From sequence record NC_031039.1: a stretch of DNA of 64,000 nucleotides; one strand, given 5' to 3'. The translations under genes and the position numbers were made by a program. Numbering within the stretch: position 1 is the first letter of the stretch; the number at the start of each line of letters is the position of its first letter. Below the pieces are notes generated by a model that saw only the letters and a program-made list of their open reading frames with translations, made no database searches and was not told the DNA's origin. Positions 1 to 64,000 of the stretch are shown piece by piece.

Positions 1-681
1 TTCTAATACAGGTAAATTAGAATTATCATGTTTATTAATAATATAATATGCATTAAAATCTAGGAATATTCTTAGTCCATAATTATATATTCCATAAACA
101 GTATCAAGATATTTCATTGATCTAATAATATTATTAGGAGGTAGTATAATTTGATCATATATAATTTGATTATCTGGTTTTTCAAATATAATTGGTTTTG
201 ATGGAAATTTTTGTGCAAGATATAAAATTGTACTCTCAATATCAGAGTCTTTTAAAACTGTGTTAACTAGTCTTTTATTATTCGATAAATCTTCTTCACT
301 CATTAATAAAAAAGTAGTTCTTAAACTAGGAATCTGATCAGTAACACTATTTAAACCTTCAGGCATATTAATTGGAGAAATATCCTTATCAACTGGTATA
401 AAAATTTTATTTTTCATATAATACGTAAAGATAGTTGTATCATTACTCTCCAAATTTTCATGTTTGTATTTTTTAATAGTTATTGAGAATTTACATGAAT
501 CATTTTTCTGAATTAGATAATAACTTTCAAAATCTAATTCTACATTTAATCTTAAAATAGGAAATACATTATTATCATAATCATTAATTATTTCTATGCT
601 CCTAAACATACTGTCTAATACTATTGGATTATCAATTCCGTCAATGGCAACAAATCCTTCTATTAAATAAGAAGCATCCAT
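1..681 (-). CDS. Hypothetical protein, 3' end runs off the window (MDASYLIEGFVAIDGIDNP...), possibly virion/baseplate
   Basis: ATG at 681 with SD AAGGAGGT; frame open to position 1 (227 codons, translated by hand). Confidence 0.75.
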   Translation of the reverse strand, partial: MDASYLIEGFVAIDGIDNPIVLDSMFRSIEIINDYDNNVFPILRLNVELDFESYYLIQKNDSCKFSITIKKYKHENLESNDTTIFTYYMKNKIFIPVDKDISPINMPEGLNSVTDQIPSLRTTFLLMSEEDLSNNKRLVNTVLKDSDIESTILYLAQKFPSKPIIFEKPDNQIIYDQIILPPNNIIRSMKYLDTVYGIYNYGLRIFLDFNAYYIINKHDNSNLPVLE

Positions 682-702
682 TATAATTACCTCCTTATAA
701 AA

Positions 703-728
703 AAAAAGATAGCAAACGCTATCTTTTT
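703..728. terminator. Intrinsic terminator hairpin, bidirectional
   Basis: AAAAAGATAGC-AAAC-GCTATCTTTTT. Confidence 0.75.
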
Positions 729-901
729 AAACATTTACAATCTTTATCACATAGTGAATGTAAACTATGATTTTCTTCTCTTAATTTATCTCTCTCTTTT
801 TTAATATTAGAAAAATGAAATAAATGAAGAAATATTAACATTAAAATCAGAATTGTAATAAAACGAATTACAATATATTTCATAATACTATTATTATTCA
901 T
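719..901 (-). CDS. Small membrane protein (60 aa)
   Basis: ATG at 901 with SD AAGGGG, overlapping the upstream stop; one hydrophobic helix then a charged/Cys tail. Confidence 0.6.
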   Translation of the reverse strand: MNNNSIMKYIVIRFITILILMLIFLHLFHFSNIKKERDKLREENHSLHSLCDKDCKCLKR

Positions 902-2027
902 ACTTTTCCCCTTCAAAAACATACTCCAATAAGATTGGATATCTGTCAAAATATTTACTATTTACAAATTTAACTGATTCTGCATCAATACGATCGAATA
1001 ATTGTGATTCAATATTGATTATATCTTTGTTACTAAAATTATAAAGATTGTTATTTAATAGTTGCATATTCTTATATAACTCTTTTAAATTTTCCTCACC
1101 TAATTCATCTCTTAAACCATTCAATAGATCTGTATTATTATATTCAATATTCTTTAATATATTATTATCAATACATTTTTGAATAAAATTAAGAGCCTTA
1201 ATATTCCCCATTTTCTTAATACTACTGATATCATAGTCTTTATATCCTGTAAGAGAAACCAATAATGAATACATATCTGGGAGAATAGAGAAATAATAAT
1301 CCTTTTTACTTTTTTCTAGGAGGATATCAATAATATCTTCTGATGCCACAAATCTTGATTTTTCTTTTCCTCTAAGTTCTAATTGAAGAATTCTGTCTTG
1401 TAAGTTTAAATCTTGATAATGAATTTTTTCATTTGAAATAATTATATTCATATCATTCTTATTAATAATATTTTGTTTAAGTCTTGAGTTTTCAGATAAG
1501 AATAAATGCGGTACTAATCTTGGATCCATTTCATCTGTTTTGATAAAGTAGGCATGTGGTACATATTCACAAAATAATTTAATAATATGAACATTTTTCT
1601 TAACCATATTATTAAATAAACCAAAAGTCTGATTTTTATCATCTAATCTTTTTTCATAAAAAGAACTTCTATAGTTTTTATCAATATTAGTTAATCTTGT
1701 ATCCCTCTTATCAGAATAATAGAAGACAAAGTTAGTATACATTTTTAATCTGGAATAAAAGAAATGTCTATAATGTCCAATAATATTAATAACTTCTGAA
1801 GCAATCATAAATCTTTCTCTCTGTTTTAATGAATTCATTGTTTCTAGAGTTTGTGGATTGTATAATGACTTAACTATATCCCAAAAATCAATAAAAATAT
1901 TAACAGTATTATATTCTCTATCAGTACCAGTTATAATTGTTTTATTATTAATATATGGTTTGACTAAAGGCATTAAAGTGTCATAGCTTAATTTCTTGGA
2001 ATGAAGAATTTTTTCTAATAATAACAT
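894..2027 (-). CDS. 5'-3' exonuclease / FEN / T4 RNase H-like protein
   Basis: NIFID, YYSD, YRxxFYEKR, EMDP motifs; H3TH-like G-x-KDYDISSIKKMGNIKAL. Confidence 0.65.
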   Translation of the reverse strand: MLLLEKILHSKKLSYDTLMPLVKPYINNKTIITGTDREYNTVNIFIDFWDIVKSLYNPQTLETMNSLKQRERFMIASEVINIIGHYRHFFYSRLKMYTNFVFYYSDKRDTRLTNIDKNYRSSFYEKRLDDKNQTFGLFNNMVKKNVHIIKLFCEYVPHAYFIKTDEMDPRLVPHLFLSENSRLKQNIINKNDMNIIISNEKIHYQDLNLQDRILQLELRGKEKSRFVASEDIIDILLEKSKKDYYFSILPDMYSLLVSLTGYKDYDISSIKKMGNIKALNFIQKCIDNNILKNIEYNNTDLLNGLRDELGEENLKELYKNMQLLNNNLYNFSNKDIINIESQLFDRIDAESVKFVNSKYFDRYPILLEYVFEGEKYE

Positions 2028-2029
2028 TT

Positions 2030-2560
2030 TTATTCTCCTTTATTATTGATGTTAATTACTTCTACATCATGATTCTTCAATAGTTTCAGTGTTTCATTAA
2101 AGCCATCATATTCTTTATCAAATACAATATGTTTAATTCCATGTGTTATTAATTGTTTAGCACAATTAAAACAAGGTGAATATGTAATATAAGCTGTTGC
2201 TCCTTCAATTGAAACACCATTCTTATGCGCTTTTGCAATGGCATTCATCTCAGCATGAATTTCATGAATCAAAGACCACTTATGATGTTCTTCTTGATCT
2301 TCACATAATTCCCATCCCCAAGGATCAAATATATTTTTCATCCCTTTACCTAAAGTGGAATGTTTTTTATACCATTTTCCATCTCTTTTCATAAATTTAT
2401 CACAACAATTTTCTTTTCCAGAAGCAGTTCCATTTATACCTACTGCTAGAATATTAGTATCTTTTTCAATAATACAGCCAACCTGTTTAGCAGCACATTT
2501 AGATTCAATTGCAACTCTTTTTGCTATGTCCATATACATTAAATCCCATTTGTTTGTCAT
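2030..2560 (-). CDS. dCMP deaminase
   Basis: HAE (IHAEMNAI) and PCxxC (SPCFNC) zinc motifs; SxC-x3-QVGC N-terminus. Confidence 0.93.
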   Translation of the reverse strand: MTNKWDLMYMDIAKRVAIESKCAAKQVGCIIEKDTNILAVGINGTASGKENCCDKFMKRDGKWYKKHSTLGKGMKNIFDPWGWELCEDQEEHHKWSLIHEIHAEMNAIAKAHKNGVSIEGATAYITYSPCFNCAKQLITHGIKHIVFDKEYDGFNETLKLLKNHDVEVININNKGE

Positions 2561-2615
2561 TTTATTTCCTCCATAATAAAATATACTTGTTTGTTCTTAA
2601 TTCTTTAAAATACAT

Positions 2616-2647
2616 AAGGAAAACCAGATATTATTCTGGTTTTCCTT
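2616..2647. terminator. Intrinsic terminator hairpin
   Basis: AAGGAAAACCAGA / TCTGGTTTTCCTT. Confidence 0.7.
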
Positions 2648-2652
2648 TTTAA

Positions 2653-3702
2653 TTAACTTTCAGAGAGTTCATTAAGTTCAGACATTAAGTCTACATCTAA
2701 GCGATCAATTTTAAATGTTTCTTTTGTAATAGGAGTTACATTTAGTGCTTTAGTATAACCATTTCCTTTTACTGAGAAGAAATCATGGTTTTTAGTAGTT
2801 GTATTAAGTCCATTTTCTACAACTGGATTAATATCTTCATCATCAAATAAATGATTAAAACCCAAGTTATCAAAAGCATTATTAGCATTATAGCGTAAGA
2901 ATGCATTTACTTCATCGACTAATCCTATTTTAGAATAGATCTCTTCAGTATATTCTAATTCATTTTCATAAAGATCCATTAATAGTTCATTTGCCCATTG
3001 AACTAATTCTTGCTGTTTATTAATATCAAATTTTTCAAATAACTCTTGAGCTAATAATCCCATATATTGACCATGAACTGACTCATCACGGATAATTAAG
3101 TTAATAATTTCACCACTGGCTACCATTTTGCCTTGTCCAGCTAGGTATAAAGGATAGAAGAATCCAGAATAGAATAAGAATGATTCTAACATTACACTGG
3201 CTACCATTGCTTTGTATAACATCTCATCAGTAATATCCTTAGTAAAGATAGCGTCATAATATTTAACAATTTTTTCGGCTTTATACTGAAGGTTCTTTTG
3301 TTCTTCTCCCCATTTAAAAATCTCATCAATTAGACTCATAGAACAAAGTGTTGAGAAAATAGCTGAATACGACTTAGCATGTACATGTTCCATTGCACCA
3401 CTAAAAGCAATAACGGCACTCTTTTGTTCATCTTTAATATGAAGAGAAATTAATGGCATTCCTGCATTTCCTTGTTCAGTATCCAATTTTGTTAAACCAA
3501 CAAGTACTTTGTAGTATGCTTCTTGTTCATCCTTACTAAGTACTTTATTCCAAGTAACAATATCTCCAGTTAAATCAATCTCTTTTTCTAACCAAAATTG
3601 GGAAGTATTAATATCCCAGAAATCAATAGTATATTCATCAGTAAGGCGGTTCCAGTTAACCGCCTTATGAACGATGGGTACAATTTTACTCTCTGTTGTC
3701 AT
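2653..3702 (-). CDS. nrdF: Class Ib ribonucleotide reductase beta subunit
   Basis: KAVNWN, LTKLDTEQ, MEHVHAKSYS, LESFLFYSGF, IIRDESVHG di-metal motifs. Confidence 0.97.
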   Translation of the reverse strand: MTTESKIVPIVHKAVNWNRLTDEYTIDFWDINTSQFWLEKEIDLTGDIVTWNKVLSKDEQEAYYKVLVGLTKLDTEQGNAGMPLISLHIKDEQKSAVIAFSGAMEHVHAKSYSAIFSTLCSMSLIDEIFKWGEEQKNLQYKAEKIVKYYDAIFTKDITDEMLYKAMVASVMLESFLFYSGFFYPLYLAGQGKMVASGEIINLIIRDESVHGQYMGLLAQELFEKFDINKQQELVQWANELLMDLYENELEYTEEIYSKIGLVDEVNAFLRYNANNAFDNLGFNHLFDDEDINPVVENGLNTTTKNHDFFSVKGNGYTKALNVTPITKETFKIDRLDVDLMSELNELSES

Positions 3703-3728
3703 TTTATCTAGTCCTCTCCTCTTTTAAA

Positions 3729-5825
3729 TCAAACTGCACAAGATTCGCAGATGTCATCTCCTGATTTACTTCTATTACGTACATAGTAAAGACTCTTTAA
3801 ACCACGTTTATTGGCATAATACATATGACCAACTAATTGATCTGTAGGGATATCACTATTGACAAATAAAGTAGTAGAAATACCCTGATCAATATGTTGT
3901 TGGATTACTGCAACCATGTCAATAATTTTATTTTGATCCATATCATATGCTGATTTGTAAGACCATTGAGTTCTACCGTCTAGATATGGCATTGGATAGT
4001 ATGTTGTAGAGTCATGATATGTTCTGTTTTCAATTCGACTTACAACTGGCATAATAGATTGAGTTGAATTCTGTACATAACTAATTGACTGTGTAGGTGC
4101 AATAGCAAGTCTATAAGCATGGTATAAACCATTTTCTTTTACTTGTTCTGCTAATTCAGCCCAATCTTCTTTTGTTGGAACAAAGATTCCCTCAAATAAT
4201 TCTTTTACTTTTTGACTTCTAGGTGTATAATCATTTTCGATATAACGTTTAAAATAATTACCATTAGCATATTCAGAATCTTCAAAACGATGGAATTTTT
4301 TATTTTTCTCAATAGCAATTTCCATACTTCGTCTAATACTATGGAAATTCATAATTGCAAAGAATACATTGGCAAAATCTCTAGCTACAGCACTTTCATA
4401 TGAAATACTATTTTTAGCAAGGAAACCATGTAAGTTCATTGCGCCTAAACCAACTGAATGGAATAGAGCATTTGCTTTTCTTATAGATGGTGCATTTTTG
4501 ATATCACTCTTATCTGTTACAGATGTTAAAATATCCATTGCAATATCTACAGAATCTTTAAATTTTTTAGTCTCCATTACATTAACGATATTTAATGATG
4601 CAAGGTTACAACTGATTCCCAATCCTAATTCATCTTCTTCTCCATAATTATTAATTACTGATACTGAACTTAACTGCATAATTTCAGTACAAAGGTTAGA
4701 GAATTTAATTTCACCAATTGCTTTTAAAGCATGTTCTTTATTAGCATTTGTTTTGAAGAACAGATAAGGGTATCCTGATTCTAATTGAGTCATTGCAATT
4801 TGATTCATTAGTTTCATTGGTGATAATTCACATACAAATTTCTTAATATTTGGATTATTAACTAATTCATCATACATTACATCTAAATCCATCTCATCTA
4901 AAGGAATTCCATATTCTTTTTCGACACTATAAGGAGAGAATGTATAGAACTCTTCTTCTCCTGATTCTAGCAATTGAATAAATTTATCAGGAACAATAAT
5001 TCCAGTTGAAAGTGTTTTCATACGAATGCTATCGTCAGCATTGATTTTTTTAGTATTTAGGAAATGAATAATATCCCCATGAAAAATATTAAGATAAACA
5101 GCTCCTGAGCCTTTGCGTTGACCCATCTGATCAGCATAAGAGAAACTTTGTTCCAATAATTTCATTACAGGAATAACACCTTTAGCGGCATTTTCTTCAC
5201 CATTTACTGGATCTCCAAGCATTCTTAATTTAGAAACATTTGTTGAAACCCCTCCACCAATTTTAGAGAGATACTTTGATTGTCCTTCAATATGACTAAT
5301 TGAGTTTAGAGTATCATCAACTTCATCTAAGAAACAAGATACAAGTTCCCCTCTTCTTGCTTTACCAGCATTAAGGAAAGTAGGAGTAGCAGGTTGAACT
5401 CTTTGTTCTATCATTGCAACAGCGGCTTGAATTGCTTTGTCTAGATTCCCATCAAATAGATAGAGAGCAACAATAGCAATTCTATCTTGGTAAGTTTCTA
5501 AGTAATGTTTTTTATCTGTAGTTTTCAAGGCATAAGTACTATAAAATTTGGAGATAGCCATAAATGATTGGAAACTGAATGGTACTTTATTGATCGCTTT
5601 ATAAACTTCTTCAATTTGTGATAAACTATAATCTTGAAATACATTATAGTAATAGTTATTTCCAATCAACCAATTAAGACGTTCAAGTAAATTTGGAAAC
5701 TTAATAGAATATTCATTAATTTCTTCTGCAAAAGAAGAAATAGCTAATTTGTCATTTTCTAACTGCCAAAAACCATTGTCACCTTTTTTAGTGATACTGT
5801 TGTTGTATTTGAGATAATCCTTCAT
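3729..5825 (-). CDS. nrdE: Class Ib ribonucleotide reductase alpha subunit
   Basis: QPATPTFLNAG, LVSCFL, SNLCTEI, CNLASLN, AIAPTQSIS, LKSLYYVR and C-terminal CESC. Confidence 0.97.
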   Translation of the reverse strand: MKDYLKYNNSITKKGDNGFWQLENDKLAISSFAEEINEYSIKFPNLLERLNWLIGNNYYYNVFQDYSLSQIEEVYKAINKVPFSFQSFMAISKFYSTYALKTTDKKHYLETYQDRIAIVALYLFDGNLDKAIQAAVAMIEQRVQPATPTFLNAGKARRGELVSCFLDEVDDTLNSISHIEGQSKYLSKIGGGVSTNVSKLRMLGDPVNGEENAAKGVIPVMKLLEQSFSYADQMGQRKGSGAVYLNIFHGDIIHFLNTKKINADDSIRMKTLSTGIIVPDKFIQLLESGEEEFYTFSPYSVEKEYGIPLDEMDLDVMYDELVNNPNIKKFVCELSPMKLMNQIAMTQLESGYPYLFFKTNANKEHALKAIGEIKFSNLCTEIMQLSSVSVINNYGEEDELGLGISCNLASLNIVNVMETKKFKDSVDIAMDILTSVTDKSDIKNAPSIRKANALFHSVGLGAMNLHGFLAKNSISYESAVARDFANVFFAIMNFHSIRRSMEIAIEKNKKFHRFEDSEYANGNYFKRYIENDYTPRSQKVKELFEGIFVPTKEDWAELAEQVKENGLYHAYRLAIAPTQSISYVQNSTQSIMPVVSRIENRTYHDSTTYYPMPYLDGRTQWSYKSAYDMDQNKIIDMVAVIQQHIDQGISTTLFVNSDIPTDQLVGHMYYANKRGLKSLYYVRNRSKSGDDICESCAV

Positions 5826-6207
5826 CTAATAATTCCACTCCTTTTATAAATACACTTCTATCTCTCTCTGTTCCTCGTTTTTGGAATTTACATATAAGCT
5901 TTGCGTTATTATACCTTTCACATATATAATCAGCGCTTTTAGCAAAATTTTCTTTTCCCCAGTTTCTATCACCACTTGCGGCAACTCCTACAAGGTATTC
6001 ACCATTATGCTTTAGAAATTCCATAGTTGAGGTTGGAGGTAGTCCGTTTTGTTTTACTCCATCAATCCTTAAGGTAGTTGTATAAGTTACTAATACAAAT
6101 GGCTCTTCTACAATTAGATCCTTACTTATACGTTTAGCGTTAGTAAAACCACAATCCTTTACAAAAGATCTGGTACTACCAGTTCTGGTATCATATATGA
6201 TTAACAT
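5788..6207 (-). CDS. nrdI: Flavodoxin-like NrdI
   Basis: IYDTRTGSTRSFV, GVAASGDRNWG; directly upstream of nrdE. Confidence 0.93.
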   Translation of the reverse strand: MLIIYDTRTGSTRSFVKDCGFTNAKRISKDLIVEEPFVLVTYTTTLRIDGVKQNGLPPTSTMEFLKHNGEYLVGVAASGDRNWGKENFAKSADYICERYNNAKLICKFQKRGTERDRSVFIKGVELLDEGLSQIQQQYH

Positions 6208-6220
6208 ATAATTCCCCCTA

Positions 6221-7261
6221 TTAAGGAAGTGTTATTCCTTTTGTTAATTCAATTTTAGATTTTTCTACCCCATAATCTTTTACTATCTTATTGTAAAAGA
6301 TATTAAGACCATTAAATCTTGCAAGCCTATTATTCTTAATAATATACTTATAAAAATCTAAGGTAACATCTTTATCTGAATATATTTCAATATCTACATT
6401 CAAGAGTGATAATGATGCTAGGTGATCTAAAACAAGTAAAAAGGATGTTCCATTACCAGAAACGTATAAAGGTTTGTCGTCTTTGTTATAGATATGATTG
6501 TTTACCCCAATCAAATCTATGATTCCCTCAGTCATGATAATTTTATGTTCTGATTCAGACAAGTCTAATTTTTTCTTTAAAGCATATAGCTTTTTTGATT
6601 CTACCATATCAGGAAACAACGAAAAATTATGATAACGAAATCCAGTAATTTTTGGATCAAGACTTCTACAGATAATAGTATTCTTATCTGCCGTTAGAAA
6701 ACCTATAGAATGTTCTTGTACCTTTTTAAATAAATTCTTTTGTTTATCATTTTTAATTCTCTTTGTAATATCGATATTATTATTCTTGAAGAAATCAATT
6801 GGATTTAAGACAATTTTATACTTCTCTAGATCACTCTCAACAAAATCAATTTTTAATCTATCGGATAGGTATCTTATTTTCTTATTCTCCAATTCTGTAT
6901 ACTGATTAGGATAGAAATTTATTATCTTATCATTATTAAAATAATTAATTTCACTACCATATTTATATGATAATTTCTTTTTATAAGATATATTAGCCTC
7001 ATTAATGTGGCTTATTAAATTATAATCAGCAATTTTAAGTCTGCTTAGGAAATTTGATGTTATAATTCCACTAGAATGACACTTCTGACAGTAATATTTA
7101 TATGGCGCTCTATTCATTATGTAAAAGTGAGCACTATTTGGATCTTTAGTACTGTCTCCACAGAAAATACACCTAATAAAAATCTCATCTTTTTTTCCTG
7201 ATAAGCCACAAACACGTAGTTTAGATTTTAGATGTGAATACAAGAGGTTATTGTTCATCAA
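6221..7261 (-). CDS. DNA primase (Zn-finger + TOPRIM)
   Basis: CIFCGDS...CQKC zinc domain; TEGIIDLIG and YSDKD TOPRIM motifs. Confidence 0.8.
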   Translation of the reverse strand: MMNNNLLYSHLKSKLRVCGLSGKKDEIFIRCIFCGDSTKDPNSAHFYIMNRAPYKYYCQKCHSSGIITSNFLSRLKIADYNLISHINEANISYKKKLSYKYGSEINYFNNDKIINFYPNQYTELENKKIRYLSDRLKIDFVESDLEKYKIVLNPIDFFKNNNIDITKRIKNDKQKNLFKKVQEHSIGFLTADKNTIICRSLDPKITGFRYHNFSLFPDMVESKKLYALKKKLDLSESEHKIIMTEGIIDLIGVNNHIYNKDDKPLYVSGNGTSFLLVLDHLASLSLLNVDIEIYSDKDVTLDFYKYIIKNNRLARFNGLNIFYNKIVKDYGVEKSKIELTKGITLP

Positions 7262-7334
7262 ATCCTTCTCCCATAGTTTAGTACTAAAAAACTGTTAAAT
7301 TATCTCTTTAAAAGATCTTCAAAATAAAAAATTT

Positions 7335-7369
7335 AAAAGGACAATACCTTTAGTTGGTATTGTCCTTTT
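7335..7369. terminator. Intrinsic terminator hairpin
   Basis: AAAAGGACAATACC / GGTATTGTCCTTTT. Confidence 0.7.
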
Positions 7370-7371
7370 TA

Positions 7372-8766
7372 TTAGATACACAATAACATATCAAGAACTT
7401 CTTCTGCTAAATGATCTGTAGAAAAATCTACTTCTTTATTTTCCTTATTCATAAACTTAGCATTTTTAATTGTCATTAACTGAAGGATAACATTATTTTT
7501 GTCCAAGATATTTTTAATAGGAAGATAACTCTTAAGAAGATAAGAATATTTATCAGAATGAATAATTTTATCAACAAGCTTTTTACGATTATTCATTTTT
7601 CTAACATTTGGTGCAATAGCACAACTTAAAATCTCTGGAATAATACTAAAATTCATTTCCCCAAGTTCTCTCGTCATTCCATATAATAAATAAAAGATAT
7701 CATTTTTATTAGAATTTACTTTAAACTTATTAGAATAATAAATCTTAACTAAATAAATCTGAATGGAGTTTAATTCTCTTCCATTAATAAATTCTTTCAT
7801 TACTTCATCAGTTACATTATATTTCTTTTTAATTTTTGCAATTTCCTGTTTAATACTACATTCGTTAATTATGGAATTACCTTGGTCATTTCTAAGCAAG
7901 TTAATTTCCATACGTTCTTGTTCTGATAGCTCCTCATCATCAGTTGTTTCTGCTTTAAGAGGTTTATAACTAATTGGATATTTAAATGTAAATAAGTATT
8001 TTAGTTTTTGTTTAATAACTACATCAAGATATGATATAACAGAACTATTATGTTTTAATTTAGGGAAGATTTTCTTAATAATTACTTTAAAATAATCTTT
8101 TACAATGATCATTAAGTCAGTAGACATATTCTTTAAGTAAGTCCAAATAACTACATCTGAATATTTAGTTTCAAATACTCGACTGTAGATAATCTTATAT
8201 AATTTATTGAGTGCATTCTTTTTACCATCATCAAAACTTTTAATGACTTCTTTAAAAATATCATAAACCAAAACTTCGTTAATATCATCATCACAATTAA
8301 AGTCACAGAGTATTGGTATTAAAATTCTCATCAATACTGAACTCTTAAGATAAATCTTATTAAGGTTATCTGTTACCTGAAGTTCAATATTAATTTTCTT
8401 TCCTTTACTTGCTTGGTTGAGATCAAGATCATATTCTTCTTCTACAATATCTGAGATGACATTTAATAATTTCTCATTCTTAATAAATAATCTTTCAATG
8501 TCACTATAGAATTCCATATGAGTATAATTTTCTTTTGTAGCCATATTATACCGAATTTCTAATAATGAATATGCTAAGTCATTATATTTATTAAGTACTA
8601 AATTTAGATCATCACTAATCTGGTCTAAACAGTTATAGTATGATCTCTTATTAATTGAGAAATTATTCATGTGAGAGATGTCATCCCTCCCAAATAATTT
8701 ATCAAACGCAATATTAATGTCTCTTGCTTGTTCATCAAAGCTTACATAATTCTCCAAAATGTCCAT
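7372..8766 (-). CDS. Non-virion RNAP promoter-specificity (sigma-like) subunit, AR9 gp226-type
   Basis: 464 aa starting MDILENYVSFDEQARDIN, recognised from memory as AR9 gp226; sits two genes from the chaperonin; early promoter upstream. Confidence 0.85.
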   Translation of the reverse strand: MDILENYVSFDEQARDINIAFDKLFGRDDISHMNNFSINKRSYYNCLDQISDDLNLVLNKYNDLAYSLLEIRYNMATKENYTHMEFYSDIERLFIKNEKLLNVISDIVEEEYDLDLNQASKGKKINIELQVTDNLNKIYLKSSVLMRILIPILCDFNCDDDINEVLVYDIFKEVIKSFDDGKKNALNKLYKIIYSRVFETKYSDVVIWTYLKNMSTDLMIIVKDYFKVIIKKIFPKLKHNSSVISYLDVVIKQKLKYLFTFKYPISYKPLKAETTDDEELSEQERMEINLLRNDQGNSIINECSIKQEIAKIKKKYNVTDEVMKEFINGRELNSIQIYLVKIYYSNKFKVNSNKNDIFYLLYGMTRELGEMNFSIIPEILSCAIAPNVRKMNNRKKLVDKIIHSDKYSYLLKSYLPIKNILDKNNVILQLMTIKNAKFMNKENKEVDFSTDHLAEEVLDMLLCI

Positions 8767-8803
8767 ACCTCCTATATTATTTCATGATGTGAGAATCTTT
8801 TTT

Positions 8804-8816
8804 ATAATATATATTT
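8804..8816 (-). promoter_or_regulatory. Early (virion RNAP) promoter AAATATATATTAT
   Basis: Exact motif upstream of the gp226-like gene; 10 exact intergenic copies in the window. Confidence 0.85.
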
Positions 8817-8827
8817 AAAGTGTTATA

Positions 8828-9652
8828 TTACTTTTTCTTCTTTCTAACACTCATATTTTTCTTCATGTCTCTTTTCATGTTAGGACGTTTGTTTCTTTCT
8901 TGAGGATTTTTCTTAAGAGACTTTCTAGTTGTAGGACGACTATTAGATTTCTGAGAGTCTTCCTTCAAAGTTTTTCTCACTTCTCCATTATAACTATTTT
9001 TCTCTTTCTTTGCAACTCTTTTTTGAGATTTCTTCTTAGTCATCTCATTGTTCTTAACCCTATTATATTGCTTTAATTTTTCGTCAGTTGAATCAACTGC
9101 CTTTAATAAAAGAGTCTTAGAGAATTTTTTAATACTAGTAGTACTAATAACAGATTTAACATTAAATCTTCTGTGTTTAATATATAGTAGTGCAAAGTAA
9201 ACACTTTTTTCAAATCCATAAGATTGAATGGGATTTCGTGTATTAGGAGGTTCATTTAAAGCTTTATTAGATATTTTTTTCTTAAGGAAATCAATCAGAA
9301 TTCCATCTTGATTATATACATAGGCATACGTAAATAAAAAATTAGGTGCATTGCTAAATAATCTTACACTATAGTTATTGAATGTAAAATCTGAGTTAGC
9401 TTGATCGTTTATTGGAGAAAATTGTAATACAACATCATAAAATAATTTTTCATATGTTTCTGATGGTATTTTAAAATAAAAATAATAAATATCTTTATCT
9501 TTCATTATTTCTAATTTAAAATCTTTATGTTGCTTCATCATTTCATAAAATCTATCTTTTAGGTTTTGAATAGTAATATCCCTTCTTGCAAAGTAAGCTG
9601 AATATTTACCAGAAGGATTTTGTAATAATTGATTCATTGTTACAATTGCCAC
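8828..9652 (-). CDS. Conserved hypothetical protein with very basic C-terminal tail
   Basis: 274 aa, SD AAAGGAGG; K/R-rich tail suggests nucleic-acid binding. Confidence 0.8.
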   Translation of the reverse strand: MAIVTMNQLLQNPSGKYSAYFARRDITIQNLKDRFYEMMKQHKDFKLEIMKDKDIYYFYFKIPSETYEKLFYDVVLQFSPINDQANSDFTFNNYSVRLFSNAPNFLFTYAYVYNQDGILIDFLKKKISNKALNEPPNTRNPIQSYGFEKSVYFALLYIKHRRFNVKSVISTTSIKKFSKTLLLKAVDSTDEKLKQYNRVKNNEMTKKKSQKRVAKKEKNSYNGEVRKTLKEDSQKSNSRPTTRKSLKKNPQERNKRPNMKRDMKKNMSVRKKKK

Positions 9653-9680
9653 TATATTTCCTCCTTTAGAAAATATATTG

Positions 9681-9713
9681 ATTAGACATTATAAATGTTT
9701 TATAATGTCTAAT
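9681..9713. terminator. Hairpin / terminator after the chaperonin gene
   Basis: ATTAGACATTATAAA-TG-TTTTATAATGTCTAAT. Confidence 0.6.
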
Positions 9714-9723
9714 CATTTTAAGA

Positions 9724-11412
9724 TTATTGCTGATACTGAACGGAAACGAATTGATTACTAGTAACTAAAAGTCCAATGATACTAAAAGTAGCTTTCATTA
9801 TTTCAATATCAGTTTGTGTTGAGTTAATAATTTTAGTATTACTAATATCTTCAAATTCATCAGTCTTGAGATTGTAAATTTTATCATTAACAATACACTC
9901 TGAAATAATATCATCAATTAGATTTTCATTATCTTCAAACTTATTCATTAAAACAGTCTCAAAAGAATTTCTGAATGCTTGTTTGATCTTAATGCTAAAT
10001 TCTTTGATAAAATTATATTTCTCATCATCATTAAAATATCTAAATAGGGATTTATCAGAAATAATTTTTTCAATAATAACATCTAAATTCTTATCAATAA
10101 TTCTAGGAATAATTAAATTTCCACCAGAGATATAACCATTACGTAAAGCCGAACGACATGCAAAAACTGCATCTTCCATGAGAAATTTACGAGTTTCTTT
10201 TTCTAACTCTGTACTTCCTCCAATAAAAAGATTAGCAATAGAACAATTTAAATCTGCAATTCTCTTTTTAATTCTATATTCATCTTCTGTAGTGTCGATA
10301 TATTTTTCACGTTTATTAATTTCTTCTAATCTTGTATTTAGATATTCAATTCTTTCTTTGATGGCTTCAGGATCCCCTTGACCTTCAATAAGCTTTGATG
10401 TATTTTCATTGACTGTTACTTTATTACATTTTCCTAGTTTATCAATATCAAATGCATCTAATTGTCCCATCTCAAATTTATCATAAATAGTAGCACCTAA
10501 ATATATAGCAAGATCTTCAAATGATTCACGATGGTGATCAGTAGCAAGTGCATAATCAATTGCCACTAAATCTTTTAATTCATCTCTTCGGTGATTAATT
10601 CTTAACATGTTGACTATTTCTGAAGAATAACCTTTAGAAATGATAACTAATGGTTTTTTTCTCCCAAGCATGACATCACCCATTAAGCTACCAATTAAAT
10701 CTGAGTCACTCTCATCTAATGTTTGATTAGACATAAATACTAAAGCATCTTTAAGTTCAGTAGTTACTTTATCCACTTGATTGGCAAAATCATTGGTAAT
10801 GTAGCCTCTATTTAATTCAATTCCTTTAGTTACAGTATAACTATCTACTATATCATCAGATAATTCTAAATTAATAAATCCATTAGCACCAATCTCTTTA
10901 TAAATATCATAAATAATTTGACCTGCTTTTTCATCATTATTATTAGATACTGTAGCAATCTCTTTAATAATATTAAAATTTTCTTCTGTAATTTCTGTTG
11001 CTTCATTTTTAATAAATTCTACTAATACTTCTTCGAATTTAGCCAGTGTATCAATAATATCTTTACGAGGTACTTTAAATTCAGTGATCAATGAGTCTAA
11101 CTCTTTAAAGAGAGAATTTGATACTACAATAGCAGAAGTTGAACCATCACCAACTTCACGTACTAAGCTTCTACTAATTTTCTTTACAATATCTAAAATT
11201 GTTGAAGCAATTTCATTATCAAACTTAATTTTATTTAAAATACTATAACCATCTTTTGTAATAGCATGATTTACAGTTAATTTATCTTGTATAATAGAAG
11301 TTGAACCATATGGTCCAAGACTATTAGAAAGAATAGTTGTGAGCGTATTTAAGGTTTCTGTTATTACTTCTTTTGTCTTACTTTGATCTGCTACATTTGA
11401 TTTAACTGACAT
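9724..11412 (-). CDS. groEL: GroEL-like phage chaperonin (AR9 gp228-type)
   Basis: LGPYG, ITKDGYSIL, GDGSTSA, EDAVFACRSA, ISGG ATPase motifs. Confidence 0.95.
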   Translation of the reverse strand: MSVKSNVADQSKTKEVITETLNTLTTILSNSLGPYGSTSIIQDKLTVNHAITKDGYSILNKIKFDNEIASTILDIVKKISRSLVREVGDGSTSAIVVSNSLFKELDSLITEFKVPRKDIIDTLAKFEEVLVEFIKNEATEITEENFNIIKEIATVSNNNDEKAGQIIYDIYKEIGANGFINLELSDDIVDSYTVTKGIELNRGYITNDFANQVDKVTTELKDALVFMSNQTLDESDSDLIGSLMGDVMLGRKKPLVIISKGYSSEIVNMLRINHRRDELKDLVAIDYALATDHHRESFEDLAIYLGATIYDKFEMGQLDAFDIDKLGKCNKVTVNENTSKLIEGQGDPEAIKERIEYLNTRLEEINKREKYIDTTEDEYRIKKRIADLNCSIANLFIGGSTELEKETRKFLMEDAVFACRSALRNGYISGGNLIIPRIIDKNLDVIIEKIISDKSLFRYFNDDEKYNFIKEFSIKIKQAFRNSFETVLMNKFEDNENLIDDIISECIVNDKIYNLKTDEFEDISNTKIINSTQTDIEIMKATFSIIGLLVTSNQFVSVQYQQ

Positions 11413-11453
11413 ATTAATTTCCTCCTGATTTCTCTCTTTTGGAACATAGAAAA

Positions 11454-11786
11454 CTATTTTATTAAAAATACAATTTCATTTTCTGATAAAACTTTTACTT
11501 CATCTACATATTTATGATTATTAATAACTTCTATGGCTTTTTCTTTATTTTTATCTGATAATAATTTAATATGACAATTTTTAAAGGTATTAATTGCGTT
11601 ATCATCAGAGAGGTTCTCGCATAGAAAACCTCTTACAATTTTATAAAATTCTATATTGCTTAGTATTTCAATAATTTTTAAAGCATTTTCTCTATATTCT
11701 AAACCTTTAAAAAAATTTTCTGATTTATACTCTTCATTATCTGTTTTAGTTAATTCACCATAGATGATATAATTTTCATTGTTCAT
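11454..11786 (-). CDS. Hypothetical protein
   Basis: 110 aa, SD GAGGG. Confidence 0.75.
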   Translation of the reverse strand: MNNENYIIYGELTKTDNEEYKSENFFKGLEYRENALKIIEILSNIEFYKIVRGFLCENLSDDNAINTFKNCHIKLLSDKNKEKAIEVINNHKYVDEVKVLSENEIVFLIK

Positions 11787-11838
11787 CTTTCCCTCTACCT
11801 TTCTTTCCCCTCATGAGAGTAAAAGAAGAACATACTTA

Positions 11839-12141
11839 CTATTTCTTATTAGTAATAGTTTTAGGTTTTTCTTTTGAATCTTGTTGAGCCTTCATTATTT
11901 TTTTAGCTTCTTTTTCAACTTGTTTTGCTTTTTCCTTCTCCAGACTGATTAGCATTGATAGATCCATATTGATCATTTCGCTGATACTTATTTTACCATC
12001 AAATAAGTCCAAAAGGTATAACTGGTATTTAGCATCCAGTTCAGTCTTTCGTTTAAGACCACCTTTTAATCCTCCTGAAGAAGACGATGAAAAAGCATTT
12101 CTTCCATATCGATCTCGATATCTCCTAACTGTTCTCCGCAA
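11839..12141 (-). CDS. gp51-like / tail assembly chaperone T-like segment, probably reached by -1 frameshift
   Basis: ISISEMINM motif resembles T4-like gp51 SxTExENM; track start is TTG with no SD; overlaps the upstream ORF by 76 nt. Confidence 0.6.
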   Translation of the reverse strand: MRRTVRRYRDRYGRNAFSSSSSGGLKGGLKRKTELDAKYQLYLLDLFDGKISISEMINMDLSMLISLEKEKAKQVEKEAKKIMKAQQDSKEKPKTITNKK

Positions 12142-13262
12142 TTACTACATTTATGAGTTTTAATTTTATAATCAATAGCATATTTTTCTGAACGATCAGA
12201 AATTGCTTGTGCTAATGCTTTAACATCTTCCACTTCTAAATTCTTAATAATTTGGAAGATTGACTCTTTATCATCAATTTTTACATATTTTACTTTATTA
12301 TTAGCTTTAAGTTGTTGAATGTCGATTACATAAAGATTCTTAATAAACATCATTGTTGTTAAGATTTGCTCATTTTCTTGTAGCATCTCTGGATTTACTG
12401 AGCCGATCAATTCTAAATGATCATACAATGAAGGTGTTTGAACATCCAACAAAATCTTATCATGTGGTAATACAATACGGTTAAATTTATTAACAAGTGA
12501 TTTTTCTAGCAACTCATCTACATTACTAACATTCCCAATAATCTCATGTAACTTAGCAAAAGTTTCTTCATCTTTTACGTCAACTAGTGTTTCATTATTA
12601 ACGATAACAGTATTTGTTCCTTGGCAATGACCACAACTAATTTCAAAAGTACTATCAGTTGGATAAGTTTGACAATAAATGCCATAGAGTAAGGTATTAA
12701 AATCATAGAATGAAGTAATTCTTAACCAATCTTTATAACTAATTTTTCCTAAAGATGTTGCATTAATTTTACTATATACAATCTTGTAAAGCTTTTGTCT
12801 AGAAGCAGATGGAGACATAGTAGAATTTACAATAGAATTAATATCAGCCATTCTAATTGATTCCATATGTGCGATATACGCCGATTGGTTAGCAACAACT
12901 TGGAAAGTAGGTTTTCCATTTAGAATAAAATCAATATCAGATGTACTTTCTAATGGACTCTTTTCAGAAAATTCAATATTTGATACATCAATAGTAATAC
13001 CACTAAGGATATCTCTTATATCCGAATTATCTGATGTTTTCTTTTTATTACTTTTCTTTTTGGTTTGTGTTGATGTTTTCTTTTTTGAAACAGCTTTCTT
13101 TTTAGGTTTTTCTTCTACAATTTCTTCTTCAATATTTTCTTCCTCATCTTCAATAATACCTAATTCTTCATGTAGATCTTCAATTTCTTCTTCACTTTTT
13201 AAACCAAAATCTTTAATCTCTTTTTCAGAAAGTTTTTTCATAACTTCTTGTCTTTTACTCAT
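12066..13262 (-). CDS. Baseplate hub assembly / tail chaperone protein (T4 gp26-like)
   Basis: Two CxxC pairs (CGHC, CSNC) with C-terminal position typical of gp26; next to a gp25-like gene. Confidence 0.6.
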   Translation of the reverse strand: MSKRQEVMKKLSEKEIKDFGLKSEEEIEDLHEELGIIEDEEENIEEEIVEEKPKKKAVSKKKTSTQTKKKSNKKKTSDNSDIRDILSGITIDVSNIEFSEKSPLESTSDIDFILNGKPTFQVVANQSAYIAHMESIRMADINSIVNSTMSPSASRQKLYKIVYSKINATSLGKISYKDWLRITSFYDFNTLLYGIYCQTYPTDSTFEISCGHCQGTNTVIVNNETLVDVKDEETFAKLHEIIGNVSNVDELLEKSLVNKFNRIVLPHDKILLDVQTPSLYDHLELIGSVNPEMLQENEQILTTMMFIKNLYVIDIQQLKANNKVKYVKIDDKESIFQIIKNLEVEDVKALAQAISDRSEKYAIDYKIKTHKCSNCGEQLGDIEIDMEEMLFHRLLQED

Positions 13263-13276
13263 TATTTTGTCCTCCG

Positions 13277-13702
13277 TTATAAAATAATTTTAGATATAAC
13301 TTTTTTATTACTTTGCCTACCAAATATAATAGTAATTTGATCAGGATCATTAGTAGTCTGAATATCTCTTGAAACAATAAAGGTAAAAACAAGTATTTTA
13401 GATCCTCTATCATTATCTACTGTATCCAAATCAAATTGTATTCCTATATTGGTTGGTATAAATTTACTTATTTGATTATCAACTTTTTCTTTTAATTCTT
13501 GTTTTAATTGATCATCAATAAATTCAAATTGATAATTTTCGATACCTACGCCTAATTCTGGTTGATTAGGATATGTACCTTGTTCAATTATCATTAAATT
13601 TTGAATAGTCTGTGCTAATGCTTCTAAATCTTTCCTCTCAGCATTAGTGTTATATATACTCTTTTCCAAAAGGAGTTCACTCTTAAATATATCATCAGCC
13701 AC
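13277..13702 (-). CDS. Baseplate wedge protein, T4 gp25 / GPW family
   Basis: LAQTIQNLMIIEQGTYPNQPELGVGI matches the gp25 signature. Confidence 0.8.
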   Translation of the reverse strand: MADDIFKSELLLEKSIYNTNAERKDLEALAQTIQNLMIIEQGTYPNQPELGVGIENYQFEFIDDQLKQELKEKVDNQISKFIPTNIGIQFDLDTVDNDRGSKILVFTFIVSRDIQTTNDPDQITIIFGRQSNKKVISKIIL

Positions 13703-13737
13703 TATAGTTCTAAGACCTCCTCCATTATTTCAGGTAA

Positions 13738-13749
13738 TATTGAAATGTT
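13738..13749 (-). promoter_or_regulatory. Late (nvRNAP) promoter AACA-N6-TA
   Basis: AACA-TTTCAA-TA upstream of the gp25-like gene. Confidence 0.6.
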
Positions 13750-13778
13750 AACAATTCTCCAAATTATAAAAAATAATA

Positions 13779-13790
13779 AACAATATTTTA
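13779..13790 (+). promoter_or_regulatory. Late promoter AACA-N6-TA
   Basis: AACA-ATATTT-TA, divergent from the 13738 promoter. Confidence 0.6.
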
Positions 13791-13824
13791 TAAGACATAA
13801 TAATGGAAAAGACGGTGAAAAATA

Positions 13825-14541
13825 ATGAAAATAGAAAAATGTCCATTTTGTTCTAATAAGTATAAAGACAAATCTTTTCTTTGTAATCATTTAGAAAATA
13901 AACATAAAGAACAGTTGAATGGTCTTTCTCCAGCACAGGTATATTTTAATTTTAAATATAATAAAACTGGTGGAAAATGTATTATATGTAGAAAGTCTAC
14001 TAAATGGAATGAAAGTACCAATAGATATGAGAGAATTTGTGATCGTAAAGAGACTAATTGTAGAGAGAAATATAGAGAAATGTTTAAAAAACGTATGATG
14101 GGTAAGTATGGTAAGACTACTTTACTTGATGAACCAGAAATGCAAAAGAAGATGCTTGATTCTAGAAAGATATCTGGTGAATATACTTGGACAAATAAAA
14201 AAGGTAAGACTAAATATACTGGTACTTATGAAAAAGATTTTTTAGAATTTTTAGATGTATTTTTACATTTTGAACCAAGTGATGTTATTAGTCCTGCCCC
14301 ACAAGTTTTTTACTATGAATTTAATGGTAAAAAACACTTTTATATGCCAGATTTTTATATTACATCAATTAATACCATCATAGAGATAAAAGCTTTTGAT
14401 AATAAACATTATAGAGCTAGAGATATAGAACAAGAAAAAGCAAAGGATAAAGCAGTATTAAAAAGTAATTTTAATTATATTAAAATTCATGATAAAGAAT
14501 ATGATGAATTTTTTGATTATCTTTTAAAATTTAAAGAATAA
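13825..14541 (+). CDS. C2H2 Zn-finger + PD-(D/E)xK (TnsA-N-like) nuclease, possibly T4 gp4 head-completion-like
   Basis: CPFC...HLENKH; YMPDFY...IIEIKA; divergent from gp25/26/51-like genes. Confidence 0.6.
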   Translation: MKIEKCPFCSNKYKDKSFLCNHLENKHKEQLNGLSPAQVYFNFKYNKTGGKCIICRKSTKWNESTNRYERICDRKETNCREKYREMFKKRMMGKYGKTTLLDEPEMQKKMLDSRKISGEYTWTNKKGKTKYTGTYEKDFLEFLDVFLHFEPSDVISPAPQVFYYEFNGKKHFYMPDFYITSINTIIEIKAFDNKHYRARDIEQEKAKDKAVLKSNFNYIKIHDKEYDEFFDYLLKFKE

Positions 14542-14654
14542 AGAAATAATAAATTAATAGGGTAAGTTAAAAAATAAAGATAACTTTTTCTTAATAGAAT
14601 TAGTTATCTTTATTAAATTTATTATTTTTAATAACCGTATTAAAATATTAAAAG

Positions 14655-14667
14655 AAATATATATTAT
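14655..14667 (+). promoter_or_regulatory. Early promoter AAATATATATTAT
   Basis: Exact motif. Confidence 0.85.
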
Positions 14668-14706
14668 ATAATTGAATAAATAGGAGAACTAGGAGGTTCA
14701 ATTATT

Positions 14707-15489
14707 ATGAGAATTATACTGGGGAATTATAATAAAGATAGGGGTACTACTATTTCATCTACTGAAGGAAAGTATTTCTACCAAGATGTTTCGAATGATC
14801 AACAAGTATTTGAGGTTTATAAGAAATTTATAGATGTAGCTGAAATTGTTGGATTTGATGTATTACAGGCACATACACATTTTAAAGATACTAGTGATAT
14901 TTGGGAAATTATACAGATTGAATTAATTAGAGATGGTATTATTGAGGAATTTAATTATGATGAAGAGAATTATTGTACTTTTCCTGAGATACGAGACATT
15001 ATTGATGTATCAAAAATGCTTATTATGGATAAGCTAGTAAAATTACCTATGTATCATTATTGGGAAGGACAAGTACATATTGGGAAAACCATAGAAGAAG
15101 ATCCAAGTAGACTTAAATTAGCTATTAATGAAATTCTTATTAAACCAAAAACAAGAATACTTGAGATGAGTGTATATATTTACATTTATATTGATGGACA
15201 AAGGAAAATTATCGACCTCCTAGAAGATTTTACATTAGATTTTAATTATATTAGAGATAAAAATAGAAAATTATTTAATTATATTAATAGAGTTATTGAT
15301 TATGCAAGAAATAATGTTGATTTCCCAGTGAACTTTGTGAGATTTCAAATTTCTAATGATAACATTATACGCAATATGAAAATTAGTGATCGAAATGCTG
15401 AAATGCTTGAATGTCTTTATATGAAAGTACAAAATGACAAATATGAAAATAAATATATACTACCTCTGTATAATATAAAAGGAGAATAA
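14707..15489 (+). CDS. Hypothetical early protein
   Basis: 260 aa, SD GGAGG. Confidence 0.8.
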   Translation: MRIILGNYNKDRGTTISSTEGKYFYQDVSNDQQVFEVYKKFIDVAEIVGFDVLQAHTHFKDTSDIWEIIQIELIRDGIIEEFNYDEENYCTFPEIRDIIDVSKMLIMDKLVKLPMYHYWEGQVHIGKTIEEDPSRLKLAINEILIKPKTRILEMSVYIYIYIDGQRKIIDLLEDFTLDFNYIRDKNRKLFNYINRVIDYARNNVDFPVNFVRFQISNDNIIRNMKISDRNAEMLECLYMKVQNDKYENKYILPLYNIKGE

Positions 15490-15494
15490 TAACA

Positions 15495-16220
15495 ATGCAT
15501 CATTCTTTATTCCAAATAAAGTCTAAAGAAAATAATAAGATTTATAATGTACTAAAAATCATCAAGAATCAATACATAGTTATGGAAGTCAGCCTTTCAA
15601 ATATTAATGATATAAGTATGAATTATTTTAAAAAATTTATTGATGTAATAGATTATTTAGGTATTGAAAATATATCTAAATTAGATAACGATAATGGATT
15701 AGTGTTTATTCAAGAGATAATCAATAATAACTATTTTAAAGTCATTAATAAAGGAGACTATTCTTATATTACTTTGCCTTTTATTAATGAATTGGAAGTT
15801 GTAATGTATAAGCTGTTATCTACAAATAAGAATATAAAAGATCCAAGTAGTTATACTATAAATAGATTTCAAGTTAATAAAAATCCTAAACAAACAGCAA
15901 TTCAAGGAGTATTATCATGTGAATTATATTCTTTTAATGAGAAAGTAAGTGAGATAGTCGTTCATATTGAAATGAGAGATCTAAGAAAAGAAAATAGGGA
16001 GTTATTTAATGATATTAAACGGTTAATTTTATTTACAGAAAGAAAATTGAATTATAGATTAACAGAAATGAGCCTAGAAATTATGCTAGGTTCATTTCTA
16101 ACTACCATTTCTAAAAATAATAATCGTCTTGAGTTTAGGGATATTATTGATACTATATTTCTTGAAGTAAAAGGTGCTACTTCTACACAGTTTAATAGTA
16201 TATTACCTATTTCAAAATAA
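15495..16220 (+). CDS. Hypothetical early protein
   Basis: 241 aa, SD AAGGAG. Confidence 0.8.
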   Translation: MHHSLFQIKSKENNKIYNVLKIIKNQYIVMEVSLSNINDISMNYFKKFIDVIDYLGIENISKLDNDNGLVFIQEIINNNYFKVINKGDYSYITLPFINELEVVMYKLLSTNKNIKDPSSYTINRFQVNKNPKQTAIQGVLSCELYSFNEKVSEIVVHIEMRDLRKENRELFNDIKRLILFTERKLNYRLTEMSLEIMLGSFLTTISKNNNRLEFRDIIDTIFLEVKGATSTQFNSILPISK

Positions 16221-16236
16221 TATTGGAGGAATAAAA

Positions 16237-16959
16237 ATGTTTAGAGGAAATGTATTTTTAACTGATATTTTATATGTAAAACATACAGGTTATAAAGAAA
16301 AAATTGAATATCATTTCAAAGAAAATGAGTCAATTTTTGATTTTGCTCGTATACTACCTATGACTGTAATTGTTGAAAGAGCTACTAATGTTTTAATTCG
16401 TCATGAAGTAAAAGATGGTTTTATTTATATTCCATCAGTTATAAAAGAACAGAATAATATATTTGATCTATCTAAATATGAGCTATTTAATATTCCATTG
16501 AATGACAAAAAATTAGATATAGAAATACCTAGCTATACAATGATCGACAGTTCAAGGGTTAAAAAGAATGGAATAAAACTCATTGAAAAAGTCACTAAAC
16601 AGATTTTTTCTAATAGAAATAATTATATAAGTAATGAAGAGTTAAAAGTCATCTTAGACGGAATTAAACAGGAAGAATTTAATCGTATATGCAATTTCTC
16701 TAATGAAGAGAGTCGTTATGAATTAATATTTGGTAGCTTAAAGTCTACGACTGGAAAAGATGAATATATTAACATGAAAAGTAGTTTTGGAAACTTTATT
16801 TTCCCATCTATCGATAAAGAAACTATTAATATTATTAAAAAAGAATTTTCTAATAAAATTTTAATAATAGATAGCGAAAGAATTAATAAAGTAATCAATA
16901 ATATAATAGACTTTAAACTACTTATCAATTTAAAAAAACAAATAAATAGCTCCCTTTAG
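16237..16959 (+). CDS. Hypothetical early protein
   Basis: Start moved to ATG 16237 (SD GGAGG). Confidence 0.8.
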   Translation: MFRGNVFLTDILYVKHTGYKEKIEYHFKENESIFDFARILPMTVIVERATNVLIRHEVKDGFIYIPSVIKEQNNIFDLSKYELFNIPLNDKKLDIEIPSYTMIDSSRVKKNGIKLIEKVTKQIFSNRNNYISNEELKVILDGIKQEEFNRICNFSNEESRYELIFGSLKSTTGKDEYINMKSSFGNFIFPSIDKETINIIKKEFSNKILIIDSERINKVINNIIDFKLLINLKKQINSSL

Positions 16960-16969
16960 GGAGTTATTT
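16944..16969 (+). terminator. Intrinsic terminator
   Basis: AAATAGCTCCC / GGGAGTTATTT followed by a T-run. Confidence 0.8.
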
Positions 16970-17007
16970 TTTTTTATATTTTTTAAGTAAAATTAAAATA
17001 TTATAAC

Positions 17008-17020
17008 AAATATATATTAT
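17008..17020 (+). promoter_or_regulatory. Early promoter, overlapped by late motif AACA-AATATA-TA (17005-17016)
   Basis: TAACAAATATATATTAT. Confidence 0.85.
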
Positions 17021-17043
17021 ATAATTGATGGAGGTTTAAGAAA

Positions 17044-17424
17044 ATGAGTGAAGAAAAAGTTTTAGAAAATCAAGAAGAAGTAGTAGAAAAAGAGGAAGTT
17101 GGAGAAAGTGAACAACCTCAATTAGAAGGTGATATTGTACAATTTACAGTTGGAATTAATTCTAATCAAATGTATAATGTTAGATCAACAGTTGAAACTG
17201 GATTAGACCTAAGAGAATATATGCAAGCTATCGCAACTATTAAACTTAATACAATTATTAGCATCTTAAGTGGAAATGAAAAGAAATATGATAATTTGAA
17301 AATTTTTAAAGAATTTGAGAAAGAAACTTTATCAATGGCTATTGATAAAATCTTGGAAGGTTTCTCTGAAAAAGAAATTCCTGATATTGAGAAAAAACAA
17401 ATTAAAAAATTATTTGCTGAATAA
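17044..17424 (+). CDS. Acidic hypothetical protein
   Basis: 126 aa, SD GGAGG, E-rich N-terminus. Confidence 0.85.
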   Translation: MSEEKVLENQEEVVEKEEVGESEQPQLEGDIVQFTVGINSNQMYNVRSTVETGLDLREYMQAIATIKLNTIISILSGNEKKYDNLKIFKEFEKETLSMAIDKILEGFSEKEIPDIEKKQIKKLFAE

Positions 17425-17604
17425 CATAAAATATCAAGTATGGACAACAGTTCATACTTGATATTACTTAAACCTCCATTAAAATAAGTATAGCGGATAT
17501 ACTTATTTTATCTTTGTTAATTTCCAATACATCTGTCACTAATTATCTAAAATTTTTAGTAAATTAGTAACAAAAGATTGACTTATACTCAGGAGGTTAA
17601 CATA

Positions 17605-18126
17605 ATGAAAAAGAGATTATTAGTTATTGCTGGACCATCAGGCTGTGGAAAGAATTATATCACTGATTTATTAATTGGTACTTATCCAGAATTATTTCAA
17701 CAGCTTCCACAATATACTACTAGGGAGAAGAGAACACCAGATGAGAATACTTATCACTTTATTAGTAAGTCTCATTATGATGTAATTGAACATGCATTAA
17801 TTGCTAAAACTGAAATTAATGGATACCATTACGGGACAGTTCCAAGCTTTGAAGAAAATAAAATCGGTATTATTATTGCTAATAAAAAAGGAATTGAGAG
17901 TTTGAGAGAATACCTTTCTAATAACACTGATAATGTAGAGGTATTTTATTTGGGAATTGATTCGGAGCAACCAAAAGAGAGAGATGAAAGAACTAAAGAA
18001 TATGTCGCAAATGAAAGAAAAGAATTAAAACCAATTATTAATGATTGGTTAGTCAATATTCCACCCTATAATTATATTACTGCGGAAGATGTTTATCAAT
18101 ACTTAGAGAATAAAAAGTTTATTTAA
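17605..18126 (+). CDS. Guanylate kinase-like NMP/dNMP kinase
   Basis: P-loop GPSGCGKN, YTTREKR, YHFIS, YHYGT; start moved to ATG 17605 (SD AGGAGG). Confidence 0.85.
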   Translation: MKKRLLVIAGPSGCGKNYITDLLIGTYPELFQQLPQYTTREKRTPDENTYHFISKSHYDVIEHALIAKTEINGYHYGTVPSFEENKIGIIIANKKGIESLREYLSNNTDNVEVFYLGIDSEQPKERDERTKEYVANERKELKPIINDWLVNIPPYNYITAEDVYQYLENKKFI

Positions 18127-18134
18127 ACATAAAC

Positions 18135-18166
18135 AATCGATTATAGGTTTATTCCTATAATCGATT
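18135..18166. terminator. Hairpin overlapping late promoter motif (18132-18143)
   Basis: AATCGATTATAGG / CCTATAATCGATT. Confidence 0.65.
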
Positions 18167-18193
18167 TAGTTTGTCATAGGGGGAGGTTGAATT

Positions 18194-18961
18194 ATGACAA
18201 ACAATTTATACCAAAAACATAATTATCTAAATAAAAGAATTAGTTATCTCAAGAATAATATTATAAGAGAATATGATATGACCAATGCTGGCGTCAATAT
18301 TCTACGGAAAAATAATGTTATTACGGAAGAAGAATATCGACATTTAAATTCAATGGAAAAATTAAAAAAGAATAAAACAGTTGGCTTGTTCTTAAAAAAG
18401 AATCCTGATATTAGTGAAGCATTGATCAATGAGTTTGTTTTAATTAGGAAAGAGTTATTTGAGAAGAATAATATTGATGATGATGATATCTTATCAATTA
18501 AAAAAGATGCAGTTTTTATCATTAATAAAAAGTTAACCAATTTAGAATTAAACGAATATTATAAATTCCAAGAAAAGAATAGGTATATTAGTTATATTAA
18601 TATTGATAATAAAGAGTTTTATTATAAATCAGATAGAACTCTAGATATTAAGGGTTATAGTAAGGAAATAAAGGAATTCCATAAAGATTACTTATTTAAA
18701 GATTTAGAAGAACTTCTTTTCCTAGATACACATAATGAAGAAAATGCACTATTTGAGAAATTAATACAACTTAAATATAATTTCGTAACCAGAGAATTAC
18801 CTTATCAGTACTATCTAGATTTAATTTATGGTAAATATTTATATGGTATTTTAAATCATATGTATTACTTGGACGAAATAACAGAAGATTTAAAAAAATA
18901 TGTTCTAATCAATAACAACCTTAATTTCTTACTTAGGGTGATAAATATTCTATTAAAATGA
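18194..18961 (+). CDS. Small polymerase-palm-like protein (PolA / TV-Pol-like)
   Basis: EYDMTNAGVNIL (motif A-like), IKKDAVFI (motif C-like). Confidence 0.5.
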   Translation: MTNNLYQKHNYLNKRISYLKNNIIREYDMTNAGVNILRKNNVITEEEYRHLNSMEKLKKNKTVGLFLKKNPDISEALINEFVLIRKELFEKNNIDDDDILSIKKDAVFIINKKLTNLELNEYYKFQEKNRYISYINIDNKEFYYKSDRTLDIKGYSKEIKEFHKDYLFKDLEELLFLDTHNEENALFEKLIQLKYNFVTRELPYQYYLDLIYGKYLYGILNHMYYLDEITEDLKKYVLINNNLNFLLRVINILLK

Positions 18962-19002
18962 TTAAAACAGTAGACTGAAACTCTACTGTTTTAATCGTTA
19001 TA

Positions 19003-19458
19003 TTATTTTACTTTTTTTATAGTTGTTCTATTAAGTTCCACTGTAATCTCAGCAATTCGATTATATACCAAAACAGTAACAAAATCAGTTAAATCCCGAA
19101 TATAGACACTTAAACTTTCTTTATAAGGTTCTGATAGTTGTTGCATTACACTATGAGTAGTCTCAGCAGTTATTTTTATAAGAATATCATCATTTAATAA
19201 AGATAGACTAGTAGATCTTCTTTGATATGGGATTAATTTTAAATCTCTAGATTTGTTACAAAAATAATCTACTAAAAACATTAGATATTTAGTATCTGAC
19301 TCAAAATCTTTATTAGCTAATTTTTTTTCTATGTTCCCATTAATAGAATTTAATCCCTTACTTTTATCTAAAGTACCTACAATCTTAATCATAAATTTAG
19401 CGAAAAAAAGAATAACAAAAAGGTTTAACAGTACAATTAAAGCAATTAATAGTTCCAT
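19003..19458 (-). CDS. Membrane-anchored hypothetical protein
   Basis: ATG 19458 with SD GGAGG; N-terminal TM helix. Confidence 0.75.
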   Translation of the reverse strand: MELLIALIVLLNLFVILFFAKFMIKIVGTLDKSKGLNSINGNIEKKLANKDFESDTKYLMFLVDYFCNKSRDLKLIPYQRRSTSLSLLNDDILIKITAETTHSVMQQLSEPYKESLSVYIRDLTDFVTVLVYNRIAEITVELNRTTIKKVK

Positions 19459-19501
19459 TGATATTCCTCCTATAAAAAAAAAGAAGGACTCAATGTCCTT
19501 C

Positions 19502-20035
19502 TTATTCTCCATTTCTTATTTTTAAAGCACGTTCTTTATATTCAACAGCAAGACTATCTGCCATTTCTTGGTAGTAAGTATATGGATCATCTTTTAATGT
19601 AATGTTCTTTCCTTTGTGACCTCTTAACCAATTAAACTGCAATATGATACGTTTCCTAGCAAAATAAATTTTATATTCATTTAATAATTTCCATAAATCT
19701 AGATTTTTTATTTCCCCAGAAGAATTTCTCCATCCATTTTTAATCCATTTATTTAATCTATCTCTTGCCCCTAGTATAGTATATTCTGAATCTGATATAA
19801 TTTCAATGACTCCTATTTCATTAGGATTCTTTTCAACAAAATCTTTCATTTCTTTTAACCCTAAAATTACACCCATTAATTCATTATAATTATTTGTTGA
19901 TTTATCAAAAGCTTTTAATCGTTTACCTATTAATTGAAATTCTTCATTTACAAATAATGTTGCACATGTACCAAGAGCATCTGGTTTACCATTATGAAAT
20001 GAAGCGGCATCTGAGAAAATATAAATCTTTTTCAT
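19502..20035 (-). CDS. rnhA: Ribonuclease HI
   Basis: IFSDAA, NNYNELMG, ISDSEY, NWLRGH, EMADSLA catalytic DEDD pattern. Confidence 0.92.
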   Translation of the reverse strand: MKKIYIFSDAASFHNGKPDALGTCATLFVNEEFQLIGKRLKAFDKSTNNYNELMGVILGLKEMKDFVEKNPNEIGVIEIISDSEYTILGARDRLNKWIKNGWRNSSGEIKNLDLWKLLNEYKIYFARKRIILQFNWLRGHKGKNITLKDDPYTYYQEMADSLAVEYKERALKIRNGE

Positions 20036-20070
20036 ATGAATCTCCTCCTAAAAAATATGTATTCATTATA

Positions 20071-20083
20071 ATAATATATATTT
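20071..20083 (-). promoter_or_regulatory. Early promoter AAATATATATTAT
   Basis: Exact motif upstream of rnhA. Confidence 0.85.
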
Positions 20084-20118
20084 GAAACATGTATATGTTA
20101 TTAATAATAATTAAAATA

Positions 20119-20130
20119 AACAATATAATA
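20119..20130 (+). promoter_or_regulatory. Late promoter AACA-N6-TA
   Basis: AACA-ATATAA-TA. Confidence 0.6.
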
Positions 20131-20161
20131 TTTCATAATACTATAAGGATGGTGAGAAAAA

Positions 20162-20866
20162 ATGTTAGTACCAAAGATGAATAATCCAAGTCTTATAAAT
20201 GAAGATGAGTCTTATGAAGTTGTAATTGATTCTATTGATGATCGTGCAGACTTTTTTAATTTTGAAATTACTTCTAATGAGAAGGAAAGACTAAAATTTA
20301 TCAAACGAATTGAAAAGATAATTAGACGTTCATTTGAATATAAAACTTATATTGGCTTTTTAAAAAATGAACTAGATTTGACAAAATGTACTTTCCTTCC
20401 AATGGTAGATACAAAGGAAATTAAAAAAGTTGGTTTAGAATTCCATCACTACCCTTTTACTCTTTTTGATATTGTAAGCATAGTACTAGATGAACATATT
20501 CTTGTTAATGGAGAAAAAAGAATTAATCCATTTGATATTGCTGAAGAAGTCATGGAATTACATTATCAGAATTATATAGGGTTAGTTCCACTTACAAAAA
20601 CTGTTCATGAGCTAGTACACTCTGGAAAGATTTTTGTAAACCTTAACTATGTGTTTGGTAACTATACTAAGTTTATTAATAAGTATGAGTCAGCCAATAC
20701 TGAAAATTTCCAAGTATTATTAGGTAATTTAGAACAACTTAGTCAGAAAGAAGATAGAGAAGGAAGTATTAATGGTGATATCCTAGACAAGAGTCTATTA
20801 AAACTTAATATTAAAGATATTGAAAATCCTAATAAGATTGAAGTAGAAGATGAACTTCTTGCATAA
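20162..20866 (+). CDS. HNH-like (bba-Me) protein, paralog of 32089-32754
   Basis: EFHHYPFTL...GLVPL..TVHELVH.G. Confidence 0.6.
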   Translation: MLVPKMNNPSLINEDESYEVVIDSIDDRADFFNFEITSNEKERLKFIKRIEKIIRRSFEYKTYIGFLKNELDLTKCTFLPMVDTKEIKKVGLEFHHYPFTLFDIVSIVLDEHILVNGEKRINPFDIAEEVMELHYQNYIGLVPLTKTVHELVHSGKIFVNLNYVFGNYTKFINKYESANTENFQVLLGNLEQLSQKEDREGSINGDILDKSLLKLNIKDIENPNKIEVEDELLA

Positions 20867-20925
20867 ATATTAAGTTTTAAAAAATTTATTTCTCTTTTTT
20901 ATTTTAAAAATTACCCTGCATTTCA

Positions 20926-20937
20926 AACAATTTAATA
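20926..20937 (+). promoter_or_regulatory. Late promoter AACA-N6-TA, predicted +1 at 20937
   Basis: AACA-ATTTAA-TA immediately before a GC-enriched non-coding block. Confidence 0.65.
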
Positions 20938-21197
20938 CGTGTGAGAGTAGCATCCTTTCACGATGTTCACACGGAAGGAGATAGTGAGAGGTCTCCTTCT
21001 TACTCAACTGTTCGCAATGTGATTTCTCCATTTAGTACTCTGTGCATACCTCTATAGGTAAACTCTTTATGGGATGATCTTTGTCATTGGTTTTTGTTTC
21101 ACCTCCGCATTAGTCACTGAGAGGTTTACCGATCCTCTTGGTGACAATGTGACTGTTCTAGTTGTTAATGTTGGTGCAATTCCAACAACAGTCACCA
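20937..21197 (+). ncRNA. Putative structured ncRNA ending in a tRNA-like minihelix with ACCA
   Basis: ~42% GC (hand count); several stems; GACTGTT/AACAGTC acceptor-like stem, GTTGG-TGCAATT-CCAAC T-arm, ACCA end. Confidence 0.65.
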
Positions 21198-21426
21198 AAT
21201 CTAAAATATAAAATTAGCTTTTCATTGGCGGAAAACACTTTTTTATATTTAAGAAAATATAACCATCAAACGTTTCTATTCCCTATTAATAGTTAGATGA
21301 TAACGATCTTTCTATTACATCCAATCCGATACTCCTTCTAATTTTTATTGGTCTAATCAATTCTGTTCGCCATTGATTTAACTAATAAGATTTAGAAGGG
21401 GTAAATTATTGAAAGGAATGATTTAA

Positions 21427-21786
21427 ATGAATATAGTACTTGAAGCTTTGCTTCTAAAAAAGTATGAAAAAGAAATTGATGCATTACATACACATTTAAA
21501 AGCTGAAATAGAAAGAGCTATTAATATTTATAAAAATTTAGCTATTGAAGAACTCTTAGATTATAATAAAAATTATGAACTACAAGAAGAATTCTCTTCT
21601 CCGTTTAAAAGTAAGTGGATTAAGAGTATTGAATATCTTACACATTTAAAAAGATCTATGAATCTTGGTCAATTTAATATTCTTAAAGCAGATTTAGATG
21701 AGTTAGATAACCATCTGTCCCATCCAAAATTAAATAGAGACAAGACTATTATTCGTTCTTTAATTGATGAAATATTAAAATTTTAA
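21427..21786 (+). CDS. Hypothetical protein between the ncRNA and the tRNA
   Basis: 119 aa, SD AAAGGA. Confidence 0.75.
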   Translation: MNIVLEALLLKKYEKEIDALHTHLKAEIERAINIYKNLAIEELLDYNKNYELQEEFSSPFKSKWIKSIEYLTHLKRSMNLGQFNILKADLDELDNHLSHPKLNRDKTIIRSLIDEILKF

Positions 21787-21820
21787 TTTCATCATTTTTT
21801 ATAAAAATAATCTTACATTT

Positions 21821-21832
21821 AACATATAAATA
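21821..21832 (+). promoter_or_regulatory. Late promoter upstream of the tRNA
   Basis: AACA-TATAAA-TA. Confidence 0.6.
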
Positions 21833-21862
21833 TGGAATAAATTTTACTCTTCTAGATTTTAT

Positions 21863-21934
21863 TCCCCTTTAGCTCAATGGTAGAGCATCTCACTGTTACT
21901 GAGATGGTTGCAAGTTCGAGTCTTGCAGGGGGAG
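21863..21934 (+). tRNA. trnN: tRNA-Asn (GTT), CCA not encoded
   Basis: Cloverleaf: TCCCCTT/AGGGGGA, GCTC/GAGC, TCTCA-CTGTTAC-TGAGA, GCAAG-TTCGAGT-CTTGC. Confidence 0.96.
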
Positions 21935-21977
21935 TAAAGTCTAGAAGGGTTTTTACTGCCTATTTAGGAGGTCTATA

Positions 21978-22085
21978 ATGTTTAACTTCTTAATAATCTT
22001 ATTTGATATATTTATAATATTATGTATGTTACCGTTTCTATTTATATTTAATTCAATGGGAAAAATGATCCTGCTAAAAAATAGG
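21978..22085 (+). CDS. Small hydrophobic peptide (35 aa)
   Basis: SD AGGAGG; MFNFLIILFDIFIILCMLPFLFIF... Confidence 0.5.
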
Positions 22086-22098
22086 GAGAAAAATATAG

Positions 22099-22434
22099 AT
22101 GTTAAAAAAGATTAGATATTTTATTAAATCAGATGTAGAGTTACATTGTCGTAATATTTGGGAAGATGGAGTTAAAAGGATTGATGGTTTTAATTTTATA
22201 AGTAAGAAACCATTTTCTAATAGTTATCAGTATCATGCACCTCTAACTCTTGAATGTACTTATAGAATGTTAAAACTGATTCAAAGATCTATAAAAGAAA
22301 ATAAGAGATCATTAACTTTTAAAATTAATCATGGTATGTCATGTAGTGAATCTATTACTATATGGAAAGGTAGTTTTAAAAAAGCTGAAAAATTAATGTT
22401 TGATTTAATAGAAAATATTCAAAAACAATATTAA
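22099..22434 (+). CDS. Hypothetical protein
   Basis: 111 aa, SD GGGAG. Confidence 0.75.
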   Translation: MLKKIRYFIKSDVELHCRNIWEDGVKRIDGFNFISKKPFSNSYQYHAPLTLECTYRMLKLIQRSIKENKRSLTFKINHGMSCSESITIWKGSFKKAEKLMFDLIENIQKQY

Positions 22435-22516
22435 TTTTCAAATTAAAAACTAAAATAAGTAAACTAGATATTAGATAATCTAGTTTACTTATTAAATTAT
22501 GGAGTGAGGAGTATAA

Positions 22517-23287
22517 ATGACAATGTTAACGGTTAAACAGAGAATCGGAAATCTACATGATAATATCAATAATGCAAGAAGTAATATAGTAAGTCTCTCA
22601 GACAATATTAATGAAATTAAAGAAATCTACAAGGAAATAAATTCTTCTAAATCATTTTTACGAGATGTTGAACAATTATTGGCTACAAAGTATAATAATG
22701 AGATTAAGAAGATTTTAGAAAGTATTTTTGATAATAAAACTTTAACAGGTTTCCATGAAAATACTGAAACTAATGTAGTTAATGTAAGTCTAAATTTATT
22801 TGATAAAATAACAAAAGATGTTGATGAAGAATTTTTTGATATTAATATATTGGAAATTTTATCTTCACAGAGAATTGAGATTGATTTTGATTCTAGAATT
22901 ATTGAGAATGTTTCAATGAAATCAACTTTGGAATTCATATCTAGTATTATTAGACAGAAGATAGAATCAAAAGAAGTATTAAATATTAGACTAAATCATA
23001 ATTTAAAACGACTGGATAAGAGTATTAAGATCACAAAAAAATCAAGAGAAATCAATCAAGAATCTAAGAATAAAATAAATGAGCAAATTATTGCCAATGA
23101 AATTTATATTACAAAGGCGAATAACTTTATTAAAGAGCCACAGTTAAATATTTATATCCAAAAACTAGAGAAAGAGATAGAATCTAGTATGGAAAAAATG
23201 AAGAACTACTTAGATAGTTATTTTGGAATTGAATTTTTTATTCAAAGTAAAAATAATAGATTAAGTGAGTCATTATCCTCTAATTAG
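22517..23287 (+). CDS. Hypothetical coiled-coil protein
   Basis: 256 aa, SD GAGGAG. Confidence 0.75.
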   Translation: MTMLTVKQRIGNLHDNINNARSNIVSLSDNINEIKEIYKEINSSKSFLRDVEQLLATKYNNEIKKILESIFDNKTLTGFHENTETNVVNVSLNLFDKITKDVDEEFFDINILEILSSQRIEIDFDSRIIENVSMKSTLEFISSIIRQKIESKEVLNIRLNHNLKRLDKSIKITKKSREINQESKNKINEQIIANEIYITKANNFIKEPQLNIYIQKLEKEIESSMEKMKNYLDSYFGIEFFIQSKNNRLSESLSSN

Positions 23288-23292
23288 TTTAT

Positions 23293-23304
23293 AACAATAA
23301 ATTA
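23293..23304 (+). promoter_or_regulatory. Late promoter upstream of the holin
   Basis: AACA-ATAAAT-TA. Confidence 0.6.
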
Positions 23305-23326
23305 AATAAATAAAGGAGGGTTATTA

Positions 23327-23746
23327 ATGACACCTGAACTTATGAATTTAATTTATTGTGTTATTCTAGCAGTAGTTGTATTAGCTGGAGGTTTTGGAGT
23401 TAGTGTCTTCCTAAAAAGACATAAAGAACTAGCTCCAGTCCTTCAAGAAGTAACTAATGCTCTTCCAACTGTATTAGGAGTACTAAAGGCTATTGTGACT
23501 AAGGGTGTTTCACAACATCCTGCGGCTCATGCTTTTGATGTTTTACAAAAAGTGGCTGAAGTTGCCGCTAAAGGTGTAGAGCAAGTGAGTCAAGGTACAG
23601 AGTTGCAATCTGAAGAAAAATTAAAGTTGGCTAAAGAAAACTTCCATGCTATTGCTGAAGGTGTTGGTCTTAAGCCATCTGAACTTGATGAGAAGGCTGT
23701 TGAAACTCTCATTGAGAATGTAGTATTTCATTTCAACAAAAAATAA
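23327..23746 (+). CDS. Holin, LL-H-like family
   Basis: N-terminal TM; AAKGVEQ...EEKLKLA...VETLIENVV pattern. Confidence 0.7.
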   Translation: MTPELMNLIYCVILAVVVLAGGFGVSVFLKRHKELAPVLQEVTNALPTVLGVLKAIVTKGVSQHPAAHAFDVLQKVAEVAAKGVEQVSQGTELQSEEKLKLAKENFHAIAEGVGLKPSELDEKAVETLIENVVFHFNKK

Positions 23747-23753
23747 TAAATTG

Positions 23754-23786
23754 CTCCTATAATCCTAAAAGATTATAGGAGTTTTT
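23754..23786 (+). terminator. Intrinsic terminator
   Basis: CTCCTATAATC / GATTATAGGAG plus T-run. Confidence 0.75.
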
Positions 23787-23799
23787 AAATATATATTAT
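23787..23799 (+). promoter_or_regulatory. Early promoter AAATATATATTAT
   Basis: Exact motif. Confidence 0.85.
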
Positions 23800-23838
23800 T
23801 TCTTTGTAATTAGATAACAAAAATTAAGGGGGAATAAT

Positions 23839-23984
23839 ATGAATATTCAGTACATATTGCGTATAAAGATTATGGAACATTCTACACTCAAATATCTGCA
23901 AAAGATTATAATGATGCTATTTCAAAAATGATCAATAATGCAGTTATGGAAGGAAAGCAAATACTATCTATCAAAGTTTATTAA
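23839..23984 (+). pseudogene. Small gene frameshifted at its start codon
   Basis: SD AAGGGGG + ATG gives 30 aa; a start-less 47-codon frame begins at the G of that ATG and ends at the next RBS. Confidence 0.4.
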
Positions 23985-23996
23985 GGAGTAAAGTTA

Positions 23997-24176
23997 ATGG
24001 CTGTTAATGATACTTTAGGAATGATTATGGGTGTATTATTCATATTCATATTTACTTATGGACTAGTTACTGTTAAAACTAAATTAGAGAAAGCTATATT
24101 CTCAATATTTGCATTGTTATTTATTGGATTCTTTATTTTTAATATTACTATGTTAGTATTGGAAACAACAAGATAA
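23997..24176 (+). CDS. Small two-TM membrane protein (59 aa)
   Basis: SD AAGGAG; two hydrophobic helices. Confidence 0.7.
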   Translation: MAVNDTLGMIMGVLFIFIFTYGLVTVKTKLEKAIFSIFALLFIGFFIFNITMLVLETTR

Positions 24177-24195
24177 AATAAAGGAGTGATTAATA

Positions 24196-24564
24196 ATGGA
24201 ACATTCATTTTGTCCAGAATGTTATGAGATGAGAGATTTTAATGAAGTTTTTGAAGGTGATACTTTTAATATTTATGGGCATGAAATTAAAATTGTTAGT
24301 CGTTTTCTAGAATGCATAGTATGTGGTAAAAAGATTACTGATCCAAAAAGAATTGATGAGAATTTTATTAAAGCTTATACTAAGTATAGGAATGAAAATA
24401 ACCTTCTTCATTCAGAAGAGATAAAAAATATTAGAGAAAAGAAAAACTTATCTCAAGAAGAATTTGCAGAAATACTTGGTTGCTCTAAAAGAACTATTCA
24501 AAGAATTGAAACAGGAGCTTTACAAACTAAAGAACAAGATAAAAAAATAAGAGAATTAGTTTAA
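24196..24564 (+). CDS. MqsA/YgiT-type Zn-finger + XRE HTH protein
   Basis: CPEC...CIVCG plus IKNIREKKNLSQEEFAEILGCSKRTIQRIETG. Confidence 0.85.
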   Translation: MEHSFCPECYEMRDFNEVFEGDTFNIYGHEIKIVSRFLECIVCGKKITDPKRIDENFIKAYTKYRNENNLLHSEEIKNIREKKNLSQEEFAEILGCSKRTIQRIETGALQTKEQDKKIRELV

Positions 24565-24592
24565 ATAACTAATTAATTGGGAGAGAAAACAA

Positions 24593-25081
24593 ATGGCAAT
24601 GACAGTGCAAACAGAGGAATTAATGAAAATGAGAAATTTACGTTCTAGAGACATTCAAGGTAGAAAGGCAATCCTAACTGAAGATGTTGCATTCTTTACT
24701 TCTGTTTCTAGAAATGATAATAGTCTTGTTGTATTTGAAAAAGGAACAGAGGTTATTGGTGTTTATAGAATGACCAATACTGATTTATATATCTTTAGAT
24801 TTAATGGTTTATATAATTTTCCTATTAGATCATATAAATTTGAATGGAAAGACGAAAGAGAAGATGATAATTTATATAATGGGGGAAAAGACTTTACCTA
24901 CTGTACTGAATGTAATGAAGTTCTTAATAGTGAAGATGACTTATATCCAGATATGTGTAATGAATGTGGTACAGAAAAATCATATAATTTTAGAAAACCA
25001 ATGAAATTTAGTAATGATAATGATGAATTTCACGAAATTACCAATTATGAACCAGTAGGATATTCAACTGATAATGACTAA
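24593..25081 (+). CDS. Hypothetical protein with C-terminal Zn ribbon
   Basis: CTEC...CNECG. Confidence 0.75.
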   Translation: MAMTVQTEELMKMRNLRSRDIQGRKAILTEDVAFFTSVSRNDNSLVVFEKGTEVIGVYRMTNTDLYIFRFNGLYNFPIRSYKFEWKDEREDDNLYNGGKDFTYCTECNEVLNSEDDLYPDMCNECGTEKSYNFRKPMKFSNDNDEFHEITNYEPVGYSTDND

Positions 25082-25105
25082 GTAGATAATTCATGGGGAA
25101 TTTAA

Positions 25106-25140
25106 AATAAGAACAATCTTATATAGAGATTGTTCTTATT
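25106..25140 (+). terminator. Terminator containing late promoter motif (25112-25123)
   Basis: AATAAGAACAATCT / AGATTGTTCTTATT plus T-run. Confidence 0.75.
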
Positions 25141-25187
25141 TTTTTTTATTATATGTTTAAAAATTATTTAAATGGGGAGAATTATAA

Positions 25188-26438
25188 ATGAGAGAATCTA
25201 GAATAGTGGCGTGTAAAATATCAACATCTATTTCTTCTTTAATTGGAAATATTACTGGTTATGCTAGATATTTTTTATCTACAAAGTTTCCTCCTGATTT
25301 TTTTAAAGATACTCATATTAGTGGTGCTTTAAATGAAATAAGAATGGAAAATGTAGATATTACAAAATTAAGAAAACCTACTCTAATTATGACACCTGAA
25401 TATAACGGTGAAACCGGATTTATGGAATTGTTACCAAATTGGCACACAACACAATATTTTACCTTTAAGAATCCAAGGAAGAAATATAATGGTGTACTAT
25501 ACGATAATAAAAATGATATTTATATATACTCAATACCTGATAGAATTAAGGTAAACTTTAATATTAAAATAAAGTTACCATCTGAATTGTATGCTTATGA
25601 TGTACTACATTATGTAAAACAAACATTTGAAACTGGTGGATATTTCTATTTAAATGATGTAAGTTTACAAACAGAATTACCAAAGATGTATACTAAAATT
25701 ATAGAGAAAAAATTAAATCTGGATCCAACTAAACCAGATGATAGGGAGAAATTAGAGGAATACTACTTGGCTAATTCCTATAATGCGATCACAGAAAAAA
25801 TCAATCAATCTTCAGGTAATAGCCAGTATGCATATACTTATAAAACTAATATTCTTGTAAATATTCCTGATTTACCTACTTATGAAAAAAATGAAAATGG
25901 TTTAATTACTGATAGTACAACAGTAAACTTTCCTTTTTCCTTTGAACTATGGTCTCATTCAAATTATATAATGGAAACTAAAGACGATCCAATAATAGAC
26001 ACAATTAGTAATGAGCCAAGTATTGAAGGAAGAACTATGAAATATGACTTTTTTCTTCCTACTCATTTTATAAAAGAACAATATGATAGTATGCATCTAA
26101 TTGTGCATAAACAATTCCTTCCAGATATTAATACAGAAGTTGACATATTAGATTTTAGTCCACTCATTAACTCCGAGTTAAGAGGAGTTATAGAGGAAGC
26201 ACTAAAGCAAAAATTAGATATGTCAAAACTCTTGAAAGCCAGAGTATTAGTAGATAACAAAGAGATATATGAGGAACTCTTTAATGTGGATTGGAAGACT
26301 CTCAACTTAATAACGAAAGAACCTATGTATAACATGACTTATACGCTAATGATTTATGGTGATTTAAAAATTTTAAACCTCATAAGTAAGTATATTGCGG
26401 AGGGCACAAAGGAGAAGATATCTGAAATAGAACTATAA
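25188..26438 (+). CDS. Hypothetical protein, probably a late virion protein
   Basis: 416 aa, SD GGGGAG, late motif upstream. Confidence 0.75.
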   Translation: MRESRIVACKISTSISSLIGNITGYARYFLSTKFPPDFFKDTHISGALNEIRMENVDITKLRKPTLIMTPEYNGETGFMELLPNWHTTQYFTFKNPRKKYNGVLYDNKNDIYIYSIPDRIKVNFNIKIKLPSELYAYDVLHYVKQTFETGGYFYLNDVSLQTELPKMYTKIIEKKLNLDPTKPDDREKLEEYYLANSYNAITEKINQSSGNSQYAYTYKTNILVNIPDLPTYEKNENGLITDSTTVNFPFSFELWSHSNYIMETKDDPIIDTISNEPSIEGRTMKYDFFLPTHFIKEQYDSMHLIVHKQFLPDINTEVDILDFSPLINSELRGVIEEALKQKLDMSKLLKARVLVDNKEIYEELFNVDWKTLNLITKEPMYNMTYTLMIYGDLKILNLISKYIAEGTKEKISEIEL

Positions 26439-26460
26439 AAATTAGAAAGATGGGATTCAC

Positions 26461-26745
26461 ATGAAATTAGAAGAGCTTTATCAGACACTTAAAAATGAGT
26501 ATCTTTCAGGTAAATTTTATATTGAAGATAATAAAATTAATTGGATTTACAGTACTGAAGGTGTAAAAAGTGCTGAAGAAGCTGAAGACAGATGGCTTTC
26601 CTTTCTAGGTGCAAAAATTACCGCCGAGAATATCATTGAGGGAACAAACTTTGAAATTATTCAAAAGTTTGAAAGTAATAATAAGATTGGTTTTTCAATT
26701 AGAGAAAAACTAGTCAAAAAGAAACAAGAATGTTTCTATTATTAA
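26461..26745 (+). CDS. Hypothetical protein
   Basis: 94 aa ORF. Confidence 0.65.
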   Translation: MKLEELYQTLKNEYLSGKFYIEDNKINWIYSTEGVKSAEEAEDRWLSFLGAKITAENIIEGTNFEIIQKFESNNKIGFSIREKLVKKKQECFYY

Positions 26746-26746
26746 A

Positions 26747-26783
26747 AAGATAAAATATCTCCTATCTGGAGATATTTTATCTT
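26747..26783. terminator. Intrinsic terminator hairpin
   Basis: AAGATAAAATATCTCC / GGAGATATTTTATCTT. Confidence 0.7.
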
Positions 26784-26807
26784 CATACCGTATTATAGTA
26801 ATATTTC

Positions 26808-26820
26808 AAATATATATTAT
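26808..26820 (+). promoter_or_regulatory. Early promoter AAATATATATTAT
   Basis: Exact motif. Confidence 0.85.
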
Positions 26821-26945
26821 ATTAATGTTAATAATAGGGATTAGCTAAGAGAAAGGAGAAATAGTATTAATGAATAAATTATATTTAAAATTACATAATA
26901 TTAAAACATAAAATATGGAAAAGAAGTGCATAAGGAGAGAATAAA

Positions 26946-27182
26946 ATGAGATCACAACTATTTAAAGATTTATTAAAAAAGTATAAAGAAGATAATGAGA
27001 ATTTTAAATTAAGTGTTTGTGGTAGAGAGTATAGAATAACAGATGTTGTTAATGCTATTGAGATTTTTAGAGATGTTATTTTGGGAACTAAGTTTGATTG
27101 TAATTTTAGTGTATCACAAGATGGAAGTATAATTACTGCTGAAATTTCTATATTTAAGATTGAAGACAAGGAAGTAATCTAA
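26946..27182 (+). CDS. Hypothetical early protein
   Basis: SD AAGGAG. Confidence 0.75.
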   Translation: MRSQLFKDLLKKYKEDNENFKLSVCGREYRITDVVNAIEIFRDVILGTKFDCNFSVSQDGSIITAEISIFKIEDKEVI

Positions 27183-27208
27183 AGAGATAATATTGGGGGA
27201 ATATAATA

Positions 27209-27664
27209 ATGTACAGAGCAGATAAAGAATTCTATTCAAAGAAAATCGATAAAATGATATCTAATGTAATCGATGATTATACTGATGAGCCGTATTATGA
27301 ATTCTTTGATAAAGGAATTAGTATTGAAAGTTTAATAAGAGAAGAGAATAGAAATAATCCTGTTGAAAAATCATTTTTAGAAGCATTAAAAGAGTTCAAT
27401 ATTAAATTAGATGTTCCAATGTTTGCTCATCTAAAAGATAGAAATGATCCTTTTGATTTACTTAATGTATTTCTATTAAAAGAATATGTAGTGATATTGA
27501 GTTATTATTCAATTGGAAGTGTAGTTGATACAGCATCAATTTATAAACTAAATGATCCTAAAGGTTATTTTAAAGAAGAACCCTTGGATGTTGAGCCTGA
27601 ATCAATTGATATTCTATTTGAAAGAAAAAGAAATGAAGAATCAAAATTAATTAGTGTGAAATAA
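27209..27664 (+). CDS. Hypothetical early protein
   Basis: SD GGGGA. Confidence 0.75.
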   Translation: MYRADKEFYSKKIDKMISNVIDDYTDEPYYEFFDKGISIESLIREENRNNPVEKSFLEALKEFNIKLDVPMFAHLKDRNDPFDLLNVFLLKEYVVILSYYSIGSVVDTASIYKLNDPKGYFKEEPLDVEPESIDILFERKRNEESKLISVK

Positions 27665-27666
27665 TA

Positions 27667-27700
27667 ATGGATAAGTAAGGAATATTCCTTACTTATCCAT
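27667..27700. repeat. 34-bp perfect palindrome (terminator or operator)
   Basis: ATGGATAAGTAAGGAATATTCCTTACTTATCCAT. Confidence 0.7.
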
Positions 27701-27724
27701 CCTATTCTATTTGGAGGTATAGTA

Positions 27725-28051
27725 ATGATAAAAATAGAAACAAAAAATGATACTGCAATGATTAAAGATGAGTCTCTTAGGAAATCGACTGAAGAAGTAT
27801 TAAATTATTATTTAAGTGCGCTAGGAGTAGAAGATCTAAAGAATAATGAAACAGTTACTATCTATGCTATTAGAGAATCGGGTAAACTAGAAGATCATGT
27901 TGTTGCAATGGAAATTGAATATATTGAGAGACAAATTGGGAATGTTGTTTCAATAAATGTTATAGACCATGATAAAGATCATAATATCATCTATATAATC
28001 GATTATAACAATATTGTAGATCCAGAAATTAAATCAATAAGAATAGAATAG
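27725..28051 (+). CDS. Hypothetical protein
   Basis: SD GGAGG. Confidence 0.75.
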   Translation: MIKIETKNDTAMIKDESLRKSTEEVLNYYLSALGVEDLKNNETVTIYAIRESGKLEDHVVAMEIEYIERQIGNVVSINVIDHDKDHNIIYIIDYNNIVDPEIKSIRIE

Positions 28052-28063
28052 GAGTTACTATAA

Positions 28064-28564
28064 ATGGTACAAATCCTTAATTTAAGTGAAGGATCAGCAA
28101 ATGATAAAATAAAAGCAGTTGAAAGATTAAGAGATGAATTTGATAATAATAGTTTTACTTTATATACTATGGAAACTAAGATAATGGGAGTTGAAGATAG
28201 AATAACAAGAATCTATCTAGGTGACTTATTATTAATGCATGCATCTAATCACCTTATTGTACCTGATAAAATGGGAAATCCTATGCAATCCAGCAATGGT
28301 GTAACAGTATTTAATGGATCTAGAGATCATCAGAGAATGTTAGAAGTTGGTATTGGTGGATGGGATGCATTTAAATTCTGGATTTCCAATACTACCTTCC
28401 TATATGCATTTAGATGTAAAAATTTTAGAGATTTATTAAATGGTTCAAAGCAAATTGATCCAATGATTAATAGTATCTTTTATAAATTTTTTAAAAATCC
28501 AGATGTTAGAGAACAATTTACTCGTGTTTTAAATGAAGCTCGAATTAATATTAAGGAGAATTAA
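28064..28564 (+). CDS. Hypothetical protein
   Basis: SD AGGAG. Confidence 0.75.
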   Translation: MVQILNLSEGSANDKIKAVERLRDEFDNNSFTLYTMETKIMGVEDRITRIYLGDLLLMHASNHLIVPDKMGNPMQSSNGVTVFNGSRDHQRMLEVGIGGWDAFKFWISNTTFLYAFRCKNFRDLLNGSKQIDPMINSIFYKFFKNPDVREQFTRVLNEARINIKEN

Positions 28565-28567
28565 TAG

Positions 28568-28810
28568 ATGCTAGATAATAGTATAGATGAGCGTATGATG
28601 ACGGCTAAACTAAATATCTCTTTTAAAATAAAAAAAGAGTTACAAAAAAGAAAAATATCTATACGTCAGTTAGAAGAAAATATAGGATTAAAACATCCTC
28701 AAATAGTAAGAATAACTAATGCTGATAATAATTATAATATCAATACATTATTGAAAATTTTAGATGGTCTAGATTTAGAAGTTACGATTCAAAATAAAAA
28801 TAAGCAGTAA
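28568..28810 (+). CDS. XRE-family HTH transcription regulator
   Basis: IKKELQKRKISIRQLEENIGLKHPQIVRI...INTLLKILDGL. Confidence 0.85.
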   Translation: MLDNSIDERMMTAKLNISFKIKKELQKRKISIRQLEENIGLKHPQIVRITNADNNYNINTLLKILDGLDLEVTIQNKNKQ

Positions 28811-28826
28811 ATAAGAGGTAAAATAG

Positions 28827-28988
28827 ATGATCAAAGATTTAAAAACTATTGCTCTATGTTTAGTTGGGTTTATTATTATATTCTTCATAATTAAAACATT
28901 TATGTATTCTAATGAGGAAGAAGAATGTCTAAAAAGAGATCATTATGTAGATGATTTTAAATGGGAAGAATATTGTAAAAATAAATAG
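28827..28988 (+). CDS. Small membrane protein (53 aa)
   Basis: SD AGAGGT; N-terminal TM, two Cys in the tail. Confidence 0.6.
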   Translation: MIKDLKTIALCLVGFIIIFFIIKTFMYSNEEEECLKRDHYVDDFKWEEYCKNK

Positions 28989-28992
28989 AAAG

Positions 28993-29024
28993 AATAATCC
29001 TATATCACATGATATAGGATTATT
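28993..29024. terminator. Bidirectional terminator between convergent genes
   Basis: AATAATCCTATATCA / TGATATAGGATTATT. Confidence 0.75.
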
Positions 29025-29030
29025 TTTTTT

Positions 29031-29765
29031 TTATGCATAAATAAGATATTCAATTAATACTGTTTTAGTAAGAGATGTGAGTGACTCTGAATCAAAAGTT
29101 ACTCTTGAAAATAGCTCAGTATCTTTATAGGTATTATTAGCTTCATCATACTCAGCAAATACTAAGCCTAGTTCATTAATGAGATATCCTCTAGTTTCAT
29201 CTGCATTAATTTTAAGCATAATCTTTTGATAAACTTCATTATTTTCTTTACTGAATACCCATTGAGGTTCTACTTCAAAAACTTTACCATAATATTCAGT
29301 AGTTCCATCAGATCTTACTTCAGGCAGATAATAACGTTTTCTTTGTTCTTCTGAAAGTTCCTCAATAATAGAAGGATTATTTTCTTTTTCAGGAGTTTCA
29401 TGCTTTGCTGGATCCTGAACAACAAATGGAACTGGCTTTGCTAGATCTTCGTCACTATACAATGGCGCAAAAGGTTGGAAAGGTGCAGATTCAATATCAG
29501 CGCCACCTGAACCTACTTTAAATAAGCAAATACTTCTATTTAAGTTAACTTTATAACCTGAAGCTTCTGCATCAATCGGTTTACCAAATAAACGCTCCAA
29601 AGCATATGTTCTTCCACGTAGTACAATTAGATTATCTTTTTCTAAAATTGTATTTCCAAATTCATCCATTACTTTTACTTTACCTTTTAATCCCATGCCA
29701 GAACTTGGCTGAGAAGTTTTATCTCCAATATTAATCCCATCATTGAATTTCAATTTTTCAGTCAT
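29031..29765 (-). CDS. Baseplate / tail-collar protein
   Basis: NLIVLRGR, FKVGSGG, INELGL, LFSR pattern of tail-collar/baseplate domains; start ATG 29765 (SD GGAGG). Confidence 0.6.
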   Translation of the reverse strand: MTEKLKFNDGINIGDKTSQPSSGMGLKGKVKVMDEFGNTILEKDNLIVLRGRTYALERLFGKPIDAEASGYKVNLNRSICLFKVGSGGADIESAPFQPFAPLYSDEDLAKPVPFVVQDPAKHETPEKENNPSIIEELSEEQRKRYYLPEVRSDGTTEYYGKVFEVEPQWVFSKENNEVYQKIMLKINADETRGYLINELGLVFAEYDEANNTYKDTELFSRVTFDSESLTSLTKTVLIEYLIYA

Positions 29766-29814
29766 TATTGAAACCTCCAATTTATTATATTTACAAATAA
29801 ATGTTTACTATTCT

Positions 29815-32031
29815 TTAAACTTCCTCATAAATAACCTTATCTTCTTGATTCTCTTCAGATACAGTTATTTTTACTGATTCTTTCAATAACATAGTATCAT
29901 TATTGTTTAAACTAGACTCATAATTAAAGCGATCAGATAATTTATAGATATCATGTTGATTTATTTGAATATCTGAAATTTTATATTGATCATGATAACC
30001 TATACCTTCTATTGGTGAGTGAATTGTATGAACTATTCGATCATCATTGAGAACCATATTAGAATCATCTTTATACAATTGAGATTGCCACCACATTACA
30101 TCTCTTATATTTAATGGTACTTTGATATTAAGATTAGTATCTAAGATATTAGAAATATCTAATAGATCGATAGTGCTTGCAAAACTATGATCTGTTGTTG
30201 CACTAAAATCATCAAATAATTTAAGAGTATTAAATGTTTTATCATCAAATGAAAATACAATATTAGCTGATAAAAGATCAATAGTGTATGATTTAAAAAT
30301 ACTAATAATTGTATAAAGATATTTTTCTATATATGAACTTAGTCCAATAAAATTATTATTTGTAAAATATCTTCTTACTTTCGGATCACTAATATAGTTT
30401 CCAATTGATTCAGTTAATTCAAATACTCTATCTTTATAAAAATTAGCTAATAATTTCTCACTATCTTTAATAGTATCTGGTACTTGAATATATTTATATA
30501 GATCATAATTTCTTGTTTTAATGTAATCACTAAATGTTTCACTATCACCATAAATAGAATTGCTGATTTTAGTCCTCATTTCAATATCCCATATCTCTTG
30601 AAGTTTTCTATAGATATGATAGTTATCAGTTTCTATAATCATATCTTCTAGATATTTTCGCATTTTCTCATTTGTATTAAAAACCTCTAAGAAATCTTCG
30701 ATAGAATATTTTTCTTTCTCAAAACCTGTCATTTTAAAATTCTCAGTAAATTCAATAATTTCTTTATAATTATTGATTCTAGAAGCATTTTTAATAGCTA
30801 TCTCTTTAATTTCACTCATTATACTACTAATATCTATACTATTTTCTATGTCCCGATAGCCATAGATATAATTAATAACATCTGGATTCTTACTTATAGT
30901 ATCCCTATAACCATGACTTCTAATAACTAAAGATTGCAGAGCTACTATAGCATCATATATCTTGACTATATTTTCAGAAATACTTCCGTTAATAAATCCA
31001 AAGTCAATACCTTCTTTTTGACTATAATCTAATTGAAACTTATTTAATATTGACATGAAATAAGCTAACCCAATTGTTTCATTCATAGCATCTATTGTAG
31101 TATCAACACTCATATATTTTGAATTAATAAAATTAAAAGGAATACTCTTTACTTCATCTTCTGATGCTTGCCAATAAGGATCATTTGAAACAATTGAATT
31201 ATAATCTAGAATAATATCTTTTTTAAAATCAACTTCTTTATCAGCAGGTGTTTTAAAAAACATTAGATAAGGATCATTATAGTTTAATTTCCCAGTTCTT
31301 GGATCTGTACTATAACCCTTTGCCAATACATATCTATATATCTCTATATTATCAAAACCAAATAAATTGATAATTTCAAGAATAGCCTGATTAGTTCCTT
31401 TATGAGATAATAATGTATTAATCATTTTTAATAATCTTCTTTGATAGTTAATTGGCATATCCTCAAAATAATCAAGACCAACTGAAATAAATGCATTTTT
31501 AAGAGTCCTCATATCATAAACATCTATATTAAAGAAATTTTCCATCTTTCTAGTTAGATATCTCTGGACGGTAGAGAATATTAAGAACAATTTAATAAAT
31601 CCTCTATACATATCTTGGTTTTTAAATGCCTTAGTAGAGGTAACTTTATTATGATAATTTAGTACTTCATAGTAGCACTCATAAAATAGATTCATTTCTT
31701 CTCTTGATAAAGTAGGTCTTGTGGCTAATAAAATATGAAGATCTTTGGCAGTTCTAGAAGTTAAATAGTCTATACCCCAGTTATCATACAATTCTTTATA
31801 GTAACTATTTAACTCAGTATAACCATCAATTATTTTTTTCTTAGTTTCTTCATCTACATCATATAAACCTAAACGTATATTTATGAATTCATTAGACAAA
31901 CGATAAGAATTTGTAGTTTCCAAGGAATCAGCTAATTCAGTATCTTTTAGAATGAGACCATTGGCGAACTCAAGGACGCTTTCAATCTCATTTATATCCC
32001 CTTGTGAGAGGACACTATAATTGCTTCCCAA
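29815..32031 (-). CDS. Baseplate wedge protein (P2 gpI / T4 gp7-like motif)
   Basis: LLSHKGTNQAILEIINLFGF; TTG start with SD GAGGTG. Confidence 0.6.
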   Translation of the reverse strand: MGSNYSVLSQGDINEIESVLEFANGLILKDTELADSLETTNSYRLSNEFINIRLGLYDVDEETKKKIIDGYTELNSYYKELYDNWGIDYLTSRTAKDLHILLATRPTLSREEMNLFYECYYEVLNYHNKVTSTKAFKNQDMYRGFIKLFLIFSTVQRYLTRKMENFFNIDVYDMRTLKNAFISVGLDYFEDMPINYQRRLLKMINTLLSHKGTNQAILEIINLFGFDNIEIYRYVLAKGYSTDPRTGKLNYNDPYLMFFKTPADKEVDFKKDIILDYNSIVSNDPYWQASEDEVKSIPFNFINSKYMSVDTTIDAMNETIGLAYFMSILNKFQLDYSQKEGIDFGFINGSISENIVKIYDAIVALQSLVIRSHGYRDTISKNPDVINYIYGYRDIENSIDISSIMSEIKEIAIKNASRINNYKEIIEFTENFKMTGFEKEKYSIEDFLEVFNTNEKMRKYLEDMIIETDNYHIYRKLQEIWDIEMRTKISNSIYGDSETFSDYIKTRNYDLYKYIQVPDTIKDSEKLLANFYKDRVFELTESIGNYISDPKVRRYFTNNNFIGLSSYIEKYLYTIISIFKSYTIDLLSANIVFSFDDKTFNTLKLFDDFSATTDHSFASTIDLLDISNILDTNLNIKVPLNIRDVMWWQSQLYKDDSNMVLNDDRIVHTIHSPIEGIGYHDQYKISDIQINQHDIYKLSDRFNYESSLNNNDTMLLKESVKITVSEENQEDKVIYEEV

Positions 32032-32054
32032 TCGTGTTCACCTCGCTTATTATT

Positions 32055-32066
32055 TATCTTTATGTT
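32055..32066 (-). promoter_or_regulatory. Late promoter AACA-N6-TA
   Basis: AACA-TAAAGA-TA upstream of the baseplate gene. Confidence 0.6.
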
Positions 32067-32088
32067 CAGAAATGGAGGAAATGTGAAA

Positions 32089-32754
32089 ATGATAAAAAAA
32101 ATTAATAGTCCTGCTAAAGTCAATAATATTGTAAATATTCAGAGTGTACAGAATAATGATAATATTTTATTAAAAAATATGGATGGTTACTTCCAAGAAA
32201 AATTTTATTTTACTGATATCTATGATGATACTAAAATGAAAAAATTAGTTGGATCTATTAAAAGTCAAATTAGATCAAGTGATGAGTATTCCCATTATAT
32301 TGGTTTCCTCAAGAATGAATTAGGTTTATCTCATTGTGCTGTTTTAGGAAATGTATCAGCAGAAGATGCGTCATTAGAATTTCACCATTATCCTTTTACT
32401 ATACATGACATAATTAATCTTTCAATTAGTAGAAATATCCTTTTAGGAAAAAAATTTAATTCTTTTACTATTATAAAGGAAGTATTAGATGATCATTATA
32501 ATAATATAATAGGTCTAGTACCATTATCATTAACAGTTCATGAACTGGTTCATGCTGGTGAAATATTTGTTAATTTAAATCAAGTTTATGGTGATATAAA
32601 TGAATTTAATAAAAAATATTCATTTGCTATGACTGATGATATGATTGAAAAATTTAATAAATTAATAGAACTAAGTGAGAGTAATGCGCCATATAGTGAA
32701 ACTAATATTCTCAAAAAAATATATGATAAAATTGAAGATAACGATAGAACTTAA
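32089..32754 (+). CDS. HNH-like protein, paralog of 20162-20866
   Basis: EFHHYPFTI...GLVPLSLTVHELVHAG; start ATG 32089 (SD GGAGG). Confidence 0.6.
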   Translation: MIKKINSPAKVNNIVNIQSVQNNDNILLKNMDGYFQEKFYFTDIYDDTKMKKLVGSIKSQIRSSDEYSHYIGFLKNELGLSHCAVLGNVSAEDASLEFHHYPFTIHDIINLSISRNILLGKKFNSFTIIKEVLDDHYNNIIGLVPLSLTVHELVHAGEIFVNLNQVYGDINEFNKKYSFAMTDDMIEKFNKLIELSESNAPYSETNILKKIYDKIEDNDRT

Positions 32755-32766
32755 TCTATCGTTATC
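32737..32766. terminator. Bidirectional terminator
   Basis: GATAACGATAGA / TCTATCGTTATC. Confidence 0.7.
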
Positions 32767-32777
32767 TTCACTATTTA

Positions 32778-33050
32778 TTAACTAATGAACGGTTCCCATT
32801 CATTATTCTTGTCATTTAGAATTTTACTTTCTGTTGTTCCACTATCATACATTGACCAATCGTGAAACCTTTCAGCTGATTCATGAGAATCTTTATCACA
32901 TAATGCTTCATAATATAAAGTTTTATCATCATCATACACACGTACTCTTTCTACGTTTTTACCTTTATAATCATCTGTGACTTTTTCCAAAACATCTGAT
33001 TCTCTATTTCTTTTTTCTGATAGAAAGTCTCTTACTACTTTAAATCCCAT
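32778..33050 (-). CDS. Hypothetical early protein
   Basis: SD GGAG. Confidence 0.75.
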   Translation of the reverse strand: MGFKVVRDFLSEKRNRESDVLEKVTDDYKGKNVERVRVYDDDKTLYYEALCDKDSHESAERFHDWSMYDSGTTESKILNDKNNEWEPFIS

Positions 33051-33076
33051 TTTAAATCATCTCCATAATAATATTA

Positions 33077-33631
33077 TTACTTTACTTTCTCCTTAGCAAG
33101 TGTTTTAAGTTTCAATAGACATTTTTCTTTCCTTCTTTGCTCTTTTAACATTTCATCAATAATTCGTTTTTCACGTTCAAGATAAATTTCATAATACTCA
33201 TTAATTAAATCAAAACTAAAATTAACTTGTGGATAATATTGATTTATTTCTCTCTCAAAGATTACAGCTGGAACAGTAGTATTTCTAAATCCTTCAAGAG
33301 CTTTCCCAATCGCCTTTAGACTATCACAATCACCATCTACTCTTTCAAAATTAACATAATCCATTTCTTGTCCAAACTCTTCTGCTAGATTACTAGTAAA
33401 ACCAATAAGTATTTCAATATCTCTTTTTAATTCCCTAATATCAATATAACACGAATCATCTTTTTCTTGATTCCCCAATCGATAATTACTACCCTCATGT
33501 TTTAATGCCCTATTGGTATCATCAATAACAATAGGTCTTAACTTACCAAATATGTTTGCATCATTTAACTCCTTTACTAAGTTCTCCAATGCTACTAATG
33601 TCATATCTTTTCCCAAATGAAAAACCTCCAT
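33077..33631 (-). CDS. Hypothetical early protein (true start probably TTG 33616 or ATG 33604)
   Basis: SD GGAGG lies inside the first codons of the track ORF. Confidence 0.75.
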   Translation of the reverse strand: MEVFHLGKDMTLVALENLVKELNDANIFGKLRPIVIDDTNRALKHEGSNYRLGNQEKDDSCYIDIRELKRDIEILIGFTSNLAEEFGQEMDYVNFERVDGDCDSLKAIGKALEGFRNTTVPAVIFEREINQYYPQVNFSFDLINEYYEIYLEREKRIIDEMLKEQRRKEKCLLKLKTLAKEKVK

Positions 33632-33655
33632 ATTAATAAAACTTTTATCATTAAT

Positions 33656-33668
33656 ATAATATATATTT
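33656..33668 (-). promoter_or_regulatory. Early promoter AAATATATATTAT
   Basis: Exact motif. Confidence 0.85.
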
Positions 33669-33730
33669 AAAATTTACATTTACTATGAACAATAGAATAG
33701 AGACATATAGAGATATGGAGGTTGAAATAA

Positions 33731-34936
33731 TTGGAAAAAGTACAAAAACCAATATCTATTTCAGAAAAGGATAAAGACTTTTTATTTTCTCTTTCTGAGG
33801 AAGATATTACATTAGAAATGCTAGAAAAACTTTTCGCTAATAAAAAGAATACAAAAGCTATGTTCAAGCCAAATGATATATTTGTATTACCAAAGGGTAG
33901 ATTATATAATGATAAAAGTATGACAACAACTGTTGGAAGATATATTTTTAATTTATTTATGTTATCCCCTAAGATTATTCAATTAGTAGGATACCAAAAT
34001 ATTTCATTTGATGATGGTAATATTGGTGGATTGGAAAATACTCTCTCTGAATATTTGATTGAAGATAAAATTACAGTGCAAGAATTTGCAGATTATATTG
34101 ACAAATTACAATGGCTTGGATTTATTACTGCAAAATTCTTAAATGCGTCACTAACTTATGATCTATTAGAGATACCTAAAGAAACGGATGCTCTGAAAAA
34201 GAAATTAATTCAAGAGCATAAAAAAGCATTGGAATCTGGTGATTTAATTGCTATTAATAAAATTGAAAAACAGTTAGTAGCTGATGCAAAAGGAAGAGTA
34301 TCTGATATTCCTGACTATCAAATTTATGCTAGTGGTGCTCGTGGAAGTTTTGGTAACAACTATAAGAATACCACTCTTTTAAGGGGCGCAATTAAAAACT
34401 TGGCAAATCCAGATCAGGTTCATATCTCAGACGCTTCTTTAATGGAAGGAATACCTCCTGAAGAGATTCAATATTATTCTGATATTATTACTCAAGCATC
34501 ATACAGTCGTGCTGTTGGTACTAGAGAAGGTGGTTATGAATCTAAGAAACTTAGTGCTGCCTTCCAAAATATCGTTTTGGATGATGAAGGATCTGATTGT
34601 CATACGAAAAAGACGATAACCATTGAACTTAATAAAGGTAATGCAAACATGTTCATGTATAGGTATATTGTAGAAAATAATAAACTAGTATTATTGACTT
34701 CTGATAATATTAACAACTATATTGGTAAGATAATCAAGATTAGAAGTCCTTTATATTGTTTAAATAAACAATATTGTAGTAAATGTGCGGGAGAACTCTA
34801 CTATCGTTTAGGTATTAGGAATGTTGGAATAATTTCCAACCGTATTGGGACTTCTTTGCTCAACGCATCTTTAAAAGCATTTCACGATATGACACTAAAA
34901 GTTGTAAATCTTGATATAGATAAATATATTGAGTAA
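33731..34936 (+). CDS. rpoC: RNAP beta' C-terminal half, probably virion RNAP
   Basis: TTTVGRYIFN, ASGARGS, trigger-loop region GTREGGYESKKL, DCHT, IRSPLYC...CSKCAG, LKAFHD. Confidence 0.9.
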   Translation: MEKVQKPISISEKDKDFLFSLSEEDITLEMLEKLFANKKNTKAMFKPNDIFVLPKGRLYNDKSMTTTVGRYIFNLFMLSPKIIQLVGYQNISFDDGNIGGLENTLSEYLIEDKITVQEFADYIDKLQWLGFITAKFLNASLTYDLLEIPKETDALKKKLIQEHKKALESGDLIAINKIEKQLVADAKGRVSDIPDYQIYASGARGSFGNNYKNTTLLRGAIKNLANPDQVHISDASLMEGIPPEEIQYYSDIITQASYSRAVGTREGGYESKKLSAAFQNIVLDDEGSDCHTKKTITIELNKGNANMFMYRYIVENNKLVLLTSDNINNYIGKIIKIRSPLYCLNKQYCSKCAGELYYRLGIRNVGIISNRIGTSLLNASLKAFHDMTLKVVNLDIDKYIE

Positions 34937-34989
34937 AATTTAGATAATTTTATTTTAGTTTTCCATTTAATAATTAAGTACCATTAAAC

Positions 34990-35002
34990 AAATATATATT
35001 AT
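34990..35002 (+). promoter_or_regulatory. Early promoter, overlapped by late motif (34987-34998)
   Basis: AAACAAATATATATTAT. Confidence 0.85.
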
Positions 35003-35036
35003 AATTGTATAATATAAAATGGGGGAATATTATTAA

Positions 35037-36734
35037 ATGGAAAACTTTTATTCTAAAAAAGAATTAGCAGAATTAACAGGAAAGGCAATTAAAACACTAG
35101 AAAGATTTATGACAAAAAATAATATAGAGTCATCATTTTCTAAGGGTGTTAAAAAGTATTATAATGAAGAAGTAAAAAATTTTTTAATTAATAATTTTAA
35201 AAAGAAATCATTTGAAGAAACTGTAAAAGAAATAAATGATCAATTATTTAAAATATGTGGTTACTATCCTTACATAATTAATTCTTTTAAGGATGGTAAA
35301 TACAATGTTACCTGTAATTTTTGTAAAGATACCTTTGATATTAAACGTTCAAATATGAAAAACGGCGCTATAAAAGAAGATGGACTCAGATATCATATGT
35401 GTAGAACATGTGGTCAAAAGAGATCAAATATAGCTAACACTAAAGATATTGAACACTTTGAAGAAAAAATAAAAGAAAAATATGGTTTCTTACCATATGA
35501 AATTTTAGAATTTACTAAATTATCTGGTAAATGTAAATTAAAATGTAAAAAATGCAATTATATTTTTACTGCAATTGCAGGTAATATATTAGTAACTAAG
35601 AATAAGGTATATTGTCCTTCCTGTAATAATAAGAAAAGAAGTAATAAAAATTATCAAGAAAGATTAAATGAAATATTTAACGGAAATCTTATAGCATTAG
35701 AAGAATATAAAGGTAGACGTGTTCCAATTATGCATAAATGTTTAATTTGTAATAATAAATGGAAGGCAGATCCTAACAATAGACTTAACGGTGAAGGATG
35801 TCCAAAATGCTCTAATATATTCACACAATCCAAAGGAGAAAAAGAAATTATAGATTTTATTTCAGAAAATTATAAAGGTGAAATAATTCTTAGAAATAGA
35901 ACAATATTAAATGGTAAAGAGTTAGATATTTATTTACCAGAATTGAAAATAGCCATTGAATATGACGGTTTATATTGGCACAATGAAAAACATAAAGGAA
36001 AGAATTATCATATCGATAAGACTAGAAAATGCAAGGAACATGGAGTAAGACTTATTCATGTATTTGAAGATGAATGGGTTAACAAAAATGAGTTAGTTAA
36101 ATTCAAACTTCTTCATATTCTTGGAATAAATAATCAAGAAAAAATATATGCAAGAAAATGTTATATTGAGGAAATTGATAGTTCTCTTAAAAATGAATTC
36201 TTAGAACGGAATCATATCCAAGGAAAAGATAATGCTAGTATTAAATTAGGATTATGGCTTCCAAAAGAAGATGGTGATGAATTAATTGCTATTATGACAT
36301 TTGTTAAAAGAAGATTAGCACTAGGTTCAAAACATAAAGGAGAATTTGATTATGAACTTAGTAGATTTGCAACTGATAGGGACTATCGTGCTATAGGTGC
36401 ATTTGGAAAGTTATTTAAATATTTTATTAAGAATTATGAATATGATAGCATTATAACATATGCTGATATTAGATGGTCTGAAGGAAATGTATATATTAAG
36501 AATGATTTTGAATATACTCATAATAGCCGACCAAATTACTGGTATGTGGATAGAAATGATGGTACTAAACGAATTCATAGATTTAATTTTAGAAAACAGG
36601 AACTCAAAAATAAATTTCCTGAGCTATATGATAATGGTTTAACAGAGTTTGAAATAATGGATAACACAAATTTCTATAGAATATGGGATTGTGGTAATAT
36701 GGTATTTAAGTATGAAAAAAAAAATAAAGGTTGA
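35037..36734 (+). CDS. Hef-like free-standing homing endonuclease (HTH + Zn ribbons + Vsr/PD-(D/E)xK + GNAT-like C-terminus)
   Basis: ELDIYLPELKIAIEYDGLYWH; three CxxC...CxxC units; YARKC, NHIQG, ELSRFA, ITYAD, RIWDCG. Confidence 0.75.
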   Translation: MENFYSKKELAELTGKAIKTLERFMTKNNIESSFSKGVKKYYNEEVKNFLINNFKKKSFEETVKEINDQLFKICGYYPYIINSFKDGKYNVTCNFCKDTFDIKRSNMKNGAIKEDGLRYHMCRTCGQKRSNIANTKDIEHFEEKIKEKYGFLPYEILEFTKLSGKCKLKCKKCNYIFTAIAGNILVTKNKVYCPSCNNKKRSNKNYQERLNEIFNGNLIALEEYKGRRVPIMHKCLICNNKWKADPNNRLNGEGCPKCSNIFTQSKGEKEIIDFISENYKGEIILRNRTILNGKELDIYLPELKIAIEYDGLYWHNEKHKGKNYHIDKTRKCKEHGVRLIHVFEDEWVNKNELVKFKLLHILGINNQEKIYARKCYIEEIDSSLKNEFLERNHIQGKDNASIKLGLWLPKEDGDELIAIMTFVKRRLALGSKHKGEFDYELSRFATDRDYRAIGAFGKLFKYFIKNYEYDSIITYADIRWSEGNVYIKNDFEYTHNSRPNYWYVDRNDGTKRIHRFNFRKQELKNKFPELYDNGLTEFEIMDNTNFYRIWDCGNMVFKYEKKNKG

Positions 36735-36752
36735 TTAATTTCAACCTTTATT
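36723..36752. terminator. Bidirectional terminator
   Basis: AATAAAGGTTGA / TCAACCTTTATT. Confidence 0.75.
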
Positions 36753-36758
36753 TTTTTT

Positions 36759-37013
36759 TTAGTCATACATTCCCTCATTAACAATCTCTAACATTTCATA
36801 TTTTGTAAGTGGTCTTCCTAACCCATTAATATTAGGTATTTTGTAATTCTTTTCCCAACCCTTAAATCTCGCTCTTATTCTAGCAATGAATTGTATTTTC
36901 TTTTTAGTCTTTTCTGAATTATCCTTAATCAACAATTCAGCAATCATGAAATCCATATCAATAATAGACTTTGAACGCAACAATTTTAATATGTCTAATG
37001 TCTTAGTTGTCAT
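36759..37013 (-). CDS. Hypothetical protein
   Basis: SD AGGAG. Confidence 0.7.
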   Translation of the reverse strand: MTTKTLDILKLLRSKSIIDMDFMIAELLIKDNSEKTKKKIQFIARIRARFKGWEKNYKIPNINGLGRPLTKYEMLEIVNEGMYD

Positions 37014-37025
37014 AATTTCTCCTAA

Positions 37026-37361
37026 TTAATTTAAGAATTTTATTTCTCTAATATAATCTTCCTCATCATAAGATACATTAATTTTGTCGCCCTTCTTGAG
37101 TGATTTAAAAACCTCTTCACTTCCTGCATATAATTCTCTATTATCTCCTGAATCAGATAAAATAATCTTAAATGTATCTCTTGAATTTTTTCCTTTTCTT
37201 TCTATTTTTACCTTATCAATTATTGTTGAATTATCTATAGTTGAATATTCTTTATATGTGTTAGTTGATGGTTTTTTATTATCTATCGTAGTATTGGTGT
37301 TTACTTGATTGCATCCTACTAATAAGGCTGATAATAATCCCACAATAACTAATTTTTTCAA
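37026..37361 (-). CDS. Lipoprotein
   Basis: MKKLVIVGLLSALLVG-C lipobox. Confidence 0.8.
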   Translation of the reverse strand: MKKLVIVGLLSALLVGCNQVNTNTTIDNKKPSTNTYKEYSTIDNSTIIDKVKIERKGKNSRDTFKIILSDSGDNRELYAGSEEVFKSLKKGDKINVSYDEEDYIREIKFLN

Positions 37362-37391
37362 AAGAATTACCTCACAATCATCAAGTATCTC

Positions 37392-37574
37392 TTATTTATT
37401 TTCTGACTTACTTAATTCATACATCTCATCAAGTAAGTTCATAGAATAATCAAACATTTCACTATATATACTATAGCTTATTTCCCCTGTTGAGTTTAAA
37501 CCATTTAGAAAATCAGCCATTTCAGCTTTTAGTTTTTCTTTTTTTGTTGCATTAGGTGATATCCCCCACGCCAT
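37392..37574 (-). CDS. Hypothetical protein
   Basis: SD GAGGTG. Confidence 0.7.
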   Translation of the reverse strand: MAWGISPNATKKEKLKAEMADFLNGLNSTGEISYSIYSEMFDYSMNLLDEMYELSKSENK

Positions 37575-37586
37575 TTATTTCACCTC

Positions 37587-37910
37587 TTAAATTTTATTTG
37601 GATTCCAATTCAAATAATTATCCTCTATAATTTCAACTTTATTTCTCTCGTAACTACGTATTAATTCTATTACTTTATGAATTAAATAATTATCATCTTT
37701 TAAATAATAGTCATTTGTGTTATAGTACCAAATGGTTTCTGTACTTGTTAATGCTTTATATTTTCTAAATATTTTACCTTTTACTTTTTCGTATATAGTG
37801 ATTTTCCATTTAAATTGTTCTCCTGATATCTTCCTAATTACATTAGCATAATAAGTACCTTTATCTGTTTTAATTTCCTTTAAATCCTTTTTATTAATCA
37901 ATTTTACCAT
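37587..37910 (-). CDS. Hypothetical protein
   Basis: 107 aa, overlaps the stop of the upstream gene. Confidence 0.7.
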   Translation of the reverse strand: MVKLINKKDLKEIKTDKGTYYANVIRKISGEQFKWKITIYEKVKGKIFRKYKALTSTETIWYYNTNDYYLKDDNYLIHKVIELIRSYERNKVEIIEDNYLNWNPNKI

Positions 37911-38235
37911 CCCACTTATTGTAATTTTCTTTTATTCTATTAATCTTAGCTTTACTTTTATCTTCTTTCAATATTGTTGATTCAATATATTCAATTTCAT
38001 CCTTTATAAATCTAACAAGCATATTATCTGATTCTAAACTTGGTGAGAACCAGTCTGTTTTAACTTCTTTAATATGCCTGAGAGTGTATCCAAACCACCA
38101 TCTTCTTTTATTTGCAGTATATAAATTGACTAACCATTTATGCTGAAGTTCATTAAATGGAGGAGAATATCTTGATGTTTTTGTTACTATAACACCATAT
38201 TTTCTTAGTCTTGATTCAACTATTTTAATATCCAT
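37894..38235 (-). CDS. Hypothetical protein
   Basis: SD AAAGGGG. Confidence 0.75.
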   Translation of the reverse strand: MDIKIVESRLRKYGVIVTKTSRYSPPFNELQHKWLVNLYTANKRRWWFGYTLRHIKEVKTDWFSPSLESDNMLVRFIKDEIEYIESTILKEDKSKAKINRIKENYNKWDGKID

Positions 38236-38249
38236 TTTTAATCCCCTTT

Positions 38250-38290
38250 AATAAATATAAAGGATAATAATATTATCCTTTATATTTATT
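38250..38290. terminator. Terminator hairpin after nvRNAP beta'-N
   Basis: AATAAATATAAAGGATAATA / TATTATCCTTTATATTTATT. Confidence 0.7.
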
Positions 38291-38300
38291 TTTCTTCTAT

Positions 38301-38462
38301 TTAATTATTTAGAATAAAGATTCCCAAAATTTGATCTTTCTGTAGATCAAAATCTCCATTAAACCGCCCGTTATTTCTGTCTACTAAGAAATTCTGTGGT
38401 GATAATAATGAGAAATGTTCTTTCATCTTATTATCAAATACTGGAATGATATTCAATACGTC
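38301..38462 (-). CDS. rpoC: nvRNAP beta' N-terminal subunit, exon 2 (DVLNIIPVFDNK...ILNN*, 53 aa)
   Basis: Follows the intron omega-G; supplies the last Asp of DYDGD; spliced protein is 373+53=426 aa. Confidence 0.9.
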   Translation of the reverse strand, partial: DVLNIIPVFDNKMKEHFSLLSPQNFLVDRNNGRFNGDFDLQKDQILGIFILNN

Positions 38463-39359
38463 CATTTAGTTTATATAAGAGCGCAACCTCTCATACCATT
38501 GGGCTAACATTTCTGTTAGAATCAGACTATATCTTAACTATTAATTCTATTACCAAATTAATAGTTCCTCCCTTTTCCATTTAAAGCTTTCGCTACCTCA
38601 TTAGCTTAGGCTGTACTCTACTCACTTCCAGATACCGTATTTCTCGAATATCCGTGTTTTCGATAGTCGTTGAACCTTACTATACATTGCTCCACTTAAA
38701 TGTATTTAAAACCATAGCCTTTATAGGAATTTCTTTGACCTCTAGCTACTCTTGCTATTGCATCTATTTTACAGTCAAATTCTTTAGCAACCTCTTTTAC
38801 ACTTTTATAGGTACTAATTATTTCCCCTGTAGTTAGATCTAACTTAGCTATAGGTTTATATTTTGCTTTAGTAGCATTATTGATATTTCCTAAACCAGTT
38901 TTTTGTCTGTGATTACAGTTTTCTTTTGTAGTAGACCATTCTAGATTAGATACACAATTATTAGTTTTTATACCATCTTTATGATTTACTTCTGGTTTAT
39001 TTTCTGAATTCTCAATAAATGCTTCTGCTACTAATCTGTGTATTTTTTTGTAATAACGTTTTTTATCCCTATATAATGTGACTACAAGATAACCTTTTCC
39101 ATTATTTGTGGAGGAAAGAATTTTTTCGTCTATTATTCGAATACTGTTTAGTTTTCCACTAACTTCTCGTTTAAGTGATTTCACTAAACCTGTATTACTT
39201 ATTTCATATAGACCTTCAAATCCTATTATTTCTTTCCATATTAGTTCCATTCTAATTAGCTTCTTTCAGAGCAATGTATAGTCTTGGCTGCTGGTTGGCA
39301 TATCTTAAATGACTTAGCTTCCCAGACAATTAAAGAGGTTTAAAGACGGCAATCGCCTT
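38463..39359 (-). mobile_element. Group IA self-splicing intron (897 nt)
   Basis: P1 GACGGT/GCCGTC with U.G at the 5' splice site; P TTGTCTGGGAAG, Q AACCAGCAGCCAAG, R GTTCAACGACTA, S AAGATATAGTCT; terminal G. Confidence 0.93.
38696..39250 (-). CDS. Intron-encoded NUMOD4-HNH homing endonuclease
   Basis: IWKEIIGFEGLYEISNTG (NUMOD4), HRLVAEAFI, VNHKDGIKTNNCVSNLEW (HNH), NUMOD1/IENR1-like tail. Confidence 0.93.
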   Translation of the reverse strand: MELIWKEIIGFEGLYEISNTGLVKSLKREVSGKLNSIRIIDEKILSSTNNGKGYLVVTLYRDKKRYYKKIHRLVAEAFIENSENKPEVNHKDGIKTNNCVSNLEWSTTKENCNHRQKTGLGNINNATKAKYKPIAKLDLTTGEIISTYKSVKEVAKEFDCKIDAIARVARGQRNSYKGYGFKYI

Positions 39360-40478
39360 ACCGTCATAGTCGCCTGATAATGCAGACAATAAGTTATTAC
39401 TAATTCCCAGTGTTAAGTCTTTATAATCTTTTTTAATAAGACCAATCTTTAGGTATAAAATACTACCAATACTAATAGTAGGGTTACGGTTAAGTAAAAA
39501 TGTACAACCACCTTTAGTTTTTGTAATTAGTTCTTCCATATAGTTATATAACTCTTGATTAAATCCTAGTATGCCTTTTTCCCAAAATTTTAGTGCTTCA
39601 TTATAATTTATACCTTTTACTTTACTGATAAGATTGATAAGCTGAAACTTATAAAGTTCTGCGAACGTTTTATAAGGCATAGCAACTTCATCAATAGGAT
39701 GACCAATTAATGGTGTAATAACATTTCTGGCACTAAAATTGATTCTAGAACCCATAATATTCTTTCTTAGAAATCCTTTTTTACCTCGAAGGTATTCACT
39801 AATAATTCTTGTTAGGATATTATTGGCATAGAATTGCATATTATAAAGTAATGGTAATAATAGTAAATCAATGCTGTCATCAGATACTACACCCTCATTA
39901 ATCTGGTTTATGTACTCAATAACAAAGTTGTAGTAATTATTAATCTCATCAAATGCCAATACTTTTCCTTTACTCCCAGTTAATAATGTAGCTGGTCTAA
40001 GCTTGTGTGAAAATACTGGTAGTTTATTAATAAAAATCTTATCATGATTTTCAATTAAGAAATCATATTCTTTTTGATATTTCTTTTTATCAGTGTATTT
40101 TTCAAGGAGATCATCAAAATTATCCTTAAACTTTACTAACCCGATATAATCATCTTCCCCAATTTCTTCTGTTAGATCAATATTCTCACCGTTTTGATCA
40201 ATAGACTGTTGGTAGTTAATAATTTTATTAATACTTGGAATACATTTTTTGATGATAGTAAATAAGATTGGGTTGATAATATAATAAGGTTCAATATTAA
40301 TCCATCCAATAGTATCTATATCCTTATCATCATCGTCTTCATTATAACTACCAAATATCCTTTCTGAGTAAATACCATCATCAGAGAATTCATGATTTTC
40401 AATTGGATTAGCTCTTGTAATTAAATTCTCCTCATTGTAAATCTCATTAAAATCGATTAAGGATAGTTTCTTCCCCAT
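39360..40478 (-). CDS. rpoC: nvRNAP beta' N-terminal subunit, exon 1 (AR9 gp270-type)
   Basis: DGIYSERIFG, KKGFLRKNIMGSRINFSARNVI, LLNRNPT, ALSGDYDG. Confidence 0.93.
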
Positions 40479-40645
40479 ATTCTGTTTTCCCCCTATTTTA
40501 TCTTTCTAATACACTTGAAAATTTTCTTTTTTGTAAATCTAAAATACACTATCTCTATTATAACTGTTTTCTATTCTCTGCGCAAGTAAAATTTTTTAAA
40601 TTTTGCCAACAATCTTCTCCCCTTTCTAAAACTATAATCATAAAA

Positions 40646-40658
40646 ATAATATATATTT
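40646..40658 (-). promoter_or_regulatory. Early promoter AAATATATATTAT
   Basis: Exact motif upstream of nvRNAP beta'-N. Confidence 0.85.
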
Positions 40659-40672
40659 AATTTTTATAATAG

Positions 40673-40707
40673 AATAAGCAAAGACTTTCTTATAGTCTTT
40701 GCTTATT
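40673..40707. terminator. Terminator at the end of the fibre operon
   Basis: AATAAGCAAAGACT / AGTCTTTGCTTATT. Confidence 0.75.
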
Positions 40708-41917
40708 TAAATAATTGCTTCGCTGTAGAATCATTTATAATCCCATCAGCTTTCATTCCCTTAGATGATTGAAATTTAATAACTGCTTGCATAGTAGTCT
40801 CATCAAACCATCCGGTAGGTTCTAATATATAGCCTAAGTCATTTAAACGTTGCTGTACTAAACGAACATCATCACCAAATAACATAGGAGTAGTATACAT
40901 AAGTGTCCTTTTTATAAAAGTAAAACTTGTGTCAGTAATTTGACTCCATGTAATTGGTCCAACTTTTCCATCTACAGTTAATGAATGTGATTCCTGAAAA
41001 TTTTTAACCGCAGATTCAGTACTACTATCATAAAAACCATTAGAATTACACTCATAACCTAAAAGTTGTAATCTATTCTGTAATCGCTTAATATCATTTC
41101 CATATAACTGATTATTGTTATCAAAGTATAATATTCTAGAAAAGGTCATTCTATTTTCAAAAAATTTTAATGATAATTTCTTTATAAGACTAAAAGTCTC
41201 GTCATTAACTATTCCATCTGGAATTAAATTATAGCTTTTTTGGAAATTAAGTACTGCTAACATGGTAGTATTGTCAAAATATCCATTAGTATCACAGTTG
41301 AATCCAAATAGATTTAACATTGTTTGTAATTCTGTTACATCATTACCAGTGATAGGCTTTTTTGAATCAAAGTATAGTGTTCTGTTACCAAATGCATATC
41401 TCAATAATCCATTAGGTGCTTTTCTTACAGGCTCAATTGACACATTAAGTACATTGGCTATAATCTCATTCAATGGAAAGAATATTCCTGGATTGCTTTT
41501 ATCAGTAAGAATCTCATCTAAAGCGTATATAGTTTTTAGAGTAGAATTATTATTTCTTAAGTATTGTATGAGTAAAACAATTGAATTCTTTTGTATAGTT
41601 GGCATTAATTCGGATGTATAATCACCTTCTACGCAAATTCCAATACTATTTCTATTGAAGTCCATTCCTGTTTGATCATCATGAGCAAATTCGCCAATTG
41701 TATCTAAAGATCTTCCTCTAAAAATAACACCTTCTTTTGAGATAAAAAAATGACCTCTAAACATAGTCTTTCCATTCTCATATTTATCTTCTCTATCTAA
41801 ATCATAAATGGAACAACCCGATCTTTCAGAACTAAAAAGAATGAGGAACAGTGGTCTGTTCCCCTTTCTTGGCTCTCCATTAGGAGTTAGATATGTCTCT
41901 ATGATATTTAATGACAT
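40703..41917 (-). CDS. Amidase_2-fold protein (Zn ligands absent) + three PG_binding_1 domains
   Basis: GHFFI..G.IFRGR, NRNSIGICVEGDY, NPG; three G.DV..LQ..L...G...DG repeats. Confidence 0.85.
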   Translation of the reverse strand: MSLNIIETYLTPNGEPRKGNRPLFLILFSSERSGCSIYDLDREDKYENGKTMFRGHFFISKEGVIFRGRSLDTIGEFAHDDQTGMDFNRNSIGICVEGDYTSELMPTIQKNSIVLLIQYLRNNNSTLKTIYALDEILTDKSNPGIFFPLNEIIANVLNVSIEPVRKAPNGLLRYAFGNRTLYFDSKKPITGNDVTELQTMLNLFGFNCDTNGYFDNTTMLAVLNFQKSYNLIPDGIVNDETFSLIKKLSLKFFENRMTFSRILYFDNNNQLYGNDIKRLQNRLQLLGYECNSNGFYDSSTESAVKNFQESHSLTVDGKVGPITWSQITDTSFTFIKRTLMYTTPMLFGDDVRLVQQRLNDLGYILEPTGWFDETTMQAVIKFQSSKGMKADGIINDSTAKQLFK

Positions 41918-41923
41918 ATTATC

Positions 41924-42466
41924 CTAACCTTCCTTTTTGTAGGTATTATAAAGAGATGTTATAATATTAAATTCATTATCAACATAAGCTAAATCACCTA
42001 TATCATCTATTGCTTTTTTAGCATCAACTTCATAATCATCCATCCAACCAACTTGAAGGTCATTGGCTTTTTCTAAATTAAGAATTATTTTCTTAATTCT
42101 TTCAATTTTCTTTGCAGTACCTTTATCTAGTTGGTCAAGATATTTTATTTTTAAAAGTATCTTTTTACCAAACTCATAGGTTTTATTTTGAGCCTCAACT
42201 GCATCCTCAAAATCCCCTTTTAAGAATGTTTCAATATCTTCTAATAAGTTAAGAATAACATCTGTTTGTTCATCAACATCATGTTTTAATTCATTAATAT
42301 CTTCAAGTTTGTCTTCTATTTCTTTAGTTTTACTAACAATTATACCATTCTTATTGGCAGATATATGACCATCAAATCGATTCATTATCAACTGTCCGGG
42401 CTGAGAGTCTTTTGCAAATTCTTCAGAAAGAGGTTGATATGCGAATCTTCCATTATAAGCCATCAA
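41924..42466 (-). CDS. Fibre-associated coiled-coil protein
   Basis: N-terminal GQ...DGH...SKTKE module plus heptads. Confidence 0.7.
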   Translation of the reverse strand: MMAYNGRFAYQPLSEEFAKDSQPGQLIMNRFDGHISANKNGIIVSKTKEIEDKLEDINELKHDVDEQTDVILNLLEDIETFLKGDFEDAVEAQNKTYEFGKKILLKIKYLDQLDKGTAKKIERIKKIILNLEKANDLQVGWMDDYEVDAKKAIDDIGDLAYVDNEFNIITSLYNTYKKEG

Positions 42467-42999
42467 TATCCACCTCCAATTTGATCTAAACCAGATTTGT
42501 TACTTATTTTTTGATTAGTTATATCATTAGCCAAGAATTTCATTTCATCTATAGTTGCTTTTAGTTTAAGAATATCTTTCAGATTATCAACTATAGGATC
42601 AAGAAAAGGACGAATTTCTTTATATTGAAAATCCTTCAATTCTTTACAAAAATTATCTATTAATGTCATTAAACTCTCAACATCTGCATCCAACTCTGTT
42701 AAACTGACATATAATTCTTCTGCCCTATCTCTAACTTTTTTAGTATCATCTTTTAATACATCTATAGAGTTTAGTAATCTTTCAATTTCTTCAGCTAATT
42801 CAATAAACTTTTTAACAAGCTTATTTTTATAACTGAGGAGGGCATTTGCCCTAGCCTCAAGTTCTTTTGTTTTACTTTTATACTTACCATTATGCTTAAT
42901 TGTTACATGCCCAGTCTTCTTATCAAGAATGATTTCTCCTTCTTTAGCATTAAACATATTTTTCTCAAGCAATGGTCTTATTACAATTCTCCAATCCAT
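42463..42999 (-). CDS. Fibre-associated coiled-coil protein (paralog of the previous gene)
   Basis: GEIILDKKTGH...SKTKE module plus heptads. Confidence 0.7.
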   Translation of the reverse strand: MDWRIVIRPLLEKNMFNAKEGEIILDKKTGHVTIKHNGKYKSKTKELEARANALLSYKNKLVKKFIELAEEIERLLNSIDVLKDDTKKVRDRAEELYVSLTELDADVESLMTLIDNFCKELKDFQYKEIRPFLDPIVDNLKDILKLKATIDEMKFLANDITNQKISNKSGLDQIGGGY

Positions 43000-43013
43000 T
43001 GATTATCACCCAA

Positions 43014-46000
43014 TCAAGTGTTATTTTTATACCAAATTGTCTCACCAATAAGGCTTGAGTTGTTCTGAAGACCATCCATTATTTGAAGAGCTAATTCTGT
43101 CTTTCCAGTGGTAGTATTTCTAAGTTCTTCAATTCTAACTCGTATACCACTAGTAACAGTACCAATTTCTTCTAATGAATTTTTAAATTGGTCGATAACG
43201 CTTAAATCAGTAAAGTCTAAATAAGATAAGATGGATTTAATTGTATTTACATCATTTTCAATTTCATAATTTCTTTTTTGTAGATCAGTTACTTTTTCCC
43301 TTAATACATCTTTCATAATTTTAAGGTCATTGATTCTCTGTTCATTATTTTGCAGAGAGATATCAATTGCAACTGCTCTTTTTTCTGACAATGTTAGTAA
43401 TTCCTCTAATTCCTTAGTTTTACTAATTAGATATCCATCATCATAAATTGAAATATGTCCTGTATCACGATCAACTACCATCTCACCATCAATTGCCTTT
43501 ACTTTGTTTTGTTCAGTTAATGGTTCTAAGCTGATTCTTAGCGGTCCAATTGGTTCTGGTATCTTATCAATAATTGTAAATACTACATATGAAGTGGCTC
43601 TTAGACCATTAATCTTCTTAATTGCTGTTACTGATAATTGATAACTATTAGGATCATTTAACAGAGTACCTAATTTAAATGATCTACCGTTAAGTTTAGC
43701 TTCAAATTCATTATCTTCTTTATAAGATGGATTATCCTCATAAGAATCAATATCTGGTCTTGCTGATTCTTGAATAACTTCAGGTAATACACCGACAATT
43801 TTTGGAGGTTCAGGAGGAACTGAATCTAATGTAAATTTAACTATAGTTGTAGCAGTTAAACCATTAAGACGTTTTTTAGCAGTAACAACTAAAGTATAAT
43901 CTCTTATCTCAGCTACTTCATTATATATTGGGCTCCCAATTTCATATGGTTCTCCATTTAAGGTTGCAGTAAAATCGACACCATAAACATACTGGACAGT
44001 TGGTGAAACTGTTAAATATGTTGATACACCTTCTTTAAAGCCCATAACAACAGGTGGTTCTGGTGGTAATTTATCAATATTTGTTATTGCTTTAGTGTCT
44101 TCAACAAAATAACCATTAGGATCTTTGTATCTAGCATGAATAATACAGTTATCAGTTACATCAAACGGCTCACTATATGATTGCCATTCTTCAGCACTAT
44201 CAATTTTATATTCAAATTCTGAGCCATAATTTGGATACCTAATTGTAATAGTATCCTTAATACTCGGTATATACTCTGGGTCTGCTAATATTAATGGTTT
44301 TTGTTCTTCATCAGGATTAAATACGATAAAATTAACATCAGACATTGAAACCATAAAATTAGATTTCTTTCTCCGAACAACAAGTAAATTATAATCTCCT
44401 GAATCTATAATAGGTGTTCCCATAACATATGGAAGACCATTTAAATATGCATCCTCATTTTCATTACCATCAACATCGAGATCATTTGTTAACGAAAATG
44501 TAAGAGATATTTCAATTTTATTTTCAGGATAGTTTGGATCGGTAGCTGTTACAACTAATCTATATGCGCCCTTGTCTCTAATTGTATCTTCACGTTTAAA
44601 AGAACTTAGAAGGGTTCCATTTAAATATAATTTATGCTCATACTTTAACCCTGCAAAAATATCCCAAGTAGGTTGAACTGCCACATCTTTTCCTCTAAAG
44701 ACTTGTCCTTCTTCAATAATAGAACCTGTTAATTTATTCTTGATAATAAGCTCTTTTCCAGTTATATCAATAGATCCCGGCATTAATTTAAAGTTTCTAA
44801 CTACCATTTTATAATTTGTCGGAAAGTTATGATCTGAAATTTTAACTTCTACTACATAATCTCCGTATTCAGTTAGAATATCTTCGTCATCTGTTGGATC
44901 ATATGACCGTCTAGTACCATTATAAGTAATCCATGACTCATAATCTAGATTAGATGGAAGTTGTCCTGTATACCAAAATGGTTTAACTTGAATCCCTTTA
45001 TAGACATCGTTATTTTGAATAGGTATATCTGTAATAGCGTTAACAATTACAAGAGCAATTTCATTCATATCAACTTTTTTATCAACAATTGAGAAGTGTC
45101 TCACTACAGTTGTAGTGTTGGTAGGATTATCTATCTCTGTGATAATCAATTCTAACTCATAGTCACCCTTATTTGATAACACTGTGAGATCTTTCATAAA
45201 ATCAAAATCTTCTCCATCATATCGCAATGTATAATCTACATCACAATCTTCTGGCTCATCCCAAGTTGGTAATACTAATTCATCTTCGAAGATTCGTCCT
45301 TCATTGATTTCAGTCTCATCAAAATCATTATAAATTTCAATATCAAGATTAGTGTTAATTGGAGCTATAATAAAATTACGAATAAAAGTCTTATTCTCTC
45401 CAGCACCATTTTCTAAGACAACAGTAATAGAATAATTACCATAATCTGTATAAACATCATTATTTGGTGTAAAAGGAACTGTAGATTCATCTCGCTCTAA
45501 TGTATAACTTATTATAGTACAATCCGCTGGAATTGGTTGCCAATATGGTTTAACTTCTTGATCTTTAAATATTTTTCCTTCAGAAATGATAGTGTTTGGT
45601 GCTTGAGGAAGATTTACATCAATAAATTCCATTTCATAAGTATCAAGATCAGTTATCTTTTCTATAATCTCGAAATTTACACTAATTTCCTTTTTATTAT
45701 CTGGGTAATTCTTATCAGTCAGATTAAATTTAATTGTATATTGACCGATATTAGTTAATGTATCACCCTTTTTATATGAAATTAAACTATTATTATACGT
45801 AACAGTTATTCCATATGTTATATTAGAATCTTCTTTCCAAGTTGGTTGAACTTTAGCCTCAAATTGAGATCCTTCACTAATAGGTTTAGTAGTAATTGCA
45901 TCTCTGAGATCTAAGACAAGATCATTCCAGTCTTCAGGGGCGGCAGTAACTTCAAAGTTTATAATACCTGTAGCTTGGTTGTCTGGATAATTCTTATCAG

Positions 46001-47330
46001 TAATAAGATAGCTAACTTGATAAAGACCGGCTTGACTATAGGTATTAGATTTAACTAAAGATCCCTTGGGAGTACTATTAACATTGTAGTTAACAGTAAT
46101 ATTTGTACCATCTATTTCTTCCCAATAAGGTTGAAATTTACCAACAAATTTAGAGCCTTCAACTATTTGAGAGGATGTTAATAAATCCTTCAGAGTAAAG
46201 CTAATATTATCTAAATCTTTTTTAGGAGGAAGTACATAGAATGTAAATTCATTCGAATCTCTAGTATTAGTCGGATAAGCTTTATCTTTTGCTGTAATAA
46301 TAGCTGAATATTTACCATTTTCAGATAAAGATTGAAGCCTACTGTAAGGTATTTCAATTCCATCTTTTTTTAATTTAATAGTATAAGCAATAGAACTATC
46401 ATCTGCATTCCAATCTAACTTAACTGAATTTGAAAATCTATTTTCAGTTGTAATATTAATATTAGTATTTTTATCAATAAGTGTAAATTTTATACCACTT
46501 AAATCTTTAGGAGATGAACCTTCAAAAGCAAGAACATAAACTCCATCTGTATCTTGGTGGGAGATAGTAGAGTTGGAGTCCAAGTTAAGTGCTGGTGCAA
46601 CACCAATTGTATCGTTATCTGCAACAGACTGAGCAAATGCGCCATTTATGTTAATACGATACACAATATGACCAAAATCAGGATAAGCAGAACGTAACCA
46701 GTAATAATAGTTTGAACTAGAATTTAATGATGAATGCTGATATTTACTTTGTGTAACGGCTTCATCAGTTGGTTTAAGAATACGATTAGATGAAGAATTT
46801 AAATATGGAATTGTTGTTCCTTCTTTTCCACTTGAGCCTGCTAATCCCATTTCTGTCATACTAAATAGGAATACATTATCTTGAACAGTCTCTACTCCAC
46901 CACCGTCAACTGATGGAACAATTGTTTTCAAATCAGTCTTTAAAATTCTATTTGCAAAATCACTACTAAAATTAGTTAAGAATCCATCTTCTGTATCATA
47001 GCTATTTCCATTAGAACCAGAAGAAGGAGGTGTATCAGAAGAATTAGTTGCTGTAAACCAAGGTGATGGTTTTGTTGAATTCAACCATTGACGCATATTG
47101 GAATAAAGCCATCTGTTGTTTCCTGATGTTTGCCTATTTGTATTACTATTACTAGGTTCCTTAGCATCAAATGTCTTAATAGAGATGATATTATTAGTCA
47201 TCAAAGTAGCACTATTTGCTGGATAACCTGCTAAATCTTTACCAACCAATTTCCAAACAATTGGTTTTCCATTATATTTAGTATTAGGATCCTTTACTAA
47301 GGATCCTAACGGTAAGTCTTTAATTATCAT
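43014..47330 (-). CDS. Large fibre / receptor-binding protein: DUF6273-like lectin domain, Ig-like repeats, C-terminal coiled coil
   Basis: NNRWLYSNMRQWLNS...WLRSAY...GVAPALNL; ~95-aa repeats with W..P and GxY motifs. Confidence 0.75.
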   Translation of the reverse strand: MIIKDLPLGSLVKDPNTKYNGKPIVWKLVGKDLAGYPANSATLMTNNIISIKTFDAKEPSNSNTNRQTSGNNRWLYSNMRQWLNSTKPSPWFTATNSSDTPPSSGSNGNSYDTEDGFLTNFSSDFANRILKTDLKTIVPSVDGGGVETVQDNVFLFSMTEMGLAGSSGKEGTTIPYLNSSSNRILKPTDEAVTQSKYQHSSLNSSSNYYYWLRSAYPDFGHIVYRININGAFAQSVADNDTIGVAPALNLDSNSTISHQDTDGVYVLAFEGSSPKDLSGIKFTLIDKNTNINITTENRFSNSVKLDWNADDSSIAYTIKLKKDGIEIPYSRLQSLSENGKYSAIITAKDKAYPTNTRDSNEFTFYVLPPKKDLDNISFTLKDLLTSSQIVEGSKFVGKFQPYWEEIDGTNITVNYNVNSTPKGSLVKSNTYSQAGLYQVSYLITDKNYPDNQATGIINFEVTAAPEDWNDLVLDLRDAITTKPISEGSQFEAKVQPTWKEDSNITYGITVTYNNSLISYKKGDTLTNIGQYTIKFNLTDKNYPDNKKEISVNFEIIEKITDLDTYEMEFIDVNLPQAPNTIISEGKIFKDQEVKPYWQPIPADCTIISYTLERDESTVPFTPNNDVYTDYGNYSITVVLENGAGENKTFIRNFIIAPINTNLDIEIYNDFDETEINEGRIFEDELVLPTWDEPEDCDVDYTLRYDGEDFDFMKDLTVLSNKGDYELELIITEIDNPTNTTTVVRHFSIVDKKVDMNEIALVIVNAITDIPIQNNDVYKGIQVKPFWYTGQLPSNLDYESWITYNGTRRSYDPTDDEDILTEYGDYVVEVKISDHNFPTNYKMVVRNFKLMPGSIDITGKELIIKNKLTGSIIEEGQVFRGKDVAVQPTWDIFAGLKYEHKLYLNGTLLSSFKREDTIRDKGAYRLVVTATDPNYPENKIEISLTFSLTNDLDVDGNENEDAYLNGLPYVMGTPIIDSGDYNLLVVRRKKSNFMVSMSDVNFIVFNPDEEQKPLILADPEYIPSIKDTITIRYPNYGSEFEYKIDSAEEWQSYSEPFDVTDNCIIHARYKDPNGYFVEDTKAITNIDKLPPEPPVVMGFKEGVSTYLTVSPTVQYVYGVDFTATLNGEPYEIGSPIYNEVAEIRDYTLVVTAKKRLNGLTATTIVKFTLDSVPPEPPKIVGVLPEVIQESARPDIDSYEDNPSYKEDNEFEAKLNGRSFKLGTLLNDPNSYQLSVTAIKKINGLRATSYVVFTIIDKIPEPIGPLRISLEPLTEQNKVKAIDGEMVVDRDTGHISIYDDGYLISKTKELEELLTLSEKRAVAIDISLQNNEQRINDLKIMKDVLREKVTDLQKRNYEIENDVNTIKSILSYLDFTDLSVIDQFKNSLEEIGTVTSGIRVRIEELRNTTTGKTELALQIMDGLQNNSSLIGETIWYKNNT

Positions 47331-47348
47331 AATTTCACTCCCTTATTA

Positions 47349-49148
47349 TTAACCTTCAATAGTTGGGATAACTGTTGATTTAGCATCTCCTTCAGATACT
47401 CCTCCAATAACTGGAGTGTCAGGTGGTGTAGTATCAATAATATCAACTATTTTGGATGTAATATAGCTTTCATAGTCATCATCACCATCTAGACTTCGTA
47501 CATAGATTATACAATTTTTATAGATTTTAACTGGATCTCTATACCAACGCCAATCACCATCATCAATCCGATATTGAAATTTCATTGTAGGATCTTTCGG
47601 GAAATTAACAGTGGCTATAGTTCTATAGCATAATTCATTTGGATCCAAAGTGATCGTATATCTATATTTTATTTTCTTATAGAATTCTACAGTCGTATAT
47701 TCTGAATATAGACCATTTGAAAGTTTATGTGCTTTAGATTCAATACGATATATGCCCTTTTTAGAGTATGTTTGTTCCTCTGGTATTTGCACCCATTGAG
47801 TATCATTTAAATCTTTTTTATAATAAACTTTTGTTACTGGTACACAACCAGATTGTACAATTATTCTTGGTGAAACAGGGTTAGGGAATCTACCTATGAG
47901 TCCGTAATCTTTACCTTGATAATCTTTATCAATTCTAATAATTGGTGGATCAGGTGGATCATTGTCAATGGTAAATACACCTTTTTTAGTAAGTGTTTTA
48001 TGGTTAGTATTTTTTCTAATTGTAACAACAATTGTATAAGTACCATTTTCTACTAATGGAGTGCCTAGAGTATATGCTTTACCATTAATCTTTGCTTCAT
48101 ATAACGTACAACCACTAGGAACATTAATAGTTGGATAACACGCCGCTAAATATACTTTGTTGTATTCATCATATATCCTTGATGTAACAGCTTTGTCAAA
48201 GATCTTAAAATCAGGAGCAGGTGTTGGATCTTCATATATAATTCTTGAAGTTGCAAAATCCATTAATGATGGTGTATCTTTATTAGTACATCTTACTGCA
48301 ACTTCATAAGTGCCATACTTATTAATTTTATAATAATTAGTAAAAGTAAAGTTACTAGTATTACCATCAATATCAGTGTATCTTTGAGCAGTTATATCAT
48401 ATTTAAATTTAGATGTATCTTCTTTCCAAAAAACAGTAATAGGTTTGTAAACTGTATAAGTTTCTGGTGTATTCGGAATTAAGATATTCTTATTAGATCT
48501 CTTGTCATACAGATCAATATTAGGTTTTGTTTTATCTGCAATAGATCTAATACCTGTAATATTTACTGTTGCAGATCTAGAGATTTTGTCTGGTGTTTTT
48601 AATTTTACTTTAAATTTAATTGGTCTTCTATAAGTATTATGAACAGCTAGATACCAAGAACCTTTATACCAGCCACTCCAATCTCCATTACTAGTACTAT
48701 TAGCCCACTGATATGTTCCAGGAATAGAAACCCATTTCTTTGGTGTCCATTTTTTAGATAAGTCAGTAGCATCAAATAATTGTGCATTAGTTTGAGACTT
48801 AGGAGCCGCTTTAGATCCTTTTGATATTTTGGTATAAGGTCTTGTACCATAGTTCATGACACCATCATACTTATTCCCATACCAATACCATGCCGGATTA
48901 ATCCATTGCTCTTTGTAGTCATATTTTACTGTAGTTAGAGTCACTTTCATATTTTTCTTAATTGTAACATAACTACTTCCAATAGAGGTTCTTTTTCCTC
49001 CTGCAAGTGTATAGTATTTTTCATTTCCCTTTGGAACTACACATTGAACTTTTATATCTCCATTGGAAAGAACTTGTTTTACAATTAAATAGAAACCGGA
49101 TTTAGAACCCTTAATTCTATCTCCAACTTTATAACTAGTTGTAGCCAT
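47349..49148 (-). CDS. Fibre protein with Ig-like repeats
   Basis: NGKAYTLGTP, DNDPPDPP, FQYRIDDGDWRWY repeats shared with 43014-47330. Confidence 0.7.
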   Translation of the reverse strand: MATTSYKVGDRIKGSKSGFYLIVKQVLSNGDIKVQCVVPKGNEKYYTLAGGKRTSIGSSYVTIKKNMKVTLTTVKYDYKEQWINPAWYWYGNKYDGVMNYGTRPYTKISKGSKAAPKSQTNAQLFDATDLSKKWTPKKWVSIPGTYQWANSTSNGDWSGWYKGSWYLAVHNTYRRPIKFKVKLKTPDKISRSATVNITGIRSIADKTKPNIDLYDKRSNKNILIPNTPETYTVYKPITVFWKEDTSKFKYDITAQRYTDIDGNTSNFTFTNYYKINKYGTYEVAVRCTNKDTPSLMDFATSRIIYEDPTPAPDFKIFDKAVTSRIYDEYNKVYLAACYPTINVPSGCTLYEAKINGKAYTLGTPLVENGTYTIVVTIRKNTNHKTLTKKGVFTIDNDPPDPPIIRIDKDYQGKDYGLIGRFPNPVSPRIIVQSGCVPVTKVYYKKDLNDTQWVQIPEEQTYSKKGIYRIESKAHKLSNGLYSEYTTVEFYKKIKYRYTITLDPNELCYRTIATVNFPKDPTMKFQYRIDDGDWRWYRDPVKIYKNCIIYVRSLDGDDDYESYITSKIVDIIDTTPPDTPVIGGVSEGDAKSTVIPTIEG

Positions 49149-49159
49149 TTATTTACCTC

Positions 49160-49759
49160 CTAACCTATAACTATTACTTTGTATTGATTTGGTGATGGCA
49201 CAGATAAGAAATTTATTCTTATTGTGTTTGCATCCTCAATAGAAACATTAGTCATAACTAAATCTTTTGTTTCTTCATCCCATACACTTACATTAATGTC
49301 ATCAGTTCCCAAATTATGTCTTATAACAAAGCTATGGTTACTACTATTACCAATTAGTTCTGAATATTTTAAGACTCCAATTAAGCTACCATCTTCACTT
49401 TCTCTTATATCATTTAGCTTTCTACGAACATCCCCATCTAAATCACTTTCGGGAATCCCATTAATAGGTTTAGAATATTTAGAATCCCAATCTAATACTT
49501 TAATATCGTTTAAGTGACGTTTACTATCTTCTACATGATTTTTTACATATTCAATGTTTGCCTTACTCTGAATATCTTTTATTAAATTAGTTAATTGAGA
49601 CAACTCTATTCCTGAAGAATTTATGACAGAAAGGAGGTTAAATAACTGTTCCATATTCTTTTCCATATATGACAATCTATTATTTAATTCTTTATAAATG
49701 TAACCATTCTGTACATCATTTGATTCTATCCGCATCTCGTTAGGCATAATAACTCTCAC
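49160..49759 (-). CDS. Short fibre protein (coiled coil, one His repeat, HNLG C-terminal domain)
   Basis: HVEDSKRH...WDSKYSKPINGIPESDL; HNLGTDDINVSVW. Confidence 0.7.
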   Translation of the reverse strand: MRVIMPNEMRIESNDVQNGYIYKELNNRLSYMEKNMEQLFNLLSVINSSGIELSQLTNLIKDIQSKANIEYVKNHVEDSKRHLNDIKVLDWDSKYSKPINGIPESDLDGDVRRKLNDIRESEDGSLIGVLKYSELIGNSSNHSFVIRHNLGTDDINVSVWDEETKDLVMTNVSIEDANTIRINFLSVPSPNQYKVIVIG

Positions 49760-49780
49760 CTTCTTTAATAATTTTCTACT

Positions 49781-49792
49781 TATCTATATGTT
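49781..49792 (-). promoter_or_regulatory. Late promoter AACA-N6-TA
   Basis: AACA-TATAGA-TA. Confidence 0.6.
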
Positions 49793-49819
49793 CTTTTCAT
49801 CTTAAGAACTAGAAATAAT

Positions 49820-49862
49820 AATGTAAATGAAGATAGACAAATAGCCTATCTTCATTTACATT
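49820..49862. terminator. Terminator hairpin
   Basis: AATGTAAATGAAGATAG / CTATCTTCATTTACATT. Confidence 0.7.
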
Positions 49863-49869
49863 TATTTTA

Positions 49870-52701
49870 TTAGCGGATCACTACTTTACCAATAAAGGCA
49901 GTAGGAAATTGTACTTCAATATCTTTTGTTGTATCATTGACACGAACAAGAGATGGTTGAACAGTTTCCCAGAATTCTGCATTTTGTGTATAAGCCACAA
50001 CAGAATATTCAAATGGCTCTTTAGTGATTCCATGCTCAGTAGCAAGAATTGAAACAGTAGTAGCTTCTTCAGTTACCGTTTTAGTGTAAGGCATAGAAAC
50101 ACTATTAAGTTTGTTTTGCAATTCCACTACTAGATCAGTTGCTGGAATACCTTCATCTGGTTTAGCATACTTAGCAGACCACTCAGTTTTTTGTTCATCA
50201 GTTACGTGAACAGTTTCATCAGCGATATGATTTGCACTATTAGTAAGAGCTGTAGATACAGATGCTTCAAGGTCAGTAACAGGAATACCTTCATCTGGTT
50301 TAGCATACTTAGCAGACCACTCAGTTTTTTGTGCCGCTGTTACATGGATAGTACCATCAGAAACATGGTCAGCAAAGCCATCTACAGTTGTAACAAAACC
50401 ACTTTCGAGGTCAGTTGCTGGAATACCTTCAGCTGGTTTATCATATTTGGCATTCCATTTAGAGCGTTCAGCATCTGTAATGTGAACAGTAGTATCACCA
50501 GTATGATTAGAAAGATCAGCAACAGAAGCCGCACCATCAATCTTACCTTTAAGAGCATCGGACAGATCAGTTTCTGGAATACCAGTATTAGGTTTAGCAT
50601 ACTTAGCGTTCCAGCTAGCTCTTTCTGAAGCAGTTACGTGTTTAACTGTATCAGTAGCATGAGCATTAAAGTCTGTGTTTGATACCATGCCATTTACTTT
50701 AGAAATAAATGACTGTGCCATATCAGACTCAGGAATACCAGTTGATGGTTTAGCATACTTGCCATTCCAGATAGTACGCTCTTCAGCAGTAATGTGAACA
50801 GTAGTATTATCTACATGGGTAGTTAGATCTGCCGCAGAAGCTGAACCATTGATTTTAGCCTCAAGTCCTGCTTCCAAATCTGCCGCCGGAATACCTTCTT
50901 CTGGTTTAGCATACTTGCCATTCCAAGCAATTCTTTCATCAGCAGTGATGTGTTTAACAGCATCAGTAGCATGTGCATTTAGATTTGCCTGTGTTGCCAT
51001 TCCAGCTACTTTATCACGGAAAGCAAGGGTAAGATCAGTTTCAGGGATACCATCAGTTGGTTTGACATATTTGGCATTCCAGTTACTACGCTCAACAGTT
51101 GTAATATGTTTAACAGTATCATTGGCATGAGCCGCAAGATCAGCAGAAGTAGCCGCACTATTAATTTTAGTTTTGAGATCTTTTTCAAGATCTTCTTCAG
51201 GAATTCCTGTTAATGGTTTATCATACTTAGCATTCCATTTATCACGTTCTGATTGAGCTAAGTGACGTACACTATCAGTTTCGTGTTCTAAGAAATCTGC
51301 ATTAGTAACCATTCCATTAATCTTTGTCTGTAAGCCAGAAGCAAGATCAGTTTCAGGGATACCAGTTGATGGTTTGTCATATTTAACGTTCCATTTAGAA
51401 CGTTCTGTTTCTGTAATATGGATTGTACCATCAGCCTTGTGGTTATTCCAATTTTCACGTTCTTTTTCACTAATATGGACAGTAGTATTTGAAGCATGAT
51501 CAGTAAGTTCTTTCTTAGTAGCCGCACTACCAATTTTACTCTGTACACTAGAATCCAAATCAGCCATTGGAACACCAGTTGATGGTTTTACATATTTTCC
51601 ATTCCAAGAAAGACGTTCAGCATTAGTAATGTGAGCAACTGAATCATTTTTGTGATCGGTTAGAGCTGTAGCTGTAGCCGCACCATTAATTTTATCTTGG
51701 ACAGGTAATTCTAAATCTTTCATTGGAACGCCGTTAGCAGGTTTATCATACTTAGCATTCCATTTATCACGTTCTTCGCCTGTGATATGTTTAATAACAT
51801 CGTCTTCATGATCTTGAAGATCAACTGCTTTAGCCGCACTATTGATACTATTTTGAACAATTTCAGAGAAATCAGTCATTGGAATACCAGTAGCAGGTTT
51901 ATCATACTTAGCATTCCATTTAGCACGCTCAGTAGATGATGTATGAATATCAAGATTATTAGTATGATTAGAAAGATCGGAATTTAAAGCAGATGCTTTA
52001 ATACGATCAGAAACAACTGGATCTAGATCTTTCATTGGAATACCAGTAGCAGGTTTATCATACTTATTATTCCATGCTCCACGTTCAGTTCCAGTAATGT
52101 GTCGAACTGAATCATTGAAGTGAGGATCAAACTCAGTATGACGAACAATATCTTTATCAATGAATTCAGAATAAATTTTTTTATCTGCATTGAAAAGATC
52201 AGACTTTGCAATTTTTGCAGATAATAGACTATCTACTTCTGATTTAATATAAAAACGAGAAGTATCTAGTGTTAATTTATTAAGATCTTCAATGTTTTCC
52301 AATTTAATTTTACCAGTAAAGTGTCCATCTTCAGTAATAAGAGCCTTAATAACACCTTGAGAAACAAAAGCAGCAATATTACCAGTGCTTGTATTTTCCA
52401 ATACAGTACTACCAATATTTTTAAGCATAGAGTCAGTGTTTCTAGCATGCTTTTTCTCAATAGCATCTTTAAGTTCGTCATTCATAGTGACTCCAACACT
52501 GGATTCATAAATTGGGCGTCCTGTTTCTGTGTAGCCAATAGGGTCAGTATTAGCATTACCAGAAGAATAGTTAGTACCATTCAAGGTAATTTTGGAGACA
52601 GAACTAAAGCGATTATCAGCCATTAATTGGTCAATAATTGTCTTACTCAAGCTATTTGAGCTTAATGTGTTTGTATAGAAAGAACTCAAATCATAAGCCA
52701 T
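49870..52701 (-). CDS. Long tail fibre with tandem ~52-aa His-containing repeats
   Basis: 14 units of H-x6-H-x-T-x2-ER-x2-WN-x-KY-x-KP-x2-GIP-x2-DL. Confidence 0.8.
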   Translation of the reverse strand: MAYDLSSFYTNTLSSNSLSKTIIDQLMADNRFSSVSKITLNGTNYSSGNANTDPIGYTETGRPIYESSVGVTMNDELKDAIEKKHARNTDSMLKNIGSTVLENTSTGNIAAFVSQGVIKALITEDGHFTGKIKLENIEDLNKLTLDTSRFYIKSEVDSLLSAKIAKSDLFNADKKIYSEFIDKDIVRHTEFDPHFNDSVRHITGTERGAWNNKYDKPATGIPMKDLDPVVSDRIKASALNSDLSNHTNNLDIHTSSTERAKWNAKYDKPATGIPMTDFSEIVQNSINSAAKAVDLQDHEDDVIKHITGEERDKWNAKYDKPANGVPMKDLELPVQDKINGAATATALTDHKNDSVAHITNAERLSWNGKYVKPSTGVPMADLDSSVQSKIGSAATKKELTDHASNTTVHISEKERENWNNHKADGTIHITETERSKWNVKYDKPSTGIPETDLASGLQTKINGMVTNADFLEHETDSVRHLAQSERDKWNAKYDKPLTGIPEEDLEKDLKTKINSAATSADLAAHANDTVKHITTVERSNWNAKYVKPTDGIPETDLTLAFRDKVAGMATQANLNAHATDAVKHITADERIAWNGKYAKPEEGIPAADLEAGLEAKINGSASAADLTTHVDNTTVHITAEERTIWNGKYAKPSTGIPESDMAQSFISKVNGMVSNTDFNAHATDTVKHVTASERASWNAKYAKPNTGIPETDLSDALKGKIDGAASVADLSNHTGDTTVHITDAERSKWNAKYDKPAEGIPATDLESGFVTTVDGFADHVSDGTIHVTAAQKTEWSAKYAKPDEGIPVTDLEASVSTALTNSANHIADETVHVTDEQKTEWSAKYAKPDEGIPATDLVVELQNKLNSVSMPYTKTVTEEATTVSILATEHGITKEPFEYSVVAYTQNAEFWETVQPSLVRVNDTTKDIEVQFPTAFIGKVVIR
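50100..52130 (-). repeat. Coding tandem repeat array, ~156-bp period
   Basis: Recurrent ttagcatactt/ttatcatactt...ggaatacc units; 51-bp exact pair at 50144-50194 and 50282-50332. Confidence 0.85.
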
Positions 52702-52724
52702 TAGAGTCTACACATCCTTTTCTG

Positions 52725-55058
52725 TTATTTTAATCCTTTGTAATTTACCTTATCATACGGTTCATTACAATCGATTAATATATTGTTATTTAAGTAAGGC
52801 AACACTAGTGATAAATTTTCGTTCAAATAAGTTAAAAACTCAATACTACCAATTTCATTGCAGTCAAAATCACAATCTTTATCCTGTATAAATTGTCTAT
52901 CTACTTTTGTATTAATAAGATAAGACCTGCCGGGATTAAATAAGGAAATATTATCCTCAAATCTCCGTTCATTATAGGATCTGTTACAGTTAACACTTAT
53001 ATCATGATTGAAATAGGTAGGTAATTTTTTCATATAATCCATAACTACTGGACTTTCTTTTAAACCAGTAAAAAGATTGTTGTTATTTGAATCTAATTCG
53101 GGAGCAATATTATTTTTAATCATATTAAATAGTTGCTCAAAATATTGATATTTATCTTTCAATTGATAAATATATTTAAGTCCAATATATTTATCTTGAT
53201 CAGTTTCTTCTATAGCTTCACTTGAATGAGTTTTTAACCATTCTTCAATAAATTTATCTTGACCAATTCTCTTTGACTTGATATCATCTTTTGAGGGATA
53301 TTTTTTATAGAGTTCAATTAGTCTTTTAAGAAGATCATCTTCTTGATAATGAAAAGTAATCATTATATTTTTTCTGGTTCCAATATTTTTTAAAATAAGT
53401 GATTTAGAGTTTATGATATCGTATTGTGTACTATTTAGCTTCTTATTGTTGGCATAAATAGTAAAAGTTCCATCTATTAAAGGATAAGAATCATCTTGTA
53501 GAGTTATTATTGCCCTGTTATCCTCTCTCTTTGGAACTTCACTAAAGAAAAAGTATGAGTTTTTCATATAATCTCTAAAAGTTAATTCAATTTTAGAACC
53601 AAAATGAGTCATATCTTTAAAAAGAATCATACTTGGAATTTGATTATGAAGTTGCATATTAATTAATGCAAAATCATCATTGGGAGTTAACCGATATCCA
53701 TTAACAAATACCTCTACATTTTCTATATCTTCCATAAATTCTGTAACTACTTCACCATTACTTGTCACATGAGAAACAGGAACAAAATAACATGGAACTT
53801 GATAGTAATTTGCCATTAAGTTAAAAGCATCAGTCTTAAAGAACATTGATTCAGTGATATTATTGGAAACTACCATAATCTCATTCCCAATTTTCGGAAT
53901 GTAATTATCTTTTATAATTACCTCTAGAGAAAAACGATCTTCTGTAAAGTAATTAACAATAATTTTAGTTCTTTTAGGATTAACACGTTTCCATGAGTTA
54001 CTATTCTTGAATCTAACATAAACTGAAAAATCTCTATGAGAGAAATATTTTCCAATTCCATCTGTTTTAACAGTAATTCCCTTTGTATATAGATTCTCAA
54101 CGTCTTCTTTTGTTTGAATAATATAAGTACATTTAATTTCTTCGTAATCAATTAATGGGTTTCTAAAAGTTTCCAATTCTATAGTTGAATCATCTTTTAT
54201 ATCACCCTCTTTTAAATACGAACGACTTATTCCATCTAACTTATTTTGAGAATTATTGTCTCGGTGAAATATCTTTTTACCATCAACATACGCATTTAAT
54301 TTATGTCTATCAGATATAAAATGATTTATATCTTTCATAGTAAATTGATACTTTTCACCATTTACCCCAAAATTAGCCTCTTCGCCATAAGCATCAAACT
54401 TATTAGTTAATAGATATTTTCCTTTAGTACCAGTAGTTAATTTAAATACTCTATTATTTACTGGATTACAAATAAGATTTATTAATTTTTTAATATAACT
54501 AGGATCAATATAATTTTTATTTGTTAATTTATCCATTAAAAATTTATTCATATAACGAATATCGCCATTGATAGTTATTTCTCTTAGTTCTTTATAATCT
54601 TTATCAATTTTAAATAATATCCCATCTCTATTTGGAAAATAACTGTCCCAAGCTTCATCAACACACCATACTCTTAAACGATAAAAATATTCATCATTCT
54701 TATAAGTGACAGAAGGTAAATTATCTGTAAATAGTGTATCTGTAATACTGAGAGATTTTTTAAATTTTTCTCCTCTAGTGATTACATCGCCGTTATTATC
54801 TATAATTTCTATTTGCATGTAGATCTCTAGTTTAGAATAGTTTTTAAAATTCCAAGAGAATTGATTTTTTTGTTTATCTAATTCTCCAATATAGAAAAGA
54901 GGGATTTCCTCATCTTTCTCAGTTGTTGCACCATTATCATCTCTCGCAGTTATAGAAAGGGTCAGATGGGTACTATCGAACCCATCTGTGTTATAACTGA
55001 GAAGTTCATCAATGTCAATAGGTGAATTTAAGAATTCGGATTGAAATCTAATTGACAT
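52725..55058 (-). CDS. Large virion (baseplate / fibre-base) protein
   Basis: 777 aa; N-terminus is the distal three quarters of the repeat found in the upstream gene. Confidence 0.75.
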   Translation of the reverse strand: MSIRFQSEFLNSPIDIDELLSYNTDGFDSTHLTLSITARDDNGATTEKDEEIPLFYIGELDKQKNQFSWNFKNYSKLEIYMQIEIIDNNGDVITRGEKFKKSLSITDTLFTDNLPSVTYKNDEYFYRLRVWCVDEAWDSYFPNRDGILFKIDKDYKELREITINGDIRYMNKFLMDKLTNKNYIDPSYIKKLINLICNPVNNRVFKLTTGTKGKYLLTNKFDAYGEEANFGVNGEKYQFTMKDINHFISDRHKLNAYVDGKKIFHRDNNSQNKLDGISRSYLKEGDIKDDSTIELETFRNPLIDYEEIKCTYIIQTKEDVENLYTKGITVKTDGIGKYFSHRDFSVYVRFKNSNSWKRVNPKRTKIIVNYFTEDRFSLEVIIKDNYIPKIGNEIMVVSNNITESMFFKTDAFNLMANYYQVPCYFVPVSHVTSNGEVVTEFMEDIENVEVFVNGYRLTPNDDFALINMQLHNQIPSMILFKDMTHFGSKIELTFRDYMKNSYFFFSEVPKREDNRAIITLQDDSYPLIDGTFTIYANNKKLNSTQYDIINSKSLILKNIGTRKNIMITFHYQEDDLLKRLIELYKKYPSKDDIKSKRIGQDKFIEEWLKTHSSEAIEETDQDKYIGLKYIYQLKDKYQYFEQLFNMIKNNIAPELDSNNNNLFTGLKESPVVMDYMKKLPTYFNHDISVNCNRSYNERRFEDNISLFNPGRSYLINTKVDRQFIQDKDCDFDCNEIGSIEFLTYLNENLSLVLPYLNNNILIDCNEPYDKVNYKGLK

Positions 55059-55065
55059 AAATTTA

Positions 55066-57618
55066 TCACTCCTTGATATCGTCCCTTATTGTATAATAAA
55101 CCTTATTTCCATCTTTATCAGTTATAGTAGCTTTTATTGATACATCATAGTGGCTACTTCCAATTCTTTTAACATTGGTTGAATCTACATTTATTATAGG
55201 GGTATTATTCTTAATCATTTCAAATGGTAAACCATTTATATTAGGATAGAAGGATGTCCACGTTTCTGAGGGCGTAGAAAGTCTAATCCTAAAGAAATAA
55301 TTACCTTCATCATAATCATCAAATTTGATACTCTCTAAGTATTCTCTATATTCTCTTTGATTTCCAACACTTATTTCTTTTCCTGCACCCTCTAAATTAC
55401 CTTCATTGTCAAGTATTTCAACCTGCATTATAATTGGAATATTTGTGAAATTTCTAAATAACCAATAAAAATTATCATAATCTCTATATAAATTTTGAAT
55501 ATCAAAAAGATTGATAATTTCAGTTCTAGTATTTAATGCATCTCCTTCATCTAATGCATCCATATAAACTATTAATCTAGGTGATAATAATTGTGACACA
55601 CTGTAACCATAATTTATAGAAAAATCTAAAGGTGTTTTTTGAAAATCATTATCAAGTAATTTATTACCATATTGATCTTTTGCAGTTAATTTAACGAGAT
55701 CTTCGTCAATATCTGTAACAGTTCCATTAATTGAAAGACTAAATTTATTATCTTCCTCTTTTTTTAGCTCTATCGAATGTACTTCAATTTCTGGTTTATT
55801 ATTCTTTAATGCTGAAAATGCATATCCCTTTTCATTTGGATAATACGTAGTCCAGTCCTCATGTTCAGAATAAATCTTTAAACGATAACGATAGGAGCCT
55901 TCAGGAAGTTTTGGATATAGTCGTTGTTCAACAAATCTTGGTCTCACAGTACTTCCGATAGTTTGATAGTCACTCTCTCTATAGACGATATAATCTTCTT
56001 CAGTTGTTTCTTCATTTTCTTTTAATATTTCAATGGAAAATTTTAAATTTTGAATTGAATAATTATCTACATACCATGAGAATATATGACCTTTATCTTG
56101 TTTTAATCCGTTAATTTGAAATGCAGGTGCTAAAACAGTTTGAATATTTTCTCCATTGTTATCATCTTGTATGGCTAGAGTGATATTGACATGTGTTCTA
56201 TCTATTATATCATATACGGCTTTTATATCTAAATCATATGGCGTATCAATAAAATCTCTTGCTTTTCGTATTATATTACCATCTTCATCAGATATGGTGA
56301 ATAAGAATTGGTCATTCTCTGGATCATCTTTAATATTTGCTTTTAGTAATAAATATTTTATATTATCTAAATCTCGGTATATACGACATTCATTAATAGT
56401 AACTACAGGGTCTTTATGTTTTCTTACTGTAAATTGAATACCATCTTCTAATCTTTTATCAAATGGATAGTATTCTTCCCAATCCTCTTCATCACACCAT
56501 ACTTTTAAGTGGTATTTATAGTAATCCCTATCAAGAATGAATTTAGTTTCATCTTCTAAGTCAATATAATTGTTACTATTTCTATATCTAATAACCTGAC
56601 CGGATTTAATAATTTTACCATCAAAATCAGTTACTTCTACTTGCATTGCTATACTCTTGTTTGAGTAATTTCGAAATTTCCATTTAAACATATTTCTTTC
56701 ACGATAAAAATCATATAGATCATAAAGTTTAATAGTATCTTGTTGTTGACTTTTACCGTATAATTTATCATTTACATCAACTGTTAGAGTGAGTTTACTT
56801 ACATTAAAATAACTAAATGGATATTCATAATAGAGATGCTCTAATTTTGGACTATAAGTATAGCTTCTTAGATTAACAATAGAACTCCCAATATTATCAG
56901 TTATCGTATAGATTATATCGTCTTCTTCATCATCACTAATCAATATTCTTGATGATAAAGCAAAATGATCAGTTTCTCTTCTTATCTTGGTATCCTTTAT
57001 CCTCAACCGAGGATTAGTATTATCTCTCAATGTTAATTTAAGACCAGATTCACTAGGATAAAACCTATTCCAATTTTCTTCTTTACTATAATATTTTACT
57101 CTATAGTAATATTCACCTTCGGATGTATTTAAAAGATCATTGCATACATACTTGTATAGTGTATAATCAATACCATAAATTTTTTTATACTCATTACTAT
57201 TATAAATTATTTCACCTTCATTATTCAATACTTGAATAATTGAATAAATAGGAACCGTAGAGAAATTCCTTACACTCCATTGGAATTCCTCTACAGCTGA
57301 TCTTGAAAGATTTTCTATATTAAATGTATCAATTTTTTTAGATACAGAGGATGTTGCACCACTCTCATCTTCCATATATAAAATAAATTCAGTTTCAGTT
57401 CCTTGAAAATAATCCTTACTAATATAAAAAAATTTAGAGATATTGATTGGAGTAGCTACAAAGTTATCTATTCCATCTAGCACATTTCCTTTTTCATCTA
57501 AAATCTTAAATTTAACAGGATAGCCAGAATCATTGATAATTTCAGCAATAATTTGAACACTAATTGAATCTAAAGAACTCTTATTTAATGAAATACTCTT
57601 TAGAGTAGCATTCAACAT
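55066..57618 (-). CDS. Virion protein with four ~200-aa repeats plus a partial fifth
   Basis: Repeated F.W.F.N(Y/F)S, MQVE, Y.(Y/F)R, W..(Y/F)YP motifs. Confidence 0.75.
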   Translation of the reverse strand: MLNATLKSISLNKSSLDSISVQIIAEIINDSGYPVKFKILDEKGNVLDGIDNFVATPINISKFFYISKDYFQGTETEFILYMEDESGATSSVSKKIDTFNIENLSRSAVEEFQWSVRNFSTVPIYSIIQVLNNEGEIIYNSNEYKKIYGIDYTLYKYVCNDLLNTSEGEYYYRVKYYSKEENWNRFYPSESGLKLTLRDNTNPRLRIKDTKIRRETDHFALSSRILISDDEEDDIIYTITDNIGSSIVNLRSYTYSPKLEHLYYEYPFSYFNVSKLTLTVDVNDKLYGKSQQQDTIKLYDLYDFYRERNMFKWKFRNYSNKSIAMQVEVTDFDGKIIKSGQVIRYRNSNNYIDLEDETKFILDRDYYKYHLKVWCDEEDWEEYYPFDKRLEDGIQFTVRKHKDPVVTINECRIYRDLDNIKYLLLKANIKDDPENDQFLFTISDEDGNIIRKARDFIDTPYDLDIKAVYDIIDRTHVNITLAIQDDNNGENIQTVLAPAFQINGLKQDKGHIFSWYVDNYSIQNLKFSIEILKENEETTEEDYIVYRESDYQTIGSTVRPRFVEQRLYPKLPEGSYRYRLKIYSEHEDWTTYYPNEKGYAFSALKNNKPEIEVHSIELKKEEDNKFSLSINGTVTDIDEDLVKLTAKDQYGNKLLDNDFQKTPLDFSINYGYSVSQLLSPRLIVYMDALDEGDALNTRTEIINLFDIQNLYRDYDNFYWLFRNFTNIPIIMQVEILDNEGNLEGAGKEISVGNQREYREYLESIKFDDYDEGNYFFRIRLSTPSETWTSFYPNINGLPFEMIKNNTPIINVDSTNVKRIGSSHYDVSIKATITDKDGNKVYYTIRDDIKE

Positions 57619-57634
57619 TCCAAATCACCTCTCT

Positions 57635-58567
57635 TTATTTTAGTAGTTTACTAAATTCTGTATAAATACTATTAATAAATTTTCCAGCAACACTTTCAAT
57701 AATATAATCTTTGGAGATATTACCATTTACTACAGCTCCAAAAATAGTTGAAAGGAAAGAAGGAAGATAGTCCAAGCCTAATAATGTAGTCTCACCATAC
57801 ATTCTTGCCCAGTTCTCTACAAAACTTCTAACATTTAAATCTTTCATTCCTTTTATATCTCTTAAATTATCAAATAATTTAAAAATATCTTCATATGCAT
57901 TATTATCAAAACGCATTTCTTCCTCTTTAATAAGTTTAAGAGATGACTTATTAAAACAAGCATGATAAGCAATATTATCTACAGTATCATTATTAGTTTT
58001 TCCACATAAATTAATAAGGAAGAATTTAGCTAAAAAGAAGTTAATGAGATCTAATTTATAATCATCAATATTAATAGCAAATAGTTTATCCATTACTTTA
58101 CCAACTAGTTTTGAATAGACAATTGCTCCATTTTTAAGGATTGTCATATTGTTAGTAAAACGATTCCAGTTGTTGACTAATTCTAACAATATAGTTCCAT
58201 TCTGCATAAGGTTAAAAAGTGTTTTTGGGTAGATATCATACATTCCTGTTGTTTTATTCACAGTTGAATAATAACCAATGTCAACTAAAGCAACAATTTT
58301 TCCACCTTCAACTTTACCAAAGGTACTTAGATATTTTGGTAATTTAATAGTTGGATTATTGATAAGAATGATATCTCCTTTATTTACATATTGCATAGTC
58401 TTTCCTTTAGTTGGAAAAGTAATTCTTCGACTAATAATGTTTAATGATTCATCTAATTTAGTTATATCCACTCTATCTCTAGACACATGAATATTTTTAA
58501 TACTTTTTACAACACTTTCATTGGCAACTACTTGTCTAAACAGCGCACTATCAGTAATTTTTTTCAT
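57635..58567 (-). CDS. Conserved hypothetical, probably virion protein
   Basis: 310 aa, SD AGGAGG, first gene after a late promoter. Confidence 0.75.
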   Translation of the reverse strand: MKKITDSALFRQVVANESVVKSIKNIHVSRDRVDITKLDESLNIISRRITFPTKGKTMQYVNKGDIILINNPTIKLPKYLSTFGKVEGGKIVALVDIGYYSTVNKTTGMYDIYPKTLFNLMQNGTILLELVNNWNRFTNNMTILKNGAIVYSKLVGKVMDKLFAINIDDYKLDLINFFLAKFFLINLCGKTNNDTVDNIAYHACFNKSSLKLIKEEEMRFDNNAYEDIFKLFDNLRDIKGMKDLNVRSFVENWARMYGETTLLGLDYLPSFLSTIFGAVVNGNISKDYIIESVAGKFINSIYTEFSKLLK

Positions 58568-58592
58568 ATTAATCCTCCTAAATTAAGTATCT

Positions 58593-58604
58593 TATTTATT
58601 TGTT
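58593..58604 (-). promoter_or_regulatory. Late promoter heading the structural operon
   Basis: AACA-AATAAA-TA. Confidence 0.6.
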
Positions 58605-58628
58605 CAGGATTACCATAATATATTCATG

Positions 58629-59006
58629 TTATGATAATAATGATGAAAGTAACCCTTTTTTAGTTTCAGTATTATAAATATTTGTATTTATTTTTTCACT
58701 ACTATTGCTTACACCACTGTTATTACTTACATATCTTATGAAAACATGGTATGTAATGCATCCAGCTCGTAATAATACTGAATCCAAATAACGATATTTA
58801 GAAACATCAATATCAATATTTTCCTCATCACTATATAATTTTACTTCTATTTCCTCTAATTTATCCTCATTGGGATTAACTAATGCAAATAAGGCTATAT
58901 TATCCTGTTGACTCTTTACAGATACTATATCACAGTTTTTTGGCATCAATACTATTTGTTCACTTTGAAGATATATTGGAAATCGTCTAATTTGCTTTGT
59001 AGACAT
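58629..59006 (-). CDS. Hypothetical protein
   Basis: 125 aa, SD AGGA. Confidence 0.7.
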   Translation of the reverse strand: MSTKQIRRFPIYLQSEQIVLMPKNCDIVSVKSQQDNIALFALVNPNEDKLEEIEVKLYSDEENIDIDVSKYRYLDSVLLRAGCITYHVFIRYVSNNSGVSNSSEKINTNIYNTETKKGLLSSLLS

Positions 59007-59078
59007 AATAAACCACCGTCCTATTCTATATCTATAGCTATTTGTTTTGGAAAAAATAGAAAAAAAAAATAAGGGCTA

Positions 59079-59264
59079 TTAAGCCCTTTTATTCATAGTT
59101 AAACCAGTAATTGCATCTGGTTTAACTATGAATTTTCTTCCTTTCTTATCACATAAAGCAATAAGATTTCCATAAATATCCATAATTTCTGCGTCAACAT
59201 ATTCTTGATGAAATCCTTTAATTACATGGATTACCACCCACTGTCCAATTTTATAATTATTCAT
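59079..59264 (-). CDS. Hypothetical protein
   Basis: 61 aa, SD AGGATGG. Confidence 0.65.
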   Translation of the reverse strand: MNNYKIGQWVVIHVIKGFHQEYVDAEIMDIYGNLIALCDKKGRKFIVKPDAITGLTMNKRA

Positions 59265-59355
59265 AATTCAGCACCATCCTAATTTTTATTTTTTACTATT
59301 TGTATTCGATTGAAATTTTAAATACCTTAATCATTTAGTAATGTCCTCCTAAAGA

Positions 59356-59796
59356 TTAACTTATTTCATCTATTATATCCCTCGTCTTAAATACAGATTT
59401 TTCAATGGCAATTAAATCATTTATATATCTATTTGGTAATAGTTTTGATGAAATTATTTTATATAGCTTTCTGGCATCAGCTATACCTATAAGTTCATTG
59501 TAATCCTGTATTTTAGAATATATACCTAGGTTAAAACTTTTCATAAGACTCTTACCTTCTACTGGTATATAAATCTTTCTATTTTCTTTATTGTTTTCAT
59601 ACTCAATTAATACGTTATCTGATGAATTTATACACATTGAAATAATGGTATTACGTCTAAGTTTACTAATATTCTTTTGTATGGTATCATCAGTAACAAG
59701 TATCACTTTTCTTATTCCATTTCTTTCAGTCAACATATATGGAATATGACTCAACATAGAATTAAGCCTGTGACTGAAGGATACCTTTTTCATCAT
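59356..59796 (-). CDS. Hypothetical protein
   Basis: SD GGAGG. Confidence 0.7.
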   Translation of the reverse strand: MMKKVSFSHRLNSMLSHIPYMLTERNGIRKVILVTDDTIQKNISKLRRNTIISMCINSSDNVLIEYENNKENRKIYIPVEGKSLMKSFNLGIYSKIQDYNELIGIADARKLYKIISSKLLPNRYINDLIAIEKSVFKTRDIIDEIS

Positions 59797-60163
59797 TGGT
59801 AAGTAAATCCTCCACTACATCCTTTATAGTTGTATAGAATAGATTTCTTCCTTTTGGTAATAGTAATTTACTGTCAATTATAGTATTTTCATGATTTAAA
59901 TCAATAGTTAAAGCCTCTCTATAATCAAGAGGCTTTTCAATTATTGTGGTATAACATGCAAGATCTAAATAATCCGCATTACAGACTTTTATTGGCATAT
60001 ATAAACTAATATTATTAACTGAATATCTAATCATTAAATTACTGGAAGTCTTTACAAGCCTGTAAGAAGGAAGATTTAAAATCAATACATCTTTTAGGTC
60101 TTTCCAGTTATTTCTTAATCCAAGAATAAACTGGTCATTGAACAGTTGAACAAGTATATTCAT
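59762..60163 (-). CDS. Hypothetical protein
   Basis: SD AAGGAAGG. Confidence 0.7.
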   Translation of the reverse strand: MNILVQLFNDQFILGLRNNWKDLKDVLILNLPSYRLVKTSSNLMIRYSVNNISLYMPIKVCNADYLDLACYTTIIEKPLDYREALTIDLNHENTIIDSKLLLPKGRNLFYTTIKDVVEDLLTNDEKGILQSQA

Positions 60164-60191
60164 CTTAAATTTCCTTCCTTTCTTTAGATTT

Positions 60192-60587
60192 TTATTCTAA
60201 ATGTTGAAAATACTTTTTTACTATGGTATTTGCAAATGATTCAATTCTATTTTTTGCAAATGATTCAGTAAGAGAGTTAGTATTAAATATAATACTCTCT
60301 CCTTCAACCATTTGAGTCCATTCAATAGGATTTTTCGCAATTGGAGCACTAACCATTCTATCATAATAATTTATATTTTGACTGTTAGGACTAGTTATTC
60401 GAATAGGTATAAATATTAAACCTCTTCCCTCCGTAGAATGACTAATCATAATAGAACTAATTCTACCAGCAGTAAAATGACCTCCGGGAATAGTTTGAAA
60501 AACATCTTCCATTAGTTCTTTACTAATTTCTACCGTTACAGCACTTTGGATATCCCCATTAGTATAAGTTAATTTTCTCTTTAGCAT
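60192..60587 (-). CDS. Hypothetical protein
   Basis: SD AGGAG. Confidence 0.75.
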   Translation of the reverse strand: MLKRKLTYTNGDIQSAVTVEISKELMEDVFQTIPGGHFTAGRISSIMISHSTEGRGLIFIPIRITSPNSQNINYYDRMVSAPIAKNPIEWTQMVEGESIIFNTNSLTESFAKNRIESFANTIVKKYFQHLE

Positions 60588-60599
60588 TATTATTTCTCC

Positions 60600-61274
60600 T
60601 CATGACATAAATGTATTTACAATAAATTCTCTTAAACTGTCGTCCTTTTTATGTGTCTGCCTTTTGATATAAGATACAATATAATCTAAGGCTTCTGTTG
60701 CAGTAATTTCTTTTATAACTCCACCTGTATTTAAACAGAAAGAATTTTCTTCAATTCTAAGACTAGATTTAGGAATTAACTCATCTCCTCTGTGAACAAC
60801 TTCTACTATAATTTCTTCTCCTTTTTGAAGGGATTCGATAATAGAGGTTACATCATGAATCTTTTTAAATTTCTTCCAGAATCGTCTACGTTCAATTTTG
60901 ATAATTTCTTTTCTTACTCTTTTGAAGAAGTCAGATTTGGAAATAACGATGAGGGTTTTACCAAATATGTCCTCTAGATCTTTATTACTAACACTCTTTT
61001 GATTTAATCCTAGAGCTTGGTAAAACTTACTTTCGGGGAGAGACATTGGTTTACCATTTTTTAACGTTGTAATAGAAAATGTATTTTCTTCTCCTTTATT
61101 ATTAATTACATAATATGCATCTCTAAATTTTTCTTTACTAATTAGATCAAAGAATGCAAGACTCTTTTCACGATATTTTTGATCAAAAACATTTTCATTA
61201 ACGCTAATTACCTTCACCTTTTCAACAATCCTTTCAGTTTTCAAAATGAAGGAGATAAAGAATATCTCCTTCAT
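60600..61274 (-). CDS. Hypothetical protein
   Basis: SD GGGAGG. Confidence 0.75.
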   Translation of the reverse strand: MKEIFFISFILKTERIVEKVKVISVNENVFDQKYREKSLAFFDLISKEKFRDAYYVINNKGEENTFSITTLKNGKPMSLPESKFYQALGLNQKSVSNKDLEDIFGKTLIVISKSDFFKRVRKEIIKIERRRFWKKFKKIHDVTSIIESLQKGEEIIVEVVHRGDELIPKSSLRIEENSFCLNTGGVIKEITATEALDYIVSYIKRQTHKKDDSLREFIVNTFMS

Positions 61275-61295
61275 CCTCCCTATTTATATTAAATA

Positions 61296-62060
61296 TTACT
61301 TTTCAGCTTTTTCCTTTTCTTTTTTCTTAGTCTTACTGTCGGTCTTTTCTTTCTTTGTTGCTTTTGGTTTCTTTACTGGTTCTTTTGTAGCTTCTTTATC
61401 TTTACTTGCAATTTCTTCATAAAATGGTTTTTTATTTTCTTTACTAGAAGCAATTTCCTTTGCCTTATCAGCATTAGATTTCTTGTCAGATTTTTTATCT
61501 TCTTTTAATGCTTCTAAAGTTTCCTCAGCTTTTTCAAGTAATTCTTCCGTTTCTCCAACTTCTTCATCAAAGAAACTATTCATTTCCTCTTCGCTAACTT
61601 CAATATCTTCATCATCTTCAATTATAATATTAGACTGAAAGTTAATTTCCTCATCTTCATTTATCTTAACAGTATCACGAACCAATGTCTCTCTATTTGG
61701 ATCAATAGCTTCTCTCATACCAACATTTTGAGATGAATATGCACCATTATCTTTTTCAAATCTTTCTTTTTCTGGTAAATGTACTTTCATTTCAGATTCA
61801 ATATATTCATCATTATTACTTTTACTAAATTTATCCTTAACAAATCCTACTGGATTTACCTTCTTAATATTACCCATTTTCACATAATTACTCGGTGATA
61901 ATTTGGTTTTTACACTTTCAGGTAATTTTTCAGAAAGTTTCTTACCAATAATAGCACTTGCAATTCCTCCACCAACAATAGCTGCTCCATAAGTAATAGC
62001 CTTTTTAGTTCCTTCTTTAACTGCGTTTTCTACGATTAATCTCATTTTATTCTCCTCCAA
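61296..62060 (-). CDS. Membrane-associated protein with acidic/basic low-complexity tail
   Basis: GAAIVGGGIASAIIG hydrophobic segment; E/D then K-rich tail. Confidence 0.75.
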   Translation of the reverse strand: MEENKMRLIVENAVKEGTKKAITYGAAIVGGGIASAIIGKKLSEKLPESVKTKLSPSNYVKMGNIKKVNPVGFVKDKFSKSNNDEYIESEMKVHLPEKERFEKDNGAYSSQNVGMREAIDPNRETLVRDTVKINEDEEINFQSNIIIEDDEDIEVSEEEMNSFFDEEVGETEELLEKAEETLEALKEDKKSDKKSNADKAKEIASSKENKKPFYEEIASKDKEATKEPVKKPKATKKEKTDSKTKKKEKEKAEK

Positions 62061-62078
62061 ATTTTCTTTTTTTTTATT

Positions 62079-62411
62079 TTACTTTAAATATTCATCAATA
62101 TCATGTGTTTCAACATTCTCAAAATACCATTCATCTTTGTCTGGATCATATCTAGCATCAATACTATACATTATTGTTGCTATTTTTCTAGGTTCTCTTA
62201 CTTTGAACATCCCTAATACTCTAAACATATTTTCTTTAAGTTCTTTGACTTCAACATTTTCTTTATTAAATTCTAAAAGGTCATCTCCATAATATTCTGT
62301 AATAAATGATTCTACCTGCTTATGTGCTTCTTCCTCATTTGGTTTCCCACAAGCTGAAAGTAAAAAGAGTAAATTAATTGTGATAAATAATGCTATAATT
62401 TTATTAGTCAT
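62079..62411 (-). CDS. Lipoprotein
   Basis: IIALFITINLLFLLSA-C lipobox. Confidence 0.8.
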   Translation of the reverse strand: MTNKIIALFITINLLFLLSACGKPNEEEAHKQVESFITEYYGDDLLEFNKENVEVKELKENMFRVLGMFKVREPRKIATIMYSIDARYDPDKDEWYFENVETHDIDEYLK

Positions 62412-62423
62412 TATTTATCACCT

Positions 62424-62984
62424 TTATATTGCCTTTAATTTTACATCCATATCATCAAAATATATTGTAGACGATACTTTAGTGTTTACCCATTCAATAT
62501 ATGGTCTTCCTTGATCATCAAAACCATACGATTTAACAACTACATCTTCACTGTAATCATTTGTATACTTAATAAGAAGCTGAATGGCATTTTCAATTTC
62601 TTTCTTTTTAATATCATCAAGTACATTTAGATTTGGTACTTTCTCTTTAACCAAAACATTAAGTGACTTTATTAATTGATTAATTTTTTCTTTTGGTATT
62701 CCATAGTCATAATTGGATAAGATTTCCATAAAGGAATTAAAAACCTCACTTTCTCTATAAATCTTCATAAAGTCAGATAAATATTTATTAATAAATTCTA
62801 ATTCCTCATGTGTAATCTCTTCTAAAGAATCAATATTTCCTAGTTTTATGATCATATTAGTATTTTTATCATCTTGTAACAAATTATCAAGATGACTACC
62901 AATCTTAGATGAAAATACACTTACAGCATGATTTTCTTCTAGTTCGTCATTAGCATATGCTAAAATATCCATAAAAATATTCAT
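62424..62984 (-). CDS. Hypothetical protein
   Basis: SD GGGGA. Confidence 0.75.
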   Translation of the reverse strand: MNIFMDILAYANDELEENHAVSVFSSKIGSHLDNLLQDDKNTNMIIKLGNIDSLEEITHEELEFINKYLSDFMKIYRESEVFNSFMEILSNYDYGIPKEKINQLIKSLNVLVKEKVPNLNVLDDIKKKEIENAIQLLIKYTNDYSEDVVVKSYGFDDQGRPYIEWVNTKVSSTIYFDDMDVKLKAI

Positions 62985-63178
62985 TATTTATTCCCCCAAA
63001 TGTCTTTTTTATTTTTCTTAACTACACTAACCTCAATATTATTGTGATTCTTTTTAATCATTTTACTAGAAGTTTCATTTCTCCCTACAACTTTATTTAT
63101 ACGTTTATTGAAAAGATTACCTGCTGTTCTACCAAGCTTACGAGCAAAAGTAACTTTTTCTCCATTAAAATTTTCCAT
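62984..63178 (-). CDS. Hypothetical protein
   Basis: SD GGAGG. Confidence 0.7.
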   Translation of the reverse strand: MENFNGEKVTFARKLGRTAGNLFNKRINKVVGRNETSSKMIKKNHNNIEVSVVKKNKKDIWGNK

Positions 63179-63194
63179 AATGTTCCTCCACTTT

Positions 63195-63902
63195 TTATTT
63201 GAAGTTTCTTATTGTTCTTCCAATTCTCATTGGATCTAATACAGCGGGAGAAATTAATAAATCAATTGCTATATTTTTTGTAAATGAAATATTATAAACA
63301 TTATAACCTTTTTGAAAATTCCCTTTTAAAACTTTCTTACCAAATTTACTTTTTGCTGTTTGTTTTCTAATAAAGCAAATAATTGGTTGAATTAAAAGAT
63401 GAAAGTTAATTAAAGATAATAAAACTAGTAAAAGAATATTAATAAAAATATTCAATTTTGTTACTCTTCCTTCTTTAACTGTTAAATATTTTAAATCATT
63501 GATTCCCTTTTGTTTATCTCTTCTAACATAATTGCTAACTGTTGATATAATTGGTGTTTTATTAATTTCTTTCATTTCTTCATTAGTCATTGTATCTAAA
63601 TTTTCTTCTACAGTTTCAAAGAAACCTTGAATAAATTCATTTTTAAAACTTTTTCTTTCTTTTGCTTCTAATTTACCAATCTCTAAACCAATATAATATT
63701 CAGTTGCTATTTCTGGTCCAATTCCATACTCAATTATACTTCTAAAATTATAATGTAAGATAATTCCTTTCTTCCCATGTTGCATACCTAACTCAAATGT
63801 GTATGTAAGTAGTTTATGACCAAGTTTTGTATTTTTAATTATCTTCATCATAATATTGGGCAAAATATGAACTGCTAATCCAATTACTAAAAATTCTATC
63901 AT
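63195..63902 (-). CDS. Hypothetical membrane protein
   Basis: SD GAGGAGG; hydrophobic segments. Confidence 0.75.
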   Translation of the reverse strand: MIEFLVIGLAVHILPNIMMKIIKNTKLGHKLLTYTFELGMQHGKKGIILHYNFRSIIEYGIGPEIATEYYIGLEIGKLEAKERKSFKNEFIQGFFETVEENLDTMTNEEMKEINKTPIISTVSNYVRRDKQKGINDLKYLTVKEGRVTKLNIFINILLLVLLSLINFHLLIQPIICFIRKQTAKSKFGKKVLKGNFQKGYNVYNISFTKNIAIDLLISPAVLDPMRIGRTIRNFK

Positions 63903-63987
63903 TTTTTGTTTCCTCCTCTCTTTAACGGATCATAGAAATATCCTATTTTAGATAATATAGAATTAAATATTCATTATTATCACAATT

Positions 63988-64000
63988 ATAATATATATTT
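63988..64000 (-). promoter_or_regulatory. Early promoter AAATATATATTAT
   Basis: Exact motif at the window end, heading the leftward early block. Confidence 0.8.

Follow-up and report, generated by a model that had tools for sequence, protein, structure and literature searches.

A conserved -1 frameshift was reportedly described in 2004 by Xu, Hendrix and Duda in the tail assembly chaperones of lambda- and P2-type phages. A -1 frameshift also occurs in gene 10 of phage T7, where the site G GUU UUC gives rise, beside 10A, to 10B, a C-terminally extended minor isoform of the capsid protein. The tail assembly chaperones concerned are gpG/gpGT of lambda and gpE/gpE+E' of P2, for which the 2004 study is cited in PMC9024508. 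In phage T4, gp26 and gp51 act as chaperones in the assembly of the baseplate hub (PMC3004832, Table 2). Both T4 proteins belong to the Pfam family PF12322; gp51 carries in addition a domain at its C-terminus, PF28602, that gp26 lacks.

The locus considered here lies in a window of 64,000 nucleotides (the whole stretch of DNA analysed, from record NC_031039.1), which corresponds with 100% identity to positions 187043-251042 of the record of Bacillus phage AR9 (KU878088), a jumbo phage of 251 kb belonging to the PBS1 group. The record lists the genes g232, g231, g230, g229 and g228 in this order, all on the minus strand of the window (Table 1). In our reading, to which we assign a probability of roughly 85%, g231 and g230 would constitute one recoded gene, expressed through a programmed -1 ribosomal frameshift. 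An earlier note on this sequence had proposed a -1 slip on a run of T that fuses the 398-aa ORF to a small ORF devoid of a start, and this proposal held in every comparative test described below. The coordinates given there, including the end of the 398-aa ORF and the position of CTTTTTC, are correct to the base.

Specifically, the 3' end of g231 reads ATG CTT TTT CAT CGT CTT CTT CAG GAG GAT TAA, with Leu390 encoded by CTT (12095-12093) and Phe391 by TTT (12092-12090). The overlap that follows encodes S-S-S-S-S-G-G-L in the -1 frame. This frame, open from position 12141 (a TTG) onward, ends in the TAG at 11841-11839; the TTG, already regarded by the earlier note as an orphan start, is isolated, with no Shine-Dalgarno sequence upstream. 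The first codon after the slip is TCA (12090-12088), and the 83 codons of the extension (SSSSSGGLKGGLKRK...) added to the 391 upstream ones give exactly the fusion of about 474 aa (391+83) that had been anticipated. In the extension, a flexible Ser/Gly-rich linker containing an LKRK motif leads into a domain of three helices around LLDLFDGKISISEMI, and the tail that follows is basic.

Table 1. Features of the recoded locus and of its neighbours in the AR9 window
Feature	Position in window	Strand	Remarks
g232		minus	record: base plate wedge subunit, gp25-like
ORF1 = AR9 g231, 398 aa	13262..12066	minus	record: hypothetical
Slip site CTTTTTC (C UUU UUC)	12095-12089	minus	zero frame CUU UUU C
Dual-coding overlap	12066..12090	minus	zero frame from last T of Phe391 (12090): H-R-L-L-Q-E-D-stop
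-1 extension, 83 codons + TAG	11839..12090	minus	takes in annotated g230
Candidate stimulatory RNA structure	12010..12085	minus	7-bp hairpin 12085-12069, then branched helix to ~12010
g230		minus	record: hypothetical, 66 aa, start CTG
g230 record start CTG	12039-12037	minus	no Shine-Dalgarno at working distance
g229		minus	record: hypothetical, 110 aa
g228		minus	record: GroEL

According to the proposed mechanism, most ribosomes would read g231 up to its TAA and release the 398-aa protein. Some of them, with tRNA-Phe on the UUU at 12092-12090, which is preceded by a U, would slip one base back, re-pair on UUU, read TCA and translate 83 codons of the -1 frame. The resulting 474-aa isoform would carry, behind the same folded core, some 20 residues of flexible Ser/Gly/Lys-Arg linker and then a small three-helix domain.

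The comparison on which this reading is based covers 18 lineages, 16 of which were analysed by script and two (L023 and L024) by eye. It includes the annotated phages BpSp, Staphylococcus S6, Machias and SA1, and Yersinia phiR1-37, together with two IMG/VR contigs (L007 and L009), metagenomic contigs retrieved by protein search, and L023 and L024, which were reached through the family of the small ORF. A scan of viral contigs with a single protein returned no locus, and an alignment-based scan of them only two new ones. The AR9 genome contains one gene of the g231 family, and the identity of ORF1 to the AR9 protein drops to 25-28% in phiR1-37. The order of gp25-like gene, large ORF, small frame, (small gene) and GroEL is nevertheless kept at every locus collected; in every genome examined the g231/g230-type pair is flanked by a gp25-like wedge gene, a 110-aa gene without assigned function and GroEL.

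The layout of the junction recurs in all 18 lineages, that is, in Bacillus and Staphylococcus jumbo phages, in phiR1-37 and in metagenomic phages. In each of them an invariant Phe codon (TTT or TTC) follows a codon ending in T, so that U_UUY is the common core, the zero frame stops 5-10 codons past the slip site, and the -1 frame stays open for 72-98 codons, encoding the motif LLDLF-(D/E/G)-G-(K/R)-x-S. Conservation in related jumbo phages had been named beforehand as a check on the proposal: the overlap and U_UUY are kept throughout (18/18), while the length of the run itself varies, from U4C to U8. In the body of ORF1, stop codons occupy 6-24% of the codons of the -1 frame in 16 lineages (18% in AR9). 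Between the slip site and the conserved motif, a distance of 23-35 codons, the same frame is free of stops in 16 of 16 lineages, a pattern far beyond chance expectation.

The family of the extension is large. When 1.84 billion representative proteins were searched with a profile of the extension, 104 clusters (at 50% identity) emerged, nearly all of them small ORFs (41-136 aa) with called starts spread over profile positions 5-26. Several of the longer calls reach upstream across the overlap, and the U-run then appears in their translation (e.g. ...TFYS...). No clean in-frame fusion was found among the 104 clusters. Two candidates for such a fusion were rejected. In P0002, encoded on a draft contig of 1.9 kb, a single T is inserted 17 nt ahead of the U-run, and the upstream part of ORF1 is disrupted; in the contig of P0072, the neighbouring genes are fragmented by indels as well.

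An ATG, GTG or TTG in the -1 frame between the nearest upstream stop and the conserved linker is missing from 11 of 16 lineages, and in S6, SA1, L007, L009, L011 and phiR1-37 the upstream -1 stop lies just 3-6 codons before the slip site. The absence of a start codon and the proximity of the upstream stop imply that the -1 frame can be reached there by ribosomes only from ORF1. Moreover, the annotated starts of the small gene differ between AR9, PBS1, Goe21, Internexus, BpSp, S6, Machias, SA1 and phiR1-37, being CTG, ATG or TTG at various positions; they often truncate the conserved motif, and in three metagenomic contigs the small gene is left uncalled. A frameshift is annotated in no database record.

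Accepting the record as it stands, g230 would be a separate protein with a start of its own, at the CTG at 12039 or at another non-canonical codon, or would be translated by termination-reinitiation, the overlap with g231 being incidental. The 66-aa CDS drawn from CTG in the AR9 record and the approximately 100 clusters of free-standing small ORFs produced by gene callers are in line with such an arrangement, as are the ATG present in the aligned column in three relatives and the ATG found in L023 at 3 nt past the ORF1 stop. However, a conserved independent start in homologues, which the earlier note had singled out as the observation that would speak against a fusion, was not found: the column of the g230 CTG holds M, L, I, F, K, D, E or S in the relatives, so the CTG at 12039 is no conserved start, and the 11 lineages without a canonical start have already been mentioned. 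No candidate start has a Shine-Dalgarno sequence, whereas the neighbouring genes have strong ones. The only strong run of this type nearby, AGGAGG (12076-12071), precedes the g230 CTG by 31 nt and is thus too distant to serve it.

A coding signature adds to this picture. The eight codons after the ORF1 stop (G-x-L-K-R-K-x-Q) show, over seven lineages, 54% synonymous codon differences when read in the -1 frame, the corresponding figures for the two remaining frames being only 9% and 3%. This argues that translation proceeds here in the -1 frame, even though no ribosome could initiate further upstream. Coding conservation and synonymous-only change reach upstream of all the candidate starts, as far as the ORF1 stop, and if g230 were expressed independently, neither the invariance of U_UUY nor the preference for CTT at the site, described below, would be explained. 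For these reasons we consider a separate g230 improbable. An in-frame ATG is nonetheless found 16 codons past the site in L007, L013 and L017, and in these lineages, as well as in L023, independent initiation may add to frameshifting.

The recoded reading is further specified by the nucleotides of the slip site. The Leu at the site is encoded by CTT in 15 of 15 cases, while CTT accounts for 23% of the Leu codons in these genes and is the sole Leu codon with a final T; the single lineage with Thr uses ACT, retaining the T in third position, and in L023 and L024 the codon before Phe likewise ends in T. The constant use of CTT, together with ACT, therefore points to selection on the nucleotide run, beyond that on the protein alone. 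The run spans U4C (Machias, L023), U5 (AR9, S6, phiR1-37 and others) and U6-U8 (L007, L010, L011, L012, BpSp, L024). A canonical heptamer, U_UUU_UUN in the zero frame, is present in L010, L011, L012, BpSp and L024; the six U of L007 are phased U_UUU_UCU and are not canonical. AR9 and most lineages have no canonical X_XXY_YYZ heptamer, because a P-site tRNA on CUU cannot re-pair on GCU. Tandem slippage on the canonical heptamer would be expected in the U_UUU_UUN lineages, with six to eight U, and slippage of a single tRNA would be the likely mode at the shorter U_UUU site of AR9.

The same U-run could in principle be slippery for a polymerase, and the phage RNA polymerase would then add one U and generate an edited mRNA encoding the long isoform. 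One extra U gives exactly the -1 frame, AR9 is annotated with unusual multisubunit RNA polymerases, and some lineages do have 6-8 T. Transcriptional slippage is, however, known on runs of about 8-9 or more, and AR9 has 5 T only, Machias and L023 just 4 T and then a C; with no more than four or five U, such an event is unlikely. As for the transcripts, RNA-seq contigs from AR9-infected cells (runs X1 and X2) and of a PBS1-like phage from a food-fermentation metatranscriptome (X4) span the U-run with no indel, at a word depth across it of 71, 38 and 25, and one RNA contig is continuous over 11700-12822. The bulk RNA therefore matches the DNA, with the qualification that these are assembled contigs from two studies, in which minority slipped transcripts are invisible. 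Taken together, the short runs and the indel-free contigs make transcriptional slippage very improbable.

The RNA around the site was also inspected for elements that could stimulate frameshifting. In AR9, the 90 nt past the U-run fold with a minimum free energy of -22.5 kcal/mol and are more stable than any window of equal length in the ORF1 body, and the AGGAGG run forms the 3' arm of the candidate hairpin at 12085-12069. Over 16 lineages, the stability of the corresponding 90-nt fold lies at a median percentile of 0.03 relative to windows of the ORF1 body and is above all controls in six lineages; the 90 nt past the site also have a higher G+C content in most low-G+C lineages. Compared with dinucleotide shuffles, the AR9 region has a z of -2.0. 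Pairing of positions +3..+26 with +40..+115 exceeds shuffles in several lineages, with a mean z of -1.5 and values below -3 in Machias, L010 and L012. RNAalifold gave no consensus RNA structure across the lineages, and no conserved Shine-Dalgarno-like element was seen upstream in the junction sequences inspected. These folding predictions are suggestive only of a putative, lineage-specific stimulatory structure downstream of the site.

Variation among close relatives is also informative. The extension is identical in AR9, PBS1, Goe21 and Internexus, whose ORF1 sequences are 95.5-100% identical, and the segment 11849-12209 has 2 variable sites in 360 nt among these four phages vs about 4.7% in the rest of ORF1; the X4 variant has 0 differences in the same segment vs 30 elsewhere in the gene. 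Such a low variation fits overlapping constraints. That the overlap arose by chance or is decaying, with the small frame left unexpressed, is scarcely credible, given a domain conserved over 104 clusters from Bacillus to Yersinia phages, an extension identical in the four phages despite a varying ORF1, and purifying selection visible in the -1 frame.

The nature of the g231 protein was addressed mainly through structure prediction. The protein has a disordered acidic/basic N-terminus (residues ~37-115) and a folded core (~116-385) with two invariant Cys pairs, C210/C213 and C372/C375. It matches phrog_18873 (E 8e-212), a family without assigned function, and AR9 g231 has no hit in Pfam, PF12322 included; 8 of 22 homologues touch PF12322 below threshold (best E 0.0038). 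An AlphaFold (AF2) model built from 22 homologues has a mean pLDDT of 74, with most of the core above 80. Searched with Foldseek against BFVD, this model matches viral proteins that bear the names 'baseplate hub assembly protein, bacteriophage T4-like', 'baseplate hub subunit' and 'baseplate hub assembly chaperone', with E of 3.7e-9 to 2e-5, probability 1.0 and target-normalised TM of 0.5-0.68, in a comparison of predicted with predicted structures. It also matches uncharacterised proteins of 500-690 aa from phiKZ-like phages. The predicted fold of g231 thus resembles that of the T4 hub-assembly chaperones gp26 and gp51, and the 'gp26-like' label attached to it by the earlier note is borne out at this level.

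Profile comparison of ORF1 with T4 gp26, T4 gp51 and a 93-member gp51 family gave short low-probability alignments only; these scores are weak, and the link to gp26/gp51 therefore rests on the predicted fold. The family profile gave only noise against the sequences of solved structures, and Foldseek found no match in the PDB at E < 0.1, the HK97 tail assembly chaperone reaching a probability of 0.23. When both models were compared with all of 48,000 solved structures, the top VIA hit of each was YqbN (3klu), an XkdN-type tail assembly chaperone, with weak Z scores of 4.3 and 5.2, and the HK97 tail assembly chaperone (2ob9) ranked high at a likewise weak 3.2 and 3.6. Z values below 6 do not establish homology to tail assembly chaperones. 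In the virion proteome of BpSp (23 proteins), gp286 and gp285 are absent and the adjacent gp287 is present; in the record of phiR1-37, g239 and g240 are flagged as structural, g241 and g242 are not. The absence from virions, or the missing flag, of the g231/g230 homologues fits an assembly factor. The g231 protein is best explained, on the strength of the models, as a distant structural relative of the gp26/gp51 hub-assembly chaperones, and it probably functions in baseplate-hub or tail assembly.

The relationships of the C-terminal extension are less clear. A model of the naturally fused variant P0002 shows a core predicted mostly at high confidence, a disordered Ser/Gly and LKRK stretch of about 20 residues (pLDDT ~31-34) and, after this linker, three short helices (pLDDT ~72-91). 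Pfam scans of the extension returned only chance coiled-coil matches. In hhalign, the extension scored E 0.65 against T4 gp51, and with family profiles the G-K-x-S-x-x-x-I / ISISEMI stretch pairs with residues 222-232 of T4 gp51 at a weak E of 0.075. A search of the gp51 C-terminus with hmmsearch did no better than a reversed-sequence control. A language-model search of a protein atlas gave, as the nearest named clusters, one partly carrying Gp51_C (0.89) and one of P2 GpE (0.88), both below the reliable level. Consequently, of the resemblances previously suggested for the small ORF, the gp51-like ISISEMINM helix survives as a hint in the hhalign pairing, against a negative HMM search, and the likeness to lambda gpT is supported by nothing.

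Compared with the tail assembly chaperones of lambda and P2, the AR9 locus shares an arrangement in which a tail-assembly gene would gain, by -1 slippage a few codons ahead of its stop, a small domain attached through a linker, and would yield a short and a long isoform. In both cases the downstream frame lacks its own start, conservation of the layout outlasts that of the sequence, and the product is apparently absent from virions (as judged, for the AR9 type, from the BpSp and phiR1-37 data). Nonetheless, there are clear differences. The upstream protein of the AR9 type has 398 aa (365-510 in relatives) instead of ~100-150 aa and carries a Zn-ribbon-like pair of CxxC motifs; its gene has a gp25-like wedge gene on one side and GroEL on the other, unlike the lambda/P2 type, which is located between the tube and tape-measure genes; and the slip site is mostly U_UUY, not a full heptamer. 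The idea of a G/GT-type pair contained in the earlier note thus appears, from the sequence, to be right as to architecture, that is, two isoforms by a -1 shift at the 3' end; the genomic position is a different one. By analogy with lambda gpG/gpGT, the two isoforms are probably needed in a fixed ratio.

The T7 site may offer a likeness of a different kind: like AR9, 10A/10B combines a -1 shift with a short U-run ending in a Phe codon and with an upstream tRNA that re-pairs poorly. In contrast to AR9, it concerns a capsid protein, not an assembly chaperone, in another phage group. With T4, the likeness lies in gene order and in the size classes of the products: T4 gene 26, like g231, adjoins the gene for the gp25 homologue, and the short gp26 (208 aa) and the long gp51 (249 aa, with the extra PF28602) parallel the proposed short and long isoforms of AR9. 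T4 differs from the single gene of AR9 in having two separate paralogous genes and no frameshift. From these parallels one may tentatively go further and regard the AR9-type gene as the frameshifting counterpart of T4 gp26 (short) plus gp51 (long, with Gp51_C), and the gp26/gp51 family as a remote branch of gpG/gpGT, a proposal that we find attractive yet doubtful.

As to novelty, the literature covered on AR9 (other than its genome paper), PBS1, phiR1-37, jumbo phages, gp26/gp51 and hub assembly contains no report of the site, and the papers on BpSp, on Staphylococcus jumbo phages and on Goslar make no mention of it. Sequence comparison strongly supports the frameshift reading, and the candidate site is new with respect to the known G/GT-type recoding, as it concerns a larger protein of a different family, another genomic position and, in most lineages, a minimal U_UUY.

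The first consequence would be a correction of annotation in every sequenced AR9/PBS1-like, Staphylococcus jumbo and phiR1-37-like phage, as well as in some 100 metagenomic clusters; their records have so far either given the small ORF arbitrary starts or left it uncalled. In addition, the finding would add a deeply conserved recoding site to the gp26/gp51-like hub assembly factors, the mechanism of which has been obscure since classical T4 genetics. It suggests that these chaperones need a fixed ratio of short to long isoform, obtained by slippage in the AR9 type and by two genes in T4. The natural series from U4C to U8 provides material for studying how minimal U-run sites promote frameshifting in Gram-positive hosts. 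Finally, if the reading as a gp26/gp51 counterpart were true, the nearly universal chaperone frameshift of long-tailed phages would extend also to the world of T4 and of the jumbo phages, where it was thought to be missing, and in T4 gene duplication would have replaced recoding.

At the nucleotide level, the region surrounding the proposed -1 frameshift junction between g231 (the 398-aa first ORF) and g230 (the small downstream ORF) is hyper-conserved, with 2 variable sites in 360 nt over window 11849-12209 among AR9 and its close relatives PBS1, Goe21 and Internexus, and 0 variable sites across the same interval in a variant recovered from a metatranscriptome. On either side, variation amounts to ~3-10% in the body of g231 and in the GroEL gene.

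Downstream of the slip site, the AGGAGG motif at 12076-12071 constitutes the 3′ arm of a predicted hairpin and, at the same time, precedes a short GTG-started ORF in the third frame at a spacing that is ideal for initiation. Purine runs of this kind are not conserved among the relatives. In addition, a fused version of the two frames is found in L025, a PBS1-like phage contig within a B. subtilis draft assembly (NCBI QANM01000070), in which a single inserted nucleotide joins them in frame to give protein P0002. Because the contig is short and g231 is also disrupted in its upstream part, this insertion may reflect faulty sequencing and not a naturally occurring mutant that makes the fusion constitutively.

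Features in and around the proposed frameshift pair (window coordinates)
Feature	Position	Strand	Remarks
g229	11454-11786		function unknown; between frameshift pair and GroEL
24-codon ORF, GTG start, third frame	12062-11988	minus	start 8 nt past AGGAGG 12076-12071
1-nt T insertion	L025 ~position 1680, aligned to 12112		17 nt upstream of U-run

With regard to the gene neighborhood, a g229-type gene of ~105-120 aa constantly occupies the same place from AR9 through Staphylococcus phages; in the distant Yersinia phage phiR1-37, GroEL directly follows the small ORF. g229 and its homologues may be part of the same assembly module as the frameshift pair. Moreover, the predicted core fold of g231 recurs in 500-690-aa proteins of phiKZ-like and other jumbo phages, as judged from matches in BFVD, a library of predicted viral structures (Ralstonia RSF1 and RP12, Erwinia phiEaH2 and Special G, Aeromonas PS1, Klebsiella Eowyn).

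As for RNA, contigs from AR9-infected cells (runs X1 and X2) terminate at window 12793 and 12501 in loose plus-strand runs of 17-20 T, corresponding to poly(A) on the minus-strand transcript, which would represent either library-preparation tails or polyadenylated decay intermediates inside g231. PBS1/AR9-like phage RNA, ~2% diverged, is also present in 2024 food-fermentation metatranscriptomes (contigs from runs X3-X6, window 11809-13400), which suggests that Bacillus is actively infected by a phage of this type during food fermentation.

Follow-up and report, generated by a model that had tools for sequence, protein, structure and literature searches.

Complementary halves of one Ig-like repeat in two adjacent genes of Bacillus phage AR9 and their possible reassembly in trans

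Engineered split Ig-like/CnaB tag-and-catcher pairs make use of the fact that a β-sandwich opened within a loop can be put together again from a short peptide and the remainder. Branched complexes of phage appendages, such as the CBA120 tailspikes and G7C gp63.1/gp66, are forked via a docking site on one protein. In the branched receptor-binding complex of phage DT57C, LtfA/LtfB, one appendage protein likewise carries a docking site for the second (PMC10713586). The subunits of chaperone-usher pili lack the C-terminal G strand of an Ig-like fold, and an N-terminal extension donates it by donor-strand complementation and exchange; finishing the fold with a strand of another polypeptide gives a very stable non-covalent subunit joint (PMC9046445). 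Strings of Ig-like domains are described as virion decorations (Fraser et al. 2006, as summarized in PMC7385642; for T4 Hoc, a passage of PMC10385173). In phage AR9 itself, the homologues of the RNA polymerase β and β′ subunits are encoded as distinct N-terminal and C-terminal chains, from which functional enzymes are assembled (PMC5312081, PMC5449584). PBS1 and AR9 carry helical tail fibres and "contraction fibres", to which constituent proteins have not yet been assigned (PMC9266447). Our literature search found no structure of a PBS1/AR9 appendage and no account of an Ig-like domain divided between two phage proteins.

The gp275/gp274 locus

The stretch of DNA analysed here (the window) comprises the final 64 kb of the genome of Bacillus phage AR9, a jumbo phage of the PBS1 group. 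Two adjacent genes encode a 599-aa protein, gp275, and a 1438-aa protein, gp274. The features of the locus are as follows.

47349..49148, minus strand: gp275 (BI022_gp275, YP_009283180.1), 599 aa; structural protein of the virion, built as a string of Ig-like domains according to AlphaFold2 and Foldseek
47961..48233, minus strand: repeat R of gp275, residues 306-396, a near-full copy with R1 profile positions 18-84 at residues 331-395
47436..47672, minus strand: Y domain of gp275, residues 493-571, paralogue of gp274 1006-1086
47352..47435, minus strand: C-terminal tail of gp275, residues 572-599, an orphan N-half (strands A and B; R1 profile positions 1-28)
47331..47351, minus strand: gp275/gp274 junction, with three TAA codons in a row, AAGGGAG (47338-47344), a 7-nt spacer and the ATG of gp274
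43014..47330, minus strand: gp274 (BI022_gp274, YP_009283179.1), 1438 aa
46575..47216, minus strand: DUF6273 domain of gp274, residues 39-252 (Pfam PF19789, E 1.5e-25, 90.5 bits)
44490..46520, minus strand: array of PKD-like/Ig-like domains of gp274, residues 271-947 ("PKD-like repeats" in the note of the record; weak PKD match)
44454..44489, minus strand: acidic linker of gp274, residues 948-959
44316..44453, minus strand: half-domain of gp274, residues 960-1005, an orphan C-half (R1 profile positions 36-81; four predicted strands)
44073..44315, minus strand: Y domain of gp274, residues 1006-1086
43560..44072, minus strand: full repeats R1 (1087-1170) and R2 (1171-1257) of gp274, the reference for the intact fold
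43017..43559, minus strand: C-terminal module of gp274, residues 1258-1438, a conserved N-terminal motif followed by a predicted coiled coil
41924..42999, minus strand: gp273 (178 aa) and gp272 (180 aa; a structural protein of the virion), both paralogous to the C-terminal module of gp274

The DUF6273 match exceeds the Pfam gathering score (cut-off of 23.5 bits), and precomputed DUF6273 hits are present in the gp274 orthologues as well. The same region, residues 5-271 only, is matched by phrog_10993 ("Hoc-like head decoration"). The C-terminus of gp274, the coiled-coil module shared with gp272 and gp273, has no recognisable Hoc capsid-binding domain; this module is presumed to be the anchor of the protein, and gp273 and gp272 are possible partners of gp274 in a three-chain anchor. 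The Y domain of gp274 reveals a weak CHB_HEX_C-like match. No Pfam match was obtained for gp274 940-1262 or gp275 300-599, even at E 5, and the AR9 repeats do not reach the Pfam cut-off of Big_13 (PF19077). Two bacterial proteins that align to the repeats (P0015 and P0025) do match PF19077, and by AlphaFold2 and Foldseek the AR9 repeats are tandem β-sandwiches of ~85 residues, as in the Big_13 type. A search for sequence relatives of R1-R2 in the PDB found none, and Foldseek against the PDB and BFVD returned only generic Ig-like strings, including those of GhpA, SiiE and S-layer proteins. PHROG scans of gp278-gp281 gave nothing informative, and the IMG/VR scan returned AR9 itself only.

The divided repeat, its conservation and its origin

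The original prediction held that one internal repeat of the 1438-aa protein lacks its start and that the 599-aa protein ends with exactly the missing segment. The positions it gave are exact: 44312-44483(-) encodes gp274 950-1007, and 47352-47435(-) encodes gp275 572-599, the final 28 residues. Both parts of the claim were borne out by a profile built on the intact repeat R1 (gp274 1086-1170; 16 orthologues; 85 positions), on which gp274 960-1005 covers only positions 36-81, with the match spanning residues 960-1001, and gp275 572-599 covers positions 1-28. The two coverages are complementary, with zero overlap, and the domain is broken in its B-C loop. Furthermore, gp275 513-598 (Y domain and tail) aligns continuously with gp274 1029-1113 (Y domain and start of R1) with an E-value of 2.3e-14. 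Since the tail ends one continuous Y-domain alignment, its homology is not a short-motif accident. Judged by sequence, the gp275 tail and gp274 960-1005 are two halves of one Ig-like β-sandwich repeat of ~85 residues.

When all 251 kb of the AR9 genome were scanned in six frames, this repeat family was found in gp274 and gp275 only: two full copies and the C-half in the former, one near-full copy and the N-half in the latter. No other orphan half and no C-half in an alternative frame turned up anywhere in the genome. These results bear on whether an intact domain could be made as a fused protein by readthrough, frameshifting or DNA rearrangement over the 2.9-kb interval, an explanation that is close to refuted. 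The two genes happen to share a reading frame in AR9, as a fused product would need. However, three successive stops are followed by a strong ribosome-binding site and a start codon, readthrough would enter DUF6273 and not the C-half, and the spacers between the genes in relatives measure 13, 16, 17, 19, 20, 21 and 23 nt (94 nt in one), so that the frame relation is not conserved. Together with the lack of a C-half in other frames, the triple stop and the variable spacers led us to reject readthrough and frameshifting. DNA rearrangement was rejected as well: neither end of the interval carries direct or inverted repeats, and the only recurring 18-mer encodes a conserved inter-domain linker. 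Because the triple TAA, AAGGGAG and ATG intervene, gp275 and gp274 are truly separate genes. A longer orthologue of 2359 aa (P0024) that might be taken for a fusion is not one; its extra length consists of additional PKD-like domains, the half-domain is retained, and so is the tail, in the gene upstream.

Both truncation points are retained in relatives, namely in 15 of 15 gene pairs; each time the two genes lie side by side, in an unchanged order. The tail is kept in 17/17 members of the gp275 family, and both halves persist where the remaining protein identity is only ~30-55%. Sixteen of the 17 gp275-family proteins terminate 0-3 residues past the tail. In the exception (L020) the tail boundary is unchanged, and what follows is a linker rich in Pro and Thr and then an additional, unrelated domain, not the C-half; the tail is therefore a discrete unit with a solvent-exposed far end. 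Among 15 sequences of the tail, D572, P576, P579 and P595 are invariant, and I581, V584 and G587 are retained in at least 87%. The half-domain is the best conserved segment of gp274, with an identity of 0.68 and a fixed length of 46 residues. In gp275 the best conserved part is the Y domain adjoining the tail, with a mean pairwise identity of 0.69. Neither half is present in the Staphylococcus jumbo phages.

The split might also be the neutral scar of an old insertion that left two functionless remnants. This would agree with the faster evolution of the tail as compared to its neighbours: the mean pairwise distance of the tail is 0.55, whereas that of the gp275 Y domain is 0.33 and that of the half-domain 0.31. 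The dN/dS of the tail (20 codons) is only noise, given the saturation at synonymous sites and the shortness of the tail. Yet the tail keeps its invariant positions and a length of 27-30 residues across lineages whose N-terminal parts are only ~30-35% identical, a divergence at which the stop codon of a neutral 28-codon tail is expected to be lost or shifted. The invariant length of the half-domain and its identity, the highest in gp274, speak against a scar too. This explanation is disfavoured, and we consider it improbable.

A distant relative (P0103) has a single 1196-aa protein in the same gene neighbourhood; downstream lie an endolysin and a piece of RNA polymerase β′, a gene order as in AR9. 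Its residues 13-100 correspond to gp275 25-105 and residues 417-659 to gp275 351-591, and residues 683-1154, its gp274-like C-terminal third, match gp274 968-1430 with an independent E-value of 1e-74. At residues 640-717, one intact repeat (profile positions 1-82) bridges the gp275-like and gp274-like parts, and the DUF6273/PKD block is absent. Since this relative is unsplit, the gp275 and gp274 pieces are halves of one domain, and since it is one protein with an intact repeat, the split is the derived state. The ancestor would have been a single gene encoding a gp275-like part, Ig-like domains and a C-terminal anchor, a layout that survives in P0103. A block made up of stop codons, a ribosome-binding site, a start codon, DUF6273 and the PKD-like array would have entered the B-C loop of this gene and thereby caused the split.

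Predicted structure and the proposed joint

In the single-chain AlphaFold2 model, the half-domain shows four strands, the same as in the C-half of R1, and retains the core-facing hydrophobic pattern. Its pLDDT is 65-79, whereas the complete domains next in the chain, namely the Y domain, R1 and R2, reach 86-96 with the same alignment. This is the lowest value among the ordered segments of the gp274 model; only the disordered acidic linker is lower (pLDDT <50 for residues 952-957). The last domain of the PKD-like array has a pLDDT of 81-92. The tail of gp275 is unstructured in its model, with pLDDT ~46-51, and does not dock in cis. Completion of the half-domain in cis by the preceding linker also seems unlikely: the only spare sequence there is 12-17 residues long, acidic and disordered, with an identity of 0.17 among orthologues. 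The gp274 chain thus offers no spare strands of its own.

The complementary split is kept in every close relative and absent from the distant one, and therefore the two proteins probably clip together. With moderate confidence, based on sequence and models, we suggest that the gp275 tail completes the gp274 half-domain in trans. After translation, the tail would settle on the open face of the half-domain and restore the sandwich non-covalently. The rebuilt domain would hold the gp275 arm on the C-terminal anchor module of gp274, and the DUF6273/PKD arm of gp274 would be a further arm, so that the appendage would be forked. The docking, the forked shape, the placement in the particle and any role in binding are inferences. 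The original prediction had spoken of a fibre with two receptors and of gp275 as a side branch; nothing in the present data supports these ideas, and the fibre and the two receptors are conjecture.

Alternatively, the two halves could be kept for separate reasons, with no contact between gp275 and gp274 through them. The tail may bind another virion component by edge-strand addition or be a short spacer, and the half-domain may be a stable four-stranded unit packed on neighbouring domains. In line with this, AlphaFold2 draws the four strands even without a partner, and the tail of L020 is internal and bears a further domain. A mirror-tree comparison of tail and half-domain gave r of 0.47 vs. 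0.5-0.87 for other pairs of regions, with no specific co-variation detectable. In the AR9 record gp275 and gp272 are marked as virion proteins and gp274 is not; gp274 is annotated as "hypothetical" in the records of both AR9 and PBS1. The sole proteomic hint of a gp274-like protein in particles is one peptide of the homologue in Staphylococcus phage DC4 (PMC10638138). Against separate reasons stand the exactly complementary boundaries, their joint presence in every gene pair and joint absence from the Staphylococcus clade, and the fact that these are the sole orphan halves within 251 kb. In addition, P0103 shows that they were formerly one domain, and the half-domain combines a retained hydrophobic pattern and the top conservation in gp274 with the lowest pLDDT of the ordered segments. 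We regard separate retention as rather unlikely.

If the halves do reassemble, this would be a natural case of Ig-like fragment complementation that joins two virion proteins, and it would differ both from donor-strand exchange in pili and from the adaptors of branched tail fibres and tailspikes. It would provide a concrete, checkable model for some appendages of the classic flagellotropic phage PBS1/AR9. Tentatively, we propose that a gene fragment inserted in an Ig-like domain gave the phage a new arm, DUF6273 with the PKD-like array, and that the appendage survived because domain fragments reassemble across polypeptides. It is possible, on the same reading, that this two-strand "plug and socket" is an undescribed natural route by which phage appendages are joined and gain modules. 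For evolution, it would mean that a gene interrupted within a domain can still work, a case to set beside the split RNA polymerase genes of AR9. A short peptide of natural origin that completes a β-sandwich could also interest protein engineers as one member of a non-covalent tag pair.

Comparison with known systems

As in chaperone-usher pili, an Ig-like fold is incomplete in gp274, and the missing strands would be supplied by gp275. Unlike in pili, the N-terminal strands A and B are lacking, and gp275 would donate its C-terminal tail; the pilus is a polymer, whereas gp275/gp274 would form a single hetero-junction. Pilus assembly requires a chaperone and an usher, and no such genes lie near gp275/gp274, as judged by the gene lists of related loci and by searching eight neighbouring proteins against Pfam and PHROG. 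The comparison with donor-strand complementation is thus an analogy only. Tag-and-catcher pairs are products of engineering, and an isopeptide bond usually locks them; the AR9 split is natural, involves two genes and two strands, and reveals no sign of a covalent lock.

Branched appendage complexes use N-terminal adaptor domains of trimeric proteins, whereas the proposed AR9 joint would be a rebuilt Ig-like domain, and the Ig-like strings of gp275 and gp274 are probably monomeric. No adaptor domain of the T4 gp10-like or XD type was found in Pfam or PHROG scans of gp272-gp277. As regards Hoc-type decoration, the gp274 N-terminal region matches a "Hoc-like head decoration" PHROG. The Ig-like domains known from phages are complete, some of them being added by programmed frameshifting, whereas the AR9 domain is divided between two genes. 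In the RNA polymerase genes of the same phage the breaks fall between conserved regions; that of gp275/gp274 lies inside one small domain and, unlike the polymerase splits, is filled by ~950 codons of foreign-looking sequence.

Gene pair and complementary half-domains

The DNA analyzed matches the final 64 kb of the Bacillus phage AR9 genome (NC_031039; Takahashivirus PBS1) at 100% identity, with genome base 230056 corresponding to window base 43014. AR9 is a flagellotropic jumbo phage whose DNA contains uracil. Two genes are central here:

43014-47330, minus strand: gp274 (BI022_gp274), 1438 aa, annotated in the record as 'hypothetical, contains PKD-like repeats'
47349-49148, minus strand: gp275 (BI022_gp275), 599 aa, annotated in the record as 'virion structural protein, contains Ig-like domain'

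The two genes belong to a late structural gene block with the order gp280 ... gp277 ('tail protein'), gp276, gp275, gp274, gp273, gp272, and the endolysin gp271. At the junction, three consecutive TAA codons are followed by AAGGGAG and then ATG; hence gp275 and gp274 are separate genes. The three TAA codons are in frame with gp275, and 18 nt after the end of gp275, gp274 of AR9 starts in that frame as well (window 47331-47351); since the spacers of relatives measure 13-23 nt, this frame sharing is not conserved.

The C-terminal part of gp274 consists of the last PKD-like domain, an acidic linker (948-959), the half-domain (960-1005), a small Y domain with a weak chitobiase-C-like match (1006-1086), the full Ig-like repeats R1 and R2 (1087-1257), and a coiled-coil module. 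The gp275 chain closes with a repeat R, a variant repeat R', a paralogous Y domain (493-571), and a tail of 28 residues. The boundaries originally predicted for the gp274 partial repeat and the gp275 tail turned out to be exact. The two pieces are also complementary, as had been proposed: in an R1 profile built from 16 orthologues (85 positions), positions 1-28 match the tail and positions 36-81 match the half-domain. Positions 29-35, matched by neither, make up the loop that joins strand B to strand C in the AlphaFold2 model of R1. By themselves, the 28 residues of the tail give a weak score; nevertheless, their homology to the first half of the repeat can be regarded as secure, since they close an uninterrupted alignment between gp275 513-598 and gp274 1029-1113. 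Scanned in six frames over its full length, the AR9 genome has the repeat family in gp274 and gp275 alone, with a single orphan N-half and a single orphan C-half. Recoding or rearrangement that would rejoin the halves is very improbable, given the triple stop after gp275, the variable gp275-gp274 spacers, the occurrence of the C-half in no other frame, and the absence of flanking repeats.

Several neighbouring features were also observed. The gp274 residues 1258-1438 (about 180), gp273 (178 aa), and gp272 (180 aa, a virion protein) are paralogous and equally long (window 41924-43559), with a common conserved N-terminal motif and a predicted coiled coil. Together they might build an anchor of three chains, with only one of them bearing the long Ig-like string. 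Most of gp277 (943 aa) is made up of about 13 tandem repeats of about 50 residues, in each of which a His/Trp-containing motif recurs, and gp276 (199 aa) holds one copy; G+C within the window peaks in this stretch (49160-52701; 0.38 vs. about 0.27). At 38301-40478 (gp269/gp270), the N-terminal gene of the non-virion RNA polymerase beta' is annotated as two joined pieces that enclose an HNH endonuclease gene, an intron/homing-endonuclease layout already described for AR9.

Conservation of the split and an unsplit relative

Fifteen distinct gene pairs were compared: those of AR9, of the B. pumilus phage BpSp, and of 13 metagenomic or assembled relatives; in two of these relatives the N-terminal regions are very divergent. 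The original prediction had suggested looking at whether relatives keep both truncation points. They do: in all 15 pairs the tail is found upstream and the half-domain downstream, the latter always preceded by a variable acidic linker, and the adjacency and order of the genes are kept. The tail also ends two further gp275-family proteins without known neighbours. A stop codon follows within 0-3 residues of the tail in 16 of the 17 family members. The remaining protein (locus L020) has the same tail boundary; a Pro/Thr-rich linker comes next and then, in place of a C-half, an unrelated domain of about 165 residues. This member (L020:1042-3897, upstream of the gene for P0022) is 951 aa long, its post-tail domain has no family match, and its downstream genes differ from the usual gp273/gp272 pair.

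Within gp274, conservation is highest in the half-domain (mean pairwise identity 0.68, always 46 residues) and lowest in the acidic linker before it (0.17, 12-17 residues). In gp275, the Y domain adjoining the tail is the most conserved stretch (0.69). Four tail residues (D572, P576, P579, and P595) never vary, and three others (I581, V584, and G587) occur in at least 87% of 15 sequences. That the split is a neutral scar is improbable: neither the fixed position of the stop nor the invariant residues sit well with it. Saturation of synonymous sites makes the dN/dS ratio uninformative.

Searching the full library with gp274 856-1090 brought up P0103, a relative's protein of 1196 aa present on two independent contigs. 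By family profiles, its residues 13-100 and 417-659 correspond to gp275 25-105 and 351-591, and 683-1154 to gp274 968-1430 (independent E-value 1e-74), while 640-717 make up one full repeat (R1 profile positions 1-82). Neither DUF6273 nor the PKD block is found in P0103. Judged from these matches, P0103 is one polypeptide in which the gp275-like part joins the C-terminal third of gp274 via an intact copy of the domain split in AR9. Downstream of it lie, among other genes, those for an Amidase_2/PG_binding endolysin and for a piece of RNA polymerase beta', ordered as AR9 gp271 and gp269. Genes of 218, 370, and 226 aa precede the endolysin (L021:4067-6620, the P0103 locus), where AR9 has two genes of about 180 aa. 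In the Staphylococcus jumbo phages examined, the Y domain, R1, R2, and the anchor module reside in one large gene, and neither the half-domain nor a tail-bearing upstream gene was found. With P0103 a single polypeptide and the Staphylococcus phages using a single gene, the simplest reading makes the split the derived state. Stop codons, ribosome-binding site, start codon, DUF6273, and the PKD-like array may have come into the B-C loop as one block. We regard P0103 as the strongest evidence that tail and half-domain belong together, although it does not demonstrate a present-day contact between them.

Predicted structures and completion in trans

AlphaFold2 modelling of gp274 855-1262 (16-sequence alignment) gave a mean pLDDT of 87. 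The complete domains past the half-domain (Y, R1, R2) reach 86-96, the half-domain 65-79, and the acidic linker <50. The half-domain is predicted to have four strands corresponding one-to-one to the last four of R1, and no candidate strands that could complete it in cis were found. In gp275 (alignment of 8 sequences), the model is confident over residues 1-490, the Y domain and tail score 35-60, and the tail docks nowhere in cis in the single-chain model. The gp275 Y domain (window 47436-47672) has this low pLDDT though it is the most conserved part, and the paralogous gp274 domain reaches 86-94; a shallow alignment or the need for a partner may account for it. Foldseek searches with both models returned generic strings of Ig-like domains and nothing more specific, and no sequence relatives were found in the PDB.

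We consider it fairly probable that the gp275 tail completes the gp274 half-domain in trans, non-covalently. Strands A and B from the tail would add to the four-stranded half-domain and restore the sandwich without a covalent bond. The gp275 C-terminus would thereby be tied to gp274 just upstream of its Y-R1-R2-anchor part, and the pair would reproduce the single-chain layout of P0103 with the DUF6273/PKD part as an additional arm. The analysis shows the complementary halves, their conservation and uniqueness, the unsplit homologue, and the lack of candidates in cis; the docking, a forked shape, and which end would face the virion are inferred. Two observations speak against completion in trans: the distance-matrix correlation of tail and half-domain (0.47) is no higher than that of other region pairs, and the AR9 and PBS1 records flag gp275 and gp272 as virion proteins, but not gp274. 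The sole evidence for a gp274-like protein in particles is one peptide of the Staphylococcus phage DC4 homologue (PMC10638138). The main alternative, that each half is maintained for its own separate reason, is possible but doubtful.

Relation to known systems

In a limited literature search, no description of a phage Ig-like domain divided between two gene products was found. The evidence from comparison is unusually clean, while physical docking is a proposal. Phage particles commonly carry Ig-like domains. Branched phage receptor-binding complexes use adaptor domains, and none were found in the AR9 pair. With pilus donor-strand complementation the pair would have in common that one chain completes an Ig-like fold of another; however, the strands are different, the donor polarity is opposite, and the chaperone or usher of the pilus systems is not encoded nearby. 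Splitting and reassembly are not foreign to AR9, whose RNA polymerase subunits are known to be divided into separate polypeptides.
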